NCBI GenBank assembly: GCA_964016885.1
Contig: OZ024740.1
Coordinates: 183,520,001 to 183,584,000, forward strand
Source: Eledone cirrhosa
Lineage: Eukaryota
Reading direction: 5' to 3'
Length of the DNA: 64,000 nucleotides
Within the stretch, counting starts at the first letter, position 1, and each line of letters opens with the position of its first letter. Of the stretch, positions 1 through 64,000 are shown in pieces. The translations under genes and the position numbers were made by a program. The notes under the pieces were generated by a model. The model was not told the DNA's origin. It was given only the letters and a program-made list of their open reading frames with translations, and did not search any database.

Positions 1-108
1 ATATATACATATACACACACATATACACATATATATACATACACAAACACACACACACACACACACAAAAACACAACCACAGAAATACACACACACACAT
101 ACAATTAC

Positions 109-155
<47 letters not shown>

Positions 156-319
156 TAGGAAAAAGTCTGACCCCACGGCAGAGCTCAAGCCTTTTCTGAG
201 GCTATTATATATATACACACAAAACCATTATATAAAAAATACATATACACGGACAAATATACACACGCCCATACACACACATTAAATCTATATATACACA
301 CATACATACATACACATAT

Positions 320-380
<61 letters not shown>

Positions 381-555
381 TACACACATAAATACATACA
401 TATAAATATATACACACACGCGCACAAATACAACAGAAATATATAATATATACGATTATATATACATATACAGATACATACAGATATATATATACATACA
501 CACACACACATATATATACATACACATATACATATACACACACATATACATACAC

Positions 556-600
<45 letters not shown>
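1..600. repeat. (TA)n/(CA)n/(TACA)n microsatellite tract
   Basis: Direct reading; the overlapping YI/CV-rich ORFs are translation artefacts. Confidence 0.95.
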
Positions 601-603
<3 letters not shown>

Positions 604-744
604 ATTAAAATACTGGAGCGTGCTGGAGTTAAGCACCCTCTTCGTATTATAGAAATGACAGTAAAAGTTATAGCTCAATGTAATTAAACAGAGCCGAAGA
701 ATTATGAAAGTAAAACAAAGAAGCCTTCAATACATCAAAAGTCT

Positions 745-795
745 TTATTAGCCAACAATGTTTCGTCCTATTAAGGACTCATCAGGGCAATTAAA
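745..795 (-). ncRNA. Type I hammerhead ribozyme in pLTR
   Basis: Minus strand reads ttaattGCC-CTGATGA-GTCC-ttaata-GGAC-GAAAC-att-GTT-GGC-taataaa: core, stem II and stem I all present. Confidence 0.85.
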
Positions 796-2499
796 ACAAC
801 AAGAAGTATTATCGGCCAATACAAGCCGAAAACTCCGAAGAATATAGAGTGTACATACACTAAAGTATTGCAAGATTATGGGTAAAAATATATAATAAAA
901 ATCACTAAGGAGGTGTATAACATTTAGAACCATATTACAAATATAGTCCAAAGCAAAAAAAACCTAGAGCTAAACAAAGGTGGTTATATAGAGCGGGAAT
1001 TATATATAATACTATATAATATAATATAATATAATATACTTGTAACAATATTAAAATTACAATAAAAATTAAAGTGTACAATATACATATGTATATATGT
1101 ACGCACACGTACGCACATATACACATACATCAATACACATATCCATCTTTAACAGCACAAATTAAACCTTATTAAGAGTTTAAATATAAATAAGCATGAT
1201 AGGAATAAAAATAATAATAATAATAATAATACGTATATCTAATATACATGAGGTAATAATATGATATGATTATAAGTAGCACATATAATATATAATAAAC
1301 TATACAATTATATACTATATAATATAATATAATAGATAGATAATCTCCGGTTAATTTACACAAACAATATAGATGTCACAATAATACTATAATAATAATA
1401 TAATAACATATATAATATATAATATATAATGGCATGCCAGTTAACAAATCAATTCATATAGAGTTACAGAGTAAGTGAGAAAAAAATATAAATTGTACAA
1501 TACCCAAAATTATGATGGTACAAAAATATAAACATCTTACATGATATATAAAATTTAACATATCATAATGGTACATATAATCAACGGTAAGTAATAAGGA
1601 TCGATAGTACAATAACAAATACAATATAAAATAATTAACATAATATAATATATAATTACTTATAATTACAAGGTTGGTAAACAGACATATATGTGGATGA
1701 GTGAGTAAGGGCCAGACAGTAAATAGAATGCACAGTAGTATTAATAAATAAATAAATAAATAGAATCAACCGGAAATTAAAAAACAAAAACAAAAGTATA
1801 TACTTAGGTCTCACATGCAGTTAAGTAAAAACTTAGGAAACAACACCGGTAAATGACTCGAAGACCCTAATTGATAAATTAATATTAAAAATATTTAAAA
1901 TATCTAATAAGGCAATACAATATTAGCTATGGTTTAAGTAATCAACGTTTATAAACGTTAATATTTCACCACAAATTTATATATAAAGGAATGAAATTTT
2001 CTACTATCATTTACATAACGATATCTAAAAAACTGACTTAAGCAGAATTATGGTAGGCTAATAGGGACAGAAAAAAAGAAATGTATGGAGGATACAAAGG
2101 AGCATAAAATTATAGTCAATATACTATATTAAATAATAGAAAGGAGCGTAAAAGAGGGGGGGATTAAATATAATCATAATCTATTTGAAGGGGTTGACAA
2201 TAAGTTTATGTTCGCATGGGGGTGGCGTTGGGGGGGGGGTTATCCAAAGAAGAATCCAAATAAAATAAAATAAAATAAAATGAAATAAAATAAAATAATG
2301 TAAAATATCTAATCAGATATATACACATTAGGTGTTAATAGTGAAAATTTAATGCGTAAGAAGATAGATATGGTATAGTAGCCAAAAGATTATGAGAGCT
2401 AGAATAAAGAGTTGTCAAAAACCAATGATAATAATGATGATAATAATGGTGGTTAACAAAAAGAACCTAAACTAAAAAATAAGTAATGGAATATATCAG

Positions 2500-4893
2500 C
2501 TAATGGATACAATTTATACTACTAGAACCTTTAGGTTTATGATAAAAGTAAGAATTAGAAATAGCGTGGGGGCAACAAGAGAATATTTCAGACTTTCTAT
2601 TAAGTAAGGATTCGCTAGAGAAAATTATAGAGTGTGTCTCGAGGATACAGAGATTACAAAATTTAGTATGTGTAGAAAGGTTATTAGAGCGTGCTACTAA
2701 ACGCCAATTAAGGCTATATGGTATATAAGATCCCAGATATAGTGTGCTAAAGAAGTAGAATTCTTAAACTTAACATGTTTGAAATTAGAGATATGAGAAT
2801 TAAACCTAGTCTTAAAAGTGTTAGCTGTAGAGCCTATATAAGTTCTATTAGAGGAATTAGTTATAACTACGCAAGCATAGACGATGTTCTTAGAGAGGCA
2901 GTTACCGTTTAAAGGGCAGTTAGCACTCACTCTACAGTTACACTTCCGGGTGCTATTGGTTGGTTGAAGTAGTGATGCATTACACGTAGGATTGCTATTA
3001 GATAAGGTCTGTTCTGGTGGTAAGGCGTTTCCAGATCTGTTCAGACTAGTAGTATGTAGAGAGGAGAATCCATCCCTAATTTTCCTATTGTTAGTGCTAG
3101 CTAAATGAGAACTAATATTAGGGGTGGTAGAGAATGAAAGTTTAATAACATTTTTATTAAAAATACTATGGTATTTATGAGAAGGGGGGAAATTTTTCTC
3201 TAAGATAGGAAAGAAAGACCTAGGGATATTAGTTAATACTTCCTGATTATATGGCGGGTTAAAATAAGTATTTAGTCTCCTTCTATTTTTATCCTTACCG
3301 ACTCTACCGTTATCTAATATCCCACTATTAAGACTAGGGTTACTACAAGGATTAGTTAAAACCGCATTTTTAGAATCAGCCAAAATCCCATTAAGTCTCT
3401 TACTGTTTCTACCTCCAGTAGATCTACTGTCGTCTGGAATCCCATCTAAAGGATTAGGGCCAATAATAGGATCAGTAGAAGCAACATTATTAGAATTAGA
3501 TCTAGCAAAATTATCACGAATGAGTGAGCGCTCAGAGGGTTTGACTTATTTCCTAGAGGTATTATATTCCCTATTACGAGTCCCGTGGGTTAACTTATGG
3601 ATGGGTTCAGATACACATATGTAATTTTTACGGTTATTATGCTTCCTACTCCCATTCATGGCCATGTTATGTGATAATATGTTATTATTATTATAAGTAA
3701 GCGGAGACTTTCTAAGGTTACTATTATTATAATGTATTTTACTAGAGTAACCGGAATTTGCTAGGGCATTATTATAGTACTCCGCATGTTCATTAAATGT
3801 TCCTACGTCCTTAGAGAGTGTGGAAATCCTATTAGATACACCCTTAATTATAGAGCTTATCATAGATTTGGGGTGGTTAGAATTGGGACTAACATAAGAA
3901 AATATTTCATTAGGTTTATGGAAGGGTTTAAAACTATTAGTGACCAAGTCCAAAGTCACATCTAAAAAGTTGACCGCTCTATCGTTTCTATCTTTCGTGA
4001 TCGAAAGGTTATAGCTTTTAAAAAACTTATAAAGCTTCTTATTATTATGCTCGACATTGTTGGTGCTAGAGTTAATTACAAACAATGCATCATCACGATA
4101 TAGTCCGCCTTTAAGGTGCGGAAAGGTAACATATAGTTCATTTGGGAGGAACGACCCAACAAGATCAGTTACCTGGGCCGAATCACTCGAACCCATTGTA
4201 ACGTCGAAATTGTTGGGCGTGTTTTTACGGGTCCAAAATGTGTCCTCAAAATTAATAATAGTTCTACGGGCTGCTAGTATAATATCTACCTGTGATCGTG
4301 TAAAGCTGGACACTCTCATGGCCAACATTAAAGCTTTATTGAGGAGGATGGGTGAAATCAATGTGTAGTAGGCATCAATATCGAATTGGATAAACTTATT
4401 AGATTCAAGTTTATTAATCCCAGAGAACCAATCTATAACTTCCTTAGTGTTCCCCCATAGGTTAAAATTAACTTTATCCTTAACATCTGGTATAATAAGG
4501 TCAAGGATTTTTTTACTGATTATGGCTATATCGGACTCAGAAGGACAGATAAGTCTAACAGAGGGGTTACTAATGAAATCTACCTTATGATCCTTAAGTG
4601 AGAATCTCGGTTCTCGAGGGTAATATGGCTGGGTATACTTATCGAGGCCGAGGTCAGAGACTAATTTAAGACCCTCACTATTGATGTGGTTCAAATTATC
4701 AAGCGTAGTTTTTTATAATTTCTATGTAGCTCCTTATAAATAAAGTCACGGTAAGCACTGTAATCCATGGACAAGAATGGACTTATTCTCACCAAAACCC
4801 TTAACAATATGTTTAAGTCTAGACTGGAACTTATCAAATTTATTATAATTTCTATGTCTATTATTTGGCCTATACTTAATATTTTTGACAAGA
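2500..4893 (-). pseudogene. PLE reverse transcriptase + GIY-YIG endonuclease ORF, disrupted
   Basis: ORFs 4691-4891, 3546-4694 and 2697-3383 join through one frameshift and one in-frame stop; a further frameshift near 2720 leads into CNLC...LNRKSEIFSCCPH. Confidence 0.9.
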
Positions 4894-4894
4894 G

Positions 4895-5216
4895 ATTTTA
4901 TATATCATGTAACATGTTTATACTGTTGTACCATCATAATTTTGGGTATTGTACAATCTATATTTTTTTCTCACCTACTCTGTAACTCTATATGAATTGA
5001 TTTGTTAACTTGCATGACATTATATATTATATATTATATATGTTATTATATTATTATTATAGTATTATTGTGACATCTATATTGTTTGTGTAAATTAACC
5101 GGAGATTATCTATCTATTATATTATATTATATAGTATATAATTGTATAGTTTATTATATATTATATGTGCTACTTAGAATCATATCATATTATTACCTCA
5201 TGTATATTAGATATAC

Positions 5217-5248
<32 letters not shown>

Positions 5249-5747
5249 TTTATTCCTATCATGCTTATTTATATTTAAACTCTTAATAAGGTTTAATTTG
5301 TGCTGTTAAAGATGGATATGTGTATTGATGTATGTGTATATGTGCGTACGTGTGCGTACATATATACATATGTATATTGTACACTTTAATTTTTATTGTA
5401 ATTTTAATATTGTTACAAGTATATTATATTATATTATATAATATTATATATAATTCCCGCTCTATATAACCACCTTTGTTTAGCTCTAGGTTTTTTTTGC
5501 TTTGGACTATATTTGTAACATGGTTCTAAATGTTATACACCTCCTTAGTGATTTTTTTTATATATTTTTACCCATAATCTTGCAATACTTTAGTGTATGT
5601 ACACTCCATATTCTTCGGAGTTTTCGGGTTGTATTGGCCGATAATACTTCTAGTTGTTTTAATTTCCCTGATGAGTCCTTAATAGGACGAAACATTGTTG
5701 GCTAATAAAGACCTTTGATGTATTGAAGGCTTCTTTATTTTACTTTC

Positions 5748-5751
<4 letters not shown>
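4895..5751 (+). repeat. Inverted copy of the PLE 3' UTR/pLTR (702-1554)
   Basis: Reverse-complement match, also visible as mirrored spurious ORFs (1172-1363 vs 5086-5286; 748-951 vs 5502-5705). Confidence 0.95.
5657..5708 (+). ncRNA. Type I hammerhead ribozyme (inverted pLTR copy)
   Basis: tCC-CTGATGA-GTCC-ttaata-GGAC-GAAAC-att-GTT-GGc; one stem I mismatch relative to the 745 copy. Confidence 0.8.
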
Positions 5752-5828
<77 letters not shown>

Positions 5829-6002
5829 TAATTTAATATATCAACTAACATAAGCGCACAGATGCACGCCCATGCCAGCAAATACACAGGTTATGTCATA
5901 GTACCTAGGTGGTTCAATGCAGGAGAATGCAGAACAATAATATAAAGGACGTAAAATAAGAAAATATTTTTTAAAAAAAATTTTTTACTTACTTAAATTT
6001 TC

Positions 6003-6084
6003 ACTCCAACTAATTAGTTTCTGCAATGGGATAAAGACAGTTACGTAATCCAACTGTCGAGAATTCATTGCGTCATCAGGGAGT
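6003..6084 (-). ncRNA. Hammerhead ribozyme, array unit
   Basis: ACTCC-CTGATGA-c-GCAATG...GACAGTT/AACTGTC...CATTGC-a-GAAAC-TAATTA-GTT-GGAGT. Confidence 0.88.
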
Positions 6085-6564
6085 CTATTCTCAGTTAAGT
6101 CTCCAGGCAATGCGCGGACACTGGCGGCTCATATAAAAATAATAATAATTCGGTAGATCGAACAGCTTGCGAGGACTGGATTCTATGTACCGAAATTCTC
6201 ACTGCTTCAAGTCAAATGGCCGATTCTAAAGAATCAATCACGTGACACAGAGGCTAGTTAGAAGGAATGGGATGGTGAGATGACTGACGCCTACTAACAC
6301 CCCAAAAAAAAATTTTTTTTTAGAAGTGCTTTTGACAAGTTTGCTCGACAAATCAGTGATTTGGAGATAAATATAGATAATTTAATATATCAACTAACAT
6401 AAGCGCACAGATGCACGCCCATGCCAGCAAATACACAGGTTATGTCATAGTACCTAGGTGGTTCAATGCAGGAGAATGCAGAACAATAATATAAAGGACG
6501 TAAAATAAGAAAATATTTTTTTAAAAAAAATTTTAAAAAAAATTTTTTACTTACTTAAATTTTC

Positions 6565-6646
6565 ACTCCAACTAATTAGTTTCTGCAATGGGATAAAGAC
6601 AGTTACGTAATCCAACTGTCGAGAATTCATTGCGTCATCAGGGAGT
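6565..6646 (-). ncRNA. Hammerhead ribozyme, array unit
   Basis: Identical to 6003-6084. Confidence 0.88.
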
Positions 6647-7125
6647 CTATTCTCAGTTAAGTCTCCAGGCAATGCGCGGACACTGGCGGCTCATATAAAA
6701 ATAATAATAATTCGGTAGATCGAACAGCTTGCGAGGACTGGATTCTATGTACCGAAATTCTCACTGCTTCAAGTCAAATGGCCGATTCTAAAGAATCAAT
6801 CACGTGACACAGAGGCTAGTTAGAAGGAATGGGATGGTAAGATGACTGACGCCTACTAACACCCCAAAAAAAAATTTTTTTTAGAAGTGCTTTTGACAAG
6901 TTTGCTCGACAAATCAGTGATTTGGAGATAAATATAGATAATTTAATATATCAACTAACATAAGCGCACAGATGCACGCCCATGCCAGCAAATACACAGG
7001 TTATGTCATAGTACCTAGGTGGTTCAATGCAGGAGAATGCAGAACAATAATATAAAGGACGTAAAATAAGAAAATATTTTTTTAAAAAAAATTTTTAAAA
7101 AAATTTTTTACTTACTTAAATTTTC

Positions 7126-7207
7126 ACTCCAACTAATTAGTTTCTGCAATGGGATAAAGACAGTTACGTAATCCAACTGTCGAGAATTCATTGCGTCATC
7201 AGGGAGT
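7126..7207 (-). ncRNA. Hammerhead ribozyme, array unit
   Basis: Identical to 6003-6084. Confidence 0.88.
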
Positions 7208-7735
7208 CTATTCTCAGTTAAGTCTCCAGGCAATGCGCGGACACTGGCGGCTCATATAAAAATAATAATAATTCGGTAGATCGAACAGCTTGCGAGGACT
7301 GGATTCTATGTACCGAAATTCTCACTGCTTCAAGTCAAATGGCCGATTCTAAAGAATCAATCACGTGACACAGAGGCTAGTTAGAAGGAATGGGATGGTA
7401 AGATGACTGACGCCTACTAACACCCCAAAAAAAAAAAATTTTTTTTAGAAGTGCTTTTGACAAGTTTGCTCGACAAATCAGTGATTTGGAGATAAATATA
7501 GATAATTTAATATATCAACTAACATAAGCGCACAGATGCACGCCCATGCCAGCAAATACACAGGTTATGTCATAGTACCTAGGTGGTTCAATGCAGGAGA
7601 ATGCAGAACAATAATATAAAGGACGTAAAATAAGAAAATATTTTTTTATGCCAATATAATAAACAGTAAATATAAAAATCTGAAAGTCCCGCAACATAGA
7701 GGAATTGACAATTATCTATGACAGTACACACACAT

Positions 7736-7810
7736 AGAGTGTGTCCCCAAAAATGTATATGTATATTTATTAGAATGCTGTTGAAGTGTATACATTTTTG
7801 GGACACCCTG
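7736..7810. mobile_element. Tiny Tc1/mariner-type MITE
   Basis: Inverted termini gtgtccccaaaaatgtata ... tatacatttttgggacaccctg, with TA following the right end. Confidence 0.6.
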
Positions 7811-7942
7811 TATATGTATGTATACATACATGTGCGTGTGTATATATATATATAATATTAGAATATATTTAATATACCATAGTATTATTTTTATATGAGC
7901 CGCCAGTGTCCGCGCATTGCCTGGAGACTTAACTGAGAATAG

Positions 7943-8024
7943 ACTCCCTGATGACGCAATGAATTCTCGACAGTTGGATTACGTAACTGTCTTTATCCCA
8001 TTGCAGAAACTAATTAGTTGGAGT
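7943..8024 (+). ncRNA. Hammerhead ribozyme, array unit
   Basis: Stem I ACTCC/GGAGT, CTGATGA core, GAAAC-TAATTA-GTT; predicted cut at 8019/8020. Confidence 0.88.
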
Positions 8025-8493
8025 GAAAATTTAAGTAAGTAAAAATTTTTTTAAAAAAAAATATTTTCTTATTTTACGTCCTTTATATTATTGTTCTGCA
8101 TTCTCCTGCATTGAACCACCTAGGTACTATGACATAACCTGTGTATTTGCTGGCATGGGCGTGCATCTGTGCGCTTATGTTAGTTGATATATTAAATTAT
8201 CTATATTTATCTCCAAATCACTGATTTGTCGAGCAAACTTGTCAAAAGCACTTCTAAAAAAAAAATTTTTTTTTGGGGTGTTAGTAGGCGTCAGTCATCT
8301 TACCATCCCATTCCTTCTAACTAGCCTCTGTGTCACGTGATTGATTCTTTAGAATCGGCCATTTGACTTGAAGCAGTGAGAATTTCGGTACATAGAATCC
8401 AGTCCTCGCAAGCTGTTCGATCTACCGAATTATTATTATTTTTATATGAGCCGCCAGTGTCCGCGCATTGCCTGGAGACTTAACTGAGAATAG

Positions 8494-8575
8494 ACTCCCT
8501 GATGACGCAATGAATTCTCGACAGTTGGATTACGTAACTGTCTTTATCCCATTGCAGAAACTAATTAGTTGGAGT
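8494..8575 (+). ncRNA. Hammerhead ribozyme, array unit
   Basis: Identical motif; predicted cut at 8570/8571. Confidence 0.88.
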
Positions 8576-9053
8576 GAAAATTTAAGTAAGTAAAAAATTT
8601 TTTTAAAAGTTTTTTTAAAAAAATATTTTCTTATTTTACGTCCTTTATATTATTGTTCTGCATTCTCCTGCATTGAACCACCTAGGTACTATGACATAAC
8701 CTGTGTATTTGCTGGCATGGGCGTGCATCTGTGCGCTTATGTTAGTTGATATATTAAATTATCTATATTTATCTCCAAATCACTGATTTGTCGAGCAAAC
8801 TTGTCAAAAGCACTTCTAAAAAAAATTTTTTTTTGGGGTGTTAGTAGGCGTCAGTCATCTTACCATCCCATTCCTTCTAACTAGCCTCTGTGTCACGTGA
8901 TTGATTCTTTAGAATCGGCCATTTGACTTGAAGCAGTGAGAATTTCGGTACATAGAATCCAGTCCTCGCAAGCTGTTCGATCTACCGAATTATTATTATT
9001 TTTATATGAGCCGCCAGTGTCCGCGCATTGCCTGGAGACTTAACTGAGAATAG

Positions 9054-9135
9054 ACTCCCTGATGACGCAATGAATTCTCGACAGTTGGATTACGTAACTG
9101 TCTTTATCCCATTGCAGAAACTAATTAGTTGGAGT
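9054..9135 (+). ncRNA. Hammerhead ribozyme, array unit
   Basis: Identical motif; predicted cut at 9130/9131. Confidence 0.88.
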
Positions 9136-9203
9136 GAAAATTTAAGTAAGTAAAAAATTTTTTTTAAAATTTTTTTTAAAAAAATATTTTCTTATTTTAC
9201 GTC

Positions 9204-9242
<39 letters not shown>

Positions 9243-9279
9243 CATATACATATATACACATATACATACATATACGCAA

Positions 9280-10062
9280 TACAAAAAAAATTAATATCTA
9301 AAAATAAAAAAAAATGTTTGGTATGTGAAGGGTAAGGCAAAAAAATAGGGGGGAAAAGAGGGGGAAATAAATGACATAGCAAATGGTTTAAATATAAGGG
9401 GAGATAAGGGAGAAAGAGAATACAAGAGTACAGAACGTGGATTCAGCAGGTAAAAAAAAACGTAGTGGAAGTAAAGAGCAGAGAAGGAGTTCAAGGTGGT
9501 TGAGTTATCATAGGAATGTCAATCCAGTTACAGATCAGATGTGATTTCAGATGAGGACAACATCTGAAGATCTTTGTCTTTGAGTTCAGGCAAGCAGAAG
9601 TGGCTTTCAAGTTTAGCAAAATCCTATATTTTTTTGTGGTACACAAAGAACAATTCTTTGTGCCCCATTGGTACTTCCTCGAATGGTCTAAAATAGACCA
9701 ATCGATAGAGTACGGGATGTTTTTATCCTTGAATTCCCACACCTTACTTGCGAGGGCCGTTGTTGTTCGTTTATCGGAGTGCTTAAAAGAAGCGACATCT
9801 GCATAAACCTGGTTTTAAACCTGTCCTGGGTCATGCCAACATATCGCTCACTCCTAGCTGGCAGGTTGTTGATTAAAGGTGTCAATTTAGCCTCATAAAC
9901 AACAGATTTGATGTTACATTTGCCCTGCAATGGGCATTCATTCGGCTTCCTGCAACTGCATCCTGGATTTGTTCTCGTATGATTTGAATTAGTGATCTTG
10001 GACCTCATTGATGGGCAACAAGAGTAAATGATCTTAACTAAATTTCTATTAAATATCTTATA
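9280..10062 (-). mobile_element. PLE 3' fragment (Naiad-like GIY-YIG domain + 3' UTR)
   Basis: CSCRKPNECPLQGKC..VVYEA..YVGMT..FKTRF; WSIL..CSLC..LNSK..CCPH; frameshifted. Confidence 0.85.
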
Positions 10063-10072
10063 ATATCTATGA

Positions 10073-12265
10073 TTATAAATTTATAAATTTCTGGTTGGTT
10101 GGTTGGTTCCACAACCAGATAGTTGTTTATATATTGTCACAGTTCTTTCGTCACACACTCTGTGACCTCTTCAGTGACTGGGGATTATTTTCTTTGTGTG
10201 TGTGCCTCTCCTTTGTTCTATCCTACGCCATTTTGTTTCTGTGTGTGTGTTGTGTGCTCAGTCTGCGCATGCGCCACATCCGGGTCTCTGTGTGTGTTTA
10301 TGTTCATTTATTTATTTGTTTATTTACATGTTACTGGTTGGTTGTTTGTTCTATGTGTGTGTGTGTTTTCATTTTGTCCTTAATTGAAAGTTGTGATGTT
10401 GCTGTTCCACTCATATTTTCTATTTAATTCTGATTGAAATTCTTTTATGTATATTGCATCTGTGATTTGTCTAAACATTGCGTCTTTTCTGTGTGTAGAT
10501 TCTATTTTTATTTCTATGTTCTCTAATTTACCCTTGTGTTCTATTTTAGCATCTTGGTAGAGTACAGATGATTCTTTACTATCTTGAAGGTCTCGCCAGT
10601 GTTCATTTATCCGTTCCCCTACACTACGAGCTGTCTCACCTATGTACACTATATTTTTGTTTTTACGGAGGTACCTGGTCTTTTTACTATCTTAATATTG
10701 AGTTTATCTTTATCTAGGGCCCTTCTAAATTTGAAAGCTAATTCACCTCTAGGGGTTGTATCGATGAACATTACACTCTGGTATTTATTGCTATCATACC
10801 ATGAGTTTATTCTATTAGCCTTGTTCCTAATTCTTTCTATTCTATTCCACAATTTGCTCCTATACAAGGGGCAGGTCCCATTTATGTCATTATTTACCAT
10901 TTTTTCCCATTTGGTTCTGGCTCCTCTATACACTCTGATTTTATCTCTCTGATTGTAGCCAGAGAACTGCATACAGTGGATGAAGTGTTGTATGTGTCTC
11001 TCTAGTTCTTCGGGCTTGCACATGCGGGACACGTTTCTCATCACCCGTACCAAATCCGTAATCAGTATGTTGATTTTGGTATGGTCCGAAACAGCCGAGT
11101 TTCGGTGGATCAGATGTTTGGAAGACATGGGTTTGGCATAATGGGAATGGAGGATTTGTTTTTTGTTATTAATGGTATCTAACCAGAGCTCTGTGTCTAG
11201 TACAGGTAATCGGTGGCTGGTGTGTTTACTTGGGTAGTCTATAGTAACTCTAATACTCTGGTGGATGTAGTTAGCTATTTGCTGGATGCTTTCCATTGTG
11301 TTTTTCTCTAGTTCCTCTGTTCTCTAGTGGGGGTGTCTTAACTACGATGTTTATATCATCAACGTGGCGGGAGTACATTATCAGGGTTAAGGGGTCTTCT
11401 AATTGTTCTTTAAGTTTAAGTTTAAGTCTACTGTCCCACCATACCATGAATAAGTTAGCTATGTCGCCTGCAATGCTAACACCAATGGCTGCTCCTTCCT
11501 CTTGGGCATATGTTTTTCCAATCATTTTCTTCAGTTCATCGTGGTTTTCGGGTGTCAGTATGGCTCTGGTCCACCCGTTCCATCTATCTGTGTGGGTTTT
11601 CTTGGCCATTGAGGTAATGGTAGGTGGTCTGCTTCTTGCTGGTCTTGTAGGGCACAGGCTGCTAAGGTCATATGTGTCTAGGTAATTATTACTATAGGTA
11701 AGTTTAAGTAGGAGTCCCAGCTCACTGGTATCAATCCCACAGAACTCAACATTGCTCTCACTGATCATTTCTACGCATTTCTCCACAGCAAAATCAACGT
11801 CAATAGATGGATACAGGGACACAACATCCATACTACCTATTATGCAGTTTGTTAGGTGCCTAGATCGGTTACTCTCGCCGATTCTGCTGAGGAGGTCCTC
11901 CGTGCTGCCACATACATCTGGGGACATTTCAATGATGGGGCGTATGATCAGGGAGAGGAAGTAGGACAGTCTGTAGTTACTAGCAATGTTAGCTCCACAG
12001 ACTGGCCGTGTTGGTGATCCCGTGACAGGGTCACTGCCCGTTTTATGGTCTTTTCGAAGCCCATACAACGCCGGCACGTCATTGTTCCAGGCTTGGAAGT
12101 TGTTGGCAGTCCTTTTGTTGGGCTGCATTATATTAATAAATTGAAGTGAAAGCAACTGGTGCGTGTGTTTCTTATTGGCAACATGACCCTCCCAAAGTAT
12201 AACAATATCGGTTTCAACACACGATTTCAGATAAAGAATCTTGCTAAACAAATTCAGAAACGAAA
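10073..12265 (-). mobile_element. PLE copy (GAAIG/YVDD lineage), 5'-truncated, with internal deletions and an inverted pLTR tail at 12134-12265
   Basis: LYGLRKDHK, MDVVSLYPS, GAAIGVSIAG, RHVDD, YIGET; close relative of the 59921-61900 copy. Confidence 0.9.
10136..10179 (-). ncRNA. Hammerhead ribozyme, probably inactivated (CUG at the cleavage triplet)
   Basis: GTCA-CTGAAGA-g-GTCAC-agagtgt-GTGAC-GAAA-gaa-CTG-TGAC. Confidence 0.7.
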
Positions 12266-12274
12266 TATATATAT

Positions 12275-12405
12275 AGAATTAGCCGTCGATATATATATCC
12301 AGAATTAGCCGTCGATATATATATCCAGAATTAGCCGTCGATATATATATCCAGAATTAGCCGTCGAAACGGCTTGAGCTCAGCCGTCGGGGTCTTACTG
12401 GTTCC

Positions 12406-12407
<2 letters not shown>
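12275..12407 (-). repeat. Short dispersed hairpin element with a triplicated 26-bp end
   Basis: agaattagccgtcgatatatatatcc x3, then the full motif; related copies at 157-207 and 36638-36695. Confidence 0.7.
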
Positions 12408-12455
<48 letters not shown>

Positions 12456-12460
12456 TATAT

Positions 12461-12519
<59 letters not shown>

Positions 12520-13472
12520 TAAATATAAATATATATATATACACACATAAAATAATCATCATTTAATATCCCCTTTCCATGTATATACCATGTATATTAA
12601 ATTTTCTTGAATTAGAGAATTAGTGCTTGCTTATGCCTGTGTGAATATGCACACCTCTTTGTGAGTTAATGAGTGTATGTATGCATGTGATTGCATTTGA
12701 TTTATGAATGATATTGGAAATATCAAGCATTAACCTATTGCAGTCCATTAACTAAAATGCTTTAGGTAATTTGGGAATAATTACCTGGGAAACAACAACA
12801 ACTATAATATAATATTAATAATTATCTTTATTTTTACTTGTATTATTTTCATTATTGTTATCATCATTATGGATTTCTCAAATTGCTTACTTTAATTCTT
12901 AAATGTTTGGTATATGCACATTTGTGCGTTTGAGTAGCTGTATATTTTTATATATTTATGTGCATTTTTCTGTACTTTGAGGGAAAACGTTTGATGAGAG
13001 AAATATTTTACTAAATGAATCCTTTATTTTATAGAAATTTTACAAATATTTATCTCACTATATTAACCTTGCTTCATTTAAAGCAAATGGATTTGCTTTC
13101 ATTAATGCTAGATGGGGAAAAGAAATTTAGTCATACTCTTCAACAGCTGGATGGTTTTAATATATTTATATTGCATATCTGGGAAGTATTTCTGTGTTTT
13201 CACCCAAACCAAGCATGCAATATATATTCTGTCTTTTATATATATTTATTAAGTTGTTTTGGTTGAGAAATTCGTTCACCTATAAATAATTAATCATATA
13301 TAAGCTTCTAAGAGGCAAGGTCATTGACATTGCTAACATATTTTCTCTTTTTTCTGTGCTTAACAAAAATATCTGCTGATATGGATTTATAGATTACAAA
13401 AAGTATAACGCATTCTTAACTCTTTTGATACTAACCTACCGAGATCTATAATACGAAACTTCTTATATTTAG

Positions 13473-13685
13473 CCCTTTAGCATTTACATTACTTTATATT
13501 TACTACTATATGTTCATAGTAAACACTTTATTTCACATAATTATCACACATAATATCAAATCTATGAGATTGTGTTATTATTTACTTTGAGAATACCTTA
13601 ACATCAGTATGCGTGGCCAGTTACCGCCGGTTTGAACAGAACGAGTAAATTCTGGCCAGATATGGCCTGTTTAAATGCTGAAGGG
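13473..13685. mobile_element. piggyBac-type MITE
   Basis: TIRs ccctttagcattta / taaatgctgaaggg, flanked by TTAG and TTAA. Confidence 0.7.
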
Positions 13686-13761
13686 TTAAACACCTTCCAT
13701 TATAATTTTATGTAAAACCATTTCTTATGTCATGTTCCAAATACAAGTTTAATTTAATAAT

Positions 13762-13950
13762 TGTTTCTACTTTTGGCACAAGGCCAGCGATTATCCAAGT
13801 GCATTACTGGTACTTTATTTTATCGACCTCGTAAGGATGAAAATCAAAGTTAACCTCGGCATGATTTGAACTCATATCATAAAGGGCCGTAACTCTATGC
13901 TACAAAGCATGGTGTCCGACTCTCTGCCAATACTGCCAATTCACCGCCCT
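13762..13950 (-). mobile_element. tRNA-derived SINE (family A)
   Basis: A/B-box-like TGGCAG..GAGTTCAAATC, central CATCCTTACGxGGTCGATAAAA, (ATT) tail; 17-bp TSD aagtttaatttaataat. Confidence 0.9.
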
Positions 13951-14051
13951 AAGTTTAATTTAATAATGAGAACGCTTTCATGTTTTTATGTTTGTGACAG
14001 AATTGACACTGTTGAATGGATTACAATTCTAAGCCAATTCATTTAAAAAAG

Positions 14052-14138
<87 letters not shown>

Positions 14139-14139
<1 letters not shown>

Positions 14140-14595
14140 CTAAACTATAATAATGTAAGGCGCGCGGGACTGCGTACGGTTTATAATTGTTTATCCCATT
14201 AGTAAAATAAGTTGGATTACTTGAATACATAATGAACGAATATTACATCATTTATCTACTAAATTTCGTGGCTGTTCATTAAATATATTTTGTTTGTTCA
14301 AAGATTCACTTCTTTAAAATTTCTGAAAAGTCAACACTTCCGGTAGGCCATCGCTTAAATAAACATACTAATTTTCTCCTAATGCAGTTCATATATAATA
14401 TTGTCTTTTTTAATGTATCATGGATTACGTTACTGATGAAATAAGACACTGTAACGGAGTATTCGTTCAATTTCTATGTATTATACATTGTCAATTACGA
14501 TGTTATTTGATGTATCATATCGACATGTGTATAATATCAATATACACACTACATATGCTAGCAGAAAACCACCCGAAGGGTGGTTTTTCTGATAG
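14139..14595 (+). mobile_element. Non-autonomous Helitron
   Basis: A|TC 5' end; the 3' part matches the autonomous Helitron end (26860-27034); terminal hairpin AACCACCC-gaa-GGGTGGTT. Confidence 0.75.
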
Positions 14596-14612
14596 CATGT
14601 GTAGTGTGTATA

Positions 14613-14990
14613 TAATAAAGCAAGGGCTGCGGGACTGCGTACGGTTTATTTCTTTTAATCCACTTAGTAAAATAAGTTGGATTACTTTGAATAAATAATT
14701 GTTTCTACTATTGGCACAAGGCCAGCAATTACCCACTACATTACTGGTACTTTACTTTATCGACCCCGTAAGGAGGAAAGGCAAAGTTAACCTTGGCGGG
14801 ATTTGAACTCAGAATGGCAAGGGCCGTAACTCTATGCGTCAAAACATGGCGTCCGACCCTCTACCGATTGAATGAATATTACATAACTTATGTGCTAAAT
14901 TTCGTAAACAAATAAATTCGTAAAAATAAATAATTTCAAATTGACTTCTTTTCAAAGTTGTACTTCCGGTATATCGTCGCCACCTACACC
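14613..14990 (+). mobile_element. Second partial non-autonomous Helitron copy, interrupted by a SINE
   Basis: Repeats gcgggactgcgtacggttta... from 14164. Confidence 0.65.
14697..14869 (-). mobile_element. SINE family A, slightly 5'-truncated
   Basis: Matches 13762-13950 and 41946-42132. Confidence 0.88.
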
Positions 14991-15643
14991 ACCACCATTT
15001 CAACTACCATATATGTAGAAAGAGAGAGTGTGTGTGATGAGCCAGATAGAGAGATTATGATTTTCTACACACTTATAAAGATACACTCACGGACATAATT
15101 CACACAAATACACATACATTCACACATATACATTTACACAAACACACACATACAGTCATGATAGCCTTCGGTTTAATTCGAAATGGGAGGGTAAAACAAG
15201 TATAACGTTTTATTTATTTATTAACTTTTTTAAAAACTTATTTAATATAACTAGCAGAAAAACCACACTTCTGGTGATTTTCTGTTAGCATGTGTAGTGT
15301 GTATATTGATATTATACGCAAGTATATATGCATGTAGATATGATGCATCAAATAAAACCGTAATTGACAATATACACAGCAATTGAACGAAGACTGTGTT
15401 ACACTATCTACTGTAATCAGTAACGTAATCCACGATACATTAAAAAAAAGACGATATTATATATCTGCTAGCTTGTGTAGTCTGTATATTGTATAACGCA
15501 AGTATATATGCATGTAGATATGATCAAATAAAATCGTAATTGACAATATACACAGAAATTGAACGAAGACTGTGTTACACTGACATATGTAATCAGTAAC
15601 CTAATCCATAACATTAAAAAAAGACGATATTATATATAAACTG

Positions 15644-15837
15644 TGTGATGATATGATTTGTTTTATACCATCACTTTCTTCTCTTTGATTTGATTCCTTT
15701 TTATTCTTATTCGTTGCATTCGTTCTGTTCTTGTTTGTTGTATTGTTGACCCATAATAATTTCTTCCCTTGTTGACTCTTTCTATATTATTCTTAGATTG
15801 AATAAAAATCTTTGATTTGGTACAAAACAATACAACA
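15644..15837 (+). repeat. 5' LTR
   Basis: Direct repeat of 19638-19828 with several substitutions. Confidence 0.9.
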
Positions 15838-15850
15838 ATTTTATTCAATC

Positions 15851-18800
15851 ATGGATCCGAAATATTTAAGAAAATTCTTCCGGATGATCCTAGTGAATCC
15901 AATTATGCCTACTGGAAGAGAATGTTGGCGATCTATTTGAAAAACTTGTTGTTCCTGACGAAAGTAAGCTGTCAGTCCTTCTGGTTCTTTGCGGAGCCAA
16001 TGCTTATACTCTCATTGAAGAAGCAACATCATTCGATGAGGCGTCATCCATTCTTGATAATAAATTTCAAAAGAAAGGCTCAGCAATAATGACCCGACAT
16101 AAACTACGCAACCATCGTCAACAAGAAGGGCAATCATTGGAGGTCTATATGACTGAATTAAAAGCCCTCGCAAAGAAATTCCCCCCTAAACCCCTAACAG
16201 GGGAACACCATAGACACTTGTTGATTTGTGATGCGTTCGTGTCGGGTGTTCAATCCGCCACCATAAAACAACGACTTCTGGAATCACCTGACGAAAATCT
16301 AGATAAAATATTCCAAACCGCTCTCACATTAGAACTGGCAATAGAAGACGCACAAAATCTGTCAACAACAACAATACAACCGCCGACACAAACCGTATTC
16401 GCTGCTTCTTCATCAAAATGTTTCTGGTGTGGTGGTTCATATCACCAAAAATCAGAGTGCCCTGCAAAAAATTCAACTTGCCATTTCTGCCACAAGAAAG
16501 GCAACTGGGCAACAGTATGTTTTGTTAAAAATAAGAAGGTACTAAAGAAGATAAAACACGCAGCAGCCTTGAATAATCACGAGGGCCCCGATGAAGCCTA
16601 TGATGGCAGTAATCTTGCTGCCTGTTATAAACTTGCTTCCGTGAATCATAATACAAACCTTTTAACAATTTATGTCAATTCACATGAAACAGAAGGTTTA
16701 CTTGACACAGGCTCAGACAAGTCTTTCATTGACATGAACCTCTTGTCGAAATGGCAAAGTAAATTCAAGAAAACTAAGAATAAGAGTGTAATGTTAGCCG
16801 ACAACAGTAAACTCATAATACGAGGTACGTTTGAAACAACATTAGAATGGGAGGGCCGAGAATACCACATCGATCTAATGGTGGTTGACAAACTCATTGC
16901 TCCAGTAGTTATGGGTCTTGATATACTTAAAAGGCATAAGTCTTTAACATTAAAATATGCGGGGCACATGAGACCAGTCACGATATGTATGTCAATGCAA
17001 ACTCTGAATTGTGAAGAATATGATTTAATGCCTGGTATCGATACTACAAAATTAAAACCATTATCTATACCTCCTCGAAAATACAATAAAGACCAGCAAT
17101 TCATTAAAACGGAAATCGACAGAATGCTTAAAGCTGGAATAATTCAACAGAGCAGAAGCCCATGGAGAGCGCAGTGCTTCATAATAGATCAAGAAAACAA
17201 AAAACGTCTTGTCATAGACTACTCAGGCACTATAAATCGTTACACACCATTAGATTCATACCCTAATGCCATAATCGAAGACCTACTCAGCAACATTTCA
17301 AATCACACGTATTTCTCGAAAATAGATCTAAAGGCGGCTTATCACCAAATACCCATCAAATCTTCCGACTTTAAGTTGACTGCATTCGAGGCCTGTGGCC
17401 GACTATACGAATTTACCCGTCTTCAGTTTGGATGAACAAATGCCGTTCCAATTTTCCAACGAATTTTGGACACTTTCATAGACAATTACAACTCACAAAA
17501 TACCTACTCGTACCTTGACGACATTGTGGATTGGTAGTATCGGTAGAGGGTCAGACACCCTGCTTTCCAGCATAGTTACGTCGCTTTACGATCTGAGTTC
17601 AAATCCTGCCGAGGTTGACTTTGCCTTTCATCCTTACGGGGTCGATGAAATAAAGTACCAGTAATGCACTGGGTAATTGCTGGCCTTGTGCCTAAATTAG
17701 AAACAATTATTATAGGAGGAGACACAGTCGAAGAACATAACCTAACCTAAAGCAATTCATGAATGCAGCTAACAATGCAGGAAGGCAATTGAATCGAGAC
17801 AAATGCAGCTTTAATCAAAATAGAATACATTTCCTTGGACATGTCATAGAAAAAGGTAAAATAAGACCGGACCCTGAAAGGTATAAAGCCCTTATTGACA
17901 CGCCGTCCCCAAAGACGTTAAAAGAGTTGAACCGGTAATCGGTCTTTTTGCATACTATGCTAAATGGATTAAGGGCTCTTCTAACCTCTCAGTCGTTCTT
18001 ACAACGGCAAGAAACACCATTGATAAACAAGGTCTATCAAACGAAGAACAATCTAACATTAATAAGATGAAGGAATAACTCATAAAGGCATCACTGTGTT
18101 CACCCGGTTTCACTGCACCATTTGCAATCGAAACCGACGCATCAAATATTGCCATTGGCGGAACTCTATCACAAAATTGTCGTCCAATTGCTTTTCTTAG
18201 TAGAACCCTAAATAAGTCAGAAAGCGGACATTCCATCATCGAAAAGGAAGCTTGCGCAATTATAGAATGTTGTAGAAAATGAAGGCATATGATCAGCGCT
18301 GTTCCACATTGTAATATCATAACAGACCAACGATCGGTTGCACTTCCAAGACTAAAAACGAGAAGGTAGCCCGCTGGCGACTTGAGTTAAGCGATCTTAA
18401 CCATACCTTCTCATATAGACCTGGTTCATTAAACCAAGCCACAAACGCCCTATCGCGCTGCTGTTCTACTAAGACGGAACACGAATTATACAATATTCAC
18501 TAACATCTATGTCATCCGGGGGTCACCAGACTTCTACATTATTGTAAATTAATGAACTTAGCATATTCTATTAATGAAATAAAGAAGTTATCGCCAATTG
18601 CAAAATATGCCGTGAATGTAAACCACAATTCTATAACCCACCCAAAGGAAGATTAATACATTTCACAAGACCCTGGGAAAGACTATCAATGGACTTTGTG
18701 GGTCCCATGGCTATCTCAAACGGTTTTCGATTTATATTGACTATAGTTGACGAGTACTCACGTTTTCCATTCGCCATTCCCTGTAAAGAGATAACAACGG

Positions 18801-19621
18801 ACGCAATAATTAAACATCTATTGGAGATATTCTCTATATTTGGAAAACCCAGTTCGATTCATACAGATAGGGGACGTCAATTTGAACCACAAAAAATTAA
18901 AGATTTCTTATGGAGTAATAACATTATAAAAAGCCACACCTCACCATATCTACCCCAAGCCAACGGCCAATGCGAAAGAGTTAACGGCACAATATGCAAA
19001 GCGATAAGTCTGACATTGATGACAAATAATCTCAATAAAAATGAATGGAGTAACATGATTCCATTCGCTCTGTCGTCTATCCGAGGATTGTTTTGCACTG
19101 CTACAAACGCCACACTACATGAAAGAGTATTTTCATTCACCAGATCGGCAAACAACGGCACAGAAATACCAGAGTTGCTAAATAAACCGGGCACAATTGT
19201 GCTACATCGACGTCACATAAGGAATAAAGGTGATGATCTCACGGAAAACGTTCAACTCATCGAGACGATCTCACCCCACTTTGCCAAGGTACAATTTAAT
19301 AGTGGAAGAATAGACACAGTCTCAACTACAAATCTCGCACCACCAGCATCACCACAAAACAATGGTAATTCAACAACATCGGAGTGTCAGAATAATAACT
19401 CCCCAAAAGGCGCCAATTTAACTCAACCAACAGCAATATCTACACCTGTGGCAGTTGGGAACGAAAGTATGACATCTACCGCCGATGACAATCCTACAGA
19501 GAGTGCTGAATTCGACGATGATGAATCTTTTGAAACATTCTTAACTTCGAATAACACACCCCAGCAACAAAGAACACGCCGAGGACGCTTAGTAGTGAGG
19601 CCAATGCGATACAACGATTAA
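15851..19621 (+). pseudogene. gag-pol polyprotein (two zinc knuckles, aspartic protease, RT, RNase H, integrase), disrupted
   Basis: CFWCGGSYH..C/CHFC, LLDTGS, SPW, KIDLKAAYHQI, YLDDI, ETDAS, MDFVGP..TDRGRQF..ERVN; contains stops, frameshifts and a SINE insertion. Confidence 0.93.
17526..17711 (+). mobile_element. SINE family A inserted directly after the Gypsy YLDDI motif
   Basis: Matches 21496-21680. Confidence 0.9.
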
Positions 19622-19637
19622 CGCTAGAGGGAAAGAA

Positions 19638-19828
19638 TGTGATATGATTTTTTTTATAGTATCACTTTCTTTTCTTTGATTTGATTCCTTTTTATTCTTA
19701 TTCGTTGCATTCGTTCTGTTCCTGTTTGTTGTATTGTTGACCCATACTAATTTCTTCTCTTATTGACTCTTTCTATATTATTCTTAGTTTGAATAAAAAC
19801 ATTTGATTTGGTACAAAATAATACAACA
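19638..19828 (+). repeat. 3' LTR
   Basis: Follows the polypurine tract; TG...CA. Confidence 0.9.
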
Positions 19829-20012
19829 ATTAGGAGAAAATTAGTGACAGAAATATATGAATATTTATTTAAATGATCGATAACCGGAAGTGTTGACATT
19901 TGAAAATTTTGAAGAAGTGAAACTTTAAATAAGTAATAAAATATATTTAATGAACAGCCACGGAATTTAGTAGATACATTATGTAATATTCATTCATTAT
20001 TAATTCAAAGTA

Positions 20013-20113
20013 GGTTAACTTTGCCTTTCCTCCTTACGGGGTCGATAAAATAAAGTACCAGAAACAATTATTAAATTAAACTGTTATTTGGAACATGACT
20101 TAACATAATATTT
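20013..20113 (+). mobile_element. Truncated SINE A with extra 3' sequence
   Basis: 21-bp TSD attcattattaattcaaagta at 19992-20012 and 20114-20134. Confidence 0.75.
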
Positions 20114-20561
20114 ATTCATTATTAATTCAAAGTAATCCAGCGTATTTTACTAAGGGGATACAACAATTATAAACCGTACGCAGTCCCGCGTTTCTTACTT
20201 TATTATAGTTTAGATTAAGCAATGTTGTACGCCCATTGGTTAGATATATATAAATATAATAGCAAATAAATTATGTCTGATGCAGACACACATGCACTTA
20301 CATATATATTTATATATACACACACATCCATACCACACCACACACAAATCGCCTTCCGAAGCTAGTGAAGCTATTATTAATCCTCCCCGGGTGAAGTAAC
20401 TTGCAAATTCTTCGTAATTCCTGAAATTCAATAATACATCTAACGGACACACACACACACACACAAACGCACCCCCCCCCCCACACACACACATACACAC
20501 ACACATACATACACATACGCACACAAATATATCTATTCATACATAGACATATATATATATA

Positions 20562-20980
20562 GGCGAAGTCTGGTCCGAAGTGCGCATGCGCGAGGTCTGG
20601 TAGGTACTGTGGATGCGCGAAGGCTGGTCCGAAGTGCGCATGCGCGAAGGCTGTTCCGTACTGCGCATGCGCGATGGCTGGTCCGTACTGCGCATACGCG
20701 AAGGCTGGTCCGTACTGTGAATGCGCGAGGGCTGGTCCATACTGCGCATGTGCGAAGGCTGGTCCTTGCTGCGTATGCGCGAAAGCTGGTCCGTACTGCG
20801 CATAAGCGAAGGGTGCTCCGATGCACGAAGTCTGGTCAGAAGTGCTCATGCGCGAATTCTAGTCCAAAGTGCGCATGCGCGAAAGCTGGTACGAAGTGCG
20901 CATAAGCGAAGGTTAGTTCGTGTTACGCATGCGCGAAGGCTGTTCCGTACTGCGCATGCGCGAAGACTGGTTCGTACGCG
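20562..20980. repeat. 27-bp GC-rich minisatellite (about 15 units)
   Basis: Consensus gaaggctggtccgtactgcgcatgcgc. Confidence 0.92.
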
Positions 20981-21772
20981 CAAGTATATATGCATGTAGA
21001 TATGATACATCAAATAAAACCGTAATTGACAATATACACAGAAATTGAACAAAGTCTGTGTTACACTGTCTTCTGTAATCAGTAATTTATTAATGATACA
21101 TTAAAAAAAGACGATATAATATAGCTGCTAGCATGTATAGTGTGTATAGTGATAGTATACGCAAGTATATATGCATGTAGATATGATCAAATAAAATCGT
21201 AATTGACAATATACACAGAAATTGAACGAAGACTGTGTTACACTGACATATGTAAACAGTAACGTAATCCATGATACATTAATAAAAGACAATATTATAT
21301 ATAAACTGCATTAGGAGAAAATTAATGACAGAAATATATGAATATTTATTTAAACGATCGATAACCGGAAGTGTTGACATTTGAAAATTTTAAAGAAGTG
21401 CATCTTTAAATAAGTAATAAAATATATTTAATGAACAGCCACGAAATTTAGTAGATAAATTATGTAATATTCATTCATTATTTATTCAAAGTAATGGTGG
21501 ATTGGCAGTATCGGTAGAGGGTCGGACGCCATGCTTTCCAGCATAGTTACGTCCCTTTACGATCTGAGTTCGAATCCCGCCGAGGTTGACTTTGCCTTTC
21601 ATCCTTACGGGGTCGATAAAATAAAGTACCAGTAATGCACTGGGTAATTGCTGGCCTTGTGCCTAAAGTAGAAACAATTATTTATTCAAAGTAATTCAAC
21701 TTATTTTACTAAGGGGGTAAACAATTATAAACCGTATGCAGTCCCGCGTTTCTTACTTTATTATAGTTTAGA
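20975..21772 (-). mobile_element. Non-autonomous Helitron copy lacking the Gypsy insertion
   Basis: Colinear with 15315-15643 + 19829-20214. Confidence 0.7.
21496..21680 (+). mobile_element. SINE family A
   Basis: Near full length; TSD attatttattcaaagtaat. Confidence 0.9.
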
Positions 21773-21867
21773 TTAAGCACTGTTGTACGCCCGTTGGTTA
21801 GATATATATAAATGTAATAGCAAATAAATTATGTCTGATGCAGACACACACCCACATATATATATAT

Positions 21868-21898
<31 letters not shown>

Positions 21899-22089
21899 TA
21901 CATACCGCACTACACACAAATCGCCTTCCGAAGTTGGTGAAGCTATTATTAATCCTCCCCGGATGAAGTAACTTGCAAATTCTTTGTAATTCATGAAATG
22001 CAATAATACATCTAACTGACACACACACAAACACACACACATATATCTATTCATGCATAGACATATATATATATATAGGCGAATTATCG

Positions 22090-22512
22090 TCGTAAGTGTG
22101 CATGCGCAATGGCTGGTCCGTACTGAGCATGTGCGAAGGCTGGTCCGTACTGCGCATGCGTGAGGCCAGGTCCGTAATGCGCATGCGCGATGTCTCGTCC
22201 GTATTGTGCATGCGCGAAGTCTAGGTGGCCTGTTCTGCGCCTGTGCGAAGGGTAGTCCGAAGTGCGCATGAGCGAAGGCTGGTACAAATTGTGCATGCGC
22301 GAAGGCTGTTCCGAAGTGTGGATGCGCGAAGGCTGGTCAGTACTGCACATGCGTGAAGTCTGTTCCGTACTGCGCATGCGTGAAGGCTGGTCCATAGTGC
22401 GCATGCGCAAAGGCTAGTCCGTACTGCGTATGCGCGAATGGTGGTCCGTACTGCGCATGTGCGAAGGGTGGTCCGTACCGTGCAGCGTGAAAGGTGGTCC
22501 GAGGTGTGCATG
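22090..22512. repeat. 27-bp minisatellite, second array
   Basis: Same consensus as 20562-20980, more diverged. Confidence 0.9.
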
Positions 22513-22762
22513 TGAGAGAGAGAGAGAGGTAGATAGATGGTGGGTTGGCAAGTAGATAGATAGGTCGATAGATCGATACATAGATATATAGGTAGGTAGA
22601 TAGGAAGATAGACGATAGTGTGGTTATCTGTATATGTGGCTGTGTTTATGTATGTGAAGATGTTGAAATAAGGAAAGGATAATTTACTACAGTACCAATG
22701 ATTCAATCCACAGGTGTACATTCTTTTTACCATTGCAAAAGTACATAGACTCACTCACACAC

Positions 22763-22825
<63 letters not shown>

Positions 22826-23002
22826 GTGTGTTTATGTGTGTGTATATGTGTGTATCTGTGTGTGTGCATAAGTGTTTATGTGTATATATATTTATATGTG
22901 TGTGTGTATCTGTTTGCTTATGTGTGTGTGTGCATATGTGTGTTACTGTATCTGTGTATGTGTGTTTATGTCCATGTGTGTGTCTTGTGATTGTAATGTT
23001 GA

Positions 23003-23250
23003 CAGTTTGAATCCCATCAGTGCGTTGTGTTCTTGAGCAAGACACTTTATTTCACCTTTCTTCTCTCCACTGAAGTAAAAAAAAGTGTACTCTGCCAGTG
23101 AGTCGAAGAAGCAATGTTGTCCCACCCTGAAACCCTCTGTTATACGTGTCTATGGAATGCTCAGCCACTCTCACCTTAATTTCAGGCAGTTCCATTTGAG
23201 AAACTTAGCTGGCTGAATCCTCGTCGCAAGCGATAGGGTACCATCATACA
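23003..23250 (+). mobile_element. SINE family B fragment
   Basis: B-box-like gtttgaatccc followed by gtgttcttgagcaagacactttatttcac; the same core occurs inverted near 50000-50040. Confidence 0.6.
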
Positions 23251-23339
23251 TATGAACACATAGACACACACACACGTTTCAAAGAGAATAGAAGAGATCA
23301 ATAAAATAAGATCTAGATTTTAAAATATATGTACTGGAA

Positions 23340-26300
23340 TTGAGGTCAAGAAAATCGTTTAATCGTGGTACCACAGCATGGGAACAGTCTAATTGTTCTT
23401 CCTCCTTCAATCTATGGTTCACCTCGCTTCTACAGTGATTGCTTTCAGAATTCGATGACTGAGGTTCAACACATGGGAAAGCCATCTTATTTCATCACGG
23501 TAACAACTAACCCTAACTGGCATGAAATAAAAAATAGTTCGCACCCGGGTGTAGAACCTAGAGACCGTCCTGATATTTGTGCAAGAGTCTTCAAGATCAA
23601 GTATGACAGCCTCATGGATGACATACTGAAAAGAATTGTCCTATGAAAAGTTGTGGCTCAATCTGCTACAATTGAGTGGCAGAAAACGAGGCCTTACTCA
23701 TGCTCATATTCTGCTAATAATGGCTGAAGATAGCAAGCCCCAAACTGCTGATGCCATTGATCAGGTAGTGTACTGTGAGATTCCTGATAAAGAGACCAAT
23801 GCAATTCTGCATAATATCATCACATCCTGCAACATTCATGGCCCATGTGGACAAGCTAATATGAAGTGCTCATGTATGGAAGGGCTAGGACAACAATGCC
23901 ATTGCTCTAAAAGTTATCCCAAGGCATTCAGACAAACCATAATTTGTTGCCGAAAATTCCTTTCCGGAGTATAGAATAAGAGATAGACAGCATGGTGGTC
24001 ATACCCATACAATCCAACTTAAATGTCAAGAATTTACTATTGATAATCGTTGGATTGTTCCATACAACCCTTTCCTCACATTGAGATATCAGTGCCACAT
24101 CAATTGTGAGGTTGTCCACAGTGCCAAGGCTGTTAAGTACTTATATAAGTACATCACAAAAGGATCACTTTCACTGTTAAGGATGATCAAAGAAATTGTG
24201 TCCATGCTGAAAATGAGATTGAGATCTATATCAATGCATGGTACATCTCAGCCAGTGAAGCATTCTGGAGAATCTATAAATTTCCATTACATTATCGAAA
24301 ACCACCAGTTGAAAAGTTGCCATGCCATTTACCCGGGGAACAAATGGTCTTGTATGAGTGAGGGAAGAAGAAAGTATTGTTTCTAGGGGACACCTAATGA
24401 CTAAGTTAATGGAATATTTTCAACTGAATATTAGAGACCCACTGGCACAAAACATATTGTATATTGATATTACTAAATATTTCACTTAGACAAACAAAAA
24501 CTGGCAAAGAAGAAAAAAGGGACATCTGGATGGTGATCAACAATTTATGAGTGAATCTCTTGGACGCATTTCAACATTATGTGTCAATAGTCATCAATCT
24601 GATTTATATTACCTCAGGATGATCCTAGATCACAAGACTAGGTCAACTCCATACAAAGATTTGAGGACAATTGAAGTAGTTGAATTTCCAACATTCCAAG
24701 AAGCATGCAGGAAACTTGGTCTGTTAGATGAAGATAGAGAAAAGGACAAAGCTATGGAAGAGGCCTCATCCATTACGCTTGGTCCTCAGCTGCGAGAGAT
24801 CTTCTGAACCATTTTATTGTACAGCATGCCAAATGATCCTCTGCAGTTCTGGGAGAAATGGAAGAATTGTTTTGCAGAGGATATCATGCAATCATGCATG
24901 AACGTCATAACCAAGTTATGTCCATGCAAACCATGTAGATTGTTTTACAGAAGATCCAACAAAGACTTCAGCATGATGGCTTGGACATTCATGACAACTG
25001 TAGACTTCCTCGGCCAGACCCAACTATTGTTGCCAGACCAGAAATCAACAGGGTTCTTATGACAGAAACAGATTTCAATACACACCAACTGTAAGCAAAC
25101 ATAAATGAACTTCTGCCAACATTGAATCCTGAGCAACTGGTTATTTTTCACAAAGTAATCACCTGTAAATGAAAATGAAGGCAGAATTTTCTGCTTGAAT
25201 GCAAGTGCAGGACCTATGTCATAAACATCCTACTGAATTACCTCCAATCTAAAAAAAAAAATTATGCTTGCCACTGCCATATCTGGAATAGTAACCACTT
25301 TGTTTCACAAACGTAGAACTCTTCATTCCAAGCGCACGATTCCTCTCAATGTGACTGCTGAATCAACTTGCTTCTTCACAAAGATGGATGACACAGGTAA
25401 GCTTATGCAGCAAGGTGACCTGGTAATCATTGATGAGATAGGTATGGGTAGGTATGGGGCATAAACATATCTTTGAATGCCTTGACAGGATCTTCAAAGA
25501 TGTTCGAGAATGCAAAAAGCCATTTGGTGGTCTAACAGTATTACTATCTGGTGACTGGAAGCAAATTCTTCCAGTTGTACGTCATGGTGTTAGACCACAA
25601 ATAGTTGAGGCAACCATCAAGAGATCCTATCTCTGGGACTATGGGGAAATCATGGAGATGACAACCAATCAACGGTTAATTAATGCAGAGGATTCCGATA
25701 AAAGACAGTTTGCAAACTACCTTCTTGATGTGGGAAATGGTAACATTCCAACTGTTCCAACTATAGGTGCATTCACAATTCTTCTGCCAAATGATCTTTG
25801 TCTGGAATATGATAATGTCTCTGGACTGTGTGATTTTGTGTATACATATCTTCCAGGAAACTACACAAAACCACTATGGCTTGCAAATAGAGCCATTATC
25901 ACTCCAACAAATGATGCAGAAAGTTCATGGTCAACAAGTTCCCTGGTCATGAAATAATCTACAGAAGTTCTGATACAGTAGATAATTGTTTCTACGTTAG
26001 GCACAAGGACAGCAAATAACCAGTGTATTACTGGTACTTTATTTTATCAACCACGTAAGGATGAAAGGCAAAGTTTAGATAATGAACTGCAATATCCAAT
26101 TGAGTTCATCAACAAACTTATCCCATCAGGCTTCCCAACACACATACTTAAACTGAAGAGAGGCAGTTGCATCATGCTTCTGAGAATCTGGATGATCTAA
26201 ATGGGCATTGCAATGGTACATGCCACATCATCATCAGTTTACACAATCATGTAATTGAAGCTGATGTGGCATTGGGTCCCAATGCTGGAACAAGTTTGCT

Positions 26301-26580
26301 AATCCCAAGGATACCACATGTATCTCAAGAGCTTGAGTTGCCTTTCACCTTTACTCGCAAGCAATTTCCTGTCAAATCAGCCTTTGCCCTTATATGCAAC
26401 AAGGCACAAGGGCAGACATTTGAAAAGATAGGTGTATATCTACCAAGACAATTCTTCCCACATGGTCAGATGTATGTTGCATTATCACAAGTTACAAAAA
26501 AAGAAAATATAAAAATATGAAATGAAAAGGGTCTGTTTGCTGACAACTGTGTCTACAAAGAAATTCTACAGGGATGTGAA
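23340..26580 (+). pseudogene. Helitron RepHel (HUH endonuclease + Pif1-like helicase), fragmented
   Basis: FITVTTNPNW, DRPDICARVF, KRGLTHAHIL, KYLYKYITKG, IIDE, PFGG..GDWKQILPV, QFPV..NKAQGQT..HGQMYVALS. Confidence 0.93.
25983..26075 (-). mobile_element. SINE A 3' half inserted in the Helitron helicase
   Basis: taattgtttctacg...ggatgaaaggcaaagtt. Confidence 0.8.
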
Positions 26581-27685
26581 ACAGCTATCACTCTCTTTTA
26601 GTTGAAATGCATTTCAGTTTTTTTTAACTGCTAGAAAAGGGACACTACAAAACTTAAGTCTATATGTGAATACAGTGAAACAACAACATAACGTAGGTCA
26701 ACTGTTCATATTGGTAAATGTAATTCATTCAAATCAGCAGCATTTATTTTTAAATTCACTGCTTGAAGCTTCCCATCGACATTCTCGAGTGAAGATTCAT
26801 GAACATTTTCCATCAACAGTTTCATCGCCTTTCCATCTCCATTATCACCTTTTTTTAATTTGTATCATGGATTACTTTACTGATTACATAAGTAAGTGTA
26901 ACGCAGTCTTAGTTCAGTTTATGTGCATATTGTCAATTTACGTATTATATCTATGTGCATATATATTTGCGTATACCAATATACTCACTATACATGCTAG
27001 CAAAAAACCACCCGTGGGGCGGTTCTTCTGCTAGTATATATAAAGGATTATCTACTCTAATCCTATTGTAGATGAACTGTCATGGTTGATCCTACCAAAA
27101 GGGCACTTGGTTGTGTTAAATTTGGCAAGGAATTAAGTTTACCACTAACATCTTAATTAGACTAAGTGACATGTCCATGTGCCTATCACAATGTCAATAT
27201 AATACATATGGCCAAACTCTCAATAGGATGTGAATTCACTCCTATTTCTAGTAGGTCACTTAAATTACAATTGCTTATAAGCTTGCACATGTCTTTGTTG
27301 CAATTATTGAAACAAATTATGAGGAATATTTATGGCATCAATCATATTAATTTCAGAGGGTCTTTGAAAGACATGGGCACAGCCCCTTCCTCGGGAGTAA
27401 ATATAAATACAAAAGAAGAAAGAAAGAAACCCTAAAAAACACCTCAAGTCATTCTAAAAAGTCCCAGGTGCTATTTGAACACATACTATATTATATATGA
27501 GGATTAAATTCTGTAAGGTTTATATATAGATGCAATGTGAACATTTATTTAATATTTATGATGAGTTTACATTTGAAAAGAACTGAAAAAGTTGGTGTTT
27601 TACTTTGAAACTGCAAATACTTTATCCACCTTGTCAGACATGTCTTTATTTAACAAAATAATCCCAACTGAATTAATAATGTCTC

Positions 27686-27739
<54 letters not shown>

Positions 27740-27811
27740 GTGTGTGTATGTGTATGTGTGTGTGTCTAACCATGCAAGCATGGAAAAATGGATGCTAAAT
27801 GATGATGATGA

Positions 27812-27846
<35 letters not shown>

Positions 27847-27991
27847 ACTATAAGACTGGCTTCTTTAAAAGGTTTTTCATGTTACAGCAAATGGAAGAGT
27901 ATTGTTTTGTTTAATCAACTTCCTTTATACTTATTTATATATTCAGAAATAAATATAACAAACTATATAAGCTGAATCTATGAATATGTTA

Positions 27992-28031
<40 letters not shown>

Positions 28032-28539
28032 TAATGTTTAGTTACTATCGGTTCACCCAATTGAGATCTCAATGCTAATATGGGTCCAGTTGCTGATGCA
28101 GTATTCCATGTTTTGGTATTACACCATAGTCAGTATTCTTAAGAGAGATAGTGTTGATAATAATAAGGGGCTGGAACAAAGTATGAATATATCATCACAA
28201 TGATAATCTACAAGTCTCCTGAGCTATTGATTCCAGAGTTGGGCATGTTAAATATAGATTGCACCTTGAGCTGTTCGATTGCGAAACACACGAATCAACA
28301 TAATGATATATTTGATACTTTGTTCCTGCTTATTACTATCATTAGCAATATCATTATATACACACACATATATATATATATATATACATATATATAAACC
28401 CATGCAAGCGTGGAAGATGGATGTTAAACGAAGATGATGATGATGATGATATATATATATACATATATATATACATCATCATCATCATCATCATCATTTT
28501 ACGTCCACTTTTCCCTGCTTGCAAGGGTGGGACATATAT

Positions 28540-28674
<135 letters not shown>

Positions 28675-28784
28675 TATATATATATATATACATGTACATA
28701 TACATACATATATATATGCATATATATATACATATATATATATACATACATATATACATACATATATACATACATATATACATA

Positions 28785-31700
28785 TATGATGGCTGCAAAC
28801 TCTGCCAATAATATTGTAATCGCTTGTCAGATTCAGATGTGGGACGCTCGGATATGGCTTTTCAAGCCTGCTAGAGACTTGTACTCCTTCACACACTGAC
28901 GACAACTATGGATCTCCCTGGCTTGAGGTCCTGCATCAGGTTGCTCGTGAACCCTCACAACACCACGGAGATCATAGGTCACTGGTTATCTTTGGACATG
29001 GCTGCAACTGTGGCTCCTGAGACCAGATTTGCTCAAGCAAATTTTTACACACTCACGGCACTTCAATTCAATGGAGACACAAATTGTTTCGAGAGATATA
29101 CCAGGGCATTGCTTACGCACATCCCGTTTGATCTTCTCATGCTCTATGCATCTGTCCTCAAAATTATGGACCCCATCATTCACCATTCCATGCCATGCCT
29201 CTCTTTCAAGAGCTTCTATCTCCCAGTCAGTCATCATTAAACCAGTTTTTTTCAATGAGTCCTTTACACCATCCTTGAATCGGAGCTTTGGTTTGTGAGG
29301 TTGTCTGTTACCATCACAAAGCTTGCCATACAAGAGTTGTTTTGGGATTCAATCAACCTCCATTCTGCAAGGGTGTCCGGTCCATCGCAAACGCTGTTGG
29401 TGGATGATACTCTCAATGCTCCAACACTCACTTCTCTCAAGGACCTCAACATCACTCACATGCATCTGCCACTTCATACCCAGGATCTTTCTGAGACACT
29501 GCTAGTGAAACCATTCCAGTCTGTGGAAATGCCACTTTTAGGCACCCCATGTCTCACATGCATACAGCAAAGCTGACAGTACACATGCAGCATACACTCT
29601 AACCTTGGTCCTCATTGTGATTCCTCGCCTGCACCAAAGATGGTCATTGAGCCTTCCAAATGACTCACTTGCCTTACTAACACATAGACCAATTTCAGTA
29701 TCCAGAGAGCAGGTAACACTCAGAGTACTCCCCAAATACACAAATGTGTCAGCAGCCTTCAGCTTTTGACAGTATACGTGTTAATTGAAAACTTTATCTG
29801 GAGCAGGTTGGTACATGGCGACAGTCTTCTTAAGACTGATTGTCAGTTCCAAAGTGCTGCATGCATTGGAAAAAGAATCCATAAGGTGTTGCATGTCACT
29901 CTGGAAGTGTGCAAAGAGATCACAATCATCTGCATATAAAAATTCTCTGATCAAGGTACTCAGTGCCTTAGTGTTGGCGGTGAGACGCTTAAGGTTAAAC
30001 AGCCTGCCGGAAGTGCGATATCTCAGATATATACTGTGTTGACAATCCTTGAAGGCCATGAAGAACACAATCATGAAATACAAGGCAAACAAAGTCGGTG
30101 CAAGTATATCACCCTGCTTGACACCATTTTCAACCGAGATTGGCTCAGACAGTTTACCTCCAACATTCACCCATCCCTGCATGTCATCGTGGAAGAATTT
30201 CAGAATGTTCATTAACTTTTCAGGACAGCCCAATCTCTACAAAATAACCCACAAAGTCTTCCAATTAACGGCATCAAATGCCTTAGTCAGATCGACAAAA
30301 ACTTGGTATAAGTCCTTGCGCTGCTCAATGCATTTCTCCTGAAGTTGTTTAGCTGAGAAGATCATGTCAACAGTGCCTCTGCCATTCCTAAAGCCGCATT
30401 GGGACTCAGGAAGTACCTCAACAGCAATGTGCTGTATCAATCTCTCCAACAATATCCTGCACAAGATCTTCCCATCCCCAGATAGTAGTGAGATACCAGT
30501 GTAGTTGCCACAGTCATCTTTGGCTCCCTTTCCTTTGTAAAGTACGACCATCAATGCATCTTTCCAATCCTGTGACACATCTTCTTCATTCTAAACATTC
30601 ACAAAGAGATCAGTGAGGCAGTTTAAGAAGTTATCACCAGCCTACTTGAAAATCTCGGCACTCAGGCCATCCATTCCAGGTGAGTTGCCGTTGTTTAATT
30701 TGTCAATGACTTTCGCCACCTCATCAAATGAAGGAGGATTAGCCATTGCCAGCTTTGTAGGTCTGGACGGTATCGACAGGATGAACTCATCAATTTCTGA
30801 TGGTCTGTTGAAAAGCTCATCAAAGTGGTCATGCCACCTGATCAGGATTTCCTTTGGATCTCTGAGCAATTTCTTGCCGGAGCGAAGTGTTGATATTTGT
30901 GAACTGGTCAGACTGTATAGGAGCTTTGTATCATGTCTATCTGATGCCTTCTGGATTTCGTCAGCCTTTTGGCTCAACCAGGTATCCTGCATGGCTCTCA
31001 ATCGATGTTGCACACATGCCTTGATCTGCCTGAAGGTCCGGTCACTCCTCTCAGAACGTGTCTCACACAACAATGACGTCAGCACTTTTTGTTTCTCCTC
31101 AAACAAGGTCTGGATCACTGGATCAGTTTCATCGAACCAGTCATTATGCTTTCTATTGGTATGACACAAAACTCCAGCACTAACATCATAGACAGTTTTC
31201 TTCAATGATTCCCAATTGTTTTCACATTTCATTGACTCAAGGGACCTCGACAGCTCAGCTCTGACTTCCTCTGTTTTCAGACGAGCCACGATTAGTTGTC
31301 TTGGAAGTGCAACCTTTTTCCCCCATACTTTGGGCTTCACAACAAATTTAAACTTGGCGCGCACCAGACGATGATCAGTCCAACATTCCGCGCCTCACAT
31401 TACACGAACCAACGTGATATCCCTGATATCACGTTTTCTTATTAAAACAAAGTCAATAAGGTGCCACTTCTTGGAACCTGGATGCATCCAAGTTGTCTTA
31501 TATTTGTCTTTCTGCTGAAAGAGCGTGTTCCCAACAACAAGATCCATATCAGTGCACATCTGCAACAGAAGTAGGCCATTGTTATTGCACTTACCTACTC
31601 CATGCCTGCCCATCACATCCCAAGCTTCCCAGTCATTACCAACACGTGCATTAAAATCACCAATGACGACAATCTTGTCTGCATAAGGTATACCATGGAT

Positions 31701-32455
31701 GACCTCTCCCAAAGACATGTAGAAACTTAGTTTTTCATCATCACTAGCACACATAGTAGGAGCGTACACACTGACCAGAGTCGCAAAGAGGTTTTGAATG
31801 AGAGAGACTCTCATGGACATTATACGATCATTGAAGCCACAAGAAATATTTTCCAGCTTTGAGACAATTCCATTCCTGACTGCAAATGCGACCCCTGCCT
31901 CTCTCCTACAACCCTCTGCTCCACCACACAATAGAAGGTATATCCTCCCTTCTGTTCTGTGAATTGACCCTCACCTGCCAATCTCGTTTCTGAAAGAGCA
32001 ACGATGTCCATGCTATAGCGATCGAGTTCCCTCGACATACAATATTCAGAGGTTTGAACCTCCTTGCAGTTGTAGGATGACGACCGGGCCCATGCTGCGG
32101 TTCCATGGGACACCTGCGATGCCAGACCCCTTCACAATAAGTTCCAGAGCCCCTACTGCCATTGACTTCAAGGTTAACATCTGTCATCATAGAGTTTGGT
32201 GCACTTTTAGGCTACGGCCAGCCACATGAACCTGTAACAGATCCTGAACAAGCGATGCCTGTACTTTGAAGGTTTTTTAAGTGGGGAAAGGCCTTGCACG
32301 TGACCAATCCCATGCTCTGAGCATCGAAAACACTACCCAAAATGGAGAACTGGTCAACATTATCAGATGCTTACAAAGCCGCAGGTTTTTTTCAGAGTTT
32401 CCCTCTCCTAGAAAGGTATTGTGACAACAACAGAGGGGCCCTTCATTCCCAGCTA
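28785..32455 (-). mobile_element. RTE-clade LINE (BovB-like), near full length and decayed
   Basis: APE motifs (DIVALSETR, SVYAPT, GDFNARVG, WHLIDFV), RT motifs (ESQCGFR, FVDLTKAFD, GVKQG, LYADD, YLGS) and a C-terminal CRECVKICLSKSGLRSH. Confidence 0.93.
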
Positions 32456-32702
32456 AAAAAAAAAATGTATATATATATAAATATATATATATATAAATAC
32501 CTTTAAGTCGTTTGGAAGCCTCGACAATGCAGAGGGGTAAATCTCCGGGTAACAAGATCCGGTGGTGGAGAGAGAGATGTAAGTGGGTGTACGTTGAGAT
32601 GCGTGGTGTGTATAAGACGTGTAGAGGAATGAAGGAAAGAGTATAAAGGATAAAATAAAAATAACAACACGAGAGAGAGTTACCTTGGGAGAGATTTAAT
32701 TG

Positions 32703-32739
32703 TCCCTATATATTTCGGATTCACATCCATCAACTGGGG
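32703..32739 (-). ncRNA. Hammerhead-like motif with variant core (CAGUUGA)
   Basis: CCC-CAGTTGA-t-GGAT-gtga-ATCC-GAAA-tata-TA-GGG. Confidence 0.55.
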
Positions 32740-33132
32740 TTTTTTTCCGGGGTGGGGGAAAGGTTGTCTGTCGGAAAGGTCCGAAACGCGTCCTCCGCTG
32801 TTTGTTGTTTTGAATATCTGAGGTATTCAGCAGAGCGCGCGTGCGCGTGAAATGGGGTCGGTCGGGCAGAGGTCAGCGGCCGAATGAGGGAGTGGGGTGG
32901 CGCTAGCTGTCAGTCCATTCTCTGCCTGTTTGTTAAATGTTACTGTGTGTGTGTGTGCATGTGTTGTTGTCTCGCTTGAGTGTGTGTGTGTGTGCGTGTG
33001 TTGTTGCCTTGTTCCTCTGTATAGGTAGTGTAGTATGTTCGTATGGTGGAATGCTACTGTGTGTGTGCGTGTGCGTGTGTAGTTGTCTCGTTTGTGTGTG
33101 TGTGTGCGTGTGTTGCTGCATCGTTTGTTAAC

Positions 33133-35753
33133 TTAAATCAGCCATCTCATTTCGCTTCTCTCGGATCGATTGTTTATTTGCGGTTGCAGGCGTTTGATAA
33201 AAAGCGCTTCCTTGATACCTAACGTGCCGACGTTTCTTTCAGTCGCTAGAATTGTGACAATGGATCTTCCGTCTTTGTTTCCGCATTTGTCTATGTGTTT
33301 CCGGAAATACGAGGCCCCGGTTTTAGTGTGTTCCTTGATCCGGATGTGCAAAGGTCGGATTGTGCTACCTATGTAGTATTGGTTGCACCTGTCACATTCT
33401 ATCTCATACACGACGTATGTGTGTAGGCAACAGTTCGCATGGCGTATCGGGCAGTCTCTGAGGGAGCATGCGTCAGTAGATGTTGCGGGTTTCCTGGAGA
33501 GGCATCTTCGCAGGGAGGGGCCCGAGTGGGTCAGGTGGATGTCGAGGCCCTTCCTCCGTATAGCCTTGCGGATAGCGTTGGTGGTATTCTCGCCCAGGTG
33601 TGGCATTTTAAGGAAGCACTTGCCTTGGGTGCCTCTCTGTCTCTTGTGTCTGGTGTCTCCTATTCTGTCTGTAAGCGAGGTAGTGTACCCGTTCGTCTCC
33701 AGCACCTCGAAGAATCGCTTGGTGTGAGTGACACCACTCGCGGGATCGCTGCATCTGTTTTTGATTCGCGCGATCTCGTTCGTGATATATCCGCTTTTGG
33801 CACTGTTAGGGAGGGCGGACTTGTAGTGAACGAACAGGTCCCTGCAGGCTGCCTTTCGGTAGAAGTTGCAGTAGATCTTTCCCTGTTCCGTGATGTTAAT
33901 TCGGAAGTCGAGGAGGGCAAGTGACTCCTCTTCGTTGGGGTGTTCAACATTGAAGTCAATGTTCTCGTCCGTGTTGTTGAACGTCTCATAGATTCTGTTT
34001 GCCGTGTCTTGGGAAGATGTGAGGATGAGGATATCGTCCACGTACCTTGAGAAAAAGGCTACGGCGTTGGGGTGGCAGGCGTTGAGTGCCTTGCGCTCGA
34101 GGTTGTCCATGTAAGAGATCGCTAGAACACCTGACAGGCTTGATCCCATGGGCAATCCCGGGGTTTGTTGGTATTTTTGGTCAAGGAATCCGAAGTAGGT
34201 GTTGCGACGACGATGGATAGGAGTTGGTGGATGTCAGTGGTGGTGAGCCCGAAGCAGTGTAGGTCGGTGGATTGGACGCGTTCCATCAGTATATTGACGG
34301 CCGGGAGTGCCGGGACCGAGGTGTAGAGAGCGACTACATCAAGGCTGAAGGCATATCTGTTATTCCTTCTGGTGTCGGGATCCATTTGCTGCAGGCGCTT
34401 CAACACCTCCTCGGAGCTGTTAACGTGTCCCGGCAAGGTGTCTAAGAGGCGTTTGAGTATTCTGGCTAGGAGCCATGAAATTTTGTAGAGTGGTCCCTCC
34501 ACGCTCGATACGATGGGCCTGATTTTCAGGTCGGTTCCCCGTTTGTGTGTTTTCACGAGGTGGTAGAAGTCGGGTAGTCTGCTGTTCCTCGTGAGGAGGT
34601 TGTATCTCAGCTTCTTCGGGAGCTTCCGCCGGTCGCAGATATTGGTCCAGGCGGCGTTGATGTGCTCTTCTATCTGCGCGGGAGTGATTCCCCTGACCTT
34701 GGAGTAGAGGTTTTCATCGTCAAGGTGTTGGAGGGCCAGGGTGTTGTAGGCCTCTCTGCTGATGACGCAGAATTCTTTTCCCTTGTCGGAGGGTAGATAG
34801 AGGAGGTTCTTCGATTTTAGTTTGGAGAGAGTGGTGAGTTGAGATTGGGTGAGGTTTTGTGTTGTGCGTGTGTGTGTGTTTGTGAAGTATATCCGAGATG
34901 GAGTGTTTTAGCCTGATGAGTTTAGTGTCGAGTTCGTGGTTGGTGGGTGGGGGGTGGAGTGGATTGTCGGAGTGGTAAGTGGGGAACTTGCGGTGGGTTG
35001 CGTGGGCGCTGTTATTTTCTGTGGCGCTGTTGATGGCGGTCACCCATTTAAGTTGGTAAACAGCTCGACAAAAGTTGGCCTCAATGTTGAGTTTGAGTCT
35101 GTCGTCGAGACGTTGTGAGACGATGAACTTGTGTCCGAGGAGTAGGAGTTTCAGCTCGTCGCTCGTGAGAGTGCCGGTTAGGTCGGTGACCAGGTGCGTC
35201 GCATCTTTGAGGTATGGCTCGGTGTTGGTGGATGCGGCGGTGGCGGTTGTTAATTTGTTGTTTTCCACGTGGTTCTGGTCCGTCTGTTCGTTAGTGTCGA
35301 TGTTCTCGTTGTGGCGTTTCGACAAGACCCACTCATATTTTCGCTTGAGCAGTTTTTTCTCGTGTTGGACTCTGGAGTGGTAGCACTGGTCGATTGCTTT
35401 AGTGATTTTCAGGAGCAAGTCCCCGGGTGCTATTGGCAGTCGATGTGTCCGCTCTAAGAGTGTCCGTTTATGGATGTGTAATTGGCGGTTGAGATGTCTC
35501 AGGATCTGTTTAATACACAAGCGATGTATGCGGTTAGTGGTGTTTTGGAAAGCTGGTGTACATAGGCTTACTGGTAAGTGGATGTTCCTGATGGTGTTGG
35601 GGATGACATCGTTTTTTAGGCAGCGTTTTAGGAAAATAATTTAACAGCCAGCATTGGCCCATTTCTCCGACAGTCTAAACAGTTCCCTTATGGATGCAAA
35701 CAATTCCTGGCTCAAGTGTAAGGATAAGAGAGTATTGAAGTTTGCTTGAAGCA
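33133..35753 (-). pseudogene. PLE RT + GIY-YIG ORF, frameshifted
   Basis: ORFs 34720-35520, 34122-34556 and 33133-34155; probable start MLQANFNTL near 35753. Confidence 0.88.
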
Positions 35754-36081
35754 TTGTGGAATAATAAGTAAATAAGTCGTTTGGAAGCCTCGACAATGCA
35801 AATGGGTAAATCTCCGGGTAACAAGATCCGGTGGTGGAGAGAGAACTGTAAGTGGGTGTACGTTGAGATGCGTGGTGTGTATAAGACGTGTAGAAGAATG
35901 AAGGAAAGAGTATAAAGGATAAAATAAAAATAACAACACGAGAGAGAGTTACCTTGGGAGAGATTTAATTGTCCCTATATAAATATATATGTGTGTGTGT
36001 GTATATATACATATATTTTTATGTGTATATTTATATATATGTATATGTGTATATATATACGTATATGTGTATATGTGTTTG

Positions 36082-36116
<35 letters not shown>

Positions 36117-37033
36117 ATATGTATATATGTGTATATATATGTATATATAAGTATATATGTATATTTGTGTTTGTTAATGTAGCGAAGAAAATATGTCAGC
36201 AATGACGTGTTCCTCAGAACGTCATAATGTAGACAGCCAGACATACAGACAGATATTATAAGGGCTCGAGGGAGATCGATAACCGGCGCCTAACACCCCT
36301 TTACCAACAGAACATTTTAAAATAAGAGCTACAGTTAATATCTTTAGACCGAAAGGAATATATAAATGGAAATTTGAAGAATTGGAGTAGAAATGTGGAT
36401 TTGCATAGACTTTGCAAAAATAAGGAAGCACATACACACAGACAACTACAGTTTTATATATATGTATAGATACACATATATACACATATATATATACACA
36501 TATATATACACATATATATATATATATACACATATATACACACACATGTATATATATAACGAAGGAAATGTGGTACGGAACCAGATGGACCATATTGCAC
36601 CAAAATCCTCAATACTTAGGGTAATAGAGTGGGTAATAGGAACGAGTAGGACCCCCGACGGCTGAGCTCAAGCCTTTTCGACGGCTAATTCTGGACTACA
36701 GACTATATATATATGAGTGCACATGTGTATATAGTCATACACACGCATCCAGAGGTATAAAAGTGTGGGTGGGTGCGTGTACCTATACATGCCTGTACTA
36801 AGGGATTTGCCTAAGCTCCAAAGCCCCCAAGCTATTGCTCTGAAGATATATATCACACTCTACATTTGTCTAGTCTAAACAATAACTTTTCCAAACACCC
36901 ACTTTACTTTTCTTTAAAAATAACACCCACCTCGTTTTATGTCTGCCATATACTTGGATTTCGGGTCCTCTGTTGTATATATATATGCACTTGTGCGCAT
37001 ATACATATATATACACACCTGTATGGATTTGTG

Positions 37034-37299
37034 TGTGTGTCTGTGGCGGTAGTATGTACAAGTCAACCAACATGTCTTTTTATTTGTAAACTTTCTAAGT
37101 ATTTGACTCTAACCATAATTCTCAGTATTACTACCCCACATAAATTCCTCAATATGTATGTGTGAATGTGTGTGTGGTCTGTGGGGGTGCGTGTGAGTGT
37201 ATGTGCAAGTCAACCAACATAAGTCTTTATATGTAAACTTTCTAGTATTCATCTCTAACCATAATTTTCAGTAGTACCACCCCACATAAATTCCTCAAT
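37034..37299. repeat. Imperfect tandem duplication (about 140 bp x2)
   Basis: caagtcaaccaacat...ccccacataaattcctcaat occurs twice. Confidence 0.8.
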
Positions 37300-37708
37300 T
37301 TAAGAATGACCTGTATTATCGAACTTCATACTATAAACCTCAATTGATAATATATCTGAGCAGGAATGCTTTTTGTGAAAATCAGTCAATAGGAACTATT
37401 GTCATTTGCCTGACGGTTTGAACTTTACAACACCACCTGCCACTTTGAGGTCAAATATCAACCCTACTAGCATCTACAAACTGACCAACGAGAATTAAGA
37501 TTATTGCTGCAGACAACATTAAATTATCTCTAACAAGCTCATATGTCCCAAGGCTCTGATACCATCAACGCCATAAATACAGAGCTGGCATATCTAAGAA
37601 CTGACTAACTGCCTGATGAGGTCATAGCCACTCAATGGCTATCATCGAAATATATATAGCAGTAAATAAAGGATTATGAGTTCATGCACTTGACTTATGT
37701 TTCGTCAC

Positions 37709-37710
<2 letters not shown>
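37300..37710 (+). mobile_element. PLE 3' end remnant (endonuclease C-terminus + pLTR)
   Basis: Degenerate ...EQECFL*...LPDGLN, followed by a hammerhead and AATAAA. Confidence 0.55.
37608..37663 (+). ncRNA. Type I hammerhead ribozyme
   Basis: ACTGC-CTGATGA-GGTc-ATAGCCA-ctcaa-TGGCTAT-cATC-GAAA-tatata-TA-GCAGT. Confidence 0.85.
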
Positions 37711-37765
<55 letters not shown>

Positions 37766-37985
37766 ATACACATATATATATATAGACATATATATATACA
37801 TATATATACATATATATATACATATATATATACATATACTTATATATATACATACATATATATGTATTTATATATATGTATGTATATGTATATATATATA
37901 TGTATATGTATATATGTATGTATATATATGTATATGTATCTATGTATAAGTATATATATGTATGTATATGTATATATATATGTAT

Positions 37986-38185
37986 ATTGACATTGCACTC
38001 AGTGCTCCTGTGGGAGCGCCAACATGGACACACTGGAAGAGGAAGACTAAGGTTAACCTATATTGATTCCCTAAGAACAGAGACTGGTCTGTTGGAGACG
38101 CAGGACATGGCAGCGATAATGAGGGACAGAGGCCGCTGGAGAGAGCTTGTCCATGGATCACGGGAATTTTACCCGCCATAAATAG
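37986..38185 (+). mobile_element. LINE 3' end fragment (RTE-like)
   Basis: [24 protein letters not shown]...MRDRGRWR. Confidence 0.75.
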
Positions 38186-38263
38186 AGATAGATACATATA
38201 TATACATAAACATACATATATGTACATATACATACATATATATATATACATATATATATATAC

Positions 38264-38326
<63 letters not shown>

Positions 38327-38491
38327 CGTATGTATATATACATACATATATATATATGCAGAAGTTATATTTAATTTATTGGGATTCAACAAGCTTTAAA
38401 ATGTTAATAACTGATATAAAACACTCAACAGTTTAGTGGAGTAAATACACAGTATATTAATAAATGGAAATTATATTTATAAAACCATATT

Positions 38492-38557
38492 TATTTTATT
38501 ATATATATTTCGAGGGCAACCAAAGCAAATTATGGTGCGCTTTCATCAGATAAAATA
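38492..38557 (-). ncRNA. Type I hammerhead ribozyme
   Basis: TATTTTAT-CTGATGA-(imperfect stem II)-GAAA-tatata-TA-ATAAAATA; 8-bp stem I. Confidence 0.78.
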
Positions 38558-40053
38558 CAGATTTGTTTTATAAAAAAATATTGACATACCCGGAAAAAAG
38601 ACAACCTAAACGGTTGGAGCTTCCTGGATAGTGGAGTAATATTTTATTGGGGTAATACAAAGTTATGAGTGAGTATGCAAATGAGTGTCCGAAAAGTTGA
38701 ACAGATAACGGTTTATTTAAATTAAACTGTTGGAAGAAGAGGATATGTAAGGGAGAGAGAAAAGAAAAAGAAAAAGAAAAGGAAGGAGAAAGAGAGAAGC
38801 GGAAAGAAAAAAACAATTATACATAGTGATAGTGAAGATAGTCAAGAGTGAACGAAGCGATACATATTAATCGAGGAATATAGAGCGTAAATATATCTAA
38901 GTGAAAGAAATGAAAGGAGAAATAAGATTAACGTGAAGTAATAATATTTAGAATGTATGGTTTATTATATTGTGATTATAATATTTATAATGATAAGTTG
39001 AAAAATTTAAAATAAAAAAATAAAAAAATTAAAAATAAAAATTAAAGATTAAAATTTACATTAATATTAAAAATTTAATTTAATGTCAATATTAAAAATT
39101 TAATTTAATATCAATATTAAAAATTAAAAATTAAAATTAAAACAAGTATTTATATTACATTAGGATGTATTAGTAATAATATATTCGTTTAGATGTGTAT
39201 ATTATGGATTACAAATTATTTAAATAAATATATAGATTTTACATTAGAGAAAATATCGTATATTTTATTTGATTAAAATAAGTTTGGCAAAATTATATTT
39301 ATTAATAGTTGTAAGTCAAAACTTAAAGATCCAAATAATTCCAAATTTATGAAAATTTACAAGTTTACAAAGGAATAACTACTTAATTATAAAGGAAGTT
39401 AGAAGTGATTTTTTAAGAACTCAAATGACTCCATGGATACATAAAAAAACCTTAAAAAAACCTTCTTTCAAAAAATATTTTTTAACAAATTTTTCAAAAT
39501 TTTTTTTATGAGTAGTCGTAAATGTTATAAAGTTAAAAAATGTTATCTTAAGAATATATTTAAAACATAAACCATATATGTTATAAAAAGTCCTAAATTC
39601 ATCTTAAGAATAAAATTATAACATAAACCATAGGTTATTTCATAAGAAGTCATAATTGTTATAAAGTTAAAAAATGTATCTTAAGAATATAATGAAAACA
39701 TAAACCATGGTTATTCCACTTATATATACAAATCATATGTTATTCCACATATATATAAATATTTGGATATATATTAAAAATGTTTGAAGATATAAAATAT
39801 TGGAAGATACGAAAATAATGGTTTTTCCATATCTTTCAAAGAATTTTCTAAAACCTTCAGAAAGTCTTTCAAGGAAAATCTTTCTTAAAATAATTTCAAA
39901 TCGTCATATAAAAGGGTTATAATCAATTGATAAGTGTAATAATATAAAGTGTATTTATGAAGTAGAGATAATAGAAAGTAAATTAAATATATATGAATCA
40001 TATATAGATATAATCTGAAGGATGAAGTTCTAGGTGGTTGGATATAGAAAACA

Positions 40054-42499
40054 TTATGTAAAGGAGATTAACCATATATTACATTTTATATATATATATC
40101 TAAAAGTTGAGTTTAAACGATGTTTACAAGAACTAAATAAATTATTACGCAAATTAATAGAGTTCTTACTTTTTAATATAAATAATATTTCTTCAACGTA
40201 AAGGGAACAATTGTTGGACAGAGCTCTGTATGAAGGAGCTTTGGAGATAATTTCCCAAGATAGAGAATAGTTAATATTCTTGGATTTTAAGTTCCATAAT
40301 AAGTTGGATAGAGAAGTTAAAGATTTTTTACCAATATTCATAAAGGAACATTTATGGTTATTGAAACGAGATTTGAAGTCTGTAGAAGTAGAGCCGACAT
40401 AGTTAAAGGAATTTTCATTGGTTTTGACTTTACAATTGTATACTATATTTTTAACTAAACAGTTATTTTTTAGACGACAGCTAGATTTATTTCTACAAGT
40501 ACATTTATCCGAATTTATATTATTGGGAGCCGTAACATTATATTGGATATTGCTGGATGTATTAATGTTATTCTGGTTAGGTTTTAAGTTTCTATTATTA
40601 ATTCTATTAATATTCTGCGCTAAATTCATAGTGGTGGAATATGAGAGTTTAATAGTATGTCTACTAAAGATTGCGTAATATATGTGTGTCTTAGGAAAAT
40701 ACTTATCAAGAGCGTTAACAAATTGTTTAGCTATTGGAGTGTTAATACTTAATGAGAAAGGGGGACCGAACCATAATATATTTCTAGTTCTATTTCTTCT
40801 TTTGATTTTCGAGTTAGTGCAAGGTTTCCTATTATAATTATATTTATAGTTATGCTTAATTGGCACATCCTTATTATCAATGTATTTAATTTCATTACTA
40901 TAGCCTGCTCTACTTAACGCTTCGTTATAATATTGTGCCTTATCTTCAAATATATTTTTATTCGCTGAAATTCTAGAAATACGTTGCTGCACAGAATTTA
41001 CAATAGTGTTTTTAACGGATCTGGGGTGATTGGAATTAAAGTGAACATAGTTTAAATTCTCATTGATTTTATGAAATGGATAATAAAGACCAGTATTAAG
41101 GTTTAAAGTTACATCTAAAGAATTAACTATTTCATAATTATTCTCTAGTTCTACTTTAAGATTAACGCTATTAAACAATTGTATAATTTATTTTATTTTC
41201 CTATTCATTTCACAATTATTATTATTTTCAATAAGCAATAGCATATCGTCACGATATAAACAAACGGTTATCTCTGGTATTTTCCTATGTAAAGTATTGT
41301 TAATAAAAAGCCCCATAAGATCCGTTAATTGCGCCGAGTCCGATGATCCCATAGTGATATCGAAATTGTTATCCCTATCTGCTCTAGTCCTAAGGAGGTT
41401 GCTAAATTTAATTAACGTTTTACGTGAAGTTAAGATGATGTGTATTTCATTGCTAGATAAATCAGTATATTTAAATGCATATGTAAGGACTTTATTAAAT
41501 AAATTAGGAGTGATAGATGAGTAATAATTAGCAATATACAATTGAATGAATTTGTTTTTATCCTTATATTTAATGTCCTTAAACCAGTCGATAACTTCAT
41601 TAGTCCCATTCTATAATTTTAAATAAGATATTTCCTTAAGTTGTGGTAGGATTCTATCTATCTAAAATATTCTTGCTAAGTATGCCAGGGTCCGATTTAG
41701 ATGGTGCAATCAGTTTTACTGCTAATTCAATATCAACATTTCTTTTATGGTCCTTCAAATTAATTTTTGGTTTCCTAGGTAGGAAGGCTTGAGTCCTATT
41801 TTCGATGCCTAATTCCTGCATTATATAAGAAGCTTCAGTATTTAATCGTTCAAGGTCATCATTGGTTGCTCTTTTGTAATTTTTCCTTAATTCCTTCAAT
41901 ATAAGATTATTGTAATCATCCTTTTGCATTCCGTAAAGATTATTGGTGGATTGGCAGTATTGGTAGAGCGTCGGACGCCATGCTTTGACGCATAGAGTTA
42001 CGGCCCTTGCTATTCTGAGTTCACATCCCGCCGAGGTTAACTTTGCCTTTCATCCTTACGGGGTCGATAAAATAAAGTACCAGTAATACACTGGGTAATT
42101 GCTGGCCTTGTGCCTAACGTAGAAACAATTATTGGTTTTATCTGATTTAACAAGAATTTTTTCCGTTTTTTCAAAATTGTCTATATTATTTTTGAGACAT
42201 TTGAGGTAATCCTGGCCTACAAAGTGGGTTTTCTTAAATTTAATGTTTTGTATGATTGAAATAATCTCATTTTCAAATTCCATTAATAGTTTGTTGGAAG
42301 GTGGATTCTTTTTAGATTTGAAGATTCTATCAAGATTGGTAATATTTTAATTCGCATAAGATTTTTTATCGAAATGAAAAGCACGCCATCTAAGTCTTCT
42401 CATAAACGAGTCCGATTTTACAATAAGTTGTTTTATAAAGTCCTTATTGTTAGGTAAAGTTATGTCTTTTAGAGAAGAGGAGATCCTAAAGAATTCCAT
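40054..42499 (-). pseudogene. Naiad-like PLE ORF (RT + GIY-YIG), disrupted
   Basis: Start MEFFRISSSLKDI..FMRRLRWRAF; KSDKT, LKDHK, FDITMGS, LYRDD, IVYNC..YVGST. Confidence 0.9.
41946..42132 (+). mobile_element. SINE family A inserted in the PLE ORF
   Basis: Near full length; attattgg duplicated at the junctions. Confidence 0.9.
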
Positions 42500-43800
42500 T
42501 TTTAATCAGTTATAATTTAAAGCGCTCAACAATAAAGGAGCTAAATATATGCATAGGTTATATTTAATTTGTTGGGATTCAACAAGCTTAAACATTTTTA
42601 TAACTGATATAAAAACATTTTTAATATATATCCAAATATTTATATATATATGTGGAATAACATATGATTTTTATATATAAGTGGGGTAACCTATGGTTTA
42701 TGTTTGAATTATATTCTTAAGATACATGTTTTAACTTTATAACAATTATGACTTCTTATAAAATAACCTATGGTTTATGTTTTAATTATATTCTTAAGAT
42801 ACATTTATGACTTCTTATAACATAATATATTGTTTATGTTTTAATTATATTCATAAGATAACATTTTTTAACTTTATAACATTTATGACTTCTCATAAAA
42901 AAATTTTTGAAAAATTTGTTAAAACATATTTTTTGAAAGAATGTTTTTTGAAGGGTTTTTTATGTATCCTTGGAGTTATTTGAGTTCTTAAAAAATCACT
43001 TCTAACTTCATTTATACTACCTTTATAATTAAGCAGTTATTCCCATGTAAACTCGCAAATTTTCATAAATTTGGAATTATTTGGATGTTTAAGTTTTGAC
43101 TTAAAACTATTAATAAATATAATTTTGCAAAAACTTACTTTAATCAAATAAATTATGTTAGATTTTCTCTAATGTAAAATACTATATATTTATTTAAATA
43201 ATTTATAATCCATAACATACACATCTAACCGAATATATTATTACTAATACATCCTAATATAATATAAATACTTCTGTTTTAATTTTAATTTTTAATATTG
43301 ATATTAAATTAAATTTTTTAATATTAAGGTAAATTTTAATATTTAATTTTGATTTTTAATTTTTAATTTTAATTTTTTAACTTATCATTATAAATATTAT
43401 AATCACAACGTAATGAACCATACATTCTAAATATTATTCTTCCACGTTAATCTTATTTCTTCTTTCACTTCTTCTTTCACTTAGATATATTTACGCTCTA
43501 TATTCCTCCATTAATATTTATTTCTTCGTTCACTCTTGACTATCTTCACTATCACTATGTATAATCGTTTTTTTCTTTCCTCTTCTCTCATTCTTCCTCC
43601 TTTTCTTTATCTTTTTCAGTTCACTCTCCCTTACATATCCTCTTCTTCCAACAGTTTAATTCATATAAACCGTTATCTTTTCAACTTTTCGAACACTCAT
43701 TTGCATACTCACTGAAAACTTTATTACCCTCAATAAAATATGATCTCCACTCTCCAGGAAGCTTCCGTGTATGACAATATTTATTTATAAAACAAAAGTG

Positions 43801-43866
43801 TATTTTATCTGATGAAAGCGAACCATAATTTGCCTTGGTTGCCCTGGAAATATATATAATAAAATA
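43801..43866 (+). ncRNA. Type I hammerhead ribozyme (inverted pLTR copy)
   Basis: TATTTTAT-CTGATGA-...AACCA/TGGTT...-GAAA-tatata-TA-ATAAAATA. Confidence 0.72.
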
Positions 43867-43908
43867 AATATGGTTTTATAAATATAGTTTCCATTTATTA
43901 ATATATAG

Positions 43909-43942
<34 letters not shown>

Positions 43943-43949
43943 TATAGAC

Positions 43950-44002
<53 letters not shown>

Positions 44003-44004
44003 TG

Positions 44005-44268
44005 TGTGTGTTCTGGAGCGACCAAGTGCGAAATGAGGAGATCCTGCGGAGAGCCGAGTCGTGGACGCTACAGAGAGTGGTAACAGAGCTTTGGTGCCGT
44101 CTGGCTGGCCATATTCTGCATCTGACAAATGAACGACATTCGAAAGCAGCGTTGAACTGGACTCCGTCCGGCGACGAACGTTCCAGAAGGACCTGATGGC
44201 AGCCAACATCACATGGCACGATCTCAAAAAAGTTGCCGCTGATCGTAACCGTTGGCGAGTTCTTACTG

Positions 44269-44271
<3 letters not shown>
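44005..44271 (+). mobile_element. LINE 3' end fragment (RTE-like)
   Basis: FWSDQVRNEEILRR..LAGHIL..AALNWTP..AADRNRWR. Confidence 0.8.
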
Positions 44272-44318
<47 letters not shown>

Positions 44319-44582
44319 TCATTACTTAAGCAAAACAAGACCACAAATTTCACAAGGAAGACATTATTAAAATATTGTCAACATACTTTAGTTTGATGTA
44401 AGGAATGTAGAGAATAATAATAACATTAATAATAATATTAATAATAGCTGCTTTCTACTGCATATTGCACATTGAGCACATGCCTTTACGCTTTGGCTTC
44501 TAACTAATTCACCAATCTCTCCTCTTATATCTCCTCTCCTATCTCCATATCTCTCTTTAAGACTGGTTATTCTTGAACTGTG

Positions 44583-44888
<306 letters not shown>

Positions 44889-44924
44889 ACCTCTACATAT
44901 ATATATATATTTACATATACATAT

Positions 44925-47762
44925 GGATGTGTGCTACGTGCAAGAGGTGACATAGAGAGGTACCTCAAGACTAATCACAGGCAAACACCTTAGCTATGAG
45001 CTTTTCTGGGAAGGAAATGATGATGGGTTAGGTGGGGTAGGCAAGAAACTGCTTGACAATTATCTCTACCTATGCTCCCAAGGCAAGCCTAGGTAAAGAA
45101 GAGAAAGACTACTTTTACGAGCAACTTCTAAAAAACCCACAATGACAGAGGAAAGAGACATAGTTATACTAGCAGGGGATGTCAATGGTCATGCTGGTCA
45201 GCTCCAGGATGGATATGCCTGGGTACATGGTGGGCACGGTTACGGCTCAAGAAACGAAGAAGGAGTGAGGCCTCTTGAAATGTATGATGTACTCGCACTA
45301 ACCATTTGCAACACTAACTTCATGAAACCTGCCAATCACATAATAACCTACCAATCAGGCAAGCACATAAGCCAGATTGACTTATTGCTAGTTAGACAAC
45401 GAGATAGACAGATGGAGTCAAATACTAAGGCATACCCCGGGGAAGAATGTAACCCCCAGCATAGGTTAATCATTTGTGACATCTCAATAAGCAAGAGACA
45501 AAATGAGACATACAGGAAAGTGTGGAAAAGGAAGGTCTGGAAGCTGAAAGACTTTTCACTAAAATATAAATTTAGGAAAGCCCTTCAAGACGTGTATGAT
45601 GAAAAAGAAGATGAGTTAAAATAGTATGACATAGATGATAACTGGAATTTCTTACGTGACAACTTATTCCAGGCTACTGAAGAATCTTGTGGCTGGAGAA
45701 GAGCTCTAACTAGACAGAGGTGATCTGGTGGTGGAACAACACGGTAGATAGTGCCATTAGAGACAAAAGACTAGCATGGAAGGATTGAAAATATGGCGGG
45801 AATAGAGACAGGTACACATCTGCTAAAACAGAAGCTAGATGTAAGGTGTACTTACCATGCAGTGAAGCTGAGAGTAGGAGGTTTGCCAATGTTCTGCGAC
45901 GCGAAGATCAAAGACGGTCGGTGTTCCGCATTACAAGGCAGTGTGTCCATGGAAATCAAGATGTTGTTGGGGATAAGTGTGTCCGAAATGATGCGGGTGT
46001 ACTTAGTGTCACCAATGCTCAGGAAAAGGAGGCCTGGAAATGTCATCATGAGAGACTGATGAATGTTGAGAATAAACTACCTCCAGCTGACACAACAGAG
46101 GGACCAGCCATTGAGATTGACGACTATAGGTTCCAAGAGGCAATTAAGGAAATGAAAAGTGGTAAGGCTGCTGGACCATCAGGGATAGTTGCTGAGATGA
46201 TGAAGGCATCAGGAGAGGTAGGAACTAAACTGGTTGCGCGCATCATTAACCAAGCTATATATGGTGGAATCATACCCAAAGACTGGTGCAACAGTATCAT
46301 TATAAATTGCTACAAGGGTAAAGGGATGCTCTGGAGAGGAGCAATTATACGGCCATAAAGCTGATGGTTCAAGTTATGAAAAAGGCAGAAAGAATGCTAA
46401 CGCAACTAATTAGAGAAAGTGCCAAATTAGATGAGATGCAGTTTGGTTTTGTGCCTCGGAAATGTACAACAGATGCCCGCTTCTTAGAGAGACAATTACA
46501 AGAGAGGTTCTTAGAGAAGAATAAGACACTATACTTAGCTTTTCTTGACCTAAATCTGTCTTCAAGTGGTCCCCTAAGGAAACTAGGTGTAGATGAATGG
46601 CTTGTGAGGACAGTGCAAGTTATGTACAGGGGTGCTGTCAGTAAAGTGAGACTAGGAATGGAGATTAGTGAGGAATTCCAGATACAAGTAGGAGTACATC
46701 AGGGTTCGGTCCTCAGCCCGCTCTTGTTCATTATAGTCCTCCAAACCATAACAGAGGAGTTTAAGACTGGCTGCCAATGGGAACTTCTCTATGCTGACGA
46801 TCTGGTATTTATAGCAGAACCAGTAGAGGAGCTAGAGAATAAATTCTGGCTATGGAAACAGCAGCTTGAATCAAGAGGACTGAGAGTAAACCTAGCTAAG
46901 ACAAAGGTGTTGATAAGTAGGAAAGAGGACAAAACCCTGATTCCATCAGGGAAATGGCCATATTTAATATGTAGGAAAGGAGTTGGCATAAATTCTATAA
47001 AATGTACACAATGCAGATCTTGGGTACACAAGAGATGTAGTGGGATAGCAGGCAAGCTAACACTTAAGGAAAACTATATATGCAGTAGATGTACAGGGAA
47101 ATTTGACAGTAGAAGTCGCAGTGATAGACACATTTTTCAAATGCAGGTAGGACCTATAGAGGTGGCTGATAGCTTCTGATACCTAGGTGATCAGATTATT
47201 AAGGGAAGAGGGTGCTCTGAGGTCATAGTTTCCAGAATAAGGAGAGGTTGGAAGAAGTTTAGGGAGTTACTTTCTCTGTTGACAAACAAGGGTTTCTCCC
47301 TACGAATGAAAGGCGGGATATATGATGCCTGTGTGAGATGCACGATGCTGCATGGTAGTGAGACATGGGCAGCAACTGTGGTAGATATGTGATGGCTGGA
47401 GAGAAATGTAGTGAACATGCTCCGTTGGATATGCAATGTCAATGTGTGTGAACGATGAAGCATAGACGAGTTGAGAGAGAAACTGTATACAAGAGGAATA
47501 GGCTGTAGTGTGTGGGAGAGAAGACTGCATTGGTGTGGACTTGTGATGTGCATGGAGGATGACCGCTGGGTGAATTAATGCCAAGAAATCCTAGTAGAAG
47601 GAAGACGCAGTCGAGGAACACCACGAAAAATATGGGTGGAGGTGGTGAGAGCAGACATCAGATCGCTGAAGCTCACAGAGGTGATGACAAGGGGCCGAGA
47701 CAAATGGAGAGATGCCATACTTAATAAGACACATCCCACACTTGCATCCCACCCTTGATGAT
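44925..47762 (+). mobile_element. RTE-type LINE (APE + RT + Cys-rich finger), decayed
   Basis: AGDVNGH, SQID, QHR; MQFGF, GVHQGSVLSPLLF, LLYADD; CRKGVG.NSIKC..C..WVHKRC...C..C. Confidence 0.92.
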
Positions 47763-47870
47763 TATATATATATATGTATATATTCCTACTGGTAATAAGG
47801 TGGCAATGAATTACTGACCTTTCCTGTTTATAATTATATATAGTGTATCTATAAGTATAAATAATATTAT

Positions 47871-47927
<57 letters not shown>

Positions 47928-47929
47928 CA

Positions 47930-49221
47930 CCATCCACGTTTAACGTCCATCTTCCACGCTTGCATGGGTTTGGACGGGAATTTTTCCACTTGAGGAAAGA
48001 TTTGTTATCTTGCTCGCATCGGACTGTCTGACGCGTTTTCTACGGCTGGATGCCCTTCCTAACACCAACCACGTTTACAGTGTGGACTGGGAGGTTTTTA
48101 CCGTGTTACCTACACGGCCACATTACAGCGTGGATTGTGTGTGTTTTTTGTCGTGACACCTACACGACCTAATTTGTTTCGGACTGGATGTTGTGGTACC
48201 AACATAACTTTACATTGGAAGAGGTGGTGTGGATGGGGTGGGGATAGTGGTACAGGGGTGTATTTTTGTTAGAGGCGCCTACTTACTGTAGTAGGTTTCA
48301 CTTTGTACTTAGGTAAGGCGGGTCTTCTGTATTACTGTGTAGCGCCAAAGATCTCGGTCTAGTGACATTGTCTTGGAGAGGTGTAAGTGTGTGAGGTCGG
48401 AATTTATCAAGTCGTCCCAGGGTTTTTCTGGGTCTGCCTACTCCGTGGCTACCGTCTATTTTTATTGCCCTGCACTTTTTTATACAGCTGTCGTCTTTCA
48501 TGCGCATCACGCGACCATACCAACGTAGTCTTCTCTCGAGTAAACAACATCTGATCCCTCTTATTTTTAAATTTTCCCTTAGTTCGTTTATGCTTTGCGG
48601 TTCATGTATATCACTATTACACATCCAGCGGAGCATGCAAGCTTCGTTCCTCTCCAGTCTGCGTATATCCTCTGCACACAATACCCAGGTCTCACTGCCA
48701 TGTAACATTACTGTTCGTATGCAGCCATCATATAGCCTGTCTTTCATTTTTAGAGAGAACTCTTTAGCGGCCAATAGTGGTATAAGCTCTCTGAACTTTT
48801 TCCATCCCGTTCTGACTCTAGCTACTGTACTTTCAGAGCACCCTCCTCCACTGCTGATTTCGTCACCCAGGTAACGGAAACTGTCCACTATTTCTATAGA
48901 ACCATCTGTGCAATGGAATGAGCTAGTATTCGGTGGGCACTTGCTGTTACTTATTGCACCAGGGCACCTGCCACATATAAAATCTATATTCTTAGTTAGC
49001 TTACCTGTGATCCCACTACATCTTTTATGCACCCATACTTTGCATTTGGGACATAAAATGGAGTTTCTACCCACTCCTTTCCTACACACTGAGCATGACC
49101 ATTTCGCAGATGGGACCGGTGCTCTATTTTCCTTCCTACAAACTAGAACTTTAGTCTTAGACAGGTTAATTGTAAGGCCTTTTGATTATAGGCCATGCTT
49201 CCATGTTTGGAATTTCTTCTC
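47930..49221 (-). mobile_element. RTE-type LINE 3' part with 3' UTR
   Basis: ORF 48298-49089 (FRYLG, MLHGSETW, RLRWYG). Confidence 0.9.
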
Positions 49222-49289
49222 TGGTTATATATATATATATATCTATACATATATACACGCACACATATACATATATATATATATATATA

Positions 49290-49620
49290 TCATCATCATC
49301 ATCATCATCATTTTACGTCCGCTTTTCCCTGCTTGCAAGGGTGGGATGGGAACTGATTCTGGCTTCATTTATACAGCTGAATGCCCTTCCTAACATCAAA
49401 CTCATTTACAGTGAGTGGTGGGTGATTTTTTGCCGTGGCACCTCCACGACTCCTTTGCAGTGGAATAATAGGGACCCCAGTCCCTGTCATCTCATTTCTA
49501 CAGCTGAGTAAACTGGAGCAATGTGAAATAAATTGAAACAACCCATCAGCCGGCCTGATAATTGAACTCACAAGAATTCGATTGCCACGCCAGTGCTCTA
49601 AACACTAAGCCATGTGCCTC
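49290..49620 (-). mobile_element. Short element with an RTE-like (GAT)n 3' tail (SINE-like)
   Basis: catcatc..ttttacgtccgcttttccctgcttgcaaggg..; repeated at 49785-50045. Confidence 0.6.
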
Positions 49621-49776
<156 letters not shown>

Positions 49777-49784
49777 TTTCATTC

Positions 49785-50044
49785 ATTTCATTTTATGTCC
49801 GCTTTTTCCCTGCTTGCAAGGGTGGGACGGGAACTGATTCTGGCTTGATTTCTACAGCTGGATGCCCTTCCTAACACCAACCTCATTTACAGTGAGTGCT
49901 GGGTGCTTTTTTGCCGTGGCACCTGCACGACCACTTTGCAGTGGAATGATATGGACCCCAGTCCCTATCATCTCATTTCTACAGCTGAGTAAACTGGAGC
50001 AATGTGAAATAAAGTGTCTTGCTCAAGGAAACAACACATCACCC

Positions 50045-50045
<1 letters not shown>
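49785..50045 (-). mobile_element. Second copy of the SINE-like element with RTE-like tail
   Basis: Matches 49310-49530 and carries the gagcaagacactttatttcac core. Confidence 0.6.
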
Positions 50046-50106
<61 letters not shown>

Positions 50107-50109
<3 letters not shown>

Positions 50110-50936
50110 GCAGGTTGTACGTTGCCTGCATACGAACAGCAATGCTGCATGGCAGTGAGACCTGGGCATTGTGTGCAGAGGATATACGCAGACTAGAGAG
50201 GAACGAAGCTTGCATGCTCCGCTGGATGTGTAATAGTAATATACGTGAACGGCAAAGCATAAACGAACTAAGGAAAAAATTAGAGATAAGAGGGATCAGA
50301 TGTTGTTTACTTGAGAGAAGGCTACGTTGGTATGGACACGTGATGCGCATGAAAGTCGATAGCTGTATAACAAAGTGCAGGGCAATAAAGATAGACGGTA
50401 GTCACGGAATAGGCAGACCTAGAAAAACCTGGGACGAGCTGATAAACTCCGACATCACACACTTACACCTCTCCAAGACAATGTCACTGGAACGAGACCT
50501 TTGGCGGTACTCAGTAACATAGAAGACCCGCCTTACCTAAATACATAGTAAAACCTACTCCAGCCAGTAGGCATCTCTAACAAAACACACCCCGTCCCAC
50601 CACCACCACCCCCACCCCATCCACACCACCCCGATCTATGTAAAGTTATGTTGGTGCCGCGCCATCGAGGCCGAAACAAATGAGATCGTGTAGGTGTCGC
50701 GACAAAAAAAACACACAGTCCACGCTGTAATGTGGCCGTGTAGGCAACACGGTAAAAACCTCCCAGACCCACACTGTAAATGTGGTTGGTGTTAGGAAGG
50801 GCATCCAACTGTAGAAAACCTGCCAGACAGTCCTATGCGAGCAAGACAATCACTCTTGCCTCAAGTGGGACTACCCCCGTCCAAACCCATGCAAGCGTGG
50901 AACACGGACGTTAAACGTTGATGATGATGATGATGA

Positions 50937-50940
<4 letters not shown>
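50107..50940 (+). mobile_element. RTE-type LINE 3' fragment, same family as 47930-49221 in the opposite orientation
   Basis: KGRLYVACIRTAMLHGSETW...; shared 3' UTR and (GAT)n tail. Confidence 0.9.
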
Positions 50941-51019
<79 letters not shown>

Positions 51020-52629
51020 GGTGTGTGTGTAATGATTTATTGGTCTCTGTCATTGGACAACAGCAATGATAGTGGGCATCGTTGAAGGCTTTTAATCATT
51101 ATTGGATCCTAGTGATTGTTTCTGTCTGACACATATTGTATTGATCTTTATTTTATCAAGTTGATAAGCTAAATAGTTGACATAAAGGGACATAACTCAA
51201 CACATCTGTTTAATATGAGGATCATCATTCACACACACATTATTCCTAAAGTACTGTATTATATAAGTAAACGTTTAAGATTTTTAAATTCGGATTAATA
51301 CGTTAGTAGATTAAAGTGATCAATGTGATCATGTGATCAATGGAGTATTTTGTAAGAAGGTTAATGACAATATCTCACTTTGATTAGTAGATGACCAAAC
51401 ATTTGAAGAAACGTCAATTTATTGTTGTTTTTCTCTATCAGTACATGACTGGTACAGATTTACAAATCAAATTGACAGAACTAAATACTTATAGTCATCA
51501 TGCTGCCGCTCTTTAAACCACAGCTCAGCCTTAATTGATCAGACATATGACATGTGGATAACCAATGATTGCTGTTGTTGTTTAATTCCAATTTCAACCA
51601 GATTGAGCAGACCTATCATCAAGGGTATTCCAGCAGTGACATTCTTGTCTTTTTTTTTGGCGCATGGAACAAGGGATCAAATTATCCTAAGTATCATTCT
51701 CTAATAAAATAGTAGGGTTTGATTTGATGTAGATTTGGCTGCTATATTTAGTGAGTCAAGTGACAATTTAGAGGCTTCTTCATTGACTACTATTTAATCA
51801 GTTAAATGACAAGCATGGAAATAGACTAGACTAGTCAGAATTTTGCCTGATGAACATTTAAAACAGGAAACATTGAATAAGAAGGTACTGTGTGCATTTT
51901 GTCTGGGTGAAAATAGTGATAGAAGGTTATGATACCAGTGATCATGAATGCTTTAATTCATTATTGCCCTGATGTCAGTGATAACAACACAAACATCATT
52001 CATGATGAATAGCAATTGAGATGAAACATATTTTACATTCCTAATTAAACAATTGTTGAAGCTGCTTATTGTGATCATTTTAAGACAGACCATCTCCTAT
52101 AACAATAACTGGCCAGTGACATTTAGTAAATAATGAGATTAGAAGCTGTTAAGTTTGATAACAACAACAATAACATCAATGGTTTTAATATGTGGCTTCC
52201 ACTATGGTAGGGCCTCAAAATGTAATATAGTGAATTGAAAATCCTTGATTAATTGAGATTATCTATGCAACTATTGAATTAATACTCCCTCAGGAGTGTT
52301 TAAAAACCTTAAATCAACTCACAAGTACTAGATCTGAAATGAAGTGAATATATATATCCCAATAGTTAAGTTAGTGCTATTATTTAACACAAAAAATACC
52401 AAAAGTTAACCAAAAATAAATCTGATCTGGAGGAAAATCAATATTAGTCAATGGCTGATATTACTTTAATTTTCCAGCAAATATAGGGACAACTCTGGAC
52501 ATGTTTTGGTCTTATTCTGAACTCAGCAGCAAAGCATAATCTTTATCAATGATAGTCTTTTTTCAATAAACTTTATATTGATTAAGTATATCATATATCT
52601 CAACTCATACCAGCATGAAACACAGGGAT

Positions 52630-52812
52630 ATTGAAAAGTAACAATGTTCTGCTTGTTTACTTCCTGAATTCAATTCCTTCTTAGGTCATCGTTACCTTAC
52701 ATTCATCTGGGATTGATAAAATAAAGTACTAGTTATGTACTGAGAATCAGTATAATTGATTTCCAAGTCACCCAGATTTGTGGCCTTTTGCCTTTGTAAG
52801 AAGTTATTATGA
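52630..52812 (+). mobile_element. Old, diverged SINE A-related copy
   Basis: gataaaataaagtactag...ggccttttgcctttgtaagaagttattat. Confidence 0.55.
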
Positions 52813-54239
52813 TCATAATCCTCAACAAACTCATCGCTGGCATTAATAGGCCCCTGATTTTGTTGATGTAATTCTTCCAATAGAAGTTCAATCTAGTAAT
52901 CTGAGTTGCAGTGACAGAATAGCTTAAATGGGGATGTATTCTCAGGTCTTGAAAAATTAAGCAAATGTCCAACTCCAACCCCCCACTTATTCCCTCTCCC
53001 CCTTTTATTTGGAATCCGAGTGTACTTAATTTTTTTAATTTCTGGGAAGTACTTGGGTTTGGGCAAGTTGGGTAAGACTATTAGCATTCCATTTGGTATA
53101 TGTTTCCACACTGAACTGCTGTTCCATCATCATCATTATTAACACTATTGACAACATCATTGTCAGCAATAAAATTACACCCATTATTTAATGATTTCTT
53201 ACTCCACCTTAAGGCCAAACATTCAAAGAGAAATGTATAAGCTCATTGAATTGAATCAATCCTGCCATAAGATTGGTATTTATTTTATCAAAATCATAGA
53301 GAGGCCAATCAATGTTTAAACTGTAAACTGTAAGCTTTAGAGTTTTAAATCCTAGTGGATTTTTAGTTCAGAGTTTAGAAGGATAAACTAAATACTCGTT
53401 AGCTTTCAATCAACTGCTTACGTGTTTCTGCAATTTTCAAAATCTAAAGTCTGGACAATTGATAAAGGATTTCTGATACAAGCCTCAAGTCTTAGATTTA
53501 TAAACTGGAAATGAGAATATTTCTGATGCTCATACTTTTATAAATTGTATTACACTGTGATACAACTAAGATAGTTCTGACAAGAAATCAATACCAGATC
53601 ACTGACATCGTTTGTTTAGAACTTACAACAGCTGTAATTTTGGCAGAAAGTTCTCAGGGAAAACCACTACCTGTACATCAAACAATAATGGAACACTCAC
53701 AAAACTGCATCTTCCTTAAACAAATATCTTATTTATTAAGTCTTGAATATTTATTAATCAGAATTCAATGAGTAAAAGATGGTTGGAACATAACAATCAG
53801 ATGCTTGCATTTGTAGATTTATTCTTGAATTAAGTGAAAAGTCCTCAGAGCAATATTTCCAATGAACTAGAATCTTCACAAAGACTTTCGCTGATTAATT
53901 TAGTCAAGGATAGAGAACTTCTCAGAAGTTCCTCAAATTTCTTTATCAAATCTCAGTATTACCTGCTGATTACATTATTCTAGTTTAGACAAGATGACGG
54001 AATACAATAATTTCTTAGTTATTCAATGAAATCTATTTTCTATTCTTCAAAGATATCCCGCGATGAAAAGGAAGTTTATGTGAGCAAATCTAATATAAAA
54101 TATTTTCAAAGATTCAGTTCTGTATAACTGAATAATTCGAATTTAGTAAATAAATATTTATCACTGCCAATTTCATTTGAGAAACTAAAATTCTCTTGAC
54201 TAAAATTTCGTAATATATTTCAGTTCACAGGAAGCAATG

Positions 54240-54709
54240 AATTTTTTTTTTTTTTCAAATTACTTTAAATTGACACCTTCTTCTGAATAAATGTATAACA
54301 AAAAAGTTCAAATAATTATTTTCTCAGGTATCTAAGTTGTTTTGCTGCTTTATATTCTCATTGTTAATTGAAATGATAAGTGTAATTTTAAGAATATAAA
54401 ATGCACATTTTATATAAGATGCATCTATGATTTTTACAAAATATTTTCAGAACAATCTCATACTCAAAACTTCATATGTAGGTTTTGAGTATGAGATTGT
54501 TCTGAAAATATTTTGTAAAAATCATAGATGCATCTTATATAAAATGTGCATTTTATATTCTTAAAATTACACTTATCATTTCAATTAACAATGAGAATAT
54601 AAAGCAGCAAAACAACTTAGATACCTGAGAAAATAATTATTTGAACTCTTTTGTTATACATTTATTCAGAAGAAGGTGTCAATTTAAAGTAATTTGAAAA
54701 AAAAAAATT
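54240..54709. repeat. Long near-perfect palindrome (about 230-bp arms, 11-bp spacer)
   Basis: 54240-54470 is the reverse complement of 54482-54709. Confidence 0.95.
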
Positions 54710-56393
54710 AAATGCACATGGACAAAAAAAAATAAAATAAAAATAATGCAAATTATTTATTGTTCTCAAACAAATACCATGAACTATCCATGTAATAATA
54801 TATGTATGCAAAAAGTAAACAGAAATAACAAAGCAAACGGCACAGTACAAAGATAAAATATATTAGTTTAATGCTGGATATAGTACGAAATGGGTCTTAA
54901 TGTTTCAGATATTAGTCCTCTATCAGAAGATGTAATGAGAAATAAAAGATAGAGAGTGAGAAGAGGAAGAATTGGAAAAAACATTTTTGAGACAAAAATA
55001 TGTGTGTATTCAGTCAGCACCATCCATTATGACAGTTTTACCATGTTCCCCCTTCATACGACAAATGTTGATACACTACTATGTAGACTGTAACTACACT
55101 GAGAAAGGCCAATGAGGGATCTGTTAGATGCATGAATGGCAGCCTGTGATTGCATAGGATAGATGTGAGCTCCATTAGACATTGAGGGCAATTCACTTAG
55201 GAGGGCAGGAATGATTGCATAAAGCAGATGTGGACACTCTAAACCATAGTGAAGGCAACACACCCAGGAAAGCAGACACTGACTAAAAACTGATATAAGA
55301 TGAAGAAGACTCTTCAGTCCAGTAAGATAACCTTTCTGTTTCTGGTGGAACGAATAATGTACCTAGGCCTTGCTATAAGGCAGTTGGTGATATGACTGGC
55401 AAACCTGCCAAAATTATGGAAAGCACAATAATAATTGCATCTACAGGTCTCACACTCATCAAATTATTGCTGCACAGGTTAGTGGGGTGGCTTGAATAGC
55501 GATATGCGAGAACCCTGTGGTCATCATCAAGCAATCACACAAACTTTTCCTTTCCAGATTCAAAGACGCACTACTCAAGTATTTAATTACTGTGACGTAA
55601 TACCCCTCAAGGCTGCCAGTGTCAATGTTGGCATTCTGAAAAGTAGACCAGGAAAATTGTGCATAATAACAGCTGACACCACAGGAATGCATATAACAGT
55701 TTTTTTACCTAATAAAATGAATTATGGAAGACTTGTCTTCAGAGTCATTATTATTTGTTTATTTATACATATTTATATATGTGTGTGTCTGTGTGTATAT
55801 ATAATCACTATCACTTAATGTCCATTCCTCCAGATATATATATATACATACATACACACATAAATACACACATACATAGCTATGTATATGCATATACATA
55901 GTTATGCATATACAAATATATGCATATATTTAAACATAGACCTCGAAAACACGAAACAAGCAAGCGATAAAGTAAATAGAAAAATAAATATATACAAATT
56001 TTTCTAAAAATGTTTTGTCGAAATCTAAAAAGAAAAATAACAAAACAAAAACCAATAGAAAATAAATGGTGAAACAAAAAAGAAAGGCCGTATGAAAGAG
56101 AAAAAAATCATAAATACTATTTAGCAAGATATTTGGTTAAACTTAACTAAGAAATAATTTTGAACTTTCTGTAAACTTACCTAATCCCTATAGTATAGAA
56201 TTCCAAAATATTATTCACATAACCATTATTGGTCTTGTAAGCCATTATTAGTAAGTATAATTTTATATCCTGAAGCAGATCTTTTCATTTTGCTTTGCTT
56301 TTTTAGTAATTGTGTTTATTTTTGTCATTTTTTTTGTGTGTTTGGAAGAGACATATATATGTGTGTGTATGTACACACACAAATGTGTGTATG

Positions 56394-56427
<34 letters not shown>

Positions 56428-56711
56428 AACGTGTGTGTGTGTATGTGTGAGTATATATATATATATATATATATGTACAGAGAGAAAGAGAGATGGAGAG
56501 ATAATGAGGTTACTGAATTGATTCACTGACAATTGTGAGATAATATTCAACTAACTGTCAATTCAAATTTACAAGGCATGCTTTAAAACTTTATTATTGA
56601 TTGGCAGGAAAACTTTCAACTTATATATATACAATGATGTATTTAATTATTTTTTATTTTTATATTATGTTTGTAATGTCACTAATGTTACAATGCACAT
56701 ACAAACACATA

Positions 56712-56749
<38 letters not shown>

Positions 56750-56752
<3 letters not shown>

Positions 56753-57004
56753 AAAACGAAAAATCAATGATGTATCTGAACTCAATTTATTGTGTGTTAC
56801 AATTGTTTCGCCGGCAGACTGCTCGAGATACGATCATTGTGTGGATCAGGTCTGATTCTGGATCTGCAGGTTCGACGGATAAGTCTAATGATTCCGGAAT
56901 CAGACAGATCCACACAATGATCGTGTCTCGAAATGTCTGCCGGTGAAACAATTGTAACACACAATAAATTGAGTTCAGATGCATCACTGATTTTTCGTTT
57001 TATA
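56750..57004. repeat. Imperfect palindrome (about 120-bp arms) next to (TA)n
   Basis: tataaaacgaaaaatc...gatttttcgttttata. Confidence 0.9.
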
Positions 57005-57075
57005 TTACATAGAGTGCTCAACCAGCATACCGGTTATGGAAGCATATTAGCTACCATCAGGCACACATATTTATC

Positions 57076-57184
<109 letters not shown>

Positions 57185-57195
57185 GTATATCTCCC

Positions 57196-57241
<46 letters not shown>

Positions 57242-57357
57242 TTCGTTCCTCAGAGTCCACTGGTTGATGCCCTAGGCACGCTGTGAATTCCTCTCTACCA
57301 CGTGTGGCTGGACGGTCGCTTTAGATTCTTTTAGTGTTCTCTGAAATGTATAGCCTT

Positions 57358-57440
57358 ACACACGCTGATGAACCATAGGCTAATCATTTCTGTCAACAGA
57401 TTAGTTGGTGAAACAGATCCTGTCGGATTTGAACGTGTGT
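57358..57440 (+). ncRNA. Type I hammerhead with a fully paired stem III and a mutated cleavage triplet
   Basis: ACACACG-CTGATGA-ACCA..CTAATC/GATTAG..TGGT-GAAA-CAGATCC-tgtc-GGATTTG-AA-CGTGTGT. Confidence 0.7.
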
Positions 57441-57721
57441 GTTAGATAGTTATCAAGGTACGTATTTGCACTTTGATTTATACTTTAATTATTGTGTCTA
57501 CTTTGCCTTCCATGGGCTCTAGATTCCATACACTGGTGGTTTTTCCATGTTTGACTGATGGCGCCGCATCTCTCTCCCTGGTGTGTTATCTTCTCTACAT
57601 ATTGTATTATAAGGGGCTCGGGATTCCTTCTACTTTGAGCACATTAATGACAGGGAACAGCGAGAGTCTGTGACTCCGTTAATTTATTGTGATATATATC
57701 TATATATATATATATATATAT

Positions 57722-59891
57722 ATATTGTTATACTTGGGGAGGGTCGTATTTGTGTAATATTGCCAGAATTAATAACAGAACACACTCACTGTTTTGTTGG
57801 TTTTCGCTTCTCGCTGTCTTTTATATCGGTAATCGAAATTACTCGGTCCTCAATGTTGCCATTGACTGACCGACGATCAAAAATAATACAGATACAATAT
57901 AGACACAAACACATATATATATAGTTTATCATAAATCTTTCGTTGCACATCTGCAACATCGTCAGTGGTGTTATATTTTCCTCCTGTTGTGTTGTATGTC
58001 TACGCCATTTTTATTCAGTCTGTCTATATATTTATTTATTTATTTGCTTGTTTGTTTATTTTATTTCGTCTTCTTTGCGCATGCGTTTGCGTGTGTGTAT
58101 AGTGTTATGTTTGCTGTGTGATGGGTGACTAGTGTGTGTTTATGTGCATGTTGTTATTGTGCTTGTGTATGTATTTATTTATTTATTTATCTTATTTTAT
58201 TTACTTATTTATACTTCTCTTAGGTCAGTGTTGTTTGTTTGGGTGTTGTTGTTAATCCATTCATTCTTTCTGTTTAATCTTGGTCTTCTAAGTTCTATTT
58301 CACTGGCCTCTCTGATTTGCCTATCTGCTGGGTCATTTCTATGTTTAGATATTATTCTAATTTCTATGTTGTCTATGTTACCGTCATGTTGTTGTCTGGC
58401 ATATTCGTATAGTACTGACCCGTTTTTTCGTCCTTTTAGTTCCCCCCAGTGTTGGTCTATCCTTTCACCTATGCTACGAGCTGTCTCACCTATGTATGTT
58501 GTTGTCATGTTTCTGCAAGTACCCTCTGTACATCTTATGCTATAGACTACGTTTCTAGTTTTACAGTTTATCCGGGGGTTCACCTTACATATGATACATT
58601 TCCTATTGGTACAGTGGATTTTCTTAAAAGGGTAGGTTTTGCTGATCAGGGATTTTATGGTGGTTCCTGGCTTTTCTACCACCTTTATTTTTAAGTGGGT
58701 CTTTCTCAGGGTTTTTCTACACTGGTTAGCTAATTTCCGTCCAAGGGTGGCGTCCACAAACATGACACTCTGGTATCTCTGGTTGTCATACCATGAGGTG
58801 GCTTTCCCTATCTTATGTCTAGCCCTATCTAAACTATTCCATGATTTGCTCCTGTATAATGGGCACATTCCTTTCATGTCCAGTTCTATGAGGGTCTTAT
58901 ACTTTTCCATGGCTCCTTCGTATACTCTGACTCTGTCCCTTTGGTTGTAGCCAGAGAACTGCATGCGGTTAATGAAGTGTTGGATGTGTCTTTCCATTTC
59001 TGTTGGGTCGCACATGCGGGACACATTCTTCATCACTCGTACCAAATCTGCGATCAGAATATTAAACTTAGCACTACTGGACATTGCTGAGTTTTTGAGT
59101 ATCAGGTATTTGGAGGCCATGGGTTTAGCATAGTGTGACTGGAGAATTTGGGCTCTCTCGTCTATAGTGTTAATCCAGAGTTCTGTGTCTAATACAGGTA
59201 GTCTAGTGTTAGGGTGTTTGGAAGGGAAGTCGATAGTTACAGTTATACTCTGGTGTATGGAATTAGCTATCTGCTGGATGCTTTCCATCGTGCTACGTTC
59301 TAAATCAAACTTGTTAGTGCTCTCTAGTGGGGGTGTTCTTATAACTATATTGATATCGTCTACATAACGAGTGTACATGATGAGGTCTATGGAGCTTTCA
59401 TTAAGGAGATCTTTAAGTCTCCTTCCCACCATACCATGAAAAGGTTGCCAACATCACCAGCTATGCTGACGCCGATGGCTGCTCCCTCATTTTGGGTGTA
59501 GATTTTCTCGTTGAACTTAAATATGTGGCCCTTAAGGGTAGTTTTGATACTAGCCCCTATTGCATGTGCGACCATTTTTCTTACCTGATCATTCTTTTGC
59601 GGGGTCCGTATAGCTTTGGTCCACCCAATACGCCTTTCCATGGGATTACTTTTTGCCATTGAGGTTATGGTGGGGGCTACCTCTTATAGGTCTACTAGGG
59701 CAGAAACATCTAAGGTCATGGCTGTCTAGGCAGTCAGTGTCGTAGGTAAGTCTAAGTAGGAGGCCCAGTTCGTCTGTGTCGACGTCGCAGAACTCCACCT
59801 CACTCTCAATGATCATCTCCACACATCTTTTCACAGCAAAATCAATGTTAATGGATGGGTACAGTGACACCACAAAACTAATTCATCGCCG

Positions 59892-59892
<1 letters not shown>
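57722..59892 (-). mobile_element. PLE copy (GAAIG/YVDD lineage, diverged sister family), 5'-truncated
   Basis: ORFs 59646-59873, 59387-59659 and 58209-59432 (RYVDD, VLDTELW, VVYSIRC..YIGET). Confidence 0.92.
57927..57970 (-). ncRNA. Hammerhead ribozyme in pLTR
   Basis: acCA-CTGACGA-t-GTTGCA-gatg-TGCAAC-GAAA-gatt-TA-TGat. Confidence 0.72.
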
Positions 59893-59920
<28 letters not shown>

Positions 59921-59923
<3 letters not shown>

Positions 59924-61900
59924 CGTTTCTGAATTTGTTTAGCAAGATTCTTTATCTGAAATCGTGTGTTGAAACCGATATTGTTATACTTTGGGAGGGT
60001 CATGTTGCCAATAAGAAACACACGCACCAGTTGCTTTCACTTCAATTTATTATATATTTATAAATTTATAAATTTACAAATTTACAAACCCTTAAGGAAC
60101 ATATGTTCAAATTTAATGGTAAAACATATGCCCAAGAGGAAGGTGCAGCCATTGGTGTTAGCATTGCAGGCGACATAGCTAACTTATTCATGGTATGGTG
60201 GGACAGTAGACTTAAACAAAAACTTAATGAACAATTAGAAGACAGCTTAACCCTGATAATGTACTCCCGCTACGTAGATGATATAAACATCGTAGTTAAG
60301 ACACCCCCACTAAAGAACAGTCAGGAACTAGAGAAAAACACAATGGAAAGCATCCAGCAAATAACAAACTCCATCTACCAGAGCATTAGAGTTACTATAG
60401 ACTACCCAAGTAAAGACCCCAACCATCGATTACCTGTACTAGACACAGAGCTCTGGTTAGATACCATTAACAACCAAAAACAAATCCTCCATTCCCATTA
60501 TGCCAAACCCATGACTTCCAAACATCTGATCCACCGAAACTCGGCCATTTCGGACCATACCAAAATCAACATACTGATTGCGGATTTGGTACGGGTGATG
60601 AGAAATGTGTCCCGCATGTGCAACCCCGAAGAACTAGAGAGACACATACAACACTTCATCCACCGTATGCAGTTCTCTGGCTACAATCAGAGAGATAGAA
60701 TCAGAGTGTATAAAGGAGCCAGAACCAAATGGGAAAAAATGGTAAATAATGACATAAATGGGACCTGCCCCTTGTATAGGAGCAAATTTTGGAATAGAAT
60801 AGAAAGAACTAGGAACAAGGCCAATAGAATAAACTCATGGTATGATAGCAATAAATACCAGAGTGTAATGTTCATCGATACAACCCCTAGAGGCGAACTA
60901 GCCTACAAATTTAGAAGGGCCCTAAATAAACATAATCTCAATATTAAGATAGTAGAAAGACCTGGTACCTCCGTAAAAACACTTATTAGCAAGACATACC
61001 CGTTCCAAAGACCCTGATGTATAGATAAGAAATGTATAACCTGTAAAATAAGCCCCCATATTAACTGTAAAACTAGAAATGTAGTGTATAGCATAAGATG
61101 TACTGAAGGACAATGTAAAAACAAAAATATAATGTACATAGGTGAGACAGCTCGTAGTATAGGGGAACGAATAAATGAACACTGGCGAGACCTTCAAGAT
61201 AATAAAGAATCATCTGTGCTCTACCAACATGCTAAGATAGAACACAGGGGTAGATTAGAGAGCATAGAAATAAAAATAGAATCCACACACAGAAAAGACG
61301 CAATGTTTAGGCAAATTACAGAGGCAGTAAACATAAAAGAATTAAAACCAAAATTAAATAGAAAATATGAGTGGAACAGCAACATCACAACTTACAATTA
61401 AGGACAAAATGAAAACACACACACACATAGAACAAACAACTTACAATTAAGGACAAAATGAAAACACACACAAAATGAAAACACCCACAGGACAAAATGA
61501 AAACACACACACACATAGAACAAACAACCAACCAACAATAAATAATAAATAAATAAACAAATAGAAAAATGAACACAAACACACACAGACACCCGGATGT
61601 GGCGCATGCGCAAACTGAGCACACAATACACACACAGAAACAAAATGGCGTAGGATAGAAGAAAGGAAAGGCACAGAAACGAAGAAAGGAATCCCCAGTC
61701 ACTGAAGAGGTCACAGAGTGTGTGACGAAAGGACTATGACTATATATAAACAACTATCTGGTTGTGGAACCAACCAACCAGAAATTTATAGGTTTGTAAA
61801 TTTGTAAATTTATAAATTTATAAATATATAATAAATTGAAGTGAAAGCAACTGGTGCGTGTGTTTCTTATTGGCAACATGACCCTCCCAAAGTATAACAA
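59921..61900 (+). mobile_element. PLE copy (same family as 10073-12265), 5'-truncated, with an inverted pLTR tail at 59921-60088
   Basis: ORFs 60103-61017 and 61084-61401 are in frame across one TGA; 3' UTR with hammerhead. Confidence 0.92.
61697..61741 (+). ncRNA. Type I hammerhead ribozyme
   Basis: AGTCA-CTGAAGA-g-GTCAC-agagtgt-GTGAC-GAAA-gga-CTA-TGACT. Confidence 0.82.
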
Positions 61901-61920
61901 TATATATATATATATATATA

Positions 61921-64000
61921 GTAATAATAATAAAATTGAAGACTAAAATCCAGAGAGGGCTCGATAAGGAAAATATATATCAAATATATAAGAACCGAAG
62001 AGCAAATATTTATTAAAATAACAGATTAAAGTTTAAGCAAAGAATCGCTGCTTTCACCCTTAACGGGATCTTCTGAAACTAACAAAGTCAATCTGTAAAC
62101 GCAGAGCTGGATATTTCAAAAAACGTTGCAACCGGAGGAAGACAGGAAGACGATACTTTGGTTCATGGTGACGTTCGCTGGCAAAGAACGGGAAACAACG
62201 AATAATACGTCATTAATAGGAGCGGTGAAAGACAATTACGTGCAAGGACAAAACCACGTTTATGGTATAAAAGAGGTCGTAGACTAATGTTCTCTAAATG
62301 GTGCATAGAGACGTTCTCTGGCAATGAACGAAAAAACGAAGATAATAAGTCATATGTGGAGCGTGTAGAACAATAGCGTGCAAAGACAAAACCACGTAAA
62401 TGGTATAGCAGAAGTCGTAGACTAAAATTCTAACTAGGAGACCGAATGAATCTCCGCTACAGAGTTAAAAACAAGGTAAATAAATACAATACAGAAGTAA
62501 TAGGAACAAATAAATACATACACGCAAACAGATACGTACATACACAAGCATACGCAAAACCTTACCATAGGTATACAAAACCACGCACATATAAATATGT
62601 GTATGTGTGTATGCTTGTGTACAAATAAATAAATAATTATATAAACGTATATAAGTAAATAAATACGTATATAACAAGCGCACACACATACCTACAAATA
62701 AATACATGAAGGTTCGGAGACGTAAGTCAACTAAAACAAGAAGTACGCATAAACACACACCCACCATACGTACGAACCTGCATACTCACGCAGACGCAAA
62801 ACTCCCATATACACATAACCAAGCCCTAAATACCAGAATATGTAAAAATTATACGCCAAAACAGTCAAATATACGTACGAGAAGGTATACATACCTTCAC
62901 AAAACATACGGGTAATATATACTTACCTATGCAAATAAGTAAAAGAATAAACAAAACATACACTTAGCTCCCACATCAAGACGTAAATATCCACGTATAG
63001 ATCGTGCTATCCGTTAGGGTATAACGTAGGGCTGTAATACAGGAAAGTTTTGTGCAATTTATGTTTACAAGCCGAAATTGCCTCAGATTTTTTGTTTAAG
63101 ATGTGGTCTGTGGCGTAGAGTATTTCCAGGGCCTCAGCGGCGCAGAGGTCACATGGTCTTTTATTTCCATTATACGATCTAGCCCTAGCTAGGATCTCCC
63201 AGTGTAACTTATATTGGGTGTGGTTGTCTTTTAGACTCCAGATATAAGCTGAAACTGACGTCATATTCCTTCTTAGAGGGTAACGAAAAGAATGGGTATG
63301 CATGTAAAGACGCTGCTTGAAACTATTGGCGGTTAACCCTATGTAGGCCCTACGGGACGTGGGTGTTACAACCTTACATTTGTAGACAATGTTACTAGAG
63401 AGGCATTTCCCGGATAGGGGACAATCAGCCCGATTCCCACAATTACAGTTAGTACTAACTACAGGGTTACACGTGTTACTACGGCTAGGTATTTTAGCTA
63501 AATTTGAAGCTGTGATGTTATGTGCAAGGTTAGGAGTCGTTGAGTAAGAAATTTTAATAGTGTTTCTATTAAAAATTTTACTATGTTTATGTGTAGGGGG
63601 AAATGCTTCGTAATAAGGGAAAGAAAGATCTTAGCTAATGGTGTGGCCACCTCCATATTATATGGTGGGTTAAACCAACAAATGCGACGGGAGCTATTTC
63701 TTCTAGGTCTATTCTCGTACTCTGTATATGCTACCTTATCGACAAATCCACTTCGAGCAAGAGCTTCATTGTAATAAGTGGAATGGTCGTTGAAAATGCG
63801 CTCGTTGGTGGAAAGACGGGAAAGCCTCAACGAAACGTTTTTTACCAGGTTCTTGGTTATGCTGGCAGGATGGTTGGAATGCTTACTTATGTAATTAAGC
63901 GTATCATTCGGCTTTCTATACGGGTAATGCAACCCATTCAATAAATTGAGGGTAACGTCGAGGTAATTAACGACCGAGAGATTGGCCTCAACCTGTATAG
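61921..64000 (-). mobile_element. Naiad-like PLE 3' part (RT thumb, GIY-YIG, 3' UTR), continuing beyond the window
   Basis: NYLDVTL, PYRKPN..SNHP, WFNPPY, CPLSGKC..IVYKC..YIGLT, CDLC..E, SACKH. Confidence 0.9.

Follow-up and report, generated by a model that had tools for sequence, protein, structure and literature searches.

The non-LTR retrozymes of Metazoa are dispersed tandem repeats of low GC content that carry one type I hammerhead ribozyme per unit and no ORF, with a palindromic stem III suited to cleavage as a dimer, and PLEs co-occur with them. Their monomers measure 170–400 nt in one account (PMC7229834) and their units 51–972 bp in a 2026 preprint (bioRxiv 10.64898/2026.07.22.740005), in which eight of nine tested dimers were uncleaved; both sources treat mobilization by PLEs and circular templates as hypotheses. 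Hydra-clade PLEs (PMC8557442) target (TA)n, have a hammerhead near the 3′ end and an inverted 5′-truncated arm, and often bear a tail of 30–40 bp at one end. Work in vitro on Poseidon, a PLE of Anolis, showed the tail to be bounded by two internal RT start sites; the target is AT-rich, cutting and extension take place on both of its strands, dimer formation is predicted and uncut RNA is the main template (PMC11167929).

The retrozyme family that we describe here from Eledone cirrhosa has all of the metazoan retrozyme features listed above. It differs in its unit of 522–562 nt, its insertion into (TA)n as inverted arms with two fixed 3′ ends, the two extra bases of its hammerhead core, a long stem II and a predicted Watson–Crick loop–loop pairing, and in a chimera that names a candidate mobilizer. 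With Hydra-clade PLEs it has in common the target, the hammerhead position, the inverted truncated arm and the tail at one end; unlike them it is non-coding, its tails are 105–118 nt long, and the one-tail pattern that PMC8557442 describes as occurring ‘often’ is strict. The paired start sites, AT-rich target, two-strand cutting and predicted dimer of Poseidon would be paralleled here, whereas the use of each start site once per insertion is unlike Poseidon, for which the main text of PMC11167929 notes no strand difference and reports no coupling.

The window is a stretch of 64,000 nucleotides (contig OZ024740.1, forward-strand positions 183,520,001 to 183,584,000), and its retrozyme lies between PLE RT and GIY-YIG remnants on either side. 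A structural scan found six type I hammerhead cores within 5822..9211. Units are numbered from the cut, so that window positions 8020–8570 correspond to 1–551, and S and L are the two fixed 3′ end sites described below.

596..5751, no strand assigned: PLE-A, a broken coding PLE and a separate insertion, with a Hydra-type CxCx5C linker
5748..5826, no strand assigned: left (TA)n target tract, common to the S end of the neighbouring PLE-A
5822..7647, minus strand: left arm, units 36–551, 1–551, 1–551 and 1–~187; fused to (TA)n by its 3′ end, at the L site
5822..5939, minus strand: tail of ~118 nt, from S to L, at the left end only; two hairpins predicted
5987..6100, minus strand: type I hammerhead, predicted cut after 6008
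6549..6662, minus strand: type I hammerhead, predicted cut after 6570
7110..7223, minus strand: type I hammerhead, predicted cut after 7131
7648..7882, no strand assigned: templated filler of 235 bp between the 5′ ends of the arms
7883..9211, plus strand: right arm, units 415–551, 1–551, 1–551 and 1–69; 3′ end at the S site, fused to (TA)n
7927..8040, plus strand: type I hammerhead, predicted cut 8019/8020
8478..8591, plus strand: type I hammerhead, predicted cut 8570/8571
9038..9151, plus strand: type I hammerhead, predicted cut 9130/9131
9207..9274, no strand assigned: right (TA)n target tract, adjoining the right arm

The original prediction had described a nearly invariant non-coding repeat with one identical type I hammerhead per unit, set in (TA)n beside PLEs, and at this level it was borne out. 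The six hammerheads are identical over 119 nt; monomers re-measured cut to cut agree with the lengths given earlier (551 and 560 nt on the plus strand, 561 and 562 nt on the minus strand); the units are one substitution apart once A/T runs are set aside; and over three laps on both strands the longest ATG ORF has 27 amino acids and the longest stop-free frame 50. The unit folds more stably than 100 shuffles (z = −4.5). The arms are inverted, 5′-to-5′, with the L end on the left and the S end on the right, and their outer ends both adjoin (TA)n; at retrozyme loci these flanks would mask any target-site duplication. The filler is a 99% copy (241 columns) of a stretch of contig C17, and because no retrozyme lies within 1.5 kb of this donor we regard it as repair filler and reject 5′ transduction from a source array. 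Part of it (7740–7815) is a short inverted-repeat element with many copies of 83–93% identity elsewhere, which we take to recall Tc1/mariner ends.

Elsewhere in the window, the minus strand carries two broken PLEs at 9491–12278, one an endonuclease fragment of Hydra type and the other an RT with GIY-YIG of another type, and at 37605–37666 a motif resembling a hammerhead, its stem III palindromic and made of A and T, probably marks where an element of another PLE family ends. There are also broken gag-pol-like LTR retrotransposon frames, parts of them on both strands (15897–19621), two 27-bp GC-rich minisatellite arrays about 1.1 kb apart (20563–20982 and 22100–22501), and a SINE-like repeat (17523–17711, 21494–21682 and 41945–42133) whose motif is presumably one known from octopus genomes.

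The hammerhead core reads, in order, CUGAUGA, an extra C, G10.1, a 51-nt stem II, C11.1, an extra A and GAAA, followed by the palindromic stem III and the GUU cut site. The two extra bases, C after A9 and A before G12, are both kept in 316 of 320 motifs (132 loci parsed), the extra A and stem III being partly set by the search pattern and stem II being free of it. PLE hammerheads typically leave one base unpaired between position 9 and position 10.1 (PMC4209133); the extra A can be read as a C·A mismatch at the base of stem II, where an axolotl retrozyme has a U·U mismatch (PMC7229834). In a choice of 22 subfamily copies, paired cells make up 96.2%, compared with 91.1% when shuffled (0 of 500 shuffles did as well, a count that is not a probability because the rows are related). 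Double changes occur in 25 cells, in stem II and in a pairing between loops 1 and 2 that is predicted in the window hammerhead: stem II shows four forms of one pair and two of another, and the loop–loop pairing changes from G–C to A–U in two rows. Pairing and covariation across subfamilies suggest that the ribozyme is under selection, and we treat the hammerheads as predicted self-cutting ribozymes. In predictions, stem III forms no stable hairpin alone and a duplex of −9.0 kcal/mol with a second copy, which suggests cleavage as a dimer; the minimum-energy fold of the monomer pairs the catalytic CUGAU with stem III and blocks the core. Rfam gave zero matches in the window at gathering score and still missed the six hammerheads at E ≤ 10, because stem II is 51 nt long. 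A 27-codon ORF (7959–8042) begins within stem II, like the ORF of Anolis Poseidon; its ATG is missing in several older subfamilies, so it is probably due to chance.

Thousands of copies of the family are dispersed over many contigs, as had been anticipated. A 24-mer from the young hammerhead has 1,913 exact copies in the 3.0-Gb genome and a wider hammerhead motif has 12,272; reversed-pattern controls gave 0 matches genome-wide. DNA contigs of organism A cover the unit, with organisms B and C contributing only low-depth pieces; RNA records were absent from the listed holders of the unit, which has no bearing on expression. We read 138 loci, a sample of several thousand rather than the whole genome (the window, the 38 best matches, 59 loci on contig C1 that lie behind the first 100 pattern matches there, and 40 older loci), and none of them has the unit joined to a PLE ORF of the same strand. 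Tandem units with type I hammerheads, dispersal and the lack of coding capacity are those of a non-LTR retrozyme, as the original prediction had it, and the unit is neither confined to this locus nor found as the terminal repeat of a coding PLE in the loci read. The type I topology and head-to-tail units, with no type III hammerhead in LTRs, exclude the plant-type LTR retrozyme. The family is a real retrozyme, a structural variant of a known sort. Its proposed recent insertion holds for subfamilies of 99% identity, but others grade down to ~75%, so the family is not only young; likewise, the supposedly long monomer exceeds the range of PMC7229834 but falls within that of the preprint.

The arms join (TA)n by their 3′ ends at either of two fixed sites, S (cut + 69) and L (cut + ~187), and only the 5′ ends vary; the circularly permuted ends that had been expected of dispersed arrays are therefore not what we see. 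Many insertions consist of two arms joined 5′-to-5′, and every two-armed insertion with both ends called has one S and one L end (86 of 86; 68/68 in one set and 18/18 in another, with S and L in either order). Independent choice of sites would give 68/68 with P of about 3 × 10−21, and unpaired ends use both sites (19 S and 15 L; 7 S and 12 L in the second set). Head-to-head retrozyme pairs in C1 0–114.6 Mb, partly the same loci, are S + L in 13 of 13 cases. In the count of 68, anchor matches L104:4186 and L127:2981 were excluded as flank or interior artefacts; in the set of 18, three apparent L/L calls proved false, a read-through filter turning them into L/S, S/L and one atypical end. The second arm ends elsewhere or is uncalled at eight two-armed loci (L052, L080, L100, L121, L161, L162, L176 and L197), and two further loci yielded no end call. 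Simple TATAT microhomology was rejected as the cause of the two ends, because the unit's remaining TATAT sites are used seldom or not at all and because it could not yield the pairing rule. Junctions between arms show microhomology or a filler and are mostly asymmetric, with unrelated 5′ points; a few are symmetric (L091 and L095).

In L1 twin priming, cDNA primed from both target strands produces a 5′ inversion, with a second site that varies and arms that span different parts of the RNA; here, unlike in L1, neither site varies and the two arms each run several times through one unit. A tail at one end has already been described qualitatively in PLEs. Within the literature covered, which includes few subscription papers, we found no report of a strict one-S-one-L rule, of retrozyme tails or of a PLE–retrozyme hybrid, and the parts of PMC5680766 and PMC12910113 that were available add nothing on these points. 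As a separate observation, where the element reads CTCT, 10 of 13 L ends run on into (CT)4 or more, compared with 2 of 64 for ATCT elements and 0 of 13 for CTTT (L042, L064, L074, L099, L102, L110, L122, L123 and older loci); stuttering at the RT start and later microsatellite growth are both possible sources. Of three loci considered as chimeras between subfamilies, L092 and L111 were not supported as such and L084 is a doubtful case.

Coding PLEs of this genome have a matching end design. PLE-A, next to the window retrozyme, has two arms (L end at 596 on the minus strand, S end at 5751 on the plus strand), a minimal hammerhead at 5662–5706, a long 3′ UTR and a tail of ~105 nt; among PLE-A copies chosen for L ends, all 8 visible second arms are S. 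A second family, PLE-D, is young and coding, with copies that are 99% identical (one lies at 4846–8300 of L206), exact ends numbering 1,331 at S and 1,090 at L, two sites 110 nt apart, and 45 of 45 head-to-head pairs that are S + L (C1 0–192.5 Mb). It carries DKT, a CxCx5C linker, CxxC, CxH and, at the C terminus, a GIY-YIG and targets (TA)n, and these motifs (as in PMC8557442) together with the target would place it in the Hydra clade; its hammerhead looks minimal. On the PLEs, Pfam returned only weak GIY-YIG matches.

At one locus (L097/L206), a 5′-truncated PLE-D arm ending at its L site faces a retrozyme arm ending at S, which makes PLE-D a candidate mobilizer. The two arms meet at a 7-nt junction with no TA between them, as read from the assembly, and none of the contigs listed bridges it. 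The junction was seen once among scored matches, and of the 138 loci this one alone is such a chimera; coordinate lists (C1 0–192.5 Mb for PLE-D, 0–114.6 Mb for the retrozyme) contained no further PLE-D–retrozyme pair. Such a chimera is the remnant that one two-armed event on two RNAs would leave, showing that a single insertion can draw on two RNAs. The tails of PLE-D and of old retrozymes are weakly alike (z = 2.8–3.6 in 4 of 9 comparisons); similarity to PLE-A, considered as a source of the tail, was not above shuffles, and the retrozyme has no meaningful nucleotide match to the PLE-A or PLE-D loci. That a PLE RT copies the retrozyme had been proposed earlier, and the tail, inverted arm, TA target and PLE-D chimera extend the evidence for it. 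We consider mobilization by some PLE close to certain, and from the one chimera and the matching end design we lean towards PLE-D as that element.

Several patterns within insertions bear on the template. The allele at position 478 is common to both arms in 39 of 40 loci, an agreement to which subfamilies active at different times could add. A private variant occurs in all five full units of both arms of L058, and private variants are likewise common to all units of both arms in L118, which points to one template unit per insertion. In L067, three linked markers alternate in phase over seven units of the L arm and three of the S arm, alternate units being identical; a simple explanation is a dimeric circle that was copied in three rounds, and clear periodicity occurs in L067 only. 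Both arms are longer than one unit in 27 of 64 insertions, a full upstream hammerhead half is present at 337 of 373 unit starts, and arms traverse the cut site intact. A clustering of 5′ ends at the cut, which would have pointed to cleaved template, was rejected (only about 6 arm starts within 4 nt, and not sharp). At L046 and L116, unit-specific variants common to both arms stand one unit out of register, possibly through priming in neighbouring units or gene conversion.

We judge it very probable that both target strands are primed as a pair, and likely that a circle serves as the template. The full account, a two-armed insertion by what is likely a Hydra-clade PLE with paired S/L priming, probably rolling on a circle, we regard as quite likely. 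The array would be transcribed and then cleaved by its hammerheads, probably as a dimer, into monomers of ~555 nt and some dimers, and these would be ligated into circles, as known retrozymes and the intact cut sites within arms suggest. A PLE dimer would cut both strands of the (TA)n tract and prime at S and L, the two ends marking the RT starts of the protein dimer, normally on one RNA, to judge from PMC11167929 and the alleles shared between arms. Both cDNAs may then roll with strand displacement and stop at random points; the microhomology or filler observed at junctions suggests a repair route by which they would be joined 5′-to-5′, and loss of one cDNA would leave a one-armed S or L copy. 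A more specific version, in which double priming is obligatorily asymmetric, with one dimer at two sites, a single RNA, both polymerases rolling on a circle and PLE-D as the mobilizer, seems to us evenly poised between right and wrong.

Paired PLE priming could instead have used an uncut linear multimer, with no circles and with another or a weak role for the ribozyme. Uncut RNA fits arms that cross the cut site as well as circles do, L067 could stem from a source array with a two-unit period, and hammerhead mutants left insertion in vitro unchanged (PMC11167929); so unusual a core may be slow. The blocked core of the predicted fold and the two extra core bases count against our main account, as do the uncut main template and the lack of a strand difference in Poseidon and the eight uncleaved dimers of the preprint. 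A linear template, however, predicts in-register sharing of variants between arms, and overall there was none (18 loci closer, 15 farther and 3 equal; P = 0.40, in a test weakened by noise in A/T runs), as expected for monomer circles. Most pairs of units within a locus differ by 0–1 substitutions, whereas subfamilies diverge by 25%. A linear route, moreover, only keeps or shortens arrays, and stem II covariation indicates long selection on the hammerhead fold. The within- versus between-locus contrast in A/T runs, which is clear in one young group (P = 0.0005) but less so in the other (P = 0.07), is a point against the circle account. On balance we consider the linear route unlikely. The rolling reverse transcription of a circle that had originally been proposed gains indirect support from the L067 alternation and from allele sharing.

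The tail asymmetry could also come about at the DNA level, an endonuclease resolving an intermediate such as a self-primed palindromic cDNA with one end cut at S and the other at L, as has been suggested for PLE tails and inverted arms (PMC8557442; PMC3846280). This route likewise predicts one tail per insertion, and the symmetric junctions at L091 and L095 agree with it, but the prevailing asymmetry of junctions does not; a fold-back cannot yield a PLE-D arm facing a retrozyme arm and hardly explains filler from another chromosome, and mapping in vitro places RT starts at both ends of the tail (PMC11167929). It strikes us as improbable. Least credible of all, in our estimate, is that the unit is the terminal repeat of an unsampled coding PLE, or a satellite grown by unequal crossing-over from single-unit insertions. 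The former has a precedent in Xenopus, where known elements, PLEs in 21 cases, match 24 of 57 retrozyme families at their terminal repeats (bioRxiv 10.64898/2026.07.22.740005), and 138 loci is a fraction of several thousand; against it stand the absence of a joined same-strand PLE ORF in those loci and of nucleotide similarity to the PLE-A or PLE-D loci. Against the satellite, multimers occupy both arms of very young insertions and partial units begin at variable 5′ points.

These insertions are unusually clear genomic evidence on how PLEs prime and how retrozymes are mobilized, and they bear on questions posed in the literature: what copies retrozymes, whether the template is a circle, and how the tandem and inverted ends and the one-sided tail of PLEs arise. 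With an RNA of ~555 nt, a pair of exactly placed start sites, (TA)n as the target and a candidate enzyme from a young family, each of these questions becomes testable at the bench in an assay format that already exists. Any mechanism proposed for PLEs has to accommodate the strict rule of one short and one long end, for which other genomes can be examined too. If the account of asymmetric double priming is true, this genome holds thousands of its fossils, among them a hybrid that points to a Hydra PLE as the mobilizer of an animal retrozyme and an insertion made from a dimeric circle.
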